A DNA stretch of 62,984 nucleotides, the filler included, from Lenisia limosa (lineage: Eukaryota > Protista > Breviatea): the NCBI GenBank assembly GCA_001655205.1. It is 7 parts of 7 records of this genome, joined end to end, with 100 filler letters (N's around TTAATTAATTAA, not from the genome) between each part and the next. Parts side by side here need not be neighbours in the genome. Positions count along the whole stretch, not along the records: positions 1 to 23,304 come from LPNZ01006543.1; 6 more parts are not named here. One strand, 5' to 3'. Of the stretch, positions 1 through 62,984 are shown one piece after another; position 1 is the stretch's first letter; every line of letters begins with the position of its first letter. The notes below the pieces were generated by a model, which made no database searches, was not told the origin of the DNA, and saw nothing but the letters and a program-made list of their open reading frames with translations. The translations under genes were made by a program, and so were the position numbers.

Positions 1-115
1 TGAGGGGGGGTGTACTACAGAACGTAAAACCCTGACAAATTCTGTCGTCAAACAGAACATAAAATATCTTCAATATCAATAGTGTACTTAAATGGAAAGA
101 ATGAGAGCAGTTTAC

Positions 116-2203
116 CTGGGGTTGGTATCCGGAATCCGGATAGTAGTCGCGTCTCGGCTCGGGTCCCCACCAATCTCGACCCTAGTTGATAAGGAGGAAC
201 TGGGATCTGATAACCATTGACATACAAATCAGATACAGCAATACAACTAGAAGCAGTAAAATATCGATAGTTGTCGAGGATTTATCGAGAGTTCAGTTTT
301 AATTCGAACCGAAGTGAAGCCTTAAATACAACATATCATCCAGCAGTGGTGACAAAGGGTGAATTCAATAAGTTAACTTTAATAAGTAGCAATGACAAAA
401 AAGATTTATATCACCAAACCTTATCATAAGTGGAAGGAGGGTAGTTTACTGGAACAGGGGGCGGGGCGAGGGCTGAGTTGGAATGATATGTGTCACCAGC
501 ATCAATAACCTAAGAAGATGGACCATAAAAACAAATGAACAAAAACTTGTACAATGCATTATACTAACTTATTTCAGTTCCCAGAAAACGTTTAACTACC
601 CCTCAATCTTCAACAACAATTTATGCTTGAAAGGAAATCCATCCATACCTCAACATCATCCATGTACTGGGGAAGGTTCGGATTGACCATATGCTTGGGA
701 GGGGGAGGGGGGACGGGAAGGGCTTCCTGGTGGAAAGCGGGTGTTTGGTTTGGTGGGGGAGGTGGAGGGTAGGACGGCTGCTGTTCGCGGACTTGGTTTG
801 ATGGAGGTGGAGGTGGGATGGGGTTGCTCTAAGAAATGAATGAGAATAAAAGTGGTAAAATAAACATTAATAAAAAAATAAAACACCATCGAGACACATA
901 CGAGACTCAGTAAGTAATATAACAGATATATAAATAAGTTGAAAAGTGATCCTCGCCTCAATCTGTGAAATTGTTCTCACCCATTCGCTTCATACCTGTT
1001 TAGCCTGCTCCTCTTTTTCCTTCTGTAATCTCTCGGCATCCTCTTGCCTCTGACTTTCCTCTTGCTGCATCTGGAGCATCTTTTGATGTTTCTCCTCTTC
1101 CTCGATCTTCTGTTGTTGCTGCTGCTGCTTCTGCTCTTCGTGATTCTTCGCAAGCTCCATGGCCTGTTTCACTGCCGCCTGTTGGATACCCTGCTTCTGC
1201 TTCTCCTTCTCCTTAGCCTGCCTGTCTTCCTCTGCATCCTGGATAGCCTTCATCTTCTGCTCCACAATCAGGTTCGCCTGGGGGAGGGGGGGATCAGATA
1301 AGGGATGCAAATAAAGTCTTAAAAGAAACGAAAATGTGCTCTGGTTTGCACCTATAAAAAACGAATACCTTGTAACATCAAAACCGAGTATAATACCAAA
1401 GAATGATATCTCTTATATAAAACAGAAAATCAATAAAGATAAAACGAACAATCTCCCCCATCTCCCGCCAACCTGTTGTTCCGTAATTGGAGGAGGCTGT
1501 GTATGATACTCTTGCTGAGTGGGAAGGAGAGGCTGACTTTGTTCAGCCATCATATCCTGGTGCTCCATCTGCATGTGTTGTTGCTGCATCGGCATTTGCT
1601 GAACGTGAATAAGAGAGGTATCAGAGGGAGAAGTGTTCTTTAATAAAACATAGTCATTGTAGAGGGCACAAAGACAACACCACCCACCTGGCTGTATTCC
1701 ATCTGGTTAATCTGATTCATTTGTATTGCCTGGTTATCCCCCTGTTGTTGCTCGTAGGTGTTGAAGTTCATCTGTTAAGGTAAGGACCTACGGCGAAACA
1801 GCAGAACAGAATCTACAAAATACCCACCCCCAACTACCCCCTGCTGCTGCTGGTACATCTGTTGTTGGGGCTGCGGTATTTGCTGCGATTCATTCCGGAG
1901 TGGAGGAGGGGGAGGAGGTTGCATTGGTTCTTGGGGGAACTGACTCTGCTGAAACTGAGGGGGGTATCCGCCACTGTTCATGAAGTTGGGGTTTTGCAAC
2001 TGCTGTTGACCTTGCATGGGCATATTTTGTTGCATCATCTGAGGGTTATGTTGCATAGCAGGTTGTTGCTGCACCATCGGTTGCTGCATTCCTTGATGCA
2101 CCATCTGTTGGTTGAGATCTGGGAAGACAGTGTTAGGCATCTGCTGGGAGGGGTCCTGGAACCCCCCTTGGTATGGTTGCTGCATGTTATTATAGTTATA
2201 CAT
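116..2203 (-). CDS. Multi-exon Gln/Pro-rich protein with central Gln/Glu/Lys coiled coil; continues beyond window start
   Basis: Spliceable exons at about 1836-2203 (MYNYNNMQQPYQGGFQDP...), 1688-1775, 1472-1601, 995-1280 (QKMKAIQDAEEDRQAKEKEKQ...), 662-828 (poly-Pro), 407-514 and 116-209, all GT-AG bounded. No recognisable domain. Confidence 0.75.
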
Positions 2204-2472
2204 TGTACCTCTATTCACACATGCACTAAGGTTTGTGAAAGGGCAAAAAGGGGGGGGGGGGGAATTGGACAATTGGAACGCNNNNNNNNNNNNNNNNNNN
2301 NNNNNNNNNNNNNNNNNNNNNNNNNNNNNNNNNNNNNNNNNNNNNNNNNNNNNNNNNNNNGTTTGCTATTTCAGTCGTGAGAATCAGTGACTTTCAGAGA
2401 ATGTGTATATTTATATTGTAAACTAATGTGTTTTAATAAAATAATGATATTACTTTAGTGACAAATACCGAT
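2204..2472. promoter_or_regulatory. Short divergent intergenic region, probable bidirectional promoter
   Basis: Head-to-head ATGs at 2203 (-) and 2473 (+); contains an N gap. Inferred from geometry only. Confidence 0.4.
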
Positions 2473-5400
2473 ATGTTAAAGTACTTTTTCTTCTTCCTTC
2501 TTATTACTCTTTGCCTAGCGGAGCATAGGCCGATAATATGTCTTAATGGGGGAGTGAGAACCTCAGAAAATAAGTGCAACTGCATCGATGGCTGGAAGGG
2601 AGTGGCCTGTGATGGTTTGTGGTTTCTCTTTTCGGTAACACTGGAATCGGCCTTCAAATTTCACAATTTACAGTCTGTGAGTCTTCTGACACCTGTCACA
2701 CGACCCTTGGTGACGCTTTCCAATGTCATAATGAGGTCCCGATCATCTCCTCCAAGATGTTCTCCTGTCATAGTACAAGTATGAGACTATTTTAGATAGA
2801 AATACGAGAAATATCAATGACTTTCCTGTTTCCTCCACTTACCCCTCCAGCCGACTGGATCCTTGAGAAAGTCGGCGATGCTGGTATCCACTGGGGTTGC
2901 CAGTTCCCTGACTTCGACTATTCCAAGGGCTCTGGTACCTGCAATATGGATTGTAAGGGAGTAGAATCATTTCACTTTATCCGGGTTTAATCTGATACTT
3001 CCAGTAGATTCGTTTATTTTTCTCTCTAACTCATGTTTAGTTTTTTTTTTTTTTGGTTATTTTTGTCTTTTGTTCATTATTGTATTGTTAATAGAGATGA
3101 GGCTGTCATGGCCAACTATCCCCTTGAATTTATTTTCATTTACTGCTAACTGCTACTTCTACGGCCTTCTTTACCTGTTAGTTTGGCGACATCCAGATGG
3201 AGGGGAACAAGCATTCAACTGTAACATGACCGGTTGTACCCAAAAGGAGGATGGTAAGGTTAAGGCTTCTTCCTTTTGTGGGGTATTTATAGTCTTTTAC
3301 ACGTAATAATTAGCCATTTTTTATTTTGATTATTTCGATAGCTATTCAAATGCAAGTCCAAGTTGAGTTGTAACGGCTGTTTTGAAAATATTAAAATTGA
3401 CAATTCACTTCTATCACCATGTTTCCATCTGTTTCACCACAACAGGTGACGGTATTGACATTCATTGTAACGATGCACATTGCCACTGTTATAACTGTGA
3501 TTTCGCCGTGGCCATTCTCATTGATGCCTTGGAAGGTATGTGGTATTATTTACCAGACATTTTCCAGCATTTCTCAAAAAAAAACAGCATTGAAACAGTG
3601 AAAAATTGCTTCTTATTTCAGATTCTGTCTTAATTCGACACATATGCTTTCCGATATTGTAACTTTATCACCAAAATTATGTCATTACCTCGACATATTA
3701 CATCTTTAGGTGAATGCGGTATTCTTTGTAACGGAGAAAACACCTGTCGCTTCCGTCGTAAGAGGGAGCATTCATGTTAATAGGTTTTAAAAGTATAGTC
3801 ATTAAAGGTCTGAGTTACACTTCAAATAGTATTAGACCGCCAGTTTGCAACTAAATAGTACCATTCTAACCTTCTGATACCTTTATTACCCAGACCCCTA
3901 CATTGCTGAAGTTGTTCTTGAGTGTGTATCTGGTGAATGTGTGGACCGTTTACCTTTAAAACCGGTTAGTATTCTTGGAATAATGCTTCACTGTTTCTTC
4001 AACAGCCAGAGTCCCATCTCAATTTTTGCTAAATTCGGATCTACATTATTTTGGTGACACCTAGTTTACCTCATTTTGTTACTCTCTAGTCTATATACGT
4101 CGGTCCAGACTACGTTTGGGGACATATCACGCGACAGGTACGTATGGATTGGCTGTGTCTGAAATTACATTCATTGTATAAACTTTTCTGTTTTGTTCCT
4201 ATCTCCTGATGCAATTTAGGTTTTCTATGCTATCTGTAGTGTTGTTGGAGTTATGCTTCTGGGAATGATGGTAGGCAAGGAAAGAGAGCTTTGTTTGGAA
4301 AATGGACAACTGAAATTTAAAAATCGAATCCCAACTAGGTGTCCTAATTGTTTCTTATTTAGCTCTGGTGTTTTGATCATCGGCGTAAATGGCGGAGAAG
4401 TGACAGGGCTCGTGAAATCAGATTAATTCAAGCAGTATGATGGGACTCCCATTGTACATCACAGATTTACATGGTATAATCAAGGCACTTTCACTTTATT
4501 AGAGCCATAATTAACCAAAGATATTTATTGTTTTAACAGCCTAGACTGACTTGTCTGAGTATACTGTTCTGACCCAGTACGTTGGTCTGACTGCATGGCA
4601 TATCGGACGCTCCGTCAACACTAGCACTGGTGTTCTCAAAGTTGGAGGGATTGGCTGACTTGGTCTGCACGAGTCAATGTTACTGGTGCTTGGCATTGAT
4701 CATCAATTGCACTCGTATATCAATTTCTACAATGACTTCCGTTTCAATGTTGTAGTTGCCGGAAATAGATGATTGTAATTGTATAAACCATAATATTGAG
4801 AGTTAATTGACAACTTAAGTGTAGTTACATGTTTGGACTCCACATTTCACCGCTTCCCCCACTAGGTTCTTTCAGATACGTCTTTCCACATTCCAACTGG
4901 TGCTCTCTGTGCTATTCTTGGCGAATCGGGGTTGGTGTGGATTTCAAAATCGAAATAGTCTGGGCATAATTTTCATTGAGGAGTTGTACGTGCATCAGGT
5001 AAAAGCAATCTTTTTTTGCCCAATGTCACAATTTAGTTCAGGCAAAACCACTGCGCTTGACATCCTTGCTGGTAGAATGAAGGGTGACCCTGGTAAGCCG
5101 TAGTATTCACGCATTGCTATTACCAATACATGAAGTACTATACTATATGCATATGTTGATCATACTTTTTTCAACGCACTCACGTAAGTTGTCAAAGTAT
5201 CCTATCAAGTGATATTCGATAAAGTTGCCGTTGACCACAGCTAACAAAAGTGTCTATTTTTACCCAAAAAGGGACAATTGGCAAGGTGCTCTTTAATGGA
5301 CGTGAACCAACCGCTGCTCAGATCGCGAGAAACTCAAGGTAGTCATTTCTGTCTTAATCAGCCTTGGGAAAAAACTAACAGAACACCGCCATACTTGCAT

Positions 5401-8400
5401 TTTGTTTTGTACCTTTGCTTCTTGTATTATACCTCATTCAATCCAATGGAGGAGAATAATCAACCCCAAGTCTTATTCTTCAGTTACATTGAGCAAGATG
5501 ATTCATTCATCGCTACGCTGACATGTCGCGAGACAGTTCGCTCCTACGCACTCCTCAGCCTCCCGTCATCGATGCCGCATCACGTAAAGAACATGCTAGC
5601 GGACCAGGCCCTTGATGACCTCGGTTTAACACACATCGCGTCTTCGCGTGTGGGCGATACGCTAAAACGAGGCATTTCCACAGGCGAACGACGGCGTCTC
5701 AGTATTGCGTGTAGAGTGGGGGGTTGGGTAAATATTGCAGTTTATTAGGGGTGGGACTAAAACTGGCATGATTATATCGTATGGAGCAGTATTAGCTGTA
5801 GAGTTGGAGGAACTAATTGGAAGGGGGTACATTTTTTGAATGTATGTGTTGGGGGGGGGGGGGGCTTTAGGCCTGNNNNNNNNNNNNNNNNNNNNNNNNN
5901 NNNNNNNNNNNNNNNNNNNNNNNNNNNNNNNNNNNNNNNNNNNNNNNNNNNNNNNNNNNNNNNNNCTTTGGCCTTAATTGTATTTAGATTGTTTCAGCCA
6001 AGCCAGTGATTTTCCTTGATGAACCAAGTGGGTGGGATAGGACTTCAATACAAATGAATAATATCAATCATGAACGTAAAGGTCTTTCAAGCACTATGGG
6101 TTATGAGTATTATGATATCATAAAACACTAAAATGGTAACATTCCATATATTATATACTACATAACAAGCTAAAGTAGTGTGCATTTTGTTCTCTTCCAC
6201 ACTAACGCCCTTTAGCAAGTGGACTTGATGCTCATAATGCCCGGGCGGTCATGGACGGACTTCAGACAATGGCCCGAAGAGGACACACCGTTGTAGCATC
6301 CCTCCATCAACCAAGGTAAGAGATACATATCGATATAGATTTGGCTCGACTGTTGGATCAATATCCAATCTTAACCAGCAATTGTCTAGTTGACTGGGTT
6401 ATATCGTAGTTTCCTCTATCCACGATCAGAGTTCATCTTTTGTTTTCATATCTTCAGAACGGAGGTAGTGTCAATGTTTGACCGCATTATCCTGCTCTCC
6501 CATGGCCGTGCCGTTTTTGCAGGTACCGCTGACCATGCTCAAGACTTCTTTGCAAGTTGGTTGTGGCCCGTGATGGGAGGGGGAGGGGTGGTCTAATGAA
6601 TATACAATCAGAGCCACCACGAGAATGTCTGCAATCACATCTGACATTATCAGGTATTGGGCACCCGGTACCGGAGCTTTGTAACCCTGCTGACCATTAC
6701 ATTGATATCCTCACTGGTATGTTTTTGGTTACCTTATTGTGAGCTCAACTGGTATGTTTTTGGTTACCTTATTACTATGATGATAGGTTTTTACCTTGTT
6801 ATTTGTTATCCTCACTGCTAATTGATAACTTAATGATGGTATTGTTTGTGGAATGTATTGAGGCAGAAAGAGCTTCACAATGGCCACCTATGAATATCCA
6901 ATAAAGCATAAGAAGCTCCAACTCAGAGTTGATTCGGGGTTTTGTTTTAAGTGTTTTACTCCTCAGCCGGCTCGGCTGAGGACCGTTCGGCTTACATTGC
7001 GCAATTCGACTCATCGGAAGTCGGCCGAATAGCCCGGGCCGAGGCCTCTCAATGGGCTACTGCGGGAGGTGTTGATCGGGTTGGGGGGAGGGGGCGTATT
7101 CTTTTATCAAAACGTAAGAAAATTCGTTTCAGTTATATAAGATGATCTCTCTTATATATCATATGATCCTATCAAATTATATGGTTGATAAGGCAGCCTC
7201 TTATATATAATATGATCCTGTCACATTCTTTGGTTGATAATGCAGTCCCTCCCATCCGACTATCCGTCATCATGGTCCACTCAGCTCAAGGTCCTCACCG
7301 TTCGGTCTTGGAAGGATCTGGTGAAGGGGGGTATTGTAAAGTGGCATTGCGAGGCTTTTCAAAAAAATGCATTGAATAATTATACTATTAGGCAATCCCA
7401 CAAATGACAGTAACCTTAGATTCCGTTTCAGTGTACTTTGTTCATCATGACCCCTACAAACTGATCCCTTATGGCCTTACAACTCAGGTCCGAAACCCTT
7501 TCATGCTTCGTGCCCATTGGATTGGTGCTCTAATCCTTGGCCTTTCTATCGGTTAAGTGGGATCGTGGAGAGGGGATAGCTTTCTTTTGAATTATTTTGT
7601 AATTGCACCTGTTTGAGTAGATATTATTGCTCGTATTTCACATGTTCTAATCTCAATTCCATTCACCCCCTCCCAGGCCTAATCTTCTGGAACGCCACCT
7701 CCACCAACGCTGGGGTCCAGAACCGACTGGGGGTTCTCTTTTTCCTCTGTGCAGTCATCGGTTTCGGCAACTTGTCGGCTGTGGACGTCTTCCTAAACCA
7801 ACGCGTCCTTCTGACTCGCGAGCGGGCGGCTGGTCTTTATAGGTAATGGGGGGGGGGGCAATATGGTTTGTTAATTAAGGTTGAGCAGTTGAGATCATGA
7901 GTCTTGTTTTTACATTACTAGGCCATTCACGCACTTCTTTGCTCAGTTCTTCTGCGATTTTATCCCGTTACGGATCATCCCTCCTTCCATCATAGCCATC
8001 TGCATCTACAAACTTGTTGGCCTTTATCCTTCAACTGGTGGGTAACATTAAGGTTACGACATAATAGCGCTCCATGAAATGTCTACTTTTTAATGAGGTC
8101 GTGTATCAGACAATGTTGAAGAGCATAGAACAATCAAGCACTAGTATTATAATAACCCAAGACCATTGCTCATTTCACTCGTTCAGCCCGATTGATGACG
8201 TTCCTCACTGTTACCAATTTGGTCTCAGCAGCAACAAGGTACGAACATCCAGAGCTACATCGTTCAATACTTCGGTATAATTTATGATTATGAAGCCGTA
8301 GTAGACGTGTGTGGTTATTCTCAGGAAGGCCTGAATGTATTCAACTGGTATTTGTGTTACCCCCCCCCACCCCCNNNNNNNNNNNNNNNNNNNNNNNNNN

Positions 8401-11400
8401 NNNNNNNNNNNNNNNNNNNNNNNNNNNNNNNNNNNNNNNNNNNNNNNNNNNNNNTGCCTTTCGAGATCCAGTGGACTTGGCAACCTTGTAGCTGGTGAGG
8501 GCTTGGTGCTGCATGCGATAAGGGGATTTCTCTGACTTACCAAATATGAGCCTTATTTCTTTTGGGAATACGCATCGCAGTTGAATGGTGATAGAAAGAG
8601 TCAGAAAAAGCGACGATAATTCATATGCATCTAGTTATTCTTCTTCTCTTCAATTTGCTGTTCTGCGGATTTCTCCTCAACAAGATGGAGATGGCCCCTG
8701 GACTCAGCAGTTTGCGCCACTTCTCATTCTTTAATTACGCCTATGAGGTATGTAGGTAGTGTTGAAACTACATTATTCAATATATCTTTTTTATTATATA
8801 TGTATAGTCAAAGCTCCGGACATCATTCAAAATTCCCGGACACATCAAAACTCCCGGACAGCTTGAGTTTTTCATACAAAATCACCATAAACCACCTAGA
8901 AACCCTATTTCCCTTCTGTTTTTGAAAGTAATCTCAATCTTAATCAAATAATGAAACACCAATTTAACATATTATCGGGTCAAAACCAAATTAAGTCCCT
9001 AAGCTCTCTATTAACGGTCCAAAAACGGTCAAAAACAAGCAAAAACCGTTATAAAAGGCCACATTCAAGAAATAAATGGCAACTATCCGGGAAAGTTTAC
9101 CCCTGTTGACAGTGCTATTTTTAGCATTTTTTCCTCAAAATTCACCATTGCATAGCCAAAGCAAATGGGAACCCGGAACCAATTACTCCGAGGGGTACAA
9201 ATTTTTGTTTNNNNNNNNNNNNNNNNNNNNNNNNNNNNNNNNNNNNNNNNNNNNNNNNNNNNNNNNNNNNNNNNNNNNNNNNNNNNNNNNNNNNNNNNNN
9301 NNNNNNNNNNNNNNNNNNNNNNNNNNNNNNNNNNNNNNNNNNNNNNNNNNNNNNNNNNNNNNNNNNNNNNNNNNNNNNNNNNNNNNNNNNNCAAGGACAA
9401 AATCATCAAAGTCATTATTCTCTTTGTTCAAGTATATTGAGTTGATAACCATGAATAATGAAGCATCATAAAGGCGCAATAAGTCTGAAAAAATGCTTAT
9501 AAATGTTGTTGGCAGAATGTGTAGACGTTCCTGACGTTTTAGGCCCTGGTAGCCAATGAGTTCAAGGGACAGTGGGTGTGGTGGAAGTGGCAGGGAGACA
9601 TTCTTCATCTTGACGGAGAAGAAATGATAAAGGTGAGGGAGGGGAGCTTTTTCGTACAAGCTATATCTGTTTTTGTGACTGAAGATTGATATGAAGCATA
9701 CAGTTAACTGGGTAGATATTTGGGCTAGACCCCCATGCGGTACGGCATGATCAATACGTCCTATGTGGCATCGTGGTGATCTACTTCCTGCTTGCCTACG
9801 CAATGGTCTACTTCATCACGGCACCTCGGTTTGGCAAGAAGGGGCTGATGAACAAGATCTATTGATACGAAAGTAATAAATATATTGTTGAGATGCAGAT
9901 AAGGAATTTTTTATTAATATTTGAGGACCTGACGGTTTTAGATACACGCTCCGATTTTTCCACCGTAAATCCCGGCTTTTTGCCTCGAATGTGTCTTCTG
10001 TAGCCGCCCCCGTTCGTCCCATACCAAGGTCCTACGCTGCAGTTTTGAGTGAAGTATGCTGGGGTGCTGAGCATTGGTTCAAAACATGAATTTCTTGATA
10101 TTTCTTCGATTTAATTTTGAGGTTTTCTCTGTCAGGGATTGCCTATCAGGGCCACTTTAGGGAAACAGGATATTCTTTGCTGTAACACTATTCTATGTAC
10201 ATGCCTTTGCTCTCTTGAAAGTTGCCTTTATTAAGCTGATCTTGTAGCTGGGTGAGACTATCTATCAATACAGTCCTCATATCTACATCATACAATTATC
10301 ATTCAACTTATTGCTGTTCTCGGGTGGTGGCAGCTCTCCGCTTGATACCTCTCACCCTCGTAGAATTCGCCCCCCCACGCAGGCATCCCGAGCGACACAG
10401 CTGCTATGATCCCGGGGCTGAACCCCGACACCCAGGTTTGCTGAAGGTCATGATTTTAGGCATCCAACTATTCTAACAATGACGACTCCTTTCGCATTAC
10501 AATGGAATTTCTTTGAAAAAATATCGATATATTCAGTCTTTTTTGGGACCATAGGGAAGCCCTAGTTTGTTTATTGTCCTTATTTACCCCCACCTCCCAT
10601 CTTATGGTCGCTTTTGGCGAAGAGATGCTCTTTGTGCGATACATGCCACGGCCGATTTCACCACATAGAGACGCTTAGCTGCCTCAGTCATGCCCTTTGA
10701 AGAGGGTCGCGAGAGTCAAAGGGCCCTCCCGGGAGACCAGCATGTTCTGAGCGATGTTAATTGGGGCGATGTCAGGACTGCTATGGTGGAAGTCATGGCC
10801 CGCAATGTGTCCGTTACAGTCGATAAGGGGTGAGCATGGGACTACAACAATCACCAAATTTTTCTGTTGTTTCTCAGAAATACTTTTTATTTTTCAAAGA
10901 AAACCTGTGTTTTAACACCCCACCCTAACCAGGGATCGAGATCTGAAGGTGCTGCACCCGCTTTCTCTCATTATTCGGTCCGGCAAACTCACGGCCATAA
11001 TTGGGGAATCCGGGGCTGGTAAAACAACCCTGCTTGATGTTTTGGCTGGTGGGGGGGTACTGGGGAAGATGGTCTAGTATATGATAAATGATAGCATATG
11101 ATATGTGCAAGAAATTTTACGTAAACAATTCACTTGCTCGGACGTCGTCGTAACAGGTATTTAGGCCGAGCCAAGTCGGACAAGGGTGGAGCAGTGTTCT
11201 TCAACTCCGTTCGCGCATCATTCAACAACAGCAATGTCAAACACATCATGGGGTATGTATGGGACATGTAACATCAACGCAACTCAATATGTATTGTATA
11301 ATACATAATACTGAAGGCAAACCCTGACAATCAATTACCGTTAATGATCAGAATGTTGGTCACATTTTGACTATCATTGTAATAATTTTGCAACGTTTCA

Positions 11401-14400
11401 CACCACAGCTACGTTGAGTCCGAAGACAGTCAGATTGCAGTGATGACTGTGACAGAATCCCTGCAGTTTGCTGCGAGGCTGCTCCTACCTAAGTCAATTT
11501 CAAAGGAGGTGGGTTGGATAAATAGCTTTTTCTGGGTTAAATGTTAAACCACGCTTCTGTTGATAATCAGGTGTTGAAAAATCCTATCATTATTGCCTGC
11601 TAATATGGAGGTGTGGAGGTTTCGACTGGTGTCCCCTCTGTGTGCTCTCTTTTTCTTTCATTTAGAAAATTTTCTTCATATTATCACATTTTACAACATA
11701 ATACTATTGATATTGATATGATGTATTAGGACCGGCAGCAGCGTGTAACAGAAGTCATTGCTGACCTCTCACTCACCCATGTCAAGGATCACAGAGTAGG
11801 CATTTTGTTGTTTTAATTGTATGATATACAGTGCAAGGGGTCCATATTTTGCTGTTTCTAATTTTATTGCATTCTACATATATATGTGCATACATACCCT
11901 TGCTCCCTCGAAACCATCTCAATCATGAATGGCTCTCCCTGACACTCTAGGTTGGAAATACCATGCACCGAGGAATCAGTGGAGGTAAGTATAACATAAA
12001 TTGAGCTATGAAAATAAAAAAATAAAAACAAATGATTATCTAGTATACATATTATAAATCCCTATACTCCTTCGTTTCACTGTGTAGGTGAGAGAAGGCG
12101 ACTCAGTATTGCTATTCAGGTCATTTCTGCTCCACCCGTCATATTCCTTGATGAACCAAGTGGGGGGGTTGTGAACATGATCTTTTTTCTCTACACCCCT
12201 TTTCTTCATATTCTCAAGATTCACTATAATCTTAAAAGTCTACTTTTATCAAACCTAAATGCACTTTCACAGCCGTGTTTTACTTACCCTTCTGTACTCA
12301 TGAAATATTATTCTTTGCATCACATTATGCTAACTCCTATAGCAAGTGGCTTGGACGCCCACAACGCGAGGACCGTAGTAGAAGGTCTGTACTACCTGGC
12401 CAATACTAAGGGGCATACAATTGCTGCAGTCTTGCACCAGCCGAGGTGAGTACTATAATTTGAAGTGTGAACTCCATTAATAGAAAATTACTCTTGGTAC
12501 GATGAACCTTAGCTTACATATCATCTGGGATTTGAAGTTCCTGGTACACTGCTTCCTTTTGTTGTTTCCTCACTCTTGTTTTTTTTACATTATAGCCAAT
12601 AAAGCTAATTTTATTTTATAATTTTACCCCCCCCCCCCNNNNNNNNNNNNNNNNNNNNNNNNNNNNNNNNNNNNNNNNNNNNNNNNNNNNNNNNNNNNNN
12701 NNNNNNNNNNNNNNNNNNNNNNNNNNNNNNNNNAGGGCGATTGGTCTACTCAGGCCCGTCGTCTGACGCAGTGGCTCATTTCGAGGCTCTTGGTGGGGGA
12801 GGAGAAGTTATCGTGTATATAATCATTGCAGATGCCCAGTTTAACGGATGTGATAGTCATATACTAGTATATATAAATATATACAGATGTATGTATTATA
12901 TCATATGTAATACTAGTAGACATTTAAACTCGTTTTGACTTCAAATTTTCCCCCTCTATTGATCCCACAGGATTCCCGTTCCCGTCCCACACCAACCCAG
13001 CCGACTTCTTAATGGACGTAACAATGTATGCAGTCATCTTACAATCAACCTGCTTTATTTCCACTTTGAAGAACAGAAGAGTTTTACTTTATTGTTATCC
13101 TCCTGGTTGTAGTTTCATTCACTTCCCAGGTCTTCTGACCTCCCCGATGATGAAGACTTCACCCCTGTCATCCCATCCATGCTTGCAGGTTTGTTGCATG
13201 GTAGCGATACGGTCGAAAATCTACTGTTTTGTCGCTTCGAAAAGATTTACATCTTCTGGGGAAGCTTCTAACAGATAACTCCTTTTTGTTCCACATTTCT
13301 TACATCCATGACCCCGTCTAGGTCCCATAAGTCCGCACACAGTTGCGACAGTTCGCTCGCCCCCGGTGGAAATCCCCACTACACCCACAATTATCCGAAG
13401 CCCTAATCACATCGTCGGTACCCCAGGTGCGTTCTATTCATTTCATTTGAACATAAAATATAAATTTACTGCCTGGCCATAGCTGTATTTGTAAACAAAC
13501 AGCATGAACACAGTTTAATTATGATGGCTCTAACTGCTGTGTTTTCGATTCCGACCGTTTCAAATTCTGATCTGTCAAAAAATACTCATTTTCTACAGGA
13601 GTCCCACCTGACTTCTCAATTGCACAAGAGGAGGTGCTTGGCCTACCGACTTCCCTGGACTCAGAGGAGGGATTCGGGTTCGAGTATGATGGCATTCACA
13701 TCAGTATTGTAAACATTATATTTCTGATACTTCTTTTATGTCATAAATGAGTTGGTCTAAGCTTTGCAGATCAACTGTATATGACGACGAAGGAAGCAGG
13801 TTAATTACTCCAGTCCGAATGTAGGGGTGATTGAATAGAAGCCAAATTGTGGTGGAGGTAATAAGAAAATTTGAGGCATGGGTGATGAACGCATTCAATA
13901 CCTTTAAATTGGCAATTCATCAAGCTCACTCCCTAGACCCTCGGCAGACCACCCGTTAGCGACTTTAGACACCCGGTCAAAGTGGCTCAATGAAATGTTC
14001 AACAAATCCAAATATGGCAACTGTTGGTGATTGTCTTTTTTTTATCCAAATCGTGCAGACGCTTAGTCAAACAATATAAAACTGCAAGAAAAAGTTTTCA
14101 TAACGCTCACTCCTTGATAATACTCCCCCAATCACCCACTAATCCCTACCCTATCTCATTCAGCCCTCTCCGATCGCGTGTCCCTGCTTTTACCAATTGG
14201 TGAGTCCATCAACGAAATGTCCCCCACGGTTCCTGTTGTCGGCCACCACAGCCTGCCGTACCCCCGTGCAAGGTACGTGGTAGTAAGAATGAAAGAAATT
14301 CTCACATTTACAGCTATGTTGAAATTTTTAAACAGAAAGTGTTATTTTGGTGGGATATGAGCCCTTTCTTCTTTGAAAACTTATTATTTAGTTCTCAAGA

Positions 14401-16748
14401 TGTTACTGCTGCTCCTGCTGATGTAAGGAGAGGGCACAGATCAAGGGGTTGTGTAGATAATCAGTTGTGGTGGACATTTTAAACTTATTGACTTCTCTAG
14501 ACTGCCGGCAGAGGTATCCCATCAAAAACAAAACGATCCGGCTGGATAGTCCAGGTCAGAAGGAGTTCACGATTTTTTGTTTTTAAATGTTCATATTTTC
14601 CTTCCTTTTAAACCATCATTTGCAAAAATGTTGTCAACTGTTGTGGCGGAATTGTTTTGACAAACCAGCCATCCACCACCCACTCTTTTTGCCAATCTCT
14701 AGAACATATTATTGAAGTTGTATTAACGACAGTGCAGACGTACACTGTTATGAAACGCGCTGGAAGGCAATTCCTCAGAGATAGGTAGGTGCAGCTCACT
14801 TCCTTCAAAGTAGACAAGAATGCAGAAGACCCATTTTCTTCACTCTCCAGATCCCTCGTGATAGGCCACTATCTTTCTGCCATTGCATTTGGCGCCATTT
14901 TGGCCTGGTTCTTCTATGATCTCAAGCTTGACGAGAGCGGTCCGGGGGAGGGTGTGTGTCTGTGATCTTTTCCGGATTAGCATGGCTGTAACCCACTTTC
15001 GTTGCCAATTATTTGCCTCAAAATTGCCGTTCCGTTCAATGTTAGCACCCACATTCAATTTTCTCCAAGACTTTACAATAAACTAATGAATCAAATTTAG
15101 TGGAACATACAGAATCTTTCAGTATGTCCTTTCACTCCATTCTGACCTTCAACTAACATTTCTCAGGACTGCAGAACCGTGTGGGACTGTTCTTCTTCCT
15201 CTCTGCTCTGTTTTGCCTCTCCACGCTGTCAGTCCTCGATATCTTTGTTGTTGACCGCCCAATATTTAGACGCGAGAGAGCTGCTGTTGGCGGGTACAAC
15301 TTACAACTTATATCAATAAACTATTCTGAAATTCCTGTTTTGTTGGAGAAATTGTATATAATTATCTCTCACCATATTGTACATGACACAAGATCAAATG
15401 TTGAATAATGACTCTTTTATTGGAACGTTTTAGGGGTTTTACTCATCATCATCGTATTTCTGCGGACGTGCTATTGTGGACCTAATTTTCCTGCGTGTCC
15501 TCCCACCTATCATTACGGGCGCTATTCTCTACTACGCTGTCGGCTTGAACGTCTCAGGTCTGCATGACTCATCTTGGTTAATTGATCATGTTTTAGTGGT
15601 ATTCATAAGTGCTTTATGTTTTGTTTTTTTTCATATTATCTTTTCAGAATTAAAGATGTACTTCAGGTTACTTAAAACCATGTATCTCTTTCTCTTCGTT
15701 TTCTTTAGTGTGTTATTCTCATCATATATTTTTGCCTCTTGCAGAGTGGCACAGAGTCGGCATCTTCTTCCTAGTTCTCACAGCGACTTCGGTGATAGCC
15801 ACTGGCCTCTGTCTTGGTGGGGGGGGGGTAATCCTAATCAATGTCTATTCATGGGACTTTTTCCCCATCACACCCATCAATCAAGCACCAATCACCCTAC
15901 CCTGTCAGGCTTGAGTGCGTTTGTTCCCTCCGTCGGGGTGGGGTCGATCCTAGCTTCCTTCATTATTTTGGTCCTCCTGCTACTTTGCGGCTTTGTTTTG
16001 GTGGGTTGGCTCAAATTCATACATCATGTCTAGATTAACTATATTATAATCCAATATCTCGTAAGCGTAATGATGTGGACGGCTTCGGGCAGATACAACC
16101 TTCTTTTCTATTTCTCATTGCTAATATATATGTGTGTATGAAGGCACCACTCATTCACATCCATAGAACAAGGATGAAGCACCTGCTCTAGTCAAGTTTG
16201 TCAGTAAAGTCACGCCATTCTCCTACAGCTATGAAGGTGGGAGCTTGGCTTCAGCTTACATATGTAATACCCCCCTCCCTCACTGACAAACTGAATGATG
16301 GGTTTTATTGATTGTGTGTATGGGGAAGGGAACCGACTGTTTTACCATCTAATCAGCAAAACGCCTTTGTGTTGCGGCAGCTTTGGTGAGGTTTTTATAT
16401 TTATTTAAACACCATACCTTCATTCACGCCTTACAGCCATGCTTGTCAACGAGGTGTCCAACCTGAACCTCACGTGGGTGTATCACGGCGGCTCGTGGCC
16501 TCTTCCTCCTCGAGATGCTCTGGCCATGTTTGGCTTCGACGTCGATAGATTATGGGACGATTTGAAGGTATGTGCAAGATTCTCGGAATTCCTTTCGCAG
16601 CTTTTCAAACTTGATTTGACCACCCCACAAAAAGGGCTAAAAACAAACTCCTCTAACCTCCCTTTAGGTTCTTCCTGCCTTTGTGATGGCGTTCTTTGTT
16701 TTTGCTCTAATAATTTTGATTACTACCACGCGCTACCACCGTCGGTAG
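2473..16748 (+). CDS. ABCG-family transporter: signal peptide, EGF-like Cys-rich ADP1-type ectodomain, TM, NBD1, TMD1, NBD2, TMD2 (about 55-60 exons; could be two adjacent genes split at about 9865)
   Basis: N-terminus [16 protein letters not shown] then [17 protein letters not shown] and ADP1-like FWRH..AFNC and [11 protein letters not shown]1: GESGSGKTT (about 4920-5050), ISTGE, IFLDEP, LHQPR. TMD1: [31 protein letters not shown]2: GESGAGKTT (about 11000-11020), ISGGE, IFLDEP, LHQPR. TMD2: [19 protein letters not shown]; ends TTRYHRR* at 16746-16748. Confidence 0.9.
16037..16123 (+). repeat. Dispersed intronic repeat, 'UUCG' family (core GTGATGGTGTGGACGGCTTCGGCCAGATACAACC)
   Basis: Matches 44625-44715 (+) over about 85 bp; cores also at 27705-27770 (+), 23195-23240 (-), 33310-33362 (-), 49228-49262 (-), 62778-62850 (-). 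Confidence 0.85.
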
Positions 16749-16950
16749 CTGAATTTTGTGGCTGTTACAAGATAACAGCGTTGATGAATGTTTACTGTTT
16801 CTTTTCACATTTGGGGAAAGGCTTTCCTCTTTCATGAGCGCACTAACCTCTTATAGAGAAGGGTGGGGGGTGGAAGGTTTCGAGACATTAGCATCAGAAA
16901 ATCAAATGACCTAATGTGAACCACTTGAACCAAAACAGCATTCATCAATT

Positions 16951-19900
16951 CTACCAGACGTCAAGTCCATAGCGGCCGGTTCTCTGCATCTTTGCCAGGG
17001 CCTTTTCGGCTACCTCCTCCTCCACACCACCATGGTTGACCTGCAAGAGTTATACCAGGGTACCTACTCTTATGTTTATCATCACATGATATTACAGTAG
17101 TATGTACTTTTTTGCAAGCGAAATTGAGCAAGAAATAAAGGGGAAAAAAAAAAAACCAAATAATGGAGTTGAGAGAAAAGTTATATTGGACAAAAAGGGT
17201 GTGTTACTTTTTGAGGTAAATCAATTCACTAAATAACAGACCAAAGGACCCACTTGGAATTTAACAAGCATCTTGTGGACATTTTTGGCCATGTGCTCAG
17301 CATCACTACCAGAGTAAAAGGCTGAACTCAACAATAGACGAAACAATCTGAGCCCAATATTACTCCCACAGGACTCACCCGCAGATGTAGACATGGCCCT
17401 TCTCAAGGAAAATCAGGCGGTACAGCTCCTCTGACATTGACGACATTAAATCTGTTACGTAGAGCTTCTTCTCCTTAAAATGGTCACGGGATTCGTTGTC
17501 ATTATTCTTGGAAAAATAGGGGGGGGGGGGGAATNNNNNNNNNNNNNNNNNNNNNNNNNNNNNNNNNNNNNNNNNNNNNNNNNNNNNNNNNNNNNNNNNN
17601 NNNNNNNNNNNNNNNNNNNNNNNNNNNNNNNNNNNCACCAGAAACCATGCCCACAGATTCCCTGGAGAAAGCGGTGTGAAGGGCCACAAGGCCAGATTCA
17701 GCCCATTTGTTGAGACGGTCGCCATGAAGAAACTCCGTGCGATAGCGGTTTCCTGGAGGTGGGGGTCAATAATTGTACATAATATGAGGAGAGAGACTTG
17801 GTCCAAATACCTCCCAGCAATTTCAAAAAAAAATGTCAACTGAGGACCAGTTGATACAGAATAAATCAGAACTAAGCTTCCTACCAGTGAAGAGATGCAT
17901 AGGACCGACATCTTGGCCTGCGCTTTTGGCTGGAGGGATAAATCACAAAATTTGTCATGAAAACAAACGAAGTATATGTTTGGTGCTTAGAATATTCCAT
18001 CAACAGCCTAACAGCCCCGTCCATACAGCCTGTGCCACCTCTAAGAGACTGCGTACATCTATCATATCACATTCATCAAAACATTGAATATTGAAATATA
18101 AGTTTATCCAATTCAAGACAGAGTAAAATAAAGGAAAACCATGGTAACCACTCCACAGCATACCGACAGAGCGGTTTTCGAGGAAGCCAATGAAGGGAGC
18201 AATGCCACTGCCGGGACCGATCATGACCACGGGAACTGTGGTCTTGGCGGGGAGGCGGAATTGCGATCTAATGATCAGATACTGGCATACGAGTGATGGA
18301 TTGCTTGAAATGATATCTCAAAGGACATCGTTAGTAAGTGTGCTGATAAAGCAACAACAAAAATTACCTTCGGATAAAATGCAAAATTGAATGTAGCCTG
18401 CTAACAAAGTTGCAAACTTTTTTATAGCAGGGGCAACACAAACCTGCGAATGAACATTGGGACAATGTCTCCTTGTTTGAGCCCAGACAGCCTAAGTAGT
18501 TAGGCTTTAGTTTTTTGGCAATTATTAATGGTATTCTACAGATCAAGATCAATAGAATATATTTATCGTTATTTCACTTGTCTGTATAACGCAGCACCAG
18601 TAGAATAACAAAGTAATCAGTTAATAAACTACATTCACATTCCTTGACCCACACACCATCCCGAGCAAAGACCGGTGACATTCTTGTTGCCCTTCATCCA
18701 TGATGCAACACCAACACTGATCACCACGCGTCCTTCTTTGTACTGAATCGGTAACACCAAAGTAGCAGCAAGAAATGGAATCTCAAAGTTCCCGAAAAAG
18801 CGAAATCTCTCAATAAATCTTTTGTATATCCTTCTTTTTCCATCGAGAAAGAAACATTGGAAAGAATTAAATATTTGAATATACAATATGACAAAATTTT
18901 ATCTTGGACGAGGGAAAAGCGAATAATAGCATGTTCAAAGGACAATTAGGTATAATATGTCATATCATATCATAAATAAATCTGATAATAGGACCCACCT
19001 TGAGAGATGAAGAAATGGAATAGAATCGCGCTTGGAGAGGAGGGCAAACTTCAAGGAAATGCCCGAATGGAATCTACGAGAGTAACAGGTTAATCAGAGT
19101 CTCTTCTAGTACATGTGGAAATGAGGAAATAGATGGTTCATCTGTAGAAATAACAAGGGATCCATCTGCGAAGCTGTATTAACAGTAAATGTACACAAAA
19201 TCTATTTCATTCAAGGTAAACAATGATAGAAATAGCAACGAAAAGTCCCAGCAAACCTTGACAGAAGCAAACTTGGTCATGATATCAGAGACAGACAGCA
19301 TTTTATCCCCAATTTCAGCATCAAACTTGACCTACAAAAACAAATTAATAAAGAATTTAGAATGGAAAACACATGGGATACAATCCACCTTCCTCAAGGG
19401 AATGCATACGTTGGGAGAAGTCAGGAGGAGGGAAGCAGGTCTGTCACCAACCTTGGACTCTGCAGAGGTCGACGCCAAGGCCTGGAGTTCCTCGTTTGCC
19501 TCAGTGCCTTCAGTGTAGACAGCGAGGGCCATCAGAAGGTCCTGAGCAGTGATGAAATACCAAAATTTTTAAAGTCAAAAACTATAATGTTATCACCGTA
19601 TCGTTCAATTGTATAGTTGTGCCACTACACTAACGCCTCATCCCAATAATAAAGTTTCATTTTATGAAATACCGTTTTGCTTTTCAAAATAGGATCGCCT
19701 ACCTTGGTTGGAGTAGCCATTAGATCAACGTTGTGTGTAAGCAGCGTCCGCGCAGTGGCCGCGTTGAAGAGCTTCTTGTCTTGGGAGGGTGACGATGAAA
19801 CAAAGGAAATTCCGATGAAGAATTTTCGCGTAAAGGTGCTAATCATAAACTGATGGTGAAAAATGGGGCATGGGTGCAAAAAAAAACTCATTTGGAGAAG

Positions 19901-22900
19901 TAGTTGAGACAGCACCAACTTTTGGTTTCCGGATCTGTGGATTCAAGTGTGACACAGGGGTTATCCAGAATGTCGAACCTGATGGGTGAAAAACCAATTA
20001 TGATGTTAAGAACATGAGAAAAAAATTCAAGGTGGAGCAAAGAAAAACAACGGACATTATTCGGATCGTACAGATCACATTAAATTGCCGAGCAACAGAG
20101 CTGTTGAATATTATGGACCACGATTCCGTGCTGCCCATCCAACCGAGTCATCATAGCCTCGACAACTTCCTTCGGGTTTGATGCGTAAACGCCAACATGG
20201 TCACCTGCTACATACCTGAGACCGTGAGCCCCTATATTCTCCATTTTTTGTGCTATTATCTTTGTCTTTTGTACCTCCCTTTATCTGTAAAAAGAAATAT
20301 TTTTGCTAATACGGGTATCTAGGGAGCAGGTGAACAATTTTCTGATGTTGTTTTAAAATGTATTGCATCATGGACGCGAGGTACTTCTTAACAGAATGAA
20401 TCCTGCATCTGATAATCAACTCCTCGCCAATACATCCCTCGCACTTGGCACGTCCGCCCGAAGTGTCCAACGCAACTTCCACGTATTTGCGAGCGTTGCC
20501 ATCCTGCACAGTTAAATTAGGCGCCATAACAAATGGTATTCAAATGAGACGGACCTCCCCTCTCCTGATAGTTCAGGGATGCTTAATCGTGTTAACTTAT
20601 GTTTGGAAGATTGCACAGCCCTCAATATTCCGACCTGATGAAGTGGAGAAACAGAAATGACAGGAGCATAGAAGGGTCTGTCAGGCTTCACCATTCTGAA
20701 GTATGAGAGATGATCCATTCTGGATTTTTGTGATGGGACAAACTGTGAATAGAAAACAAAATTAACGCCTGATGAACTCAAAAGAAAACCTTGAACATTG
20801 AACATTAGTTTCCACTTTTCAATTGTAAAACATACGAATGATATGATCTATGTATCTTCTATTGTCCGCAAACGACATCATCTCCTTGCTTACGCCTTGG
20901 CATCGGTGGGAGGCGGGTACACAGGAGCCTCGTCGGTTGGGGCAAGGGTGCAGATGTACTGGGGCTTTCCAAAGGCGGTGCGCGCCGCAGCATCGTAGTC
21001 AACCTAAGACAGGGGGTAANNNNNNNNNNNNNNNNNNNNNNNNNNNNNNNNNNNNNNNNNNNNNNNNNNNNNNNNNNNNNNNNNNNNNNNNNNNNNNNNN
21101 NNNNNNNNNNNNNNNNNNNNNNNNNATAAACTGTAAGAGCATCCATTATGTATGACCCTATTTGGTGGCCGATTCAAAAAGTTAAGACAGGACCTCTCAG
21201 ACCCACCATCAGTGTATATCCCTCCCCCACATTAGCCGCTGCACACGCTGCCGGCCACAATCCAGCCCTCCACGTCATAAAGTCCTCGTCAAGACTGGTG
21301 GAAGCGTCACCAAGGCCGAGGTCGTAGAACTGCGGAGTCATGGGTGTTTTATGTGCGGGGTAGTTGCGATAGGTGGCGTACAATGCGGATAGTGTATCGA
21401 AGTATGTAGATGCAGAGGTTTATTAAAGTGTGAATGAGAAACGTGGGCGGGAAATGAGACTCAAAAAANNNNNNNNNNNNNNNNNNNNNNNNNNNNNNNN
21501 NNNNNNNNNNNNNNNNNNNNNNNNNNNNNNNNNNNNNNNNNNNNNNNNNNNNNNNNNNNNNNNNNNNNNNNNNNNNNNNNNNNNNNNNNNNNNNNNNNNN
21601 NNNNNNNNNNNNNNNNNNNNNNNNNNNNNNNNNNNNNNNNNNNNNNNNNNNNNNNNNNNNNNNNNNTGTTTCCTTAGCCTGTCTCGTACCAACCCTGTAT
21701 CCTTATTATGGCTCTCCAACCAACCCTGCAGCCGCCATTGGCTTCCAATCCGGCATCGAATCTTCGAGCACTTCTGTTGAAACGTTCGAAGCGGCGAGAC
21801 CCACAGCCGAATACAGCAAACCTAAGGGTATCATACACTTTGAAGATGACAAATTGTTAGATTATATAAATATTCCTAATAATGTCGACAAACATATGAT
21901 ATATTATTGGAATGACAGAGCCTTCATGTATGTACCCCTCAGTACCTGCTCACATCTAAAAGCCCAATCATCTTTAACCACTCACTTGCTTGATGAGCAG
22001 TCAAAGCCTGCAAGAATCTTCTTCAGAGACTCATCAGCATCATCACTGGCTTCTCCTGGGGGGGGGGGGTAAAATTGAAAAATTTATGAAACAAAAAAAA
22101 ACCAAATCAACTCTGCTGNNNNNNNNNNNNNNNNNNNNNNNNNNNNNNNNNNNNNNNNNNNNNNNNNNNNNNNNNNNNNNNNNNNNNNNNNNNNNNNNNN
22201 NNNNNNNNNNNNNNNNNNNNNNNNNNNNNNNNNAAATTTCTTGAGGTAGTTAATGTTGAAAATTACTAGGTAAATATGATATATGGAGTGAAATAAGAAT
22301 ATTATCTTTGAAAAGGAGCATCGTAGAGATAGTTAAAAAATCGCCTGTCGGAGTAGCAATCTCACCGTCTCCGAACGTTGAAACTACAAAGATGGCAGTG
22401 GCTGAGCCTGTCATGATTTCAGTCTAAATGAAGGTAAAAACATGGTTTCATTTGAATGGTGACCCACATTAAGTGCCTTATCCCCTCACCACATCAACAG
22501 TGTCAAGGCGCGCAGCTTTCGACGCGAACCCCAAACGTCTTCCTTCACTGGCCAAACGGAGGGCAAATCTGGACGGTTATGGAAGCAAAGATTTTGGGAT
22601 TGATAAGCAAAAACTATCCAATGTTGGAGGATTTGTTTGCGTATATGATGACATGCTACAACCCACCTTTCACTGTTTCCGCTCTGAGAACCGAAAAGGA
22701 CACGTAAGACAGGCTGAATAATAAAGCAATGCCAATCAGAAAGAATGGCAGAAGGTATGAAGGAAAGCCTTTGTTCAATCATTACGTTTGAAATACGTTG
22801 ACCCGTATCCACTTGGGATATGATCAGCTGACAGACTCCAGAGCCGATACGGATGAACGAAGATAAAAAAGCCTATTAGATTCATTGCACGAGTACGTCG

Positions 22901-23046
22901 TATCATTGCGTAGTTCACACGTGCGAAAATGACCCAAAAGCAATATTGTATACATGTACAATAATTACAATTCCAAACCTTGTCACTGGTTTCCTCGGCC
23001 ACAATAGAGCTTTCACCCTCCTGTTGTTCGGACGAACTATGACGGT
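16951..23046 (-). CDS. Diflavin (FMN/FAD/NADPH) oxidoreductase of the cytochrome P450 reductase family; 5' end incomplete
   Basis: Exons encode [13 protein letters not shown] (about 22680-22720), [90 protein letters not shown], ending GRYGLDVW* (stop 16951-16953). Confidence 0.92.
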
Positions 23047-23304
23047 TACTTATTTATCAATTCTGTTCGTTTAAAAGAGCCGCATTTCTTGTTAAATTAT
23101 CGATAAATAATAATTTTTTTCAGGAATATCAAGGCACTGAGGAAGGCTTCTTGCTGAACACATTTGTCCGTGCTGAGAAAAGAGAAACCAAACAAAAGTT
23201 GCATATTGCCGAAGCCGCCCACACCATCACATTTGAGTATCGATCTGCCTCAGAAATTGTGGAATCCTCTGTAAATTCTTTGATCCAAAAAAAAACGAAA
23301 TAAT

Positions 23305-23404
23305 NNNNNNNNNNNNNNNNNNNNNNNNNNNNNNNNNNNNNNNNNNNNTTAATTAATTAANNNNNNNNNNNNNNNNNNNNNNNNNNNNNNNNNNNNNNNN
23401 NNNN
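23305..23404. other. Artificial contig-joining spacer N44-TTAATTAATTAA-N44
   Basis: Exact 100-bp construct with stops in all six frames; repeated identically six times in the window. Confidence 0.97.
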
Positions 23405-23786
23405 GGTTTGAATGGTTGGTGATCTATGATCTACAGGAGATCAATAATGTCTTGGTATTCCATTATGAGCAGGTTTTTTTAAATTATAAAACATAAGTAG
23501 TAAAACACCGTTTTCTTTTTGACTTGGAAACCAAATTGAGAAGCAAAGCCTGATAACACGAAATATCAAACCAGAGTATCTAATTTTATCAATGTAAGTA
23601 CCTGGGGTCCCATTTGATCATTTCTGACACAAGTAACAAACACATAAACTACACCTTTATTTTTTATTTCTCACTGCTTATATATACATATATATATAGC
23701 TATATAATATATATGATGGTATCAAAATGCCCACTCTACATGTACCCATGACACCCCCCTTCCCACCAAGTGCGGATCTTGCTTTT

Positions 23787-26111
23787 TCATAGCCTTAGGC
23801 ATTTCAATCCGTTTCTCATACGCTTCATGCTCAGGCCTGGTGGGTTATGAGGAGTAGGCTCTTTAGTATGACGGTACTTCTTTGTGAAGCTTGATATGTT
23901 GATATATGTTGCTGTACCATGTCTAGTTGGGCGATGATGTGCTCGACTTTCGCGTTGATTAAGAGCATTATTAGACACGAAGTAGTATGGATAGACATGA
24001 AGTAGTGTTGATACCAGTATTGATAGACATGAAGTAGTATCTCCGTCTGCATGATAATGTGATTAAACATTAATTCACCCAAAAATTGTCCTTTTTCAAA
24101 TCAACGTAAAATAATGCAATACAATTTCAGCAATTAGATCATGAAAATGTTCATATCCCTGCACAATAACCCAAGTAGAGGAGACGTATGCTAGCAACGT
24201 CTGTAACAGATTTTTAAAACACTGACACGATGAACAAACATTAAGGATTAAGGTCTATTATTCATGGTACCGATTTGTTAATCTGCTCTCCCCTCATCCT
24301 CCCCCAAAATATCCGAAGCAAACCTCAGGTGCATAGCCTGCTTGTAGACTCTTTTTTCAGCCACCATGGGCTCGGGGGAACTTGGTCTCGCCCCTTCAAT
24401 GGGTTTGATCTTGTATGAGCCCTAATAATTAGAGATTTAGAGTCAATTGATCTGTCACATTTACAACATACTTCCCAGCAGCTTTTGTTACTGTAAGTCA
24501 GATCTAATCACTAACTATATCTTGTAACTCATCATTAACAACACCTTATAATCATCATTAACAACACCTTATAATCATCATTAACAACACCTTATAATCA
24601 TCAATAACAATACCTTATAATCATCAGGGTCGTCCACCGGGGGATCGCGGTAAGTTGGTGCCTCATAGGGGGATAACTCCCTTTTAACTGCTTCCTGGGG
24701 TTGTGCGTTGAGGAAGCTACCTCTAACCTAAAACACAATTAAAAATCTCACCAATCAAAGATTCATTCAGATTGAAATTTGCTCCTACCATACTGAAATA
24801 ATGATGCGTTTCTAAAGTGTTTTTTGTAGAAATGAGCCTGTACTATGTTCAGTATGCAGTATATTATGTTGTCGGTACCAAAAAGACTGAATATTTTACC
24901 GGTCTTTTTCAATCCGCAGGGAAGCTAACCAGGTCAAAAATATATAATCTGTTGGAGTGGAAATCCGATTTCAATCTCTTCACACACCGATATCAATCTC
25001 AGATTGCAAGTAACTCTTGAGATGATTGGGGGTTCAACAAATGACCAATTCAGTATTCTCTCCGACTCCATCTGTCCCTTTATTTACTTGTTTCATTACC
25101 AACTTTACTCACCCCACCTGTCCTTGGGGTTTAGTCTCTCCAAATTCGGCCTTGATCGTTTTGACCTCCTCCTCNNNNNNNNNNNNNNNNNNNNNNNNNN
25201 NNNNNNNNNNNNNNNNNNNNNNNNNNNNNNNNNNNNNNNNNNNNNNNNNNNNNNNNNNNNNNNNNNNNNNNNNNNNNNNNNNNNNNNNNNNNNNNNNNNN
25301 NNNNNNNNNNNNNNNNNNNNNNNNNNNNNNNNNNNNNNNNNNNNNGAATAACGGAAGCAAAATAATAATAAACAAAAAAAAACCCTAGTTCCAACATGTC
25401 AAATTCTATGAAGAGCTTAATGCAACAACCCCCCCAACCTTAAAAGCCTTGTACTTCTCGATCCTTCTCTTCCCGGCCAGGAGTCGGAGTTTCTTCTCTT
25501 TCATGCGCTTTGTCTTGGCGTCATGCCCCCAGCCCTCAGCACTCACAAACGCATCGAAAGCTTCACACTCGTCTAGTGGCTTAGCCTCCCCTTCTTCGCC
25601 TTCTTCTTCTTCTTCTTCTTCTTTATATCCCTTATCGTAGTCTTCATTTTCATCTTGCTCATAATCTTTACTGAGCCCTAATAGATCAGTACAAGCACTC
25701 CATATCACACACGCATCATCCGTTAGTCAACATCACAATACACCACTAAATTTTATTTTACTGTTTTTTGAAATACCCCCATTTAAGATGTCTTTTGCCA
25801 AAATTAAAGACTATTTTTAAATCATATTACATCGAGAGAGTGTGGTATAAGATATCACGAATATTCAGTTAAGACTATGATTAAAGCTGACAAACCTCCC
25901 TGGTGTGTCTCATGTTCCATCTCGAAATCGAATGTCCGCAGCTCCTCCATCGGTTCCGGAGAGGGAGTGATGCGGTACGAGCGAGCTGCAGGCTTGGGAA
26001 CAGGATCGCGCGGAGGTGGGGTTTTGGCATCTGCAGGGTCGAAGACCGCGACTAGCAAGGTGTAAGTCTAAATTAATGCCAATAAGTGCTACCTCCATTA
26101 TCGTTGGCCAT
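23787..26111 (-). CDS. Hypothetical multi-exon protein, acidic/Pro-rich
   Basis: ATG at 26111 (MANDNG), then a short GT-AG intron into VAVFDPADAKTPPPRDPVPKP. Further exons: DYEQDENEDYDKGYKEEEEEEE...RRIEKYKAFK (about 25440-25680), 25110-25170, 24620-24725, 24325-24420. The 3' end is uncertain. Confidence 0.65.
24531..24626. repeat. Tandem 23-bp repeat x4
   Basis: ATCATCATTAACAACACCTTATA repeated. Confidence 0.9.
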
Positions 26112-26420
26112 CTCTGCAGCGGTGAAAGCCCCCAAAGGCGCCTAAAAATCAGCGGATCTCTTCGTATAAATAGTTTCAGGAGATCTCTGCAAGCTAAACT
26201 AAAATACTTCGTGTTTCTTTATTGCTATACTGCTATATAACTGCCAAAGAGGAATTCTCGGGAAATTCGCTCTAATAAAAGGGATATAACAGGCGGGGTT
26301 TATATAGTATTAAATAGTTTTTTGTGTTGTTACGTTTTTGATGAGACTGGCTCGTGAAAGGTATAAAGTATAATAAAAAACAGCTACTAGTCACTGAAGA
26401 AAGGGCACGAGATCGACAAA
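26112..26420. promoter_or_regulatory. Probable bidirectional promoter (309 bp between divergent ATGs)
   Basis: ATG at 26111 (-) and ATG at 26421 (+); AT-rich with TATA-like runs. Confidence 0.45.
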
Positions 26421-29400
26421 ATGGCGGAGAGGTATGCACAATTTTCTATTCCTCCTCTTACCTTCCCTTAGGCCCCCCCAACCTGCTATTCCGCTGGAAA
26501 AGGTTTGTTAATACCCAAACTCTTCTTTATAACCGTTATAGGAGATGATAGTGGACCTCCTCCCTCTTTTGCCGCATTTATCATCAGAGCAAATCAGCAC
26601 CCTCCCCCACCTTTACCAGCAGCAAATCAATAACCTCCTTTACAACCAAGGTTGGTGAGGTGCCCTTTTTTCAGTTTTCTAGTTGTCAATTGAATGGGGG
26701 ATTTTTTTTCTTCTTTATCCATGGTAATTCCAATGCTCATTTTGTTTTTCTGTTTCTTCATGCTCATTGTTTTTCTGTTATACATATTGTTTTTCTGTTA
26801 TATCCAACACAGGCACTGGGAAAGTTGTTTCGGATATCTATTTTAAAGATCTGTATTATTTGGGCCTTATTATTGAAGTGACTGTCTAACAATCATATAA
26901 AATCGGCCCAGGCCGTCAACATCATGATAGGATTATTTTGTCGTATAACTCTAAGCATACAACATCTCTGCCATCTCAACCTTGACACTGTAGGCATGTA
27001 CCCCCCACCAAGTTCCGTCACCACCCAGGCCGCCGTACCTCCACCCGTAGTTGCACCTGTGAGAGGGGGGAAGATATGGATTATCAACGAAATCTTGATG
27101 CCATATTCATTACGGCGTGGGCATTTTATTGTAACATGGTACACAGGCTTTTGTAATCTTGAACGATTAAATTTTATTATTCCAACTGGATACATGCAGG
27201 TATCTACATATTCCAACTGGATACATGAAGGTATCTACATATTCCAGCTGGATACATGCAGGTATCTACAAATCATTATTAATGAGGGTATTGCGTTGAC
27301 TTTGCTCATTTAGGAAGTGAAAGGGCTTCTTTCCTTAACCAGCTGTGTCCTTTTTCAAACACTTAACATGATATGCTTCTTTTCTTAATTTACTGTGTCA
27401 GTTCAAAAACTTGAAATAATCAAGGGTTTGCAAACACATCATGCATGGCTGCTGGACAATATACCTGCGTACTTTCTCCTTCTTCGAGTGCATGATATGG
27501 TCTCATTTTCTTTCTCTGACAAAGCGTATAGGTTATTATACCCGCTGTTGCCGCACCCCGGAGTGAACCCGTTCAAAAGGTGTTGTGTCAGGCAAATGAT
27601 TGGGTAAGTAATTATTAAACTTCGGTTCGAAAAAAGACGAGATATCCTCGAAAACTATCGATATTTTACTGGTCTTTTTCGAACCGAAGTGAGGCCCTAA
27701 ATACTATAATCCGTTATTTCTTCAAATTGATGGTGTGGACGGCTTCGCCAGGTACTCCCCTTATTGTTTCTCATAATACCACTTTTTGGGTTATTTTCCC
27801 GCGTATGAGCTAACATTTTTTCACTCAGTGATATGAAACCTCACATCCACTTGTATGATATTTGACCGAAAAGTCTCAGAGATACTCTGATCCTGTGTTA
27901 TTTTTCGTGTCATCTTCGTTCATCATTTTGACTCTAATAAGTTGTAATCTCTTCTGTATAGGTCTGATTAAAGATCGTTGACATCCTCCCTTACAACAAC
28001 TTCTCCTTATAACAACACACCCCATATAACACCACAGAAACCCGAGCCGGAAGAGACAATGGTCGTTGCACCACCGCCCGTAGAGGTCCCCGCCGCCGCC
28101 CCGTCACCCCCTGTGGTTGTACAGCCTGCGGCTGAAGAGCCAAAACAGGTCTGCGTTGGATGTATCAGGACGGGTGCACATAATTATAATTCTTCGACCA
28201 AATACTAATTTGTTTTATTTTATTTTATTAAATAGTTAAATAGTTTTATTTCTCATTTATTATACCATTGTAGAAGCCCGCTCCGTTAGAAGAAGTTCCG
28301 ACGCCCCAAATCGTAACCGTGAGGGGATTGATGATTAGAGCCTCAAGAGAAATGTTACATCTACATTTTAAATCTTGTAAATATTACATAGGGATACCAT
28401 AGATACAAACTACCATTTCTCACCCTGCAGCCCGAGGTCACAAATGAGCCACTAATGGCGGTAGCCGAACCCGTGTCATGCCCGGCTACTCCCCCCGGGG
28501 TGAGGGATGTTATTAGGAACGGGATAGTGAAAATGGATTTAGTCTGACAACTTCTTTCATTTCAGGTCATTTACGGTTTTAGGCTACACCAACACTCGGC
28601 AAATCAGTTCCCCCTGTTATTCAAAGTGAGTTGTTCTTGCATCAAAATTCCTTGCGTAAATACCCATAAGGCTGAATCAAATAATGTACCACTTCTTAAT
28701 AAATGGGGAATTTATGAAACAAAAAAAGCCCATAATTAACTCTGTTGGCTGACAGCACACGAGGGTTGATAGCTTTTTAGACCAATTTCGGTTGAGTCTG
28801 TAATCTTCTTTCAATATTCTTGACACCCCCTAGATAGCCCGACAATTACCGCTGAGCAAAGAGCTCGTCTTCTCCCCCTCCTCCCCAAACTGACCGAAGC
28901 CAAAATCGCCTCTTTACCGGCTGACATGCAGGCCCAAATTAGACAGCTCAAAAAGGTGCGTTATAATAGCTCCATCCTCTGCCTTGGGCTTCATTTTAGG
29001 CCGAAAAAGACCGGTTAAATATCGATAGCGAGGATCTATCCAAAATTCCAGTCTTTTTGCAACACTTTGAAGCACTACTGAGCGGATTATGTTTGCTTTG
29101 TTGTCTTCAATCCTCGTGTGTTACTGTTTTACCAACAGAATGGATTTCAGGTTTTTTGTTTCATGTCCATTGGAGTAACAGTTTTTAGAGTACACACATA
29201 TATGTCCTAATATTGCATCTACCGTCGTTTCACTCCCCCAAGAGAAGTTTTGTTTTGTAAACTGTCGATTTTCACACTCCAGGAGCAAGAAGCAGCAGCC
29301 AAGCCGGCAGCTAAGCCCGCCCCTCGCCCCCAGGATCCCGCCATCCCGCATAGAATGGCCAATGGTATCCGGGTCGCTTCAGTCAAAAACAAAGTACTAT

Positions 29401-31061
29401 TTTTGATAAATCCTCGAAAACCATCGGTATTTCTTCGGGCTCTCAAATTTCTTTTTGTCGAGGATTTGCTGGCAATTAGCATTGGTTGCTTGCGTTTGTT
29501 ATTGCTTGTTTTTTTTTTTGTTTGTTTGGAGTTTCAGATTATTCGGTTCGTGATTAGTACCTTTACGCNNNNNNNNNNNNNNNNNNNNNNNNNNNNNNNN
29601 NNNNNNNNNNNNNNNNNNNNNNNNNNNNNNNNNNNNNNNNNNNNNNNNNNNNNNNNNNNNNNNNNNNNNNNNNNNNNNNNNNNNNNNNNNNNNNNNNNNN
29701 NNNNNNNNNNNGGGCAGTTGTTTTATTATGTATTGATAATGACTCTAACGTCGATTTTGGAACAGTAGCAAAAGAGGCAAGAGTGGCTTTGACGTTCATT
29801 ATGACGCGCAGATTGGTGCAATAATTATCTTTTTTTTTTATTGTCCCTTTTCATCTTTTTGGGACGTGAAGGTTTACCGATTTAGGCGGAAATGGCAGCG
29901 GCGGAAGAATCCAAGAACATCCATGAGAGAATCGCATCCGAACAACGCCAGGTCCGGACCGGGGGGGGGGGTTATGGAGGCATGAATGTACCTAGTTTGT
30001 AAATTTCACTTCGGTTCGAAAAAGACTGGCGAAATATCGATAGTTTTGGAGGAATTCAGTCTTTTTTCGAACCAAAGTGAATCAGTCCCTTGTAACTCCT
30101 GCAGTTTATGGAAGAGTCACGGCGCCTGCACGAGCAACAAACCGAGCATTCCAAGGCCCTGATGATGGAGGATGAAGTCAATGCTAGGAGAAGGGAAACC
30201 GAAAAGAATAAGGAGATTGAGGAGAGACGTGGGGGGGGGGGGGNNNNNNNNNNNNNNNNNNNNNNNNNNNNNNNNNNNNNNNNNNNNNNNNNNNNNNNNN
30301 NNNNNNNNNNNNNNNNNNNNNNNNNNNNNNNNNNNNNNTCATCGAGGATTTGTTGAGAAAATCTTTTTTGGACCGTAGGTAAGTTTTACTTATTATAATG
30401 GACTGTGAAATGTTCCGGTAGTATGGTCAGACAATGTTGGGGATCCGATTTTCAAATGGTCGCTAATTTCATGTTTAGCGTCTCATTTTGTGATATTTTT
30501 GATAACCTTCCGATTTTGCAATATTTTTATGTTTAACTCGGTTTATTAATTATGAGAAAATAATGGGGAAGTAACTTTCTCTTCAGAGATATTAATGACT
30601 TTGATTACCTTCTCATATTTAATGTTGACCTTTGATTCTGGATTCTTGTTGCCTAATTGTTTTGTTTTTACACCCCTTCCTCCCAGGCCTACAGAGGGAA
30701 GAAGACATCAAAATGGGTCGCCTGCCTCTGCCGCCGGTCGCACCGTTCGGTTGGGGGGGGGGGGATCCTCCCAACTAAGATGGCTTCGGTTAGATACAAT
30801 CTTGTTTTTTATTTCTCATGGCTATATTATCTGATACTGTCTCCAATCCACTACCACCCAATGGGTTTTACTTCGCTCCGACTCATACCCAGATTTAGTT
30901 TTTACATTTGATTTATTAACATTTTGACTTTTTTTTTTTGACATTTTGCTGACAACGCAGACAAGAGCCATCTTCATCCCGACGGTCTGACATGCGCGCA
31001 TTGTAAGGAAGTCGTCCCGGTCACCACGTGTGTCACTAAACTTGGCATGGTCTTCCATAAG
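26421..31061 (+). CDS. Pro/Ala-rich, coiled-coil protein with the start of a C-terminal LIM-like zinc finger; 3' end cut by spacer
   Basis: About 16 in-phase GT-AG exons: MAERPPQPAIPLEKEMIVDLLPLLPHLSSEQ..., KPEPEETMVVAPPPVEVP, coiled coil EESRRLHEQQTEHSKALMMEDEVNARRRE, then CAHCKEVVPVTTCVTKLGMVFHK (about 30990-31061), matching CxxC-x16-H of a LIM domain. Confidence 0.75.
27179..27268. repeat. Tandem 31-bp repeat x3
   Basis: ATTCCAACTGGATACATGCAGGTATCTACAT repeated. Confidence 0.9.
27619..27697. mobile_element. MITE family A copy (intronic)
   Basis: CTTCGGTTCGAAAAAAGAC...GTCTTTTTCGAACCGAAGTGAGGCCC. Confidence 0.8.
30005..30081. mobile_element. MITE family A (palindromic, about 80-95 bp, TIR GGCTTCACTTCGGTTCGAAAAAGACT), well-preserved copy
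   Basis: TTCACTTCGGTTCGAAAAAGACT...AGTCTTTTTTCGAACCAAAGTGAA with central AAATATCGATA. Related copies at about 255-322, 10520-10563, 27619-27697, 28987-29065, 32815-32880, 35924-36013, 42524-42613, 50591-50681, 55690-55785. Confidence 0.85.
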
Positions 31062-31222
31062 GTGGGCGGGTGGTGGTCTTCCATATTTGGTTCCCGGGAT
31101 AATTTTCTATTTTCACTCCCCCCGTTCGCTGGAGATGGGATGCGGTGCTGCAGAAGCGACTGGATAGGGCTTGTTTTGCTGTTCTCGACCCTCGTGTGTT
31201 GTCGGCCAACAGAGTTGATTTT

Positions 31223-31322
31223 NNNNNNNNNNNNNNNNNNNNNNNNNNNNNNNNNNNNNNNNNNNNTTAATTAATTAANNNNNNNNNNNNNNNNNNNNNN
31301 NNNNNNNNNNNNNNNNNNNNNN
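31223..31322. other. Artificial contig-joining spacer
   Basis: N44-TTAATTAATTAA-N44. Confidence 0.97.
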
Positions 31323-33690
31323 CTGTTCGGTGCGGCTCTGGTCGGATATGGAGTGAAGAGGGGTGTGTTCAACAAGAAACCGCCGCCACAGTCGAATCTT
31401 GATGGCATTGAAGACCTTGATGACGTTGTGGTGGGGGGAGGGGTGTTGATGACATTTGTTGTTGTCGTTGATGATTTTGTTGTAGTTGTTTTGTTGTTGA
31501 TGATGTGGGGTTGATGTTGTTTACAGTTATAGATGATGATGTAAAGGTGGACTCGCGACTGGCCCAGCTTTTTTTTTTTATTTATTTCAAATTTCCTCTT
31601 TTGCTCTTCCTCGCATAAATTTTCCATATTACTGGAGTGATGGGATGCGGTNNNNNNNNNNNNNNNNNNNNNNNNNNNNNNNNNNNNNNNNNNNNNNNNN
31701 NNNNNNNNNNNNNNNNNNNNNNNNNNNNNNNNNNNNNNNNNNNNNNNNNNNNNNNNNNNNNNNNNNNNNNNNNNNNNNNNNNNNNNNNNNNNNNNNNNNN
31801 NNNNNNNNNNNNNNNNNNNNNNNNNNNNNNNNNNNNNNNNNNNNNNNNNNNGAAAACGGCTTCTTCTAGGCCTGGTTCTCTCGTGCTCTTTGTAATCCTT
31901 GATATGTTAACCCTTGTTTAATAAATATGTTATCATCAACTCTTGTTTAATAAATATGAAATATTCTAACATCTTATCCCATGTGTAATACTCGGTGGGG
32001 GGGGGGGGGGNNNNNNNNNNAAGATGAAAGCGCTGTCATTTACCATAGTAATCCGACTGCCAGTGTGAGAAAACTAGAGACACCAACACTACGAAACCAT
32101 AGTAAAATGTAGTTCAAAACTTTGCTGATTGTAATTCAATTGAAATTATACCAAAACAATATCCAATAAATATTACAATAACAACTCTACAAAATATTTT
32201 GTTGAAATCAATTACAAAACAAAAAAAAACAGCCCCCATCGTTAAAGAACACAGTGATTATCTTCAAGTAGTATAACAATATCAAAAACAAAAAAAAAAC
32301 TATAGCATCATTGCTCCATCATACTCTTGAAAAACGGTTCCTTTCCAGATGGGGAGCACTTCAGGAGCAGCCACTTCGAAAAACGATCGCTATATGAGTA
32401 AAAACAATAATGCTAGGGAATACGTCAAACGAGGTTATCAGTGAAAGTTCAATTATTGAAAAAAAAAACATCAACAAAAACAACAACAACAAAAAAAAAA
32501 AAAAAAAAAANNNNNNNNNNNNNNNNNNNNNNNNNNNNNNNNNNNNNNNNNNNNNNNNNNNNNNNNNAATAGTCTTGCTCTCAAACAATAAGGGGGGGGG
32601 TAGATCAAACCATTAAATCATCATTCTTTACCCCCCTCTCTCTTAGTTATTTCAGGATTTGCTCACCTTAATAGTGGTAACAAGGTTGAGAGCAGTGGTG
32701 CTGGATGGTTGCCTGAAATTGTAAAGATCATAAGCTATTATATTGGAACATCATACCACTTGCTGAATTATAAGTTTGAACGAGTCTCATTTACAAATTT
32801 AGACGATCTGGTTTTCACTTCGGTCCGAAAAAGATAGGCAAAATATCGAAAGTTGTTGCGTAGAAATATATTTTTTTCGAAAAGATAGCACAACTTTACC
32901 CCGATAGCCCAATGACCCACCCGATGAAGGAGCTGATGTAGTTCAGGGCTTTGTTGCTCGTAAATCGGACAAATGAGTCAATCAGATGCATATTGCCGCT
33001 TCCTCTATAGTACCCTATGATTCCTCCTGAGTTGAAAAACTCCCTAAAAAATATGTGAAATTCCTTTGAGTGCAAGATTAGTCATAGATATGTATGTTTT
33101 GAAATACTGAATATAATTTGACTAAAAAAAAAAAAAAAAAAANNNNNNNNNNNNNNNNNNNNNNNNNNNNNNNNNNNNNNNNNNNNNNNNNNNNNNNNNN
33201 NNNNNNNNNNNNNNNNNNNNNNNNNNNNNNNNNNNNNNNNNNNNNNNNNNNNNNNNNNNNNNNNNCGAAGAAAACTCCGGCCATAGCATAGCAATGATAA
33301 ATAAAAACAATAAGGTTGTACCTGGCCGAAGCCGTCCACACCAGCACGCTTATGAGACTCATTCATTAGTAATTTATCACTCCACTAACGTCGTTGAACT
33401 AGTGGTGATTTCGACCGTACAGGAGATGTCACAATCATTGATTCTGATAGGCGTGAGCAAATTATATGCAAATATGCTAAAAAACATCCCAAACCATCAA
33501 CAATGTGGCTATGGTGGCACAACTCGCTACACCTCTAACCTCAGTTCCTGATACTCTTCCAGCAGCAGTTTACCCACGACCCCGCTAGTTTTGCCAAACG
33601 TGGAAGTGACATCGATATTCACTATCAGCGATTCAATATTGAGCCCAACACCAGAGTAACTGCCAATAACACCAGCGAAGTACGCCCCCT
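31323..33690 (-). CDS. Scattered minus-strand exons of an unidentified gene, including a Gly-rich GLUG-like exon
   Basis: AG/GT-bounded open segments at about 33535-33690 (GAYFAGVIGSYSGVGLNIESLIVNIDVTSTFGKTSGVVGKLLLEEYQELR), 32920-33005 (RGSGNMHLIDSFVRFTSNKALNYISSFIG), 32665-32715 and 31324-31430. Many gaps; exon linkage unproven. Confidence 0.35.
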
Positions 33691-34056
33691 AAACGATGGT
33701 CAATTGGAAGCCAGGTTAATTAAACACAGCCGAAACTTCAAAGATTTAGATGACGAAAACGAACATCACTCAAAATAATCCTTTTAGTGATAAGTCGTAC
33801 CCCCTGAGTGGGAACACCAACCTGAGTGCGAACACTCACCTGAGTGCTGAACAAATTTATCAAGTAAATCAAACCTATATCATCACAATTTCAATCATTT
33901 TTGGTAAAAACTACACTAAATTGAAGAGAATTGGAAAATAGACAACTTTGATTTTTTTTCAATTCACGGTGAACTGAACTGAACTGAACCTCTATTTAAG
34001 TATGCTCCCTTTACGCTGGATCCTCTTGCGATTCGAAAACAGAGATTTGTTACGTT

Positions 34057-34128
34057 CCCCCGTTAGCCCAATTGGTTATAGTATCCGCTGTGAACTGAAG
34101 GTTGTGAGTTCAAATCCCATCGTTGGCA
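34057..34128 (+). pseudogene. tRNA-like sequence with intact-looking Pol III A and B boxes (Asn-like body, GTG in the anticodon position), followed by T5
   Basis: TAGCCCAATTGGTTATAG (A box/D arm), CT-GTG-AA loop, GGTTGTGAGTTCAAATCCC (B box/T arm), TTTTT at 34129. Acceptor and D stems pair poorly, so probably not a functional tRNA. Confidence 0.7.
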
Positions 34129-34141
34129 TTTTTCCTTTTCA

Positions 34142-37100
34142 ATGAATGTATTCAAAGGACTGCCATCTTGGGCAGTACCGAGTGGAAGGCATCTCAAAGC
34201 CACTGTTTATGATGGATTAATCTTGCTGACAAGGTATTCATGGGGGCATGATCCGTTTATTATATAAAACAATAATAAGCTTTTTTGAACATATTGCCTA
34301 ATACTGTGTAGGTAAAAGCCATTGCTGGTATCTGATAATGGAAAATTGTCACAAAGAAAACTATCATCTCTTTTCGGCTTAAGTCTGGCTACTATTTCAA
34401 AATATGTAAAATTGGAAGTAGGAATTGCTCCAAAAGAGTCAGGTGGTCAGCGCTACCTTAATTGACATTAGTATCACAAATTTTGACAGATTTTTAAAAT
34501 TATGTTGCTCTAACCAAGGAAGATGTGATAAACAAGGTTTGATATTATCAACTGTGTATTGTTTATGTTCAGGCTGAATCACTGTTTAAAGCCATTTCTC
34601 AGAAAGATGGCTGGAAGGATTTATGAAGAGAAACAAGGATATGGATATTAAGTTTGGAGTGGGTCTTTTAATTATTTATTCACCTTCTAGACTGCTAGAT
34701 ACGTAGAGTCATCGTACATGTCTGATGAACTGCCTGCGCGAAACTTCAGCAATATTTCTCTGAGCTTTTCAAAACTATCAACAAGTACAACGTTCACCCT
34801 CTTCTGATTGTCAATGCTGATGAAACTTTCAATGACTCCACCAATGACAAGAAAGTGAAAGTATTGAGCCATGGTCCTAAATGTGATGGCTTTACCAAGG
34901 CTTCTGGCAAGGTGGAACATACCACATTAATGGGTGGTGGCATGTAAGCAGAGGCTAGTTCTTTACATTATTAAACTCCAGGTCTGATGGAACCCGTCTT
35001 CGCCCGTTCATTGTGTGAAATTTGCTTCGGTGCTCGTGGTTGGATGGTTTGAGGGAAGTGCCTTTTTGAATCCTATCAATACTTGTCATAGCCCATAATA
35101 ATTTTGGAATTCAAATTTATCCATTCAGTGTTGATACCTTCTTGGAATGAGTTCAAATTGTATTAATTCCACAAGTTAATGCTGCAAGGCAAAGACACGG
35201 TCTTTCCTTTTACGCAGTAGCTCTTGTGAAACTGGATGGTCATAGCTCTCGTATTAATCCTGCTGCACTGAATTTAATGATTGAGAACAATATCAGATGC
35301 GTTCTTTTGGTGTCACACTCGTCCAATATCTCACAAAGCTACAAAAAGAAGCTTCAGAAGTACGTTCGCAATGAACGAAATAAAATCCCTGAGGATGTTC
35401 AAAATCGAGCAAGGGCGATAAGATGCTGCGTTATCAAGGCAGCTCTTAAGNNNNNNNNNNTTTTTAAGGCAAACCATGGTTTTTCGAAATTTGTGAGCAA
35501 CTACTGCCAACTTCACAGATAGAAAGCTACGGATCCTTTTGAAAAGGCGTTACATTCTCTTCTTGACAAGTTGAGCAGTGAGGTTTTCTGTAAGAAGGCT
35601 CAAAATGAACTTGAATGGTAATTGGAAATAAGGGATTGTCAGATCTTTTCCATTTATTCAATCGCTTCTGCCTTGGGTATGGAGCATACTCTGTCCCATA
35701 GAAAAGTGCAAAAGCTACTTTCTGTGAGAACACTCCAAGGCTNNNNNNNNNNNNNNNNNNNNNNNNNNNNNNNNNNNNNNNNNNNNNNNNNNNNNNNNNN
35801 NNNNNNNNNNNNNNNNNNNNNNNNNNNNNNNNNNNNNNNNNNNNNNNNNNNNNNNNNNNNNNNNNNNNNNNNNNNNNNNNNNNNNNNNNNNNNNNNNNNN
35901 NNNNNNNNNNNNNNNNNNNNNNNTCACTTTTGGTTCAAAAAAAGACTGAATTCTCGATAAATCCTCGATAAATATCGATATTTTACAGGAGTTTCGGAAC
36001 CGAAAGTGAAGCTGTAATTTTTATACTAAAAGCCCCACATGTGTGTTACAATATTTGTGATTTGTTGTTATGGTCCTTATTTGAGTTGCCAGTATCTTTG
36101 CATGACCAATATAAACAGAGGAGAACAGCCCTCATTTATGCCATTAAATCTGGCCACTTGGATATCGTGAAGTACCTCATTGAGAATGGTGCTGATACAA
36201 GAATAACCATAAAAACAAAAATAAAACGCAAATTTAAACCAAATTTCAATTTTCCCAAAACAATGAAACATTAATAGTGATCCTTTTGGCGTCACACTCG
36301 TCCTATATCTCACAAATGATGGATGTTGGACCGTTTGGTGGCTACAAAAAGAAGCTTCAGAAGTACGTTCGCAATGAACGAAATAAAATCCCCGAGGATG
36401 TTCAAAATCGAGCAAGGGCGATAAGATGCTGCGTTATCAAGGCAGCTCTTAAGGCTTATGTTGAATGCACAGATCCCTCAACAATCAGATCTGGATTTAA
36501 ATCGGCTGGAATCAGGATTGTAAATGAAAAGCTCATGATTGATCCGGCTGCTGTGCTTGGTAGTAATTTCAGCAGTTCATCCGCTTAATTAATTTCTAAG
36601 GTATTATCTGTCCAAATACGTGCAGAGAGCCTCAGGAGAACTAATAACGCATTCAGTATGGAATCTCCACTTACCCCACCCAGACCGAAATCTCTTNNNN
36701 NNNNNNNNNNNNNNNNNNNNNNNNNNNNNNNNNNNNNNNNNNNNNNNNNNNNTGGTCAAATGATCCTTTATTCTCAAGTGATCCAACAGCTGATTTTGAT
36801 GATAAAGTTCAATCAAATGGTCGAGGGGAAAATATTGTTCCTCGTACAGAAAAAGAGGCATTTCGTGAAATTCTGGCTAAAAGAAAGCAAATCGAAGCTG
36901 AAGAAGCAAGGAAATGCAAGCGTCGTATCAAAGCCAACGATGACAATGAAGGAATACAAGCTGAGCTGAACGAGCCCAAGCTATCTTCAATGATGTTGGT
37001 CGTGGTCGCGGTCATGGTCGCGGTCGCGGTCGTGACGGGACTATCCAGTAATTTCTGTCGTCGAATACAGTTACTTTGTAATTATTGTCTGTTGTNNNNN

Positions 37101-37509
37101 NNNNNAGCACATGGAGATTACCAGTCCCAGAACGTTGAAGTTCATTGAGGTATCGAAGCACAATGATCTTGATGACGCAAATTTTGTTGCAACAATTCGT
37201 GACTTCGCTGATCTTAAGCACACAGAAGCTCTTGAAAAGCACAGAAAGTTGAAATCTGAGAACAAATTACCCAGGTCAAATGATCCTTTATTCTCAAGTG
37301 ATCCAACAGCTGATTTTGATGATCAAGTTCAATCAAATGGTCGAGGGGAAAACATTGTTCCTCGTACAGAAAGAGAGGCATTTCGTGAAATTCTGGCTAA
37401 AAGAAAGCAAATCGAAGCTGAAGAAGCAAGGAAATGCAAGCGTCGTAACAAAGCCAACGATGACAATGAGGAATACAAGCTGGAGCTGAACGAGCCCAAG
37501 CTATCTTAA
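34142..37509 (+). pseudogene. pogo/DDE_1-type transposase, frameshifted, partly duplicated, apparently intron-containing
   Basis: HTH LSQRKLSSLFGLSLATISKY (about 34345-34405) ending in a stop; GW..GFMKRNK with a frameshift; IVNADETF (about 34810-34835); LDGHSSR (about 35230); SHSSYISQMMDVGPFG (about 36290-36340); charged C-terminus followed by GRGRGRG repeats. Confidence 0.85.
36119..36207 (+). CDS. Single ankyrin-repeat fragment inside the transposon
   Basis: RTALIYAIKSGHLDIVKYLIENGAD fits the ankyrin consensus (TPLH.A...GH..IVK.LL..GAD); preceded by an AG acceptor. Confidence 0.7.
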
Positions 37510-38084
37510 ATGATGTTGGTCGTGGTCGCGGTCGTGGCGGGACTATCCAGTAATTTCTGTCGTCGAATACAGTTACTTTGTAATTATTGTCTGTTGTGTT
37601 CTGACATTTTTATCCTTTAGCTCTTATTAATCATCTTTAGAAAGGTTAAATAAAGTAATAATTTTGACTTTGGTATTATTGAAGAAAATTGAAAGAAAAC
37701 AGGTTGGTGTTCGCACTCAGGGGGTACGACTTACATCTGTAATAAAAAGCAATAATAAAAAAAAGAACAATGAAGAAATGAAAGGTGTAATATAATAATA
37801 AGCGCAAAAAAATAACTATTGGAATTTAAACGAGTAGCAAATGCATATACAAGTGGTAATATATAAGTGTATGTTTACAGTGCACAAAGATCAATCGCGA
37901 TTTATTTAGAAGCCGCCAAAGTCGACACTATGTACTTAACGCCATCCCTAAAGATGTTTACATTTACGCAACTGCGGGGAACAAATAATATTACTACGTC
38001 AGGGGGGGGGGGGNNNNNNNNNNNNNNNNNNNNNNNNNNNNNNNNNNNNNNNNNNNNNNNNNNNNNNNNNNNNNNNNNNGCAGC

Positions 38085-39255
38085 TGTGTACGGTGGAACA
38101 ATTCGTTGACCAATTGGAGGTAATCGATGACCACAACTATGGTTATGGTTGAAAGATCTCACGAAGCAGTGAAAAATATATTTGCAAAAACTCTTCCTGC
38201 AAAACACCCCAAGTTCCCAAGCTTTATGAGCCGACTCGCATAGCTCTTGGCACAGGTATAAATTGTTAGTTTATTTAAAGTCCAAAATGCCACAGTTGTT
38301 ACCTCCTTGGAGATTAACAAAACTATTTGAAATTTGCAACTCAGTGGGAAACTTGGGAAGTGAGGCACGTGAAAGAGATACGCCATTTGATGAAGCTGTG
38401 GCAATCCTGGCAAAAATTGACGCAAGATGTCGGAAGATAGACTGCAGATAAATATTTTCACATCCAGACGTACTTCGTTGTTGGCGATCTTTCCGAAGTT
38501 GCACACTACGAGTGCGCAGACCCTCCGTCGGTTGATGTTCCGTGTATTTGGAGCTCACGAGCATAGACCAATTAAGCCCGTTACTGTTTTGTGAAATATT
38601 TCACAAAACATTTCACTCCATGCGGCCATTGCGCTATTCTTGCCGCAGCCCGGCACCCAGATGTTTGGATTACTTGTGTCCATCCTATTATTTTCTTCAG
38701 CTCAACTATGCCCTCATTGGTAGAAAACAAATACTCTGTATACAAACATTTTATTGGACGTAAGCACATGGTTTTAAAACTGCAAGGTGACATTCTCAAG
38801 AGAGGGACAGGTGACCATTGATCATGTCCTAGGGATGTTACAAACCCTCAAAACAATTGGAAACTTCAAGAGGATGGACAAGCTTGGGAAGGTAATAATT
38901 CCACTTGTGTTCAGGCGGGAAGGACCTGGTCCCTTGGCTAGCTGATAGTGTTTTAAAGAATGCACACTCTATTCAGAAGGTATGGACGAGCTCCAGAAAA
39001 TGCTGTACCCGTAAAAGAATCTTTAACGGGGTAATCAGCTCTACTCTCCTCTTAAAAAAGCTTCAAGCGAGAAACTTGACTGTTCTCAAGATGGATCAGA
39101 ACGGCGAATGTCTGTTCAAGTGCAAACTTCCGCTCTACTGGGTTACTCATATGTGCTGGCTCTCACGAACTCCTTTCAACTGATGCGATTGTTGAGATTT
39201 GTTTTGTTCATTTCAAGAACATTTTTTGGTCTAATTATTAACAATTTTAATTTAA
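38085..39255 (+). CDS. Unidentified multi-exon ORF set, possibly with a degenerate OTU-like motif
   Basis: GT-AG-bounded open blocks: ISRSSEKYICKNSSCKTPQ, VGNLGSEARERDTPFDEAVAILAK, VTFSREGQVTIDHVLGMLQTLK, LQARNLTVLKMDQNGECLFK. Confidence 0.35.
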
Positions 39256-39319
39256 GAGAATTAACTGCTTGTTTTGTATATGCTGAATATCAAATTTGTT
39301 AAAACAAAAGGACATCCAA

Positions 39320-39485
39320 CCCCGCCTCCAACAGAATCATCGGACGTGACCCTCGAAGTAACCGATCCACGCCGAATGTTAACCGATTGAACCGTTGATG
39401 TGAACAAGGCAATGACTCCGCCAAATTGCGTTGAAGAAGTCCCGCCAGTCCGCTCCAGAGAAATGTCAACAAATATGTCCGTAAT
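39320..39485 (-). CDS. Exon encoding a GLUG-like / beta-helix surface-protein repeat
   Basis: DIFVDISLERTGGTSSTQFGGVIALFTSTVQSVNIRRGSVTSRVTSDDSVGG followed by a GT donor; resembles GG(V/L)IG/VGG..G repeats of GLUG-motif proteins. Confidence 0.45.
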
Positions 39486-39718
39486 CTGATTCTGTGAGAA
39501 ATGGTTGCGATTTAAAAAAATAGTGGTATCTGAAAATGTTCATAAAAATAATAATAAAAAAAAGATTTTAATAATATTGAAAAGTAAATAAATAAAAAAG
39601 GTATATACGAACGCAACTGACATCACCAACACGCGTATTCGAGATAATATAGTACGACGGTTCATTGCATATGCCAATTCAGGCTGATACCCAATGTAAC
39701 TTATTGTCTCACCATACA

Positions 39719-39818
39719 NNNNNNNNNNNNNNNNNNNNNNNNNNNNNNNNNNNNNNNNNNNNTTAATTAATTAANNNNNNNNNNNNNNNNNNNNNNNNNN
39801 NNNNNNNNNNNNNNNNNN
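39719..39818. other. Artificial contig-joining spacer
   Basis: N44-TTAATTAATTAA-N44. Confidence 0.97.
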
Positions 39819-40159
39819 TGTTTATCTCTTTTCAACCAGTTTACCCGGCTCTCCAACCCTGTTTCCGGTATTATAGCCACCTTTTGTATCAACCAAGTGT
39901 CCAGCCTTATAATCCCTTCTTACCTTTCACTACGGCAGTCTTATTCAACCAGGCCTCGTTTGAATCCACAATCGTCACTCTCCGACAAAGCCATCGACTG
40001 GGGGGGGGGGGGNNNNNNNNNNNNNNNNNNNNNNNNNNNNNNNNNNNNNNNNNNNNNNNNNNNNNNNNNNNNNNNNNNNNNNNNNNNNNNNNNNNAACCG
40101 AATAATCTGAAACTCCAAACACAAAACAAAAAACAAAACAAGCAATATGAGAGGTGGAA

Positions 40160-40287
40160 CACTACAGAGCATCGATTTGATTCCCTTATATTATATAAAA
40201 ATCCCATAAATTACCATACAATTTCATGGGATTCCTAATATGGAAATTCCAACGTTTTTCACAAGAATCCCAAATCGATGCGCAGTG
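40160..40287. mobile_element. MITE family B (about 130-145 bp, TIR CACTACGGCGCATCGACTTG, CACTA-like)
   Basis: CACTACAGAGCATCGATTTG...CAAATCGATGCGCAGTG. Related copies at about 40955-41098, 46796-46941 (ends CAAGTCGATGCGCCGTAGTG), 47390-47522 (begins CACTACGGCGC) and 48230-48310. Confidence 0.75.
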
Positions 40288-41109
40288 AGGTTTGGGACAT
40301 GATTGAGCCCCGGCATTTCTTCTTCCATTAATGGTTTTGTACCCTATTTCTGTTCCCAAAACAAGTCCAGTCGTACCTCTTTTTCTTTCGGCGCAGGCGA
40401 TGTTGAGTCACCCAACTGTTTTGTGAGGAAATATATCATATTATGTAGTATAACGTATCACTTTTACGTGTGAACTATCATTTTTCACACAGTGATATGA
40501 TACCTCATATCCACTTATACGGAAATTGACCGGCAAGCCTCAATGATATTCTGTCAGTTCATCATTTCAACTTAAAAGATGGTGATATGACCATATCACT
40601 GGTGAATATGGGTTGACATATGAATACTGCTACGTGGAAACTGATAGTTCCACGGTGTGAAAATGCTCCAAAACCATATTACTACGAAGTCTCACTGGTA
40701 CACTATGGAATCAAAAATACAATTTCTAAATATTTAACCAGTGTAAGGAAGTCTACCTTGGTTCCCATTTTTCGACCGACTGTCCCACTTCGGCCTAAAA
40801 CTATCAGAAGCACTGTTAGGAATGAATTGAAAGAATGGACATTTGAGTTGCAAAAAGCGTTATTTAATGTAATAGCCCCCTCATTGTGAGATGAATTAAT
40901 ATAGTTTTAAAATATGCAATGTTGCAAATAAACAACACGGTGTTGTTTCAGAACCCCTATGGCGTGTCGACTTGGGATTCCCTTATATTATTTAGGAATC
41001 CCATAAATTTCTTCAAATTCCCATAAAACTACATGGGATTTCCATGTGAAATATGGGAATGCCAACGTTTTCGCAAGATTCTGAAGTCGATCCGCAGTTC
41101 CCCCCACAT

Positions 41110-44100
41110 TCCAGCCCTCCATTGCAAGGGACATGAGGAGCGTGTAGTCTGGGTTTGACTCGAACACCATATCCCGCACCACTTTCAGCATCAGATAGAA
41201 CACCGCTAAAAGTGAAAAGACTTGGAACAATTCAAATAGTATTATATGATATTTGAAAATACAAATATCAATATTAGCTAATTTTCATATATCATAAAAT
41301 ACAATTTTCAAATATCAAATATCTACGCATTTCATCAATTAGAATACGGAATATTACATTTCTAATAGAGTTCAAACAGTTCAAATATTCCATAATTAAC
41401 TAAAATACAGATATTCCATGATTAATTGACAAAAACAACTAAAAAATCATACCGTTTGGGAAGTATTATCATCCCGTGATACCTAGTTTCAGTATTATAT
41501 GATATTGATTATATGATTTGGAAGATTTTCTTGCATTCCAGTACTCACCAGGAAGGTCTCCGGCAATTTCGTAACAAGGTAGGGACTTGCGACTGTTTAC
41601 TTTATGGATGGTGTTTTTACCCGTGTGGCACACTAAAAATGTAAAATTGTATAACTTCCTAAAAGCAATAGTGACAACTAAAAGTAAGAGAATAATATTA
41701 AAAATAATAACTAAGTGTGATATTAAAAATAATAACAAAGTCCCAAAATTTGTTTAATTGTGTGACATAAAGAATTTTTTAAAATATAAAGACTCATGGA
41801 ATAGTTATGCACTAACAATGGTTAACAGTGATTAAATGTGACGATTCCATTTTCTATAAAACTCCAGAGCACACTAAAAATAGTAACTATATGAAAAAAC
41901 TACAAAATGACTCTTAAGATAATTAGTTGTGACACACTAAAAATATTTAATGAAAGTAATCACAATGCGATATTAAAACTAATCTACAAAATTAGTGTAT
42001 GATGACAAAATTTATTGATTTCCCCCACCTCCTGCTTTATCCGCCCAGGGCAACCGGATCCTTGTCAGCCAAATCATGATGTAAATGATTGACTCTAAAT
42101 CGTCTCGTCGAGATTGTCCTGAATCCATTAGAGACCTTTCGGAAATACAGATTTTACTTAATTTAGTAAAATTCGTGTACCTGAACGGTCCCTTAGTCAT
42201 TTAATTCTTGTGAAGTGAGTAACCAATCTAATTTCATAGCGAGACTCTATAAGTAAGAAGTATGAATTATTTCAATGATCATGTAATTAATTGCTGAATA
42301 TAGCATTTATCTTGTCAAATTATGGGATATCTTTAAACATTTTTAGTTGCAAAAATGACCTCCTATTCTGTCTTGTGCTCTTAAAAATACCAGCTTTATC
42401 ACTTTATTATCAAAAGATCCCTAAGCTGTCAAATCTGATTCTTGGAAGGTAAAAATTGGACCACGTCATAATAATATTGAAACCTCATCACATGTGGTGA
42501 TCTTTGAAGAGGGAGATAGAGAGGGCTTCCCTTCGGTTCGAAAACTGGTAAAATATCGATAACTTTTGAAGATTTATCGAGAAATGCAGTCTATTTTCGA
42601 ACCCAAGTGAAGCCCTAGACACAAATATTCATTCCAGTATCATCTAGATCTGTGATGTGAATTGATTCATTAGTTTTTGTGTACCATCTTGATTAACAAC
42701 GCTTTATTAGCCCTTGGGCATACCTAGTTTGAATTGCGAGTGTTTGGAGCAAAACATAAGATTTATCGGAATTTTCGATAGTGTACGACATCGGGCATAG
42801 GGCTGGGAGGTGAGAAAAAAAGAGCTTATTGTGAGAGAAAAGGGTGAATACATTCTTGGCAAGTCATTCAATCCATCAAGCCTTTTAAAACCTCCGTCTA
42901 TCTCTCTCTCTTCTCAACATTATCATGTAACACTGTAGTTAAAACACTCACCAAATGGGTATCATCAGCGCTCCTGAACTTAAAACCTGAAAAGTAAAAA
43001 TTTGAAATACATTGGATTTTGAGCTGAAAGGACTAAAACATACATTTATTGAAGCAATTTTGGTGATTAGGTTAATACTGTGTTAATAAATATAAGACTG
43101 AAAAAACAGATTATATTAACAAATAACACGATATAAATATGAAATGAGATTTCTGATGTTATTTGAGATAAAATGTGATTCTTTTGAAAACAATTGACAC
43201 TATCATAATGCCCTAGATAGGTAGGTTTCATTTTTAAGAAAACAAAGAATTGTGGAAAAGTTTTCTTCCTAAGGTATGCTTCAAAGTTTGTTTAAATGAC
43301 CAGGTATAAAATTAAAAAGACGCTGTTTACAAGATCCCAGGTTGACCATGTTGCTAAGAGCTGATTTGTAGTTGTCAATTTAATTTATAAAATCTAATTA
43401 ATTCTTCCCACACGAAAAACCAAATAAATCACCCTCCATACATGAACCAAGATTGCCGAGATACAACGAGTGGCAGTTGGTACCATATCCCATGTAAAAG
43501 TCAGCCGGTGTGAGTCTGCCGTGTACAAAACCCTCGTTATGCAGCAAACGGATACGATGAATCTGGAAACTTGTCAAAAGATGGTTTTGCGTGATTTTGG
43601 TTGTGAAGATACAATAATAGTTGCACTAGAATTTTGATTGATAAATACATGTTGTTGGTGATGTTGGTTGTATTAAAGATGGAAATAAAGTTTTTTACGT
43701 TGAAAAGATGGGCACTGTCATCATAAAATATGAAATTTGGCTCAAAATTTAAAGCACACAAATCAAAATTTGTCATCACACACAACTCACTGCTTGAATG
43801 CCAATAAATAAAGCGGACGATGCACTGAGACCTGGTTTTCCAACTCGGAGGCTTTCTAAGGATGGACCGAGACGTTCGGTGATGATACATCTGTGAATTA
43901 GGTTAAAATTCGAGTTTAAAAACAACCTAATGTGCTGCATTGCAAACTTAAAAATGTTATTTGAATATTCAAAAGGCTCTCAAACTGGCTATTACTCATA
44001 AACCTTGTAACAAACCGGCTACTAGAGTCTCGACCAGTCCATATGGGGATCGGGTAAAAGCCTAATAAAAATAAAACCCTTTAATCGTAATGAAAATATA

Positions 44101-44313
44101 TCATTATAAGGTCATGGGTGAACACTAATGTTATTAATTACCTTGTAATGAAGTTCAAAATAAAAACAATCTGGAAAGACAATCCCATTATTCTCCATAA
44201 CCACTCACGAGAATTCAGTGTGATCAGGATTTTCCATTCCATGTGGACGATAGTTTGATCGGTTGGTCGAATGAGTTTGAACTGAATCGGCTGCCCGGAT
44301 ACCTCCATTGTAG
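41110..44313 (-). CDS. Casein kinase 1-like pseudokinase; flanking exons probably extend to about 39920 and beyond 44313
   Basis: In-phase exons: TMEVSGQPIQFKLIRPTDQTIVHMEWKIL (44209-44313), FYPIPIWTGRDSSSR, CIITERLGPSLESL, LLHNEGFVHGRLTPADFYMGYGTNCHSLYLGNLG, GQSRRDDLESIIYIMIWLTRIRLPW, RKSLPCYEIAGDLP, VRDMVFESNPDY. LGPSL, SRRDDLES, LPW and PDY are CK1 hallmarks. Confidence 0.85.
42524..42613. mobile_element. MITE family A copy (intronic)
   Basis: GGGCTTCCCTTCGGTTCGAAAACT...TTTTCGAACCCAAGTGAAGCCC|tag. Confidence 0.8.
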
Positions 44314-44877
44314 CTGGGCGGAGTAAAACGAAGGAAATTTCAATGAAAACTATTGGTGTTACTTATCACGAACCGAATAATCTGAAACTCCAAACAAATA
44401 AAAAACAAAAAACAAGCAATTACAAACACGTGCAACCAGCGCTAAAACAATTAGCAACACACGAGGGTTGACAACAACAAAACAAACAAAGCCCAGGTCA
44501 AAGTGAAACGATATTACCATTGTTAATGGAGGGCGAATGATAACTCCAATAATACCAATAAATGTGCTAGGGAGAAGCAGAAAGATGTGTGCACAGAGTT
44601 TTAAGGCAAATGATTGGGTGAATTAATATTAAACTATAATCCAATACATATTATAAGCGTGATGGTGTGGAAGGCTTCGGCCAGATACAACCTTATTTGT
44701 TATTTCTCATTGCTATAGCTTGATCACATTATACCCGAATTGCAAAGTTCATAAAGATTACATATAGTATAGTATGATGAATAGGCATATCACAACATAA
44801 GAATTTCTGTTTCACAACAAATCATAACACGAGATGTCGAACTCATTTAAATACAAAAGTATAATCAAAAAGGCTGT

Positions 44878-45075
44878 TAAATGACAACTAACCAGAGAAG
44901 AGGCTGTAAAATGACAACTAACAAAACCAGCTGACAACTAACCAGAGAAGAGGCTGTAAAATGACATCTAACAAAACCAGCTTTAAACTGACAACTAACC
45001 ATAGAAGAGGCTGTAAAATGACATCTAACAAAACCAGCTTTAAACTGACAACTAACCATAGAAGAGGCTGTAAAA
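44878..45075. repeat. Minisatellite, about 55-62-bp unit x3-4
   Basis: Repeated TGACAACTAACCA(G/T)AGAAGAGGCTGTAAAATGACA(A/T)CTAACAAAACCAGC. Confidence 0.9.
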
Positions 45076-45789
45076 TTCATTGGTGAACACAGGGTCTGGG
45101 TCCACTCTAAATAGTGATATGATAGGGAATTGTTACCTGATGATAATTATGCATATTTAGAGTTTTGCATGGAAATAATTATAAATATTGAAAATTGTTG
45201 AAATTGACCAAATTCAAATTTGCTTCCAGGAAAATAAACAATAATTCCAGCCTTAATTCTATATAGGAGATAAACCATAAACAACTTCAATCTTAATTAT
45301 AAATGGGAAAATACAGAATAACCAACTTTAGCCTTGGCTTCTGTATGGAAACAGGAGTGCCCATTGTTTCTCCTAAAATATAAAATGTGAAAAAAGCACC
45401 ATAAAGTATCACGAAATAACATTCTAGGGTTTGATACACCAAGGGGGGAAATTCATCTCGTAATAATATATTTTCAAGATGTGTAAGTAGCATTTCCAAA
45501 AATCTGACACCTTCGTGTTCATAATTGGCAATTCAAAAGCCACCAAAAACTCACCCTCAAGATTATCACGCTTCAATACACTATTCATATGAAACGCCTT
45601 TATCTCACATTCCAGACATTTCTTTTTAACCATTCATCATTCATTATCTCATTAGAGCTTTATTATCGATATGTATCGAGAATTTATCGAAAATGTAACT
45701 CTACCCTTGGCCTCAGCAACAATAGGCCACAAAATGTGGCCCGATTTAACATAACTATGATGAATCCTCAATACTCCTCATCCCCACTT

Positions 45790-48700
45790 TCATTTGAAGA
45801 TGATGATGGAGAGCCGTCTGAGCGAATTGATTTGATCATCAAATTTGTTGAATGGCTACTTAGTAAGTCTTGATACTGGTGTTTACATGAAATCGGTTTG
45901 GTTGAAGCAGTTAAGTGATGAAGATACCAGGTTAAAACATAAAGATGGAAAATTTAACAAGGTTGTATCTGGCTGAAACTTGATTACACATCTTGAATGT
46001 TAAAAAATTTGGATTTTGATGGAGAATAAGTGCAGACTATAATGCCGTTTAGTATGTGAAACGTTGATGTCTCGTTACAAATGCGCTTTCATTTTTGAAG
46101 CTTACCTAATAGAAAAACGTCGAGCCGGCTCACTTCCAGATCTATTAGGGTGTTTCTGGCACAATAAAAAGACCTTATATAATGCAATCCAAAATCGTTT
46201 GATCATTTCTCAGGTTTATTCAGGGCTGAATCTCTAGTTTACAAAGGTGAAAGGGAATTAGGAAATCTGCAATCTGGAATTTGGAATATCTGCATTATCT
46301 GGAATCAAAAAATGGAAAACATAATTTTAAATATCTGGGAAAGTCATTAAAAATAACATTCAATCTTCCAAATTCCAAATATCTCCAAATAGAAACACTC
46401 AAAGCTTACCATCATCGGGGACAGGACATTGCCCTGAGATTTGCTTAGGCCGGGCTAAAATGTTGATAAGGTTAGTTTACATGATCGCGATTAATAAAAC
46501 ACAGGAAATAACTATCCAAAGGTCAGTCTTTGTTCCAGAAATTATTATTTATAACAATTTGTATTCAAAATAATTAAATGTTCCAAATTTATCAAAATGA
46601 CTGGTTTCAATGGATGATTTTCAGAAGTCAAACTACATTATAGTTTAAATTAAGTGTTGAAATAAGGGACAATGGTGCTTTGGTACAGAGATCGGGATTG
46701 GACTTGACCGATTTGCTCAATTATTTCCCAATGAAAATAGGTCAAGACTTACCGCGGGCATTGTGTATCATATGCTTTCATCTGACTTTATCACATTACT
46801 GCCCATCGACTTGGGAGTATTGTGAAAAAGTTGGAATTCACGTATTTTACATGGAAATCCCATGAAATTATATGGTAATTGGAAGAAATTTATGGAATTC
46901 CCAAATAATAACAAGGAACCTCAAGTCGATGCGCCGTAGTGCAGTGACATGTCTACCTGACTTGAAGGGACATTCATAGTCATAGTTGGTTATGAATATA
47001 TTATATGTTTTGGCAATGTGCATTCATACAAATTAACGCCAAACTCCCACCCCACTCTCGCCCAAACGTCTTCGGAAAGTCCCATTGGACTTGGGGTGAA
47101 AGTGTCCCTGTGAATGTGAACAAGTTGCAATAAATCACAAAAAGTGAGTATCCTGTAGTACTTGAAATTCCATAAATTTCGTCAGTTTTACATATGTGTG
47201 ATATTTGACAATATTATTACATGTGATTCGCATAATGGAAATTCCTACATGCTCATAACAATCCTAAGTCAATGTCTCATAAAAACTCCATTTACGATAT
47301 ATCGCTGCGAGGGGTTAAGCCTCCCTCAGAACTGGATGCCGGCGTGTATCGACCCTATCGAGTGAGAAGGGTGTCAGATTTTGTTTTGGCACTACGGCGC
47401 AATGGCTTGGGATTCTTGTGAAAACGTTGGAATTCCCATATTTTTTTTTTCATGAAAACCCATGGAATTTTTTTGGTAATTCAAAGGAATTTATGGGATT
47501 TCAAAATAATAACAAGAAACCCCTCATTTTAGTGGTGGTAATTAGGAATTCGCGATAGAAACTGTAAAATATCGTAAATTTTCATCGATTTATAGACAAT
47601 TGGCTTTTTAAAACCAAACTGAAACCCAAGTTATATTCATACACCGACCACGATAATTCCTGATACAATTCAATCATTTCATCAGTATCAATTTTAAAGA
47701 AGAATTGAATATGGATACTAGGGGTTTTTTTGACCCTCTCAAGTTAGCAGGTTTTGTAACAGTTATTGAGATGAGAATATATAATAAGGTTGTATGTGAG
47801 ATAATTGCTAAGGTGCTATATCGTATCTAATACATCATCCATCATCATCATCATCATCATTATCATCATTATCATCATTATCATCATTATCATCATTATC
47901 ATCATTATCATCATTATCATCAGCAGCACCACCCTTCAGCCCTCACCTGCATCGAAGGACTATCTCTCTCCAGTGCCTTTTGCAAGTGAATAACACTCAG
48001 TTTGCTCATTAGCTCTACCTGGCTTTCTAAACTAAATAACAAAATGAGTTCCAAAATAATTCAGTTATGCCTGAAATCTTTGATATGTTTCTTTCTTTGA
48101 CCCCATTTATTCAATGTCTTGGAAAATTACTTGACAAAAACATTTGAAATTCAATATTTGTAATTTTTTTTCTTGAATTAAAGCCGATCTTTTAAAATTC
48201 AAAATTAATCTCCCAATGAATTGAATGGAGTTCATAAAATTTCATGGGATTTCCATGGAAAATATGGGAATTCCACGTTTTTACAAGAATGTCAAGTCGA
48301 TGTGCAGTAGTATTCAAGGCAATAAAAACGGAGAATAATTCTGGGATATTTCTTTGATATCAGCGTTTTCCAATGAATTAGACCACATTAATTACAATAA
48401 CATAATGCTCATTTACCCACACACCCGAACCCCTTCATTATGGCACACGGACTTGGAATTGGTGTTTGGGGAATTTCGTGAATTTCTCGGGATTTTCAAA
48501 CCTATTATCATTGGATCCGTCATAATCCTCAGTAAATGCGACGTAGTTTTTTAGCTCACATTTCCCTTGTTCGTTCCAACCCTATCTCCTTTTGTTTACG
48601 TATTGTATTCCAACCCTCACCTCTTTCTTGTCTTGGATACGACTCGAGACCAATCTGATGGATGATAGGGGAGGGTTGGGGCATGAGAATTGGAGACGGG

Positions 48701-51700
48701 GCGAAGTGCTTCTCCTAAATTTGAAATGTGAAACATAACTTTTTGAAGAACATTATGCACTAAACAACTATCAATTATATTATATATCTTTCATTGTTAT
48801 TTAACCTAGTATTAAATGTGCAATGTGCAGAAAATAGTTATTTTGAAATTAGGCTTCCATTGGTCCAAAAAATGTCACAAATTTGTCAAGGGGCTGTCAA
48901 AACAATTCGGTCCATTTTTGAGAACACAATTTGTTAGAAAAGACGAGAACCCAGCTGTCCAAAAACAATTTGTTAGAGAAGACGGGAACCCAACTGTCAA
49001 AAACAATCCAACATTTTTGAACACTTTGGTGATGATCGGTGGTTTTGGGGGTTTCGGGGGTTTCGGCTGCTGTGGAGAGGGCCTAGAGGGGAGTTGAGAA
49101 GAGCACAATTTTAGATAAGAAGACTGGTTTCTAAGAGGGAGGCATACTTCGAAAATTATTAAAACGAACAATATATTATGTTAATATATGTACATGAATG
49201 TATCTTCAAAGATAAGCAATACAGTAAGTTTGCCTCGCCGAAGCCGTCCAAACAATCACTTCGAAATTCTTGAGTAATTTGTATAAGGTTCAGAATTAAC
49301 AACTAAATCTGATACCGACTCAAATAATCCTGGTAATATAACAAAAATCATATTTATTTGAAAGTGGTAGTAAGTTATGGCTAATATGAATCCCTCACTA
49401 TACCTTTGCGACATCTCAGTTGATGTATCGGATGACGAAGTGTCAGATTGTAACGGTACTAAGTTCTGCGAATAAGGTAACAAAATAAAGTAGCAGATTG
49501 ATTGGTGTTGTATTTCTATGTATTTACTGGTATTGCAATCAAGGGTTTAACTTTGATACAGACAGTGACTGTTTTTTATAATCATCCCCTTTAAATGTAC
49601 AATATAATATATTTAAAAGGTCAAACAAACTACAAATTACAATGATATCACTAGTGGATATGGATCAACATATCAAAAATGTATGTATATGATTTCACCG
49701 TAATATCAATTTTGGCTCATTTTCAAACTTGTTAATTATCATTAATAAATGAACAACAAGCTCCAATGAATAAGGGTAACATTTGACAAGGTATGCGAAA
49801 TAGTAAGTCAAGAGCCGTGTGAAAAATATGATTTTTAAAACGCCCAAAATAACGGAAACATTTACATAGTAATTAAAGCCTATTGATTGGTCCCGTCAAA
49901 CCGTGCAGTGGAAAGGCCGTGTTCCTAAACAGTAAAACACATGAAAGTTTCCATGACATTTTTCCTTGTAATATGTATATATTCATGTACATGTACATTT
50001 TGAGCGCTTAATTAATAAGAGGGTATTTTTCTGTTTATTTCAAAAATTTCAAAATCAAATTCATCTCGTTTGTAGATAAAAAAAACACAAAATACAATAG
50101 CAAAAATAAAAACCCGGGGTACCGCCCACCATCCTCGCCGTCCTCAGCTTTTTTGCTGAGTTGTATATGCGAATTTTTGTTTAGGCCAGTTTCAATGACC
50201 AAGTGGCTTGGGGGTGAGTTTTTCAACAGCAAGAAATTATCAAATTAAACAAATTCAACAATCAAGAGATAAAGTGAAGACAGCCCTAATCATCTTGAAT
50301 CCCTTCATTGTATGTAGACATTCTCTCCGCCCCAAAGTTAAAAAAAGTATCGACATTTATTGCGAAGAATTCAGTCTTTGCTTTATAAAGTTTCAGCTTT
50401 CGATGATCCCACAATAAAGACCAGTTTCAATATAATCTGGTAACTGCAAACCCGAAATTTAGAACAAACATACTTTTATCCACACATCTAGCAGAAATGT
50501 ACTCATAACATACGTGTTGTATTTGATGACACCCCTTTTCCATAACATTGCTTTCTCAGTGTCACCCTGTTCCTTGCTCAGTACCACTTAGGCTTCACTT
50601 CGGTTCGAAAAGTGACTGAATTCTAAAAATCCTCGAAAATTATCGATAATTTCCTAGTATTTTTGTAGCTGAAGTGAAGCCATAAGTACCGCCTTTGTAA
50701 TAACACTGTACAGTCCACCCTTATAATAACACTGTACAGTATTATTACCCTTGTCTTACGTTTCATTTGAATTGAAAGGGGGCGAGGGGGAACTTGTCAA
50801 GATGATCGGAGCTTCCATAGGCTGCCCCCACTAGGAATTAGGTTGGAGTGATGAGTATGAATTGAGTGAAACTGAGTACCAAGTTGGGCTCCGTGCAATT
50901 ATTTTTTGAAATTAATTATTACAGTGTTTGAAATTAAGTATACATTACAATATGTCGCACTTCAAATTTTGAAATATTTTTCAATGAAGTGCACGGAGCC
51001 CTAGTAAAAAGAGGAGGGATAATGGGGACGGTAATGAAAGGGAATTGGGGGAATAATATTGAGTGGGCTCATTCAATATTATTTGAAAAAAGTAATGTGA
51101 GTTAACGAACATTCCTGATGAGTTAATTAACAGTCGTGGCGAGTATGCCTTAGCAAAGAGATTGTACTGCAAAAGAGGTACATATTTGTAAAACTATATG
51201 AGGGGGTGAATAAATCGTGAATGAATGTGAGCTTGTCAAATTTACTGTGTGAGGGGTGAATTGAAGAGAGTGAATAATTGAATAATGATTGAGACTGTGA
51301 TGTAATTTCATGACCTAAATGTGAGCCATGGCTAGTCAACTTGCGAGTGGGCTGGTTCATATTAGTACGATTTACAGTGGACTTTATTTCGTCATATTCG
51401 CATTTAATACACATATTCTGCATAATAGCAATTTTCCTATCTTACCCGTGCTTATGATATTTTTCTCAACGGGATCCCAAAATATATCATTAACGCGGAC
51501 AATGACGAATAAGAATAGCAATAATAAGGGCGAATATGACAAAATCAAAGTAAACTATAAGACGTACTATCCCCAAACACCAACCTGAGTTGTGTGACTA
51601 CTCCGTAGCTACAATGATAGTCGAGTTAAACTGGAGAGCAACTAATCTCAGCTAATACGGGGGAAAACTTAAGGGACGGCCAGTTAATCTGGTAACATTT

Positions 51701-52830
51701 CATTAACAGGATCTATTCTAGGCTAAATTAACGTCAAATCAATAATCCTCTGTATAAGAAGCAAAGAGCCGCTTTACTATCCAAAGATGGTATTGAAAGC
51801 CATAATAAAGCTGAAAACTAAGCCATGTGATATATTTCCTTATAAGGAAAGTTGAACAAAATTTTGGATTGCTATTAATTGCTTCATTTTTGTTGACCTC
51901 CCCACTCCAGTGTTAATTATTAACCTTCCTTATTGAGAAGTTAGAGAAAGAGACTGAAATGCAAACTGTTCTTTAGGTGTTTGCCGTTACCACTTAAGAT
52001 GTTGTCACTTTATTCACCAAAATCTTTATCCTTGGACTCAATATTTTGAAATACAGTAACTAACCTGATCATTTGGGGATTAAAAGTGAATCTTCCGTTG
52101 GTTTGCCCCCAATGACCTTATGATCACTTTCGGTATAATATATGGGATATCTCGAAAATGTCTTGCTGAACCAAAATGTGTTGTGCGATGCTGGCACGGA
52201 GGTGTACTTGGAATTCTCATTGTTTCGCGGAGTATTTCGGTATTCTTCAGTATTCCTAAAATATTACATTTGATTCCCTTGTAAACAGAATCTGCAAGAG
52301 CCTAGACGCGTTGACGGCTGATTTCAAGAAAGACTTCATCCCTTCCACTCCGTGAAGAATGTTGAGACCGAACTTTTTTGAGCTATATTACAAAATCATA
52401 AAACAAGGCATTAACCCTTCTAACAATTGAAAATGGCTTTAACAGCTTTTGAAGCAAAGATAAAACCTGATTCCAAAACCTAACCGTGTGACTGCATCAT
52501 ATAGTACGATACCCATAACAAAACCGAGAATAAAATACAGTAAAATAAATATATTAAAACTACAACCAATAACATTTACCTAACCTTGAACCTTACGCCC
52601 ATGCACTCATCACTTTCTAAAGGAGTAACCAATCAAATAAAATAAAAAGGATTTCAGAAATTTAGGACTTATTTTTTTGGGGAAAAAAAAAGTGTTTTAA
52701 AAAGGGAAAAAAGTAACAAGCAGTCGACTACTAGGGCCTATCTATACCTTGAAATTGGCCGTAGTGAGTTGAGATACTTCTTTGCTTCCAGCACCCTGAG
52801 CATCAAGGATGCCGCGAATTACCTGTTACG
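45790..52830 (-). CDS. Unassigned minus-strand exons of one or more low-complexity proteins
   Basis: Many short AG/GT-bounded open blocks, e.g. about 52740-52820 VIRGILDAQGAGSKEVSQLTTANFK, 52270-52380 SKKFGLNILHGVEGMKSFLKSAV, 49405-49465 NLVPLQSDTSSSDTSTEMSQR, 47035-47100, 45790-45930. No domain recognised; the gene model is not resolved. Confidence 0.4.
46796..46941. mobile_element. MITE family B copy
   Basis: CCCATCGACTTGGGAG...GGAATTCCCAAATAATAACAAGGAACCTCAAGTCGATGCGCCGTAGTG. Confidence 0.7.
47833..47921. repeat. (CAT)n/(ATCATTATC)n microsatellite
   Basis: Directly visible; generates the spurious poly-Ile ORF 47805-47993. Confidence 0.95.
50591..50681. mobile_element. MITE family A copy with complete ends
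   Basis: tta|GGCTTCACTTCGGTTCGAAA...GAAGTGAAGCC|ata. Other copies end GAAGCC|tta and GAGGCCC|taa, which suggests TWA targets (PIF/Harbinger Tourist-like; inference). Confidence 0.75.
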
Positions 52831-52870
52831 TGAGGTGGATAGTGGATTTGGTATTTGAGGGGGGGGGGGG

Positions 52871-52970
52871 NNNNNNNNNNNNNNNNNNNNNNNNNNNNNN
52901 NNNNNNNNNNNNNNTTAATTAATTAANNNNNNNNNNNNNNNNNNNNNNNNNNNNNNNNNNNNNNNNNNNN
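52871..52970. other. Artificial contig-joining spacer
   Basis: N44-TTAATTAATTAA-N44. Confidence 0.97.
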
Positions 52971-53227
52971 ATATTACACACAGAAAAAATGGCCCAAGTT
53001 GAGCAGCCGTAACTTTTCAACCCTTACTGGCTACATAAAATCAGCGCACATCATCCTTGGAAAGATTTGTTGAAAGAAGAAAGAAAGAAGGACTACGTAC
53101 GGAAATAATGAGAGTAGTTTGTGGAATTCGAGATTTTTCGTTGGGATAGTCATTCCGAGTCCATTTTAGAGAGGCGTAAACCACTATTGAAGAAATTGGA
53201 GTGAAGGACCAGAGTTGATATACCGCA

Positions 53228-53560
53228 ATGGCGATGTATACCAAAACATACACGGTTGTACAAGCTCTTTGTGCCCAAGCTGGATCCGTTTGTCGTCTTG
53301 TTTTCAGATTAATATTAATATTCAGGGTGATAACATCAAGTTTGAAGAAGGAGACGTCTTGCTGCTAGATGAAACCCCTTCCTCTTCAAATTGGTATGTT
53401 GCCAAATATCCACGATCCGAAGGATGTGTAAACCTTCCCTCCTTTTATTTTTCTAATATTCATGGGCTTAATTTATTGGGAATGTAAAAGCAGTTAAACT
53501 GATTTTCAGATCTTTGATTCTTTGATATCTTTCAAATTCTCCATCCTCAGGGAGTGGATG
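53228..53560 (+). CDS. Possible divergent SH3-like exons; may be the 5' part of the downstream SH3-PH gene
   Basis: MAMYTKTYTVVQALCAQAGS spliced to GDNIKFEEGDVLLLDETPSSSNW; resembles SH3 (L.F..GD.I.V.....W). Confidence 0.4.
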
Positions 53561-54290
53561 GGTAACAGGTCTTGGTTTAATGAATATTATTTTTATATAT
53601 AGGGCATATGTTGAATTAACTCAGAATTACTATTTACTTGGGGTGGTCATCCAAACCACATAGTACATGTTTTTTTTTTGCCCCTCTAGCGAAGGATTTC
53701 TTTTGATAATTCTTTATTACGACTTCCTGTGAAAGTTGACTTTTTTTGTAGCTCAAAACAAGTTTTATATTTGCTCGAAATGAAGTGACATGGTCGCAGT
53801 TATCAAACATCACGTAGCAAGCCGAAAAACAGCTCCAAAGAACAATCAAAGCTCTTCTAATCGCTAGATTTTGAGCAAAGGTTGCTGGATAGGGACAAAT
53901 ATATTAATGGAATAAATGTTTATCAAGCTTGAGCAAAATGGATGAGAAATTGGAGTGCCAAAGACGAGAACCGAGCCAAAAATTTCAAGTAGCTCCTCTG
54001 GAGGAGGTATTTAAAATTTGTTAAAATTTGATCTTTTTTTTTTTAGCTAAAATTGTTATTTGCCGAGTGCGCTTTTAAAATTTAGCTAAATTTACGTAAA
54101 AACCTGACCCCCCCCCACCCCTGGTATGCATACCTTATGTATACCTTCGCTGAGGGACCCCTCTATAAATGGTTTGGATGACCAGTGGTCCCTTAGGAAG
54201 AGAGTCTTCTCAGTATATTTACTGAGAGTGTTTACTGCGAAGCAGTTTCATCCATCAATCCACTAACACAAAAGGGTTGCTAGCTCGGCA

Positions 54291-56076
54291 ATGTCGGGTA
54301 CCGTTTCGCCAACTCGCGTAGATGTTGTCATTCAGGGGCAAGGTCCATCATGGGAGTTTGTTGAAGGCGCCATTCTTGAGGATGAAGCGGAGGAGGTTGT
54401 TCTTCCACAGTCACAGCGACCAGAACCAAAGCCTTACCTCTTGCCTATTGGTGCTGGAATAAGCTTGCTGAAGTTCACACCAGTATGGGGAGGGTATTAT
54501 TTCCCACTTACTATCTATTATTATCATTATTTTCTCATTTACAACATATAAAACCTAACGCAAAAGGAACAACCAGGTGACCTTGGCTTGTCACCAGGAG
54601 AGGTTGTGGCCATTACTCATGCCGAGCCAGGCTGCTCTTGGTGGTATGCGGCAGAGATGGGATCATAATTTTGGGCTATATTTTAATTTTGTGTCATTTG
54701 TGTTGGTACCTCTTTCTTCTTGGTTTTCTTCTTTCTCTATTGTGTTACATTACATTCCCATCACCCCCTCTTGATACATAATTGACTGTTTAGCCAAGAG
54801 AGTTGATTTTTTTTTNNNNNNNNNNNNNNNNNNNNNNNNNNNNNNNNNNNNNNNNNNNNNNNNNNNNNNNNNNNNNNNNNNNNNNNNNNNNNNNNNNNNN
54901 NNNNNNNNNNNNNNNNNNNNNNNNNNNNNNNNNNNNNNNNNNNNNNNNNNTTCCATGTTTACCCCCTCCCTCCCTTGTTTTATGCTTTTTATTTGTTTGA
55001 AGTTTCAGGTTCGTGATTAGTACCTTTACGCCAATATTCATCATCAAAATTTCATTCGTTTTACTCCCCCTCTCTCCCAGGTTTGGATTCACTTCAAAAG
55101 GCCGAGGTGTGTTCCCTTGTGAATGCGTTGAGCCTATTGAGCCTTCTCCACTTCAACCTGTCAAGAAACTAGTAAGTTTTTTTTTTCTGNNNNNNNNNNN
55201 NNNNNNNNNNNNNNNNNNNNNNNNNNNNNNNNNNNNNNNNNNNNNNNNNNNNNNNNNNNNNNNNNNNNNNNNNNNNNNNNNNNNNNNNNNNNNNNNNNNN
55301 NNNNNNNNNNNNNNNNNNNNNNNNNNNNNNNNNNNNNNNNNNNNNNNNNNNNNNNNNGCGCTGGTGCACCCTGAGTGAAGATGGTGTACTGTACTATTAC
55401 AAATCTCAAGATACGGTTTGTCTTGTGCTTTATTTGATCCTTGGAAGGATCGTAGGGATATGTATAGTAAAACCCCATTTCAGTGATATTTCACAGATTT
55501 CATTTTAATACATTCTCTCACTTTTCAGAATCAGAAGCCACGAGGCATGATTACAATCACCGACTTCGAGTTCAACCCCATTACTTCCGACCCCAAAAAG
55601 AGAGGGTTGGCTTGTTTCCATCCTATTGAAATAGTACGATATGATAAGACGAACTGGTAAAACCTTTGTATTTCAAGTCGACATAAACCTAGGTTCCCTA
55701 CGGTCCGAAAAAGACCGTTTAAATATCGATATTTCTCGAGGAGGTGTCGAGAAATTCGGTCTTTTTGCGGACCGTAGGGAAGCCCTCCATTAACCACATA
55801 CCACATGAAAGCTTGTTTTTTTTTTCATTTTTTTTTTCCTTCACGAAATAGCTATGCTTTTGAGGTGTCTAATGCACCAATGCCGAGTACAGTTTTCTTC
55901 GCTCAGGATGAAGGTATATTCTGGAGTATGTGCAGAGAGAACAACTAATATATAATCTGCCCATTAATCCATTTCAGAAGAAATGACGGTTTGGATCACA
56001 GCTTTGAGGCGCAACCAACGATTCCAAAAGCACCTCATTGAAGATAAAAATAGGGCGGTTGAGCTAGCTATTGAGA
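54291..56076 (+). CDS. SH3 + PH domain protein; 3' end cut by spacer
   Basis: Spliced SH3 LLKFTPGEVVAITHAEPGCSWWFGFTSKGRGVFPCECVEPI; PH RWCTLSEDGVLYYYKSQD..KPRGMITI..YAFEV..FFAQDEEEMTVWITAL. Confidence 0.85.
54985..55080 (+). repeat. Dispersed intronic repeat family C, ending at a 3' splice-site AG
   Basis: TTTGTTTG(G/A)AGTTTCAG..GGTTCGTGAT(T/A)AGTA...TTCGTTTTACTCC..CAG; copies at 29480-29568 (+), 40096-40147 (-), 44314-44440 (-). Confidence 0.8.
55690..55785. mobile_element. MITE family A variant subfamily (intronic)
   Basis: GGTTCCCTACGGTCCGAAAAAGACC...GGTCTTTTTGCGGACCGTAGGGAAGCC. Confidence 0.75.
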
Positions 56077-56147
56077 GTGGTTAGTGGGGATACACGAAGA
56101 CGAAGGCATATTGGTCTACATAATCCTTGTCACGCCAATATAGAGTA

Positions 56148-56151
<4 letters not shown>

Positions 56152-56190
<39 letters not shown>
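56152..56190. repeat. (CT)n microsatellite
   Basis: Directly visible. Confidence 0.95.
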
Positions 56191-56193
<3 letters not shown>

Positions 56194-56252
56194 CTCAGTG
56201 TGAATGTGTACTTGTGCATTTCCTCTCTTTTTATCTCCTGGTCCCCACCTCC

Positions 56253-56352
56253 NNNNNNNNNNNNNNNNNNNNNNNNNNNNNNNNNNNNNNNNNNNNTTAA
56301 TTAATTAANNNNNNNNNNNNNNNNNNNNNNNNNNNNNNNNNNNNNNNNNNNN
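56253..56352. other. Artificial contig-joining spacer
   Basis: N44-TTAATTAATTAA-N44. Confidence 0.97.
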
Positions 56353-56476
56353 AACCAACATACAAGGAAGCAAATCCCCTATTTCTATTAACTTATATCC
56401 AGGGCTTCCCTTTAACAAAGGATTTAGCTCCATTTCTGGCGTTTGCTATTATTTTCTTCACTAGGTAGCCCCTCAC

Positions 56477-58118
56477 AGGTCTCCAGGAGCATAGCTCTTT
56501 CCGGTTTGGGGGTTCTTGACAGCACTTCTCTCAAGGAACTTCCCGCCTCTCACTCCACTGTTGCGAACCTAATTCATAAGTTGTCATCTTCAATACCTTT
56601 CGAAAGGACAAAATCCGCAGAGGTACCACAAACCTCTTTCTCGAAGACAGCGATGGTGTCGTCAGCAAGGTAGAAGGTGACAACAAAGCGGCGCCCGACA
56701 TCAACAGGGTGTTTTGTGTCAAGAACAGCGGCAAAACGGAGGATCTAAACCAAGTCAGACCTCTGTAAGCCCGAAGTAAACAATGTAAACATGTTTTTCA
56801 GCCCCCCTCCTCTAATCAATAATCAAAAAGATAATTGCATTCCAAACCTTGCCATCCAGTCTGATCATCTTAGCGACATCCTTGACTGGGGCCTTGGGGA
56901 GAAGGGATTTGACAGAAACCATGCTATCAGCCTCGCTTCCAAAGCCGGATGAGGGTGGGGCTTCCTAATATGGTAAGTTAGAAAACAAGAAACTCATCAG
57001 AAACTGAATTGATAATAATCCTTCATACTCTCTGATACACCACAGCCTTCTCTTCCTCAATAACAAGAGGTGTCATATCCTCAATACCGTAGGTCTTCTT
57101 GTAATACGCCTGCAAGGTCAGGTTGATAGGTAAAAAAACAACAGTTGTTGCTCATCAAAAGAAAGCAGTCATAGATGATCGGTCTAAAGAGCCGCCGTCC
57201 ACCTTAGTCGACTCGTCAGCATCAGTAACAAGGAATGGCCTTCCGAAAAGGGAGAACTCTGCTCCAATGAAGAGATCTTCGGGCATATAGAATCCGCCTT
57301 CGGCCTGAGGTAACGATGAAAAAACAGATCTCAAGATTGCTATTCCTTAATTAATAACCACAAATAAAATTACAAGCCAGCTCAGGTTATTATTACAAAA
57401 TACTTGCCAAAATGACAGCATAAATGGGGAGGGGGGACGCCGATTTCCTTTAATGATGCTGCACCGTCTTACCTTTGGAAGCTTTTGTTTGCTGAGGAAA
57501 AGAGGGAAGTTGTCTCTTCCACTGTTTGACGCCAACAACTCGCGAACTTCGACTTCGTTACTGGCAAGGAAGAAGTGGAGAACAAACTTACGCTGGGGGG
57601 GGGGGGGNNNNNNNNNNNNNNNNNNNNNNNNNNNNNNNNNNNNNNNNNNNNNNNNNNNNNNNNNNNNNNNNNNNNNNNNNNNNNNNNNNNGTGTATGTAT
57701 ACATATTGCTTACAAGGTCACCAAAAGCAGAATCGCGGTCGTCCCAAAGAACATAGAGTCTCAATACATGACGGTCATATTCGAGAAATTGTGAAAGGGA
57801 GTCGGCACCCTACAGGATATTATCTGACAGTTGAATCGAAAACCGGAATTGTTTTATTAACCCCAAGAAGAAGAAAAAAAAAACCCTCCACCTTCACACC
57901 TTGGATTTGTGAGAGTGCCGCAGGGCATTTTCGCTGTTTTTGCGCTGTGTAAGGTAGAGGTCCTCCTTTCCTCCCTCATTTTGTTGCACCTAAGAAATAA
58001 TTTCAGAAATGATTCACCACGTGACTTGCCAAAAAGAGAAAGTTCAAAGAAGAAGACTCCCCTGTCTACCTTGTAGCCAAAGTTATCTTGAATGAAGTCT
58101 CTGGTACCATCATCGCAA
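56477..58118 (-). CDS. EFHC1/EFHC2 (Rib72)-like axonemal DM10-repeat protein; internal fragment, both ends missing
   Basis: End of DM10-1 (CDDGTRDFI); DM10-2 VLRLYVLWDDRDSAFGDLRKFVLHFFLASNEVEVRE..NSGRDNFPLFL, PEDLFIGAEFSLFGRPFLVTDADEST; DM10-3 ILRFAAVL..RRFVVTFYLADDTIAVFE..RNSGVRGGKFLER. Confidence 0.92.
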
Positions 58119-58179
58119 CTAAACGATTAAGGGCAGAAAATAAAATGAACGGTAGTCCCCAAAGGCCAAATGGTCCGAC

Positions 58180-58279
58180 NNNNNNNNNNNNNNNNNNNNN
58201 NNNNNNNNNNNNNNNNNNNNNNNTTAATTAATTAANNNNNNNNNNNNNNNNNNNNNNNNNNNNNNNNNNNNNNNNNNNN
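58180..58279. other. Artificial contig-joining spacer
   Basis: N44-TTAATTAATTAA-N44. Confidence 0.97.
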
Positions 58280-58567
58280 CCCCCGCCCCCCAATATTACA
58301 AGAGTCACACATGCTTGGTATTAATTATCCTTGTGCATATTGTAAGGGTTTTTCTAATCTATGAAACAGTTTATTATCATCCAGAAACACTATCATAGCT
58401 ACCTCTTTTTTTGACTTATCATCGTTGTTTTTGTTATAATATGAAACCACCACTCCTCGCCTTAGCCAATTGTAAAGGGACGTATCTAAAGATAGTGTCA
58501 CATAGTGTCAGTTGGAAAAAAAATCAATTATGAACCCTCTCCATGAAACCAGATATATTAATTACAT

Positions 58568-61500
58568 TCACTCCTTCATTACTCTAGTCTTTCTTCTTGC
58601 TTTGGGACCACTCTTCTGAGCCTTCTCAACACCTTCTTCGGTCTTCTTCCCATCATCATTCTCAACTATCTTCCCTTTTTTCTTGTATTTCTTTTCTTTC
58701 TTAGAAGCTGAATCTTGATCATCTTGCACACTCAGCGTCCCCTCTTTCTTCCCATACGTCCAGGCAGTTTTCAGGCTCAGTGCAACGACACTGATTTCGA
58801 CGAGGAAAAGTACGAGTGACGCGGGGATCACGCGCCAACTATAGCCAAACTGGGAAGGGGGAGGGGAGAGTAAATAGGAAACTCATAAAACACAATAAAG
58901 CCCAACAGTTGGTCCTTATGGGGAGTATTGGTAGCGGAGGGTGGTTTGGCTACATGCCTACGTATATTTTGTCTCAAACCGGATATTATCTTAATTTTGG
59001 TGGGAATAGAGCTATAGGGGCATGTTGGGGGGGGGGGGGNNNNNNNNNNNNNNNNNNNNNNNNNNNNNNNNNNNNNNNNNNNNNNNNNNNNNNNNNNNNN
59101 NNNNNNNNNNNNNNNNNNNNNNNNNNNNNNNNNNAACTCCAAAAAAATACAAAATATCAAATAGTACAAACCAGACGAGGGCAGTTATGTTTTTGTAGCT
59201 AAGTCTCTGTGGAAACGAAAAGAGGATCAACTTCACTCCTCCCCCACTAAATAGTCAGCTCCAAGGAGACTGATGGGAGGCTCGAGCATGCTTTCCACCT
59301 CATCAGGAGAGAGGGACTTCAGCTGGGTGAAGACTGAGCCCAAAGCCTGGTTGGTCAGGGGGTGGATACATACTTATACAGTGTAACATAATGATCCAAA
59401 TAGATCGTAGAATACATATAAGATATGTACATAATCATGCAAATGGTTAATGAGGGGGGATGCTGATAAGGTTCCCAGTGAGGAGGAGTGGTGAAATGAT
59501 GTGGATGGCTCTACCTGATGTACACTAAATAATGCGAATGGGAGTAATATAGTGTCGTAGCCAAGAGAGATATAATTGTTGGGTTGTCAAGTCTTGCCTT
59601 GAGAGTAAAATAATTGTTGTGTCATGCCTAGTCTTGCCTAGTTTGCGACGGGAATGATAAATGTGCCCCCCGCCCACGGTCAAGGAATTTGCGTAGCTTC
59701 CGATCTGGAAACTCACCAACGCAGCCTCAATAGCCTATAGTCCATGAGGGGGGATGGGCGGTCAAGTGGAAATTAATGAAACAAAAAAAAAAGAACTCTG
59801 TTGGCTAGACAATTTAGAATTAACNNNNNNNNNNNNNNNNNNNNNNNNNNNNNNNNNNNNNNNNNNNNNNNNNNNNNNNNNNNNNNNNNNNNNNNNNNNN
59901 NNNNNNNNNNNNNNNNNNNNNNNNNNNNNNNNNNNNNNNNNTCAAACACAAAAATAGCCACATAATTAATATAACACTTCATTGATACCCGCCCACATCG
60001 ACCATGATGACGTTGGCGCACCAGGAGTGGGCCCAATCCATGGCCATAATGAAGAACAGTGTCAAAATACTACAGAAAAATTGGGGATGTGATAGAAAGG
60101 TCACTAAAATGATACATAAAAGTGATGATTATGTAAGTAGTATATGATGGAAAAGGGATGGAATGTAAAATATGAATAGTAGTAGGGTTAATCTCTGGAA
60201 TACGTGATAAAAAGAGCCAGAAAAAGATTAGAAGTGAACGGAATGTGGTATAATTGTAGGACAAATTGAAAAAGATGTGACTAAAGTGATAAGAAATGTT
60301 CTAAGAAATTGGGAGAAATGCAATGGAATTGAGAAAAAAAGAAGAGCAGAGTCAAAATATCCCGGACAAGTGACAAAAAAGTGAAAGAAATCAGAAATCT
60401 GATGTAACCAAAACTCATGGCCATAATGAAGAGTAGAATCAGAATACATGTGATCAGAGACAGAAATACATAACAGACAATATATATGTGATAGAAAAAG
60501 TGGCATAACCAAGAAAATAGAAAGAAGAGCAAAGCCAGAATAAGAGAAATAAAGGACTGAAAGTGATAGAATTGAGAACACTCATTGCCATTCTGTTACA
60601 ATACTCTGAAAAGAAATATAATTTCTAAATAAGAATATCTCATTTTTATAACCGAAAGTGAATCTGAGAGAAAATTCACTCGGAATGCTGATAAAAGAAA
60701 AATAAGACAAAGCCCCTTTACCTTGGCAGTTTGGCGACGGCACTCATAAGGAACGGCAAGGTGAAGTAAATCCAAAGGAAGAACTGGATGTGCGCACCCC
60801 TAGGTTGTTATATGATATAAGTGATACTATATGCGTAAAATTGCATATCGTCAATCTGTACCCTATGTTATGCTTTCATGATAATATAATATGTTTGATA
60901 TATTCAGACTATTCATATATGATATTCTTTTAGATGAACAGTATATCCCTCCAAACTTGTGATTATAATAGTTTAATTATTTATCATATTATATAGTATA
61001 TTATCGATATTTGAATGTGTAAAATTAATAAGATAAACTATTACAGAGTAGTCTAAAATCTCAGTAGACAATGTAGTGAAAATATATGATACATACTTAA
61101 ATTACCTTGAAAAACAGCTCCTTCCCCCACCTTGAAAAAGAGTAGCCAATGAAATTTGCAGCAACCATGGTCATCATAATCTCAAATTGCACCGAAGACC
61201 TGACAATGTAACACAATTCTCCTCAAAGATATCCTTGATTCCCCATGATTGGATTTTTGAATGTGCCGGATATAATATCGATTGTGCTGGATATAATATC
61301 TATTTTTGTGGTCCAATAATAAGACAAATAAACGCTGCTGTAAATCATATTATTATACCTATTTTGAGAAAGAAAGCAAGTAAAGTGGGAAAGCATGAGA
61401 AGGAAAGCAAGTTAAGTGGGCAAGCCTGAGAAGGAAAGCAAGCTAAGTGGGGCAAGCCTGAGAAGGAAAGCAAGTCAAGCGGGGAAAGCCTGAGAAGGAA

Positions 61501-62747
61501 AGCAAGTTAAGTGGAGCAAGCCTAATAATTAGACCGAAGTGAAGCACTACTCACCAGTCCTTTGAAGCGATTGCTGAAGTCGACCAGGAAGGTAATCTCA
61601 AGGTGTACCTTTAAAGTCAGAAGACCAGTGAATTATAAGACAAAAAACAGAAAAATTCATTTTAGAAACGCCCAAAAAGACACCGTTGCCACTCACTTGG
61701 AAGCGAGTCTATAGTACACTCCGATAAAGAGGGCTGTGAGGGAGACGAGGGTAGCGGCAAGGAGCAAGGTGTAGAAGCTGGGGTCGTAGCGAATGGAGTC
61801 ACTGAAACGGGTCAGATTATGGTGATTATAAATTTTGAAATACGTCATATGCACATATGGTACTGTTTTAACGATGAAAATATAAAATACAATCAAAAAG
61901 AGCTTAGAAATAATACATAGGACAAATAACAAATATAGAGAAAACTTATCAGAAACATTGATGATTGTATAGTCATTTGCCAAATAGTATGTACTCCAGA
62001 CGCACTCACTAATGGTGATGATTATGTTAACAACATTGACCATTGTTCTGCCCACCCAAGGAAGCCCCAATGCATATTGACACGGCTCTCGAAATCGCGA
62101 CCAAAGTTGAAGGCAATACGAAGGTAGTTCTAGAACGTCAGTTGGACCTATAATTATATGGTTTACAACAACTTGAAAATTTGAAGTATTATCTCATGGA
62201 AAATAGACAAATACAATCCAATAATAGACCGAAAAGTACTTCTGCCTACCCAGGGGTGGTGGAGGAGGAAAGGAAGGGGAATCAAGACCTGCACAATGCC
62301 CATTGCTGCAAAGTGCGCAAAAACCCTAGAAAGTCATAATATATATCATATCAACTATATACATGTAGTATATTGTATTTATTAATATATCTGCTTCATA
62401 TATTGCTATAGTGTACCACAGTAACCATTGTAAGTCTTGAGAGAAAAACATATCATATAAAATTAACATATTTCATAATTACTATTTTATATATAATACA
62501 TATATCGATATAGCTATACTATATACATGTACAATATAGCTTGTAGACAGTGGCCATCACCCCTCAAAAACAAACGATTAAATCAATGACAACTATGAAA
62601 GAACCCTTAAGTGGGGTCCCCATCGAACTTCTTCAAAGGAAGCGCAAGAACGTAAATAAACAGAAGTGCGGGTCCGAAGAAAAGCGCGTTCATTTTGTAC
62701 GCCACCGCAAAAGTGTAGCAGAGGGAAGAGACCCAAAACCAGCGGTT
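58568..62747 (-). CDS. ALG3: Dol-P-Man alpha-1,3-mannosyltransferase, ALG3-like; 5' end beyond the window
   Basis: Exons: RWFWVSSLCYTFAVAYKMNALFFGPALL (ALG3 S.KMN.LL..P), GIVQ, NYLRIAFNFGRDF..W, LLLAATL..LF, AANFIGYSFSRGAHIQFFLWIYFTLPFL (ALG3 NFIG..F.RSLHYQF..W...LP.L); Lys-rich C-terminal tail. Confidence 0.85.
61365..61522. repeat. Tandem about 29-30-bp repeat x5 in an ALG3 intron
   Basis: GAGAAGGAAAGCAAGTTAAGTGGGCAAGCCT repeated with small variants. Confidence 0.9.
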
Positions 62748-62900
62748 CTGAGGAGTGAGCACAAGTAAACAAAACCAATAATGTGCATCTGGCCGAAGCC
62801 ATTCACACCATCACGCTTATAAGAGATATTGATTAGAGCATAATATTAATTCACGTATGTGTGCCTGAGCAGCAAATAATATCACATGCATCACCCCGCA

Positions 62901-62963
62901 ACACACATACACCTTTGTAGCACACATACACCTTTGTAGCACACATACACCTTTGTAGCACAC
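62901..62963. repeat. Tandem 20-bp repeat x3
   Basis: ACACATACACCTTTGTAGC(A/C) repeated. Confidence 0.85.
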
Positions 62964-62984
62964 AATACGAGACCCCCCCCCCCC

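Follow-up and report, generated by a model that had tools for sequence, protein, structure and literature searches.

Domain order and exon model

The window analysed here is a stretch of 62,984 nucleotides, filler included, joined from seven parts of the Lenisia limosa assembly GCA_001655205.1, and all positions count along it. Between 2473 and 16748, a co-directional chain of exons on the + strand leads from an ATG at 2473 to a TAG at 16746-16748 (Table 1). The domains follow in the order signal peptide, Adp1-type Cys-rich ectodomain, one transmembrane (TM) helix, NBD1, TMD1, NBD2 and TMD2, all on the + strand. Pfam recognizes ABC_tran twice and ABC2_membrane twice, and in both modules ABC_tran comes first, which is the reverse topology of ABCG transporters. 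Domain order and splice model bear out the co-directional NBD-TMD-NBD-TMD layout proposed in a preliminary description of this DNA, and no second ectodomain lies between the modules, as that description had said. Read as a single gene on the + strand, the locus would comprise about 50 exons, in a model that is partly provisional, and encode about 1,700 residues.

Pfam, structure and database searches were performed exon by exon, and the joined spliced protein was used for alignment, trees and motif tables. From 2473 to 8238, 25 GT-AG exons yield a single open frame of 734 aa containing the signal peptide, 22 Cys ahead of a TM helix beginning at residue 227, and a Walker A motif at residue 318. 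The exon chain from ectodomain to NBD1 leaves no space where a gene boundary could lie. The ectodomain measures about 210 aa rather than the 250 first estimated. Although the Pfam EGF_2 match in exon 1 is weak (E 0.0018, below the cut-off), the joined ectodomain matches those of Adp1-like half-transporters, led by P0140 from Dictyostelium firmibasis (phmmer E 3e-19, residues 31-254) and followed by P0100, P0132, P0130 and P0135. Extracellular ligand sensing is a putative role for it, and a speculative one.

NBD1 matches ABCG2 best in the PDB (E 8e-12), with further matches to ABCG25 and ABCG5; a PDB search with the last TMD1 exon alone gave no match. RNA contigs indicate that both modules are transcribed and spliced, and they confirm six introns within NBD2. 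Exons in the stretch connecting NBD2 to TMD2 were called with a small in-house gene finder, which in its one validation recovered 5 of 5 held-out RNA-confirmed exons. Wherever exons were modelled by hand or confirmed by RNA, they are open and have canonical splice sites. Two of the four assembly gaps at the locus fall within introns and two conceal the 5' parts of exons. On the minus strand, Pfam gave no match for ten ORFs that flank the gene.

Table 1 Features of the Lenisia limosa locus (window positions)
Feature	Positions	Strand	Evidence and remarks
Exon 1: start codon, signal peptide, first EGF-like Cys motif	2473-2614	+	Hydrophobic N-terminus, then EGF-like Cys pattern; splice model
Rest of ectodomain, seven exons	2674-2778, 2851-2952, 3182-3253, 3446-3535, 3710-3757, 3894-3964, 4090-4137	+	GT-AG introns, open frame
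TM-anchor exon	4220-4270	+	Hydrophobic from residue 227
Basic juxtamembrane exon	4363-4434	+	RRKWRR-type positive patch
NBD1	4545-4640, 4866-4930, 5037-5092, 5272-5338, 5484-5715, 5988-6027, 6216-6315, 6458-6555, 6654-6716	+	Pfam ABC_tran, splice model, motif table, PDB matches
Assembly gap	5876-5965		Inside intron 5716-5987; flanking exons join in frame; joined length equals module 2 counterpart
Connecting exon and TMD1, exons 1-6	6967-7079, 7246-7320, 7488-7551, 7677-7842, 7922-8037, 8187-8238	+	Pfam ABC2_membrane; tblastn collinear with P0014
Assembly gap	8375-8454		Conceals 5' part of TMD1 exon (resumes 8455-8494), about 10 codons against P0014; frame not readable through gap
TMD1, later exons	(gap)-8494, 8635-8747, 9543-9632, 9716-9828 (TM6)	+	RNA joints 8747>9543, 9632>9716
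Assembly gap	9211-9391		Inside intron 8748-9542, which an RNA contig bridges
Intron with TGA 9863-9865 and AATAAA 9875-9880	9829-9941	+	RNA-supported
Linker exon	9942-10053	+	RNA-supported acceptor; frame open from TM6; proposed donor 10054 (GTATGC)
Proposed intron (intergenic spacer if two genes)	10054-10668	+	Predicted from splice-site scores
45-bp dispersed repeat, solo copy	10522-10567		Inside proposed intron
Exon into NBD2	10669-10829	+	Frame open from 10669; acceptor PWM 7.5; codon score 0.5 per codon
NBD2	10933-11048, 11165-11252, 11409-11508, 11730-11795, 11951-11984, 12088-12159, 12343-12446, (gap)-12792, 12971-13025	+	Pfam, translation, motif table
Assembly gap	12639-12733		Conceals 5' part of NBD2 exon, resumes 12735
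NBD2-TMD2 connector, long and low-complexity	13130-14784	+	Gene-finder chain, frame-consistent; provisional, several small exons doubtful
TMD2, ending in TM6, RYHRR and TAG 16746-16748	14851-16748 (last exon 16668-16748)	+	Pfam ABC2_membrane, tblastn to P0014, exon chain

The junction between the modules

All 12 Adp1-like half-transporters whose TM6 could be aligned to the protein end terminate 5-12 residues past TM6 in a KE[KR]R-type sequence, which the RYHRR end of module 2 resembles. After module 1, the TGA at 9863-9865 would end a half-size protein in the same way. However, an RNA contig (record 9, polyA-RNA) that joins 9632 to 9716 departs from the genome at 9828, at a GT, and its next 11 letters occur once in the window, at 9942-9952, right after an AG. 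The RNA is thus spliced from 9828 to 9942 and this TGA is removed, as read from one contig at depth 2 that extends 11 letters beyond the joint. Beyond this splice, 48 codons follow in open frame, and the linker exon has a GC content of 0.52 vs 0.36 in introns. The half-size definition of the Adp1 group therefore does not hold here: the stop past TM6 is spliced out, the frame continues and a second NBD-TMD follows.

If the linker exon is not spliced at 10054, its frame terminates at TGA 10087. The donor at 10054 has a PWM score of 5.8, inside the range of true donors and equalled by only 2% of decoys; together with the acceptor at 10669 it forms the best-scoring pair in the linker region and is phase-compatible, and a splice from 10053 to 10669 is predicted on these scores. 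The exon that follows joins NBD2 in phase, from donor 10830 to 10933. So fused, the protein would have about 117 residues between TM6 and the next Walker A, and in seven two-module relatives with a sensible TM6 alignment this distance is 79-171 residues. At 615 nt the proposed intron exceeds 30 out of 31 introns of known size; RNA does confirm one of 795 nt, a length that includes an assembly gap. Codon log-odds in the linker are driven by GC and do not separate the frames, hence they were not used as evidence.

Other paths through the linker were discarded. A three-exon chain via 10334-10435 is frame-consistent, but 98% of decoy AGs score better than its acceptor (-7.9), and the five exons strung together here by the gene finder probably reflect over-fitting to GC-rich pieces. 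No protein matched the linker exon (9925-10086) in a word search.

A different account of this region is two adjacent genes, one from 2473 to TGA 10087 and one from ATG 10690 to TAG 16748, whose products heterodimerize like ABCG5/ABCG8. Gene 1 would then be an Adp1-like half-transporter with an unusual 51-residue tail (last exon at 9942), and gene 2 a duplicated half-transporter lacking an ectodomain. The preliminary description saw no convincing ATG before NBD2; we did find one, at 10690, in frame with the exon ending at 10829 and with a TAG (10666-10668) 8 codons upstream. An in-frame ATG with a stop just upstream suits a gene start. Further points fit two genes: the frame closes at 10087 absent the second splice, about 600 nt separate the coding parts and leave room for a compact promoter, and no RNA contig covers 9953-10975 (one run, depth 2), so that the join to NBD2 is unseen. 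Tandem duplicates are moreover the expected precursor of the fused form found in P0014 (below), so parsimony does not decide. Against two genes, the 12 complete Adp1-like proteins that could be aligned all lack a 51-residue tail after TM6, and in a 3' UTR one would not expect an intron to take out precisely the stop typical of the family and 48 open codons of exon-like GC to follow. The upstream TAG also makes a good acceptor (PWM 7.5), which matches the phase of the good donor at 10054, and the nearest relative, P0014, is fused. On balance we consider two genes possible but unlikely.

A 45-bp repeat of which there are several hundred copies genome-wide lies inside the proposed intron. Logan contigs from the DNA run break at this repeat, none spanning it, and the contig has many gaps, so the adjacency of the modules might be an assembly artefact at 10522-10567. 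Logan contigs are nevertheless assumed to break at any repeat so common, the two DNA contigs share an in-register overlap of 22 nt, and few other ABCG-like loci occur in the genome, which makes a chance juxtaposition of two sister modules in the order and orientation of P0014 very unlikely. A decaying pseudogene is at odds with open exons, canonical splice sites, and transcription and splicing of both modules. Artefact or pseudogene is thus highly improbable.

Fusion of both modules in one protein is likely, given that RNA removes the stop past TMD1, complete half-size relatives have no long tail, and the closest relative is fused. The two-module protein with an Adp1-type ectodomain envisaged in the preliminary description is accordingly the likelier reading, whereas a chimera of an Adp1 ectodomain with a PDR-type pump fell away once both modules were placed in a tree.

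Relatives and family placement

Fungal ABC-G group VII includes yeast Adp1p (YCR011C) (Kovalchuk & Driessen 2010, PMC2848647). The locus resembles the Adp1 group in its signal peptide, its Cys-rich EGF-like ectodomain and its single TM anchor ahead of an ABCG-type NBD-TMD. Adp1-like proteins that we retrieved have a median of about 1,070 residues and one NBD-TMD; the locus instead has a second. YOL075C-like full-size fungal ABCGs (group VI) and PDR pumps (Pdr5, Cdr1) likewise carry NBD-TMD-NBD-TMD in one chain, but without an ectodomain or N-terminal TM anchor, and PDR pumps give no more than weak matches at the NBD.

We built quick trees with SH-aLRT and, separately, an IQ-TREE run with UFBoot; PDR pumps are absent from the tree. 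Both modules lie within a clade of 13 Adp1-like half-transporters (support 92). The wider Adp1 group is separated from the YOL075c-like proteins (SH-aLRT 99-100), whose halves form a fully supported clade of their own (SH-aLRT 99-100). An Adp1 ectodomain placed on a PDR-type full-size pump was therefore rejected: both modules group inside the Adp1 clade and away from the YOL075c-like full-size ABCGs, and this placement points to internal duplication.

The closest relative among 1.84 billion representatives is P0014, an 891-aa ORF on a 3,090-nt Logan contig from run SRR22387828. It is collinear with modules 1 and 2 by tblastn, shares 41% identity with module 1 over 477 columns, and encodes TMD1, NBD2 and, between them, a 70-aa linker within a single ORF. 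P0014 differs from the locus in that its ORF is cut at both ends, so that any ectodomain would lie outside it, in having a long exon without introns where the locus has many, and in having canonical motifs throughout its NBDs; its linker has no sequence similarity to that of the locus. A word search with P0014 returned YOL075c-like proteins (26-33% identity) and one 41% match over 26% of the query, none closer than the locus. Module 1 and the N-terminal half of P0014 group together (SH-aLRT 95-97, UFBoot 96), and all four halves form one clade in the Adp1 group (SH-aLRT 90-98, UFBoot 80). An AU test did not reject modules 1 and 2 as sisters (p 0.139), and even under N-to-N orthology the fusion could be restricted to the P0014 lineage.

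The preliminary description raised the question of whether this architecture is already common in databases. In part it is: 12 public protist or metagenome proteins, all unnamed, combine a Cys-rich N-terminal extension (269-479 residues) with two NBDs. These are P0052 from Biecheleria cincta (1,675 aa), P0085 from Chrysoparadoxa australica, the pair P0066/P0163 from Mucochytrium quahogii, and P0093, P0043, P0040/P0158, P0048, P0073/P0162 and P0026. They share the overall architecture and are of similar size, and their ABC halves fall in the wider Adp1 superclade except for the Mucochytrium pair, whose halves lie outside the examined clades. TM6 to the next Walker A spans 79-95 residues where TM6 could be aligned. 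Unlike the locus, they occupy separate clades; none is fungal. Their ectodomains are barely alignable with that of the locus (best E 5e-4), and Pfam gave no match on the N-terminal regions of ten relatives. The N- and C-terminal halves of one protein are sisters in several of these two-NBD proteins, a pattern indicative of independent duplications.

Among the proteins listed in a word search with P0168, an Adp1-like protein from a chytrid, 120 were half-size relatives and none was a fungal two-module protein; the four long ones include further, unrelated domains and appear to be merged gene models. The layout is unreported for fungi and is already present, unnoticed, in protist sequence sets.

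ATP-site asymmetry and a probable step to full size

NBD1 has canonical Walker A, Q-loop, Walker B and H-loop sequences and a degenerate signature (STGE). NBD2 has canonical Walker A, signature, Walker B and H-loop sequences, with Ser in place of the Q-loop Gln. In the motif table STGE is unique to module 1 and the missing Q-loop Gln unique to module 2; at either position the other 25 rows show the canonical sequence. Half-size Adp1 relatives have canonical ATP-site motifs, whereas one composite site of the locus is degenerate. Both changes fall on that one composite site, which is the pattern expected of an obligate asymmetric pair.

Mechanistically, the two halves would form an intramolecular asymmetric pair. 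The consensus ATP site would combine the Walker A side of NBD1 with the signature of NBD2, and the degenerate site NBD2, devoid of its Q-loop Gln, with the STGE signature of NBD1. PDR pumps also carry one degenerate ATP site, and ABCG5/G8 serves as the model of two ABCG halves that pair asymmetrically as a heterodimer. Human ABCG5/ABCG8 and ABCG2, with solved structures, are reverse-topology ABCG half-transporters like the modules here; unlike the locus, they are separate polypeptides with no ectodomain. The motif asymmetry suits a heterodimer of two polypeptides, as in the two-gene account, equally well.

Taken as a whole, the locus is probably one gene for a full-size Adp1-family ABCG that arose by tandem duplication of an NBD-TMD and has asymmetric halves. 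In the course of events that we propose, the NBD-TMD unit of an Adp1-like half-transporter would have been duplicated in tandem, splicing of intron 9829-9941 would have joined the copies by taking out the old stop codon, and some 90 residues of cytosolic linker would now connect them. Duplication and fusion of half-transporters is the presumed origin of full-size ABC transporters, and intermediates of this process are seldom observed. In this locus the former stop and a polyA signal persist inside the intron that joins the halves, and divergence of the NBDs has already left one ATP site consensus and the other degenerate. Several unrelated protist proteins share the layout, and their ABC halves suggest repeated half- to full-size transitions in the Adp1 family.

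One gene could also make two products: retention of intron 9829-9941 (stop at 9863, AATAAA at 9875) would give a half-size Adp1-like protein, and its splicing the full-size asymmetric one; a third may come from an internal start at ATG 10690. This is a doubtful, distinctly improbable variant. If true, splicing would decide whether this ectodomain sits on a symmetric homodimer or on an intramolecular heterodimer, and the locus would be a living intermediate of a transition seemingly made several times in the Adp1 superclade.

For a full-size protein from a single gene, a lineage with one ectodomain copy per transporter may help to probe the role of the ectodomain. Gene models and ABC inventories that assume half-size Adp1-like proteins will split or truncate such genes.

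Predicted domain layout and gene model

Within our eukaryotic assembly of 49 Mb (11,727 contigs), the locus lies on contig C6543. Pfam searches, run exon by exon, returned two ABC_tran and two ABC2_membrane domains, all on the + strand; exon 1 additionally gave an EGF_2 match below threshold. A hand-built chain from ATG 2473 to 8238 comprises 25 exons with exclusively GT-AG introns and encodes 734 residues in an open joined frame; GC content in the gene model is 0.50 in exons and 0.36 in introns. Since the introns between the transmembrane (TM) anchor and NBD1 measure only 92-225 nt, no gene boundary fits between them. We trained a small gene finder on the hand-built exons; validated once, it recovered all 5 RNA-confirmed exons kept out of its training set. 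It gave an open chain through the long region connecting NBD2 to TMD2, where several small exons are doubtful, and on this model a fused product would span about 1,700 residues. Use of the joined spliced protein was confined to alignment, trees and motif tables.

Features and assembly gaps of the locus
Feature	Position	Strand	Details
Signal peptide	N-terminal end of chain from ATG 2473	+	Hand-built splice model
Ectodomain	~210 residues, 22 Cys	+	Hand-built splice model
TM helix, then basic patch	From residue 227	+	Hand-built splice model
NBD1	Walker A at residue 318	+	After TM helix and basic patch; splice model, Pfam
TMD1	C-terminal to NBD1	+	Splice model, Pfam
Module 2 (NBD2-TMD2)	10933 to last exon 16668-16748	+	Last exon encodes TM6, RYHRR, TAG
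Gap	5876-5965		Inside intron 5716-5987; flanking exons join in frame, joined length equals module 2 counterpart
Gap	8375-8454		Hides start of TMD1 exon resuming at 8455; ~10 codons unread
Gap	9211-9391		Inside intron 8748-9542, bridged by RNA contig
Gap	12639-12733		Hides start of NBD2 exon resuming at 12735; ~15 codons unread

A G or C homopolymer run borders every gap of the locus (5847-5875, 8361-8374, 12622-12638); sequencing probably dropped out at these runs and left the gaps. Many introns open with GTGGGG or GTTGGG (starts such as 5716, 7080, 7843, 11049 and 12160); G-runs at 5' intron ends may play a part in this organism's splicing. Exon 6654-6716 has its donor site doubled by a 26-nt direct repeat (6712-6737 and 6747-6772), so that an identical GTATGT donor recurs 35 nt downstream.

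Transcript evidence and a proposed linker splice

The two-module layout with an ectodomain, as proposed in the preliminary description, largely holds; its remark that NBD2 lacks a convincing ATG is wrong. ATG 10690 shares the reading frame of the exon leading into NBD2 and has TAG 10666-10668 upstream, so two adjacent genes, the second starting at this ATG, are a fair first reading. It also fits this reading that the unspliced genomic frame after TM6 of module 1 (NBD1-TMD1) stops at TGA 9863-9865, with AATAAA at 9875. Contigs of one polyA-RNA run of the same study, mapped to 9392-12638, confirm two introns in module 1 and six in module 2. One RNA contig departs from the genome at 9828 (GT) and continues with 11 letters found only at 9942-9952, right after AG; the TGA and the polyA signal are thus intronic in the only transcript seen. 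After this splice, 48 open codons lead to TGA 10087. A half-size protein made from the spliced mRNA would extend 51 residues beyond TM6, a tail without precedent among 12 Adp1-like half-transporters aligned from the TM6 region to the protein end: these stop 5-12 residues past TM6 with a KE[KR]R-type end.

No RNA contig of this run covers 9953-10975, a silence that is uninformative because the interval includes exon 10669-10829, present in the mRNA on either reading. The best linker donor (10054, PWM 5.8) and acceptor (10669, PWM 7.5) are mutually in phase, and just 2% of decoy sites reach the score of either. The apparent upstream stop, TAG 10666-10668, contains the AG of this very acceptor, and RNA confirms an intron of 795 nt, so long introns do exist at the locus. 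We infer a linker splice from 10054 to 10669, by which the modelled distance from TM6 to the next Walker A would be about 117 residues; it is 79-171 residues in seven relatives that have two modules and align sensibly at TM6. A single full-size chain is the likely reading, if an unproven one.

Relatives and origin of the two modules

An exhaustive search with the NBD1 exon returned mostly two-NBD ABCGs. The relative aligning best along the locus, P0014, is an ORF of 891 aa (contig of 3,090 nt) that runs collinear to module 1, then to module 2; TMD1, a linker of 70 residues and NBD2 share a single frame in it. A tree built without P0014 makes modules 1 and 2 sisters (44% identity, support 99) and nests them within the clade formed by 13 Adp1-like half-transporters, which belong to early-diverging fungi, Amoebozoa and Acrasis. 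When P0014 is included, its N half groups with module 1 (SH-aLRT 95-97, UFBoot 96) and its C half, weakly, with module 2 (UFBoot 66), all four halves falling into one clade (SH-aLRT 90-98, UFBoot 80); an AU test did not reject modules 1 and 2 as sisters (p 0.139). Parsimony alone cannot say whether fusion came before or after the split from the P0014 lineage. In either tree both modules are Adp1-type, well apart from YOL075c-like full-size ABCGs, and the ectodomain is homologous to Adp1-like ectodomains. Judged from these homologies, the protein appears to be an internally duplicated Adp1 rather than an ectodomain grafted onto a PDR-type pump, leaving the earlier idea of a chimera unsupported.

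Fungal Adp1-related proteins have been described with a single NBD between two transmembrane domains and in up to six copies in a chytrid; full-size forms were reported for the YOL075C group only (Kovalchuk and Driessen, PMC2848647). The literature searched held no description of a two-module Adp1 relative, and a word search from a chytrid Adp1-like query listed 120 relatives, none of them a fungal protein with two modules. The layout is nevertheless already public, although under no name: 12 of the ~400 collected proteins combine two NBDs with an N-terminal extension of 269-479 residues bearing 13-31 Cys (a dinoflagellate transcriptome, Chrysoparadoxa, Mucochytrium, marine metagenomes). The N and C halves are sisters within each of the protist or metagenome two-NBD proteins P0040, P0048, P0073/P0162 and P0097, most with a Cys-rich N-terminal extension, which points to internal duplication having happened several times, independently, in the Adp1 superclade.

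In our 49 Mb genome, few ABCG-like loci were found (C2896, C7894, C11521, C3695, C5330). When a canonical chytrid Adp1-like protein is searched against it, this locus itself ranks first; a separate half-size Adp1 may thus be lacking or not assembled. The best database hits come from taxa that suggest an early-diverging fungus as the source. Adp1-like transporters of Entomophthora, Basidiobolus, Umbelopsis, Mucor, Blastocladiella and others bear the source name "FAD-dependent urate hydroxylase" (P0132, P0165, P0293, P0296, P0297, P0301, P0302, P0321, P0341, P0350, P0393), which looks like a propagated misannotation.

ATP sites and genomic surroundings

ABC dimers build each ATP site from both NBDs: the Walker A, Walker B, Q-loop and H-loop of one are completed by the signature of the other. 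Among the 26 halves of our motif table, only module 1 has the signature STGE (SGGE in all others) and module 2 alone has no Q-loop Gln (YVESED). Both defects thus affect the NBD2-side site; that on the NBD1 side keeps full consensus. At the motif level this pattern is that of obligate asymmetric pairs, and the sharing of one site by both defects argues that the modules would work with each other, fused or not. The function of Adp1 itself is unknown (PMC2848647), and ligand sensing by the ectodomain, raised in the preliminary description, is speculative and not supported.

AT skew turns positive after ~17 kb, and minus-strand ORFs lie within 1-2400 and 17000-23304 of the window; ten of these had no Pfam match. 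A 45-bp dispersed repeat (DNA word depth ~9,295 vs ~33 in its flanks; 334 candidates in our genome) has a solo copy at 10522-10567, within the proposed linker intron, and a partial copy near 12553-12638. Several contigs carry two inverted copies ~50 bp apart, and these pairs look like the ends of a tiny MITE.
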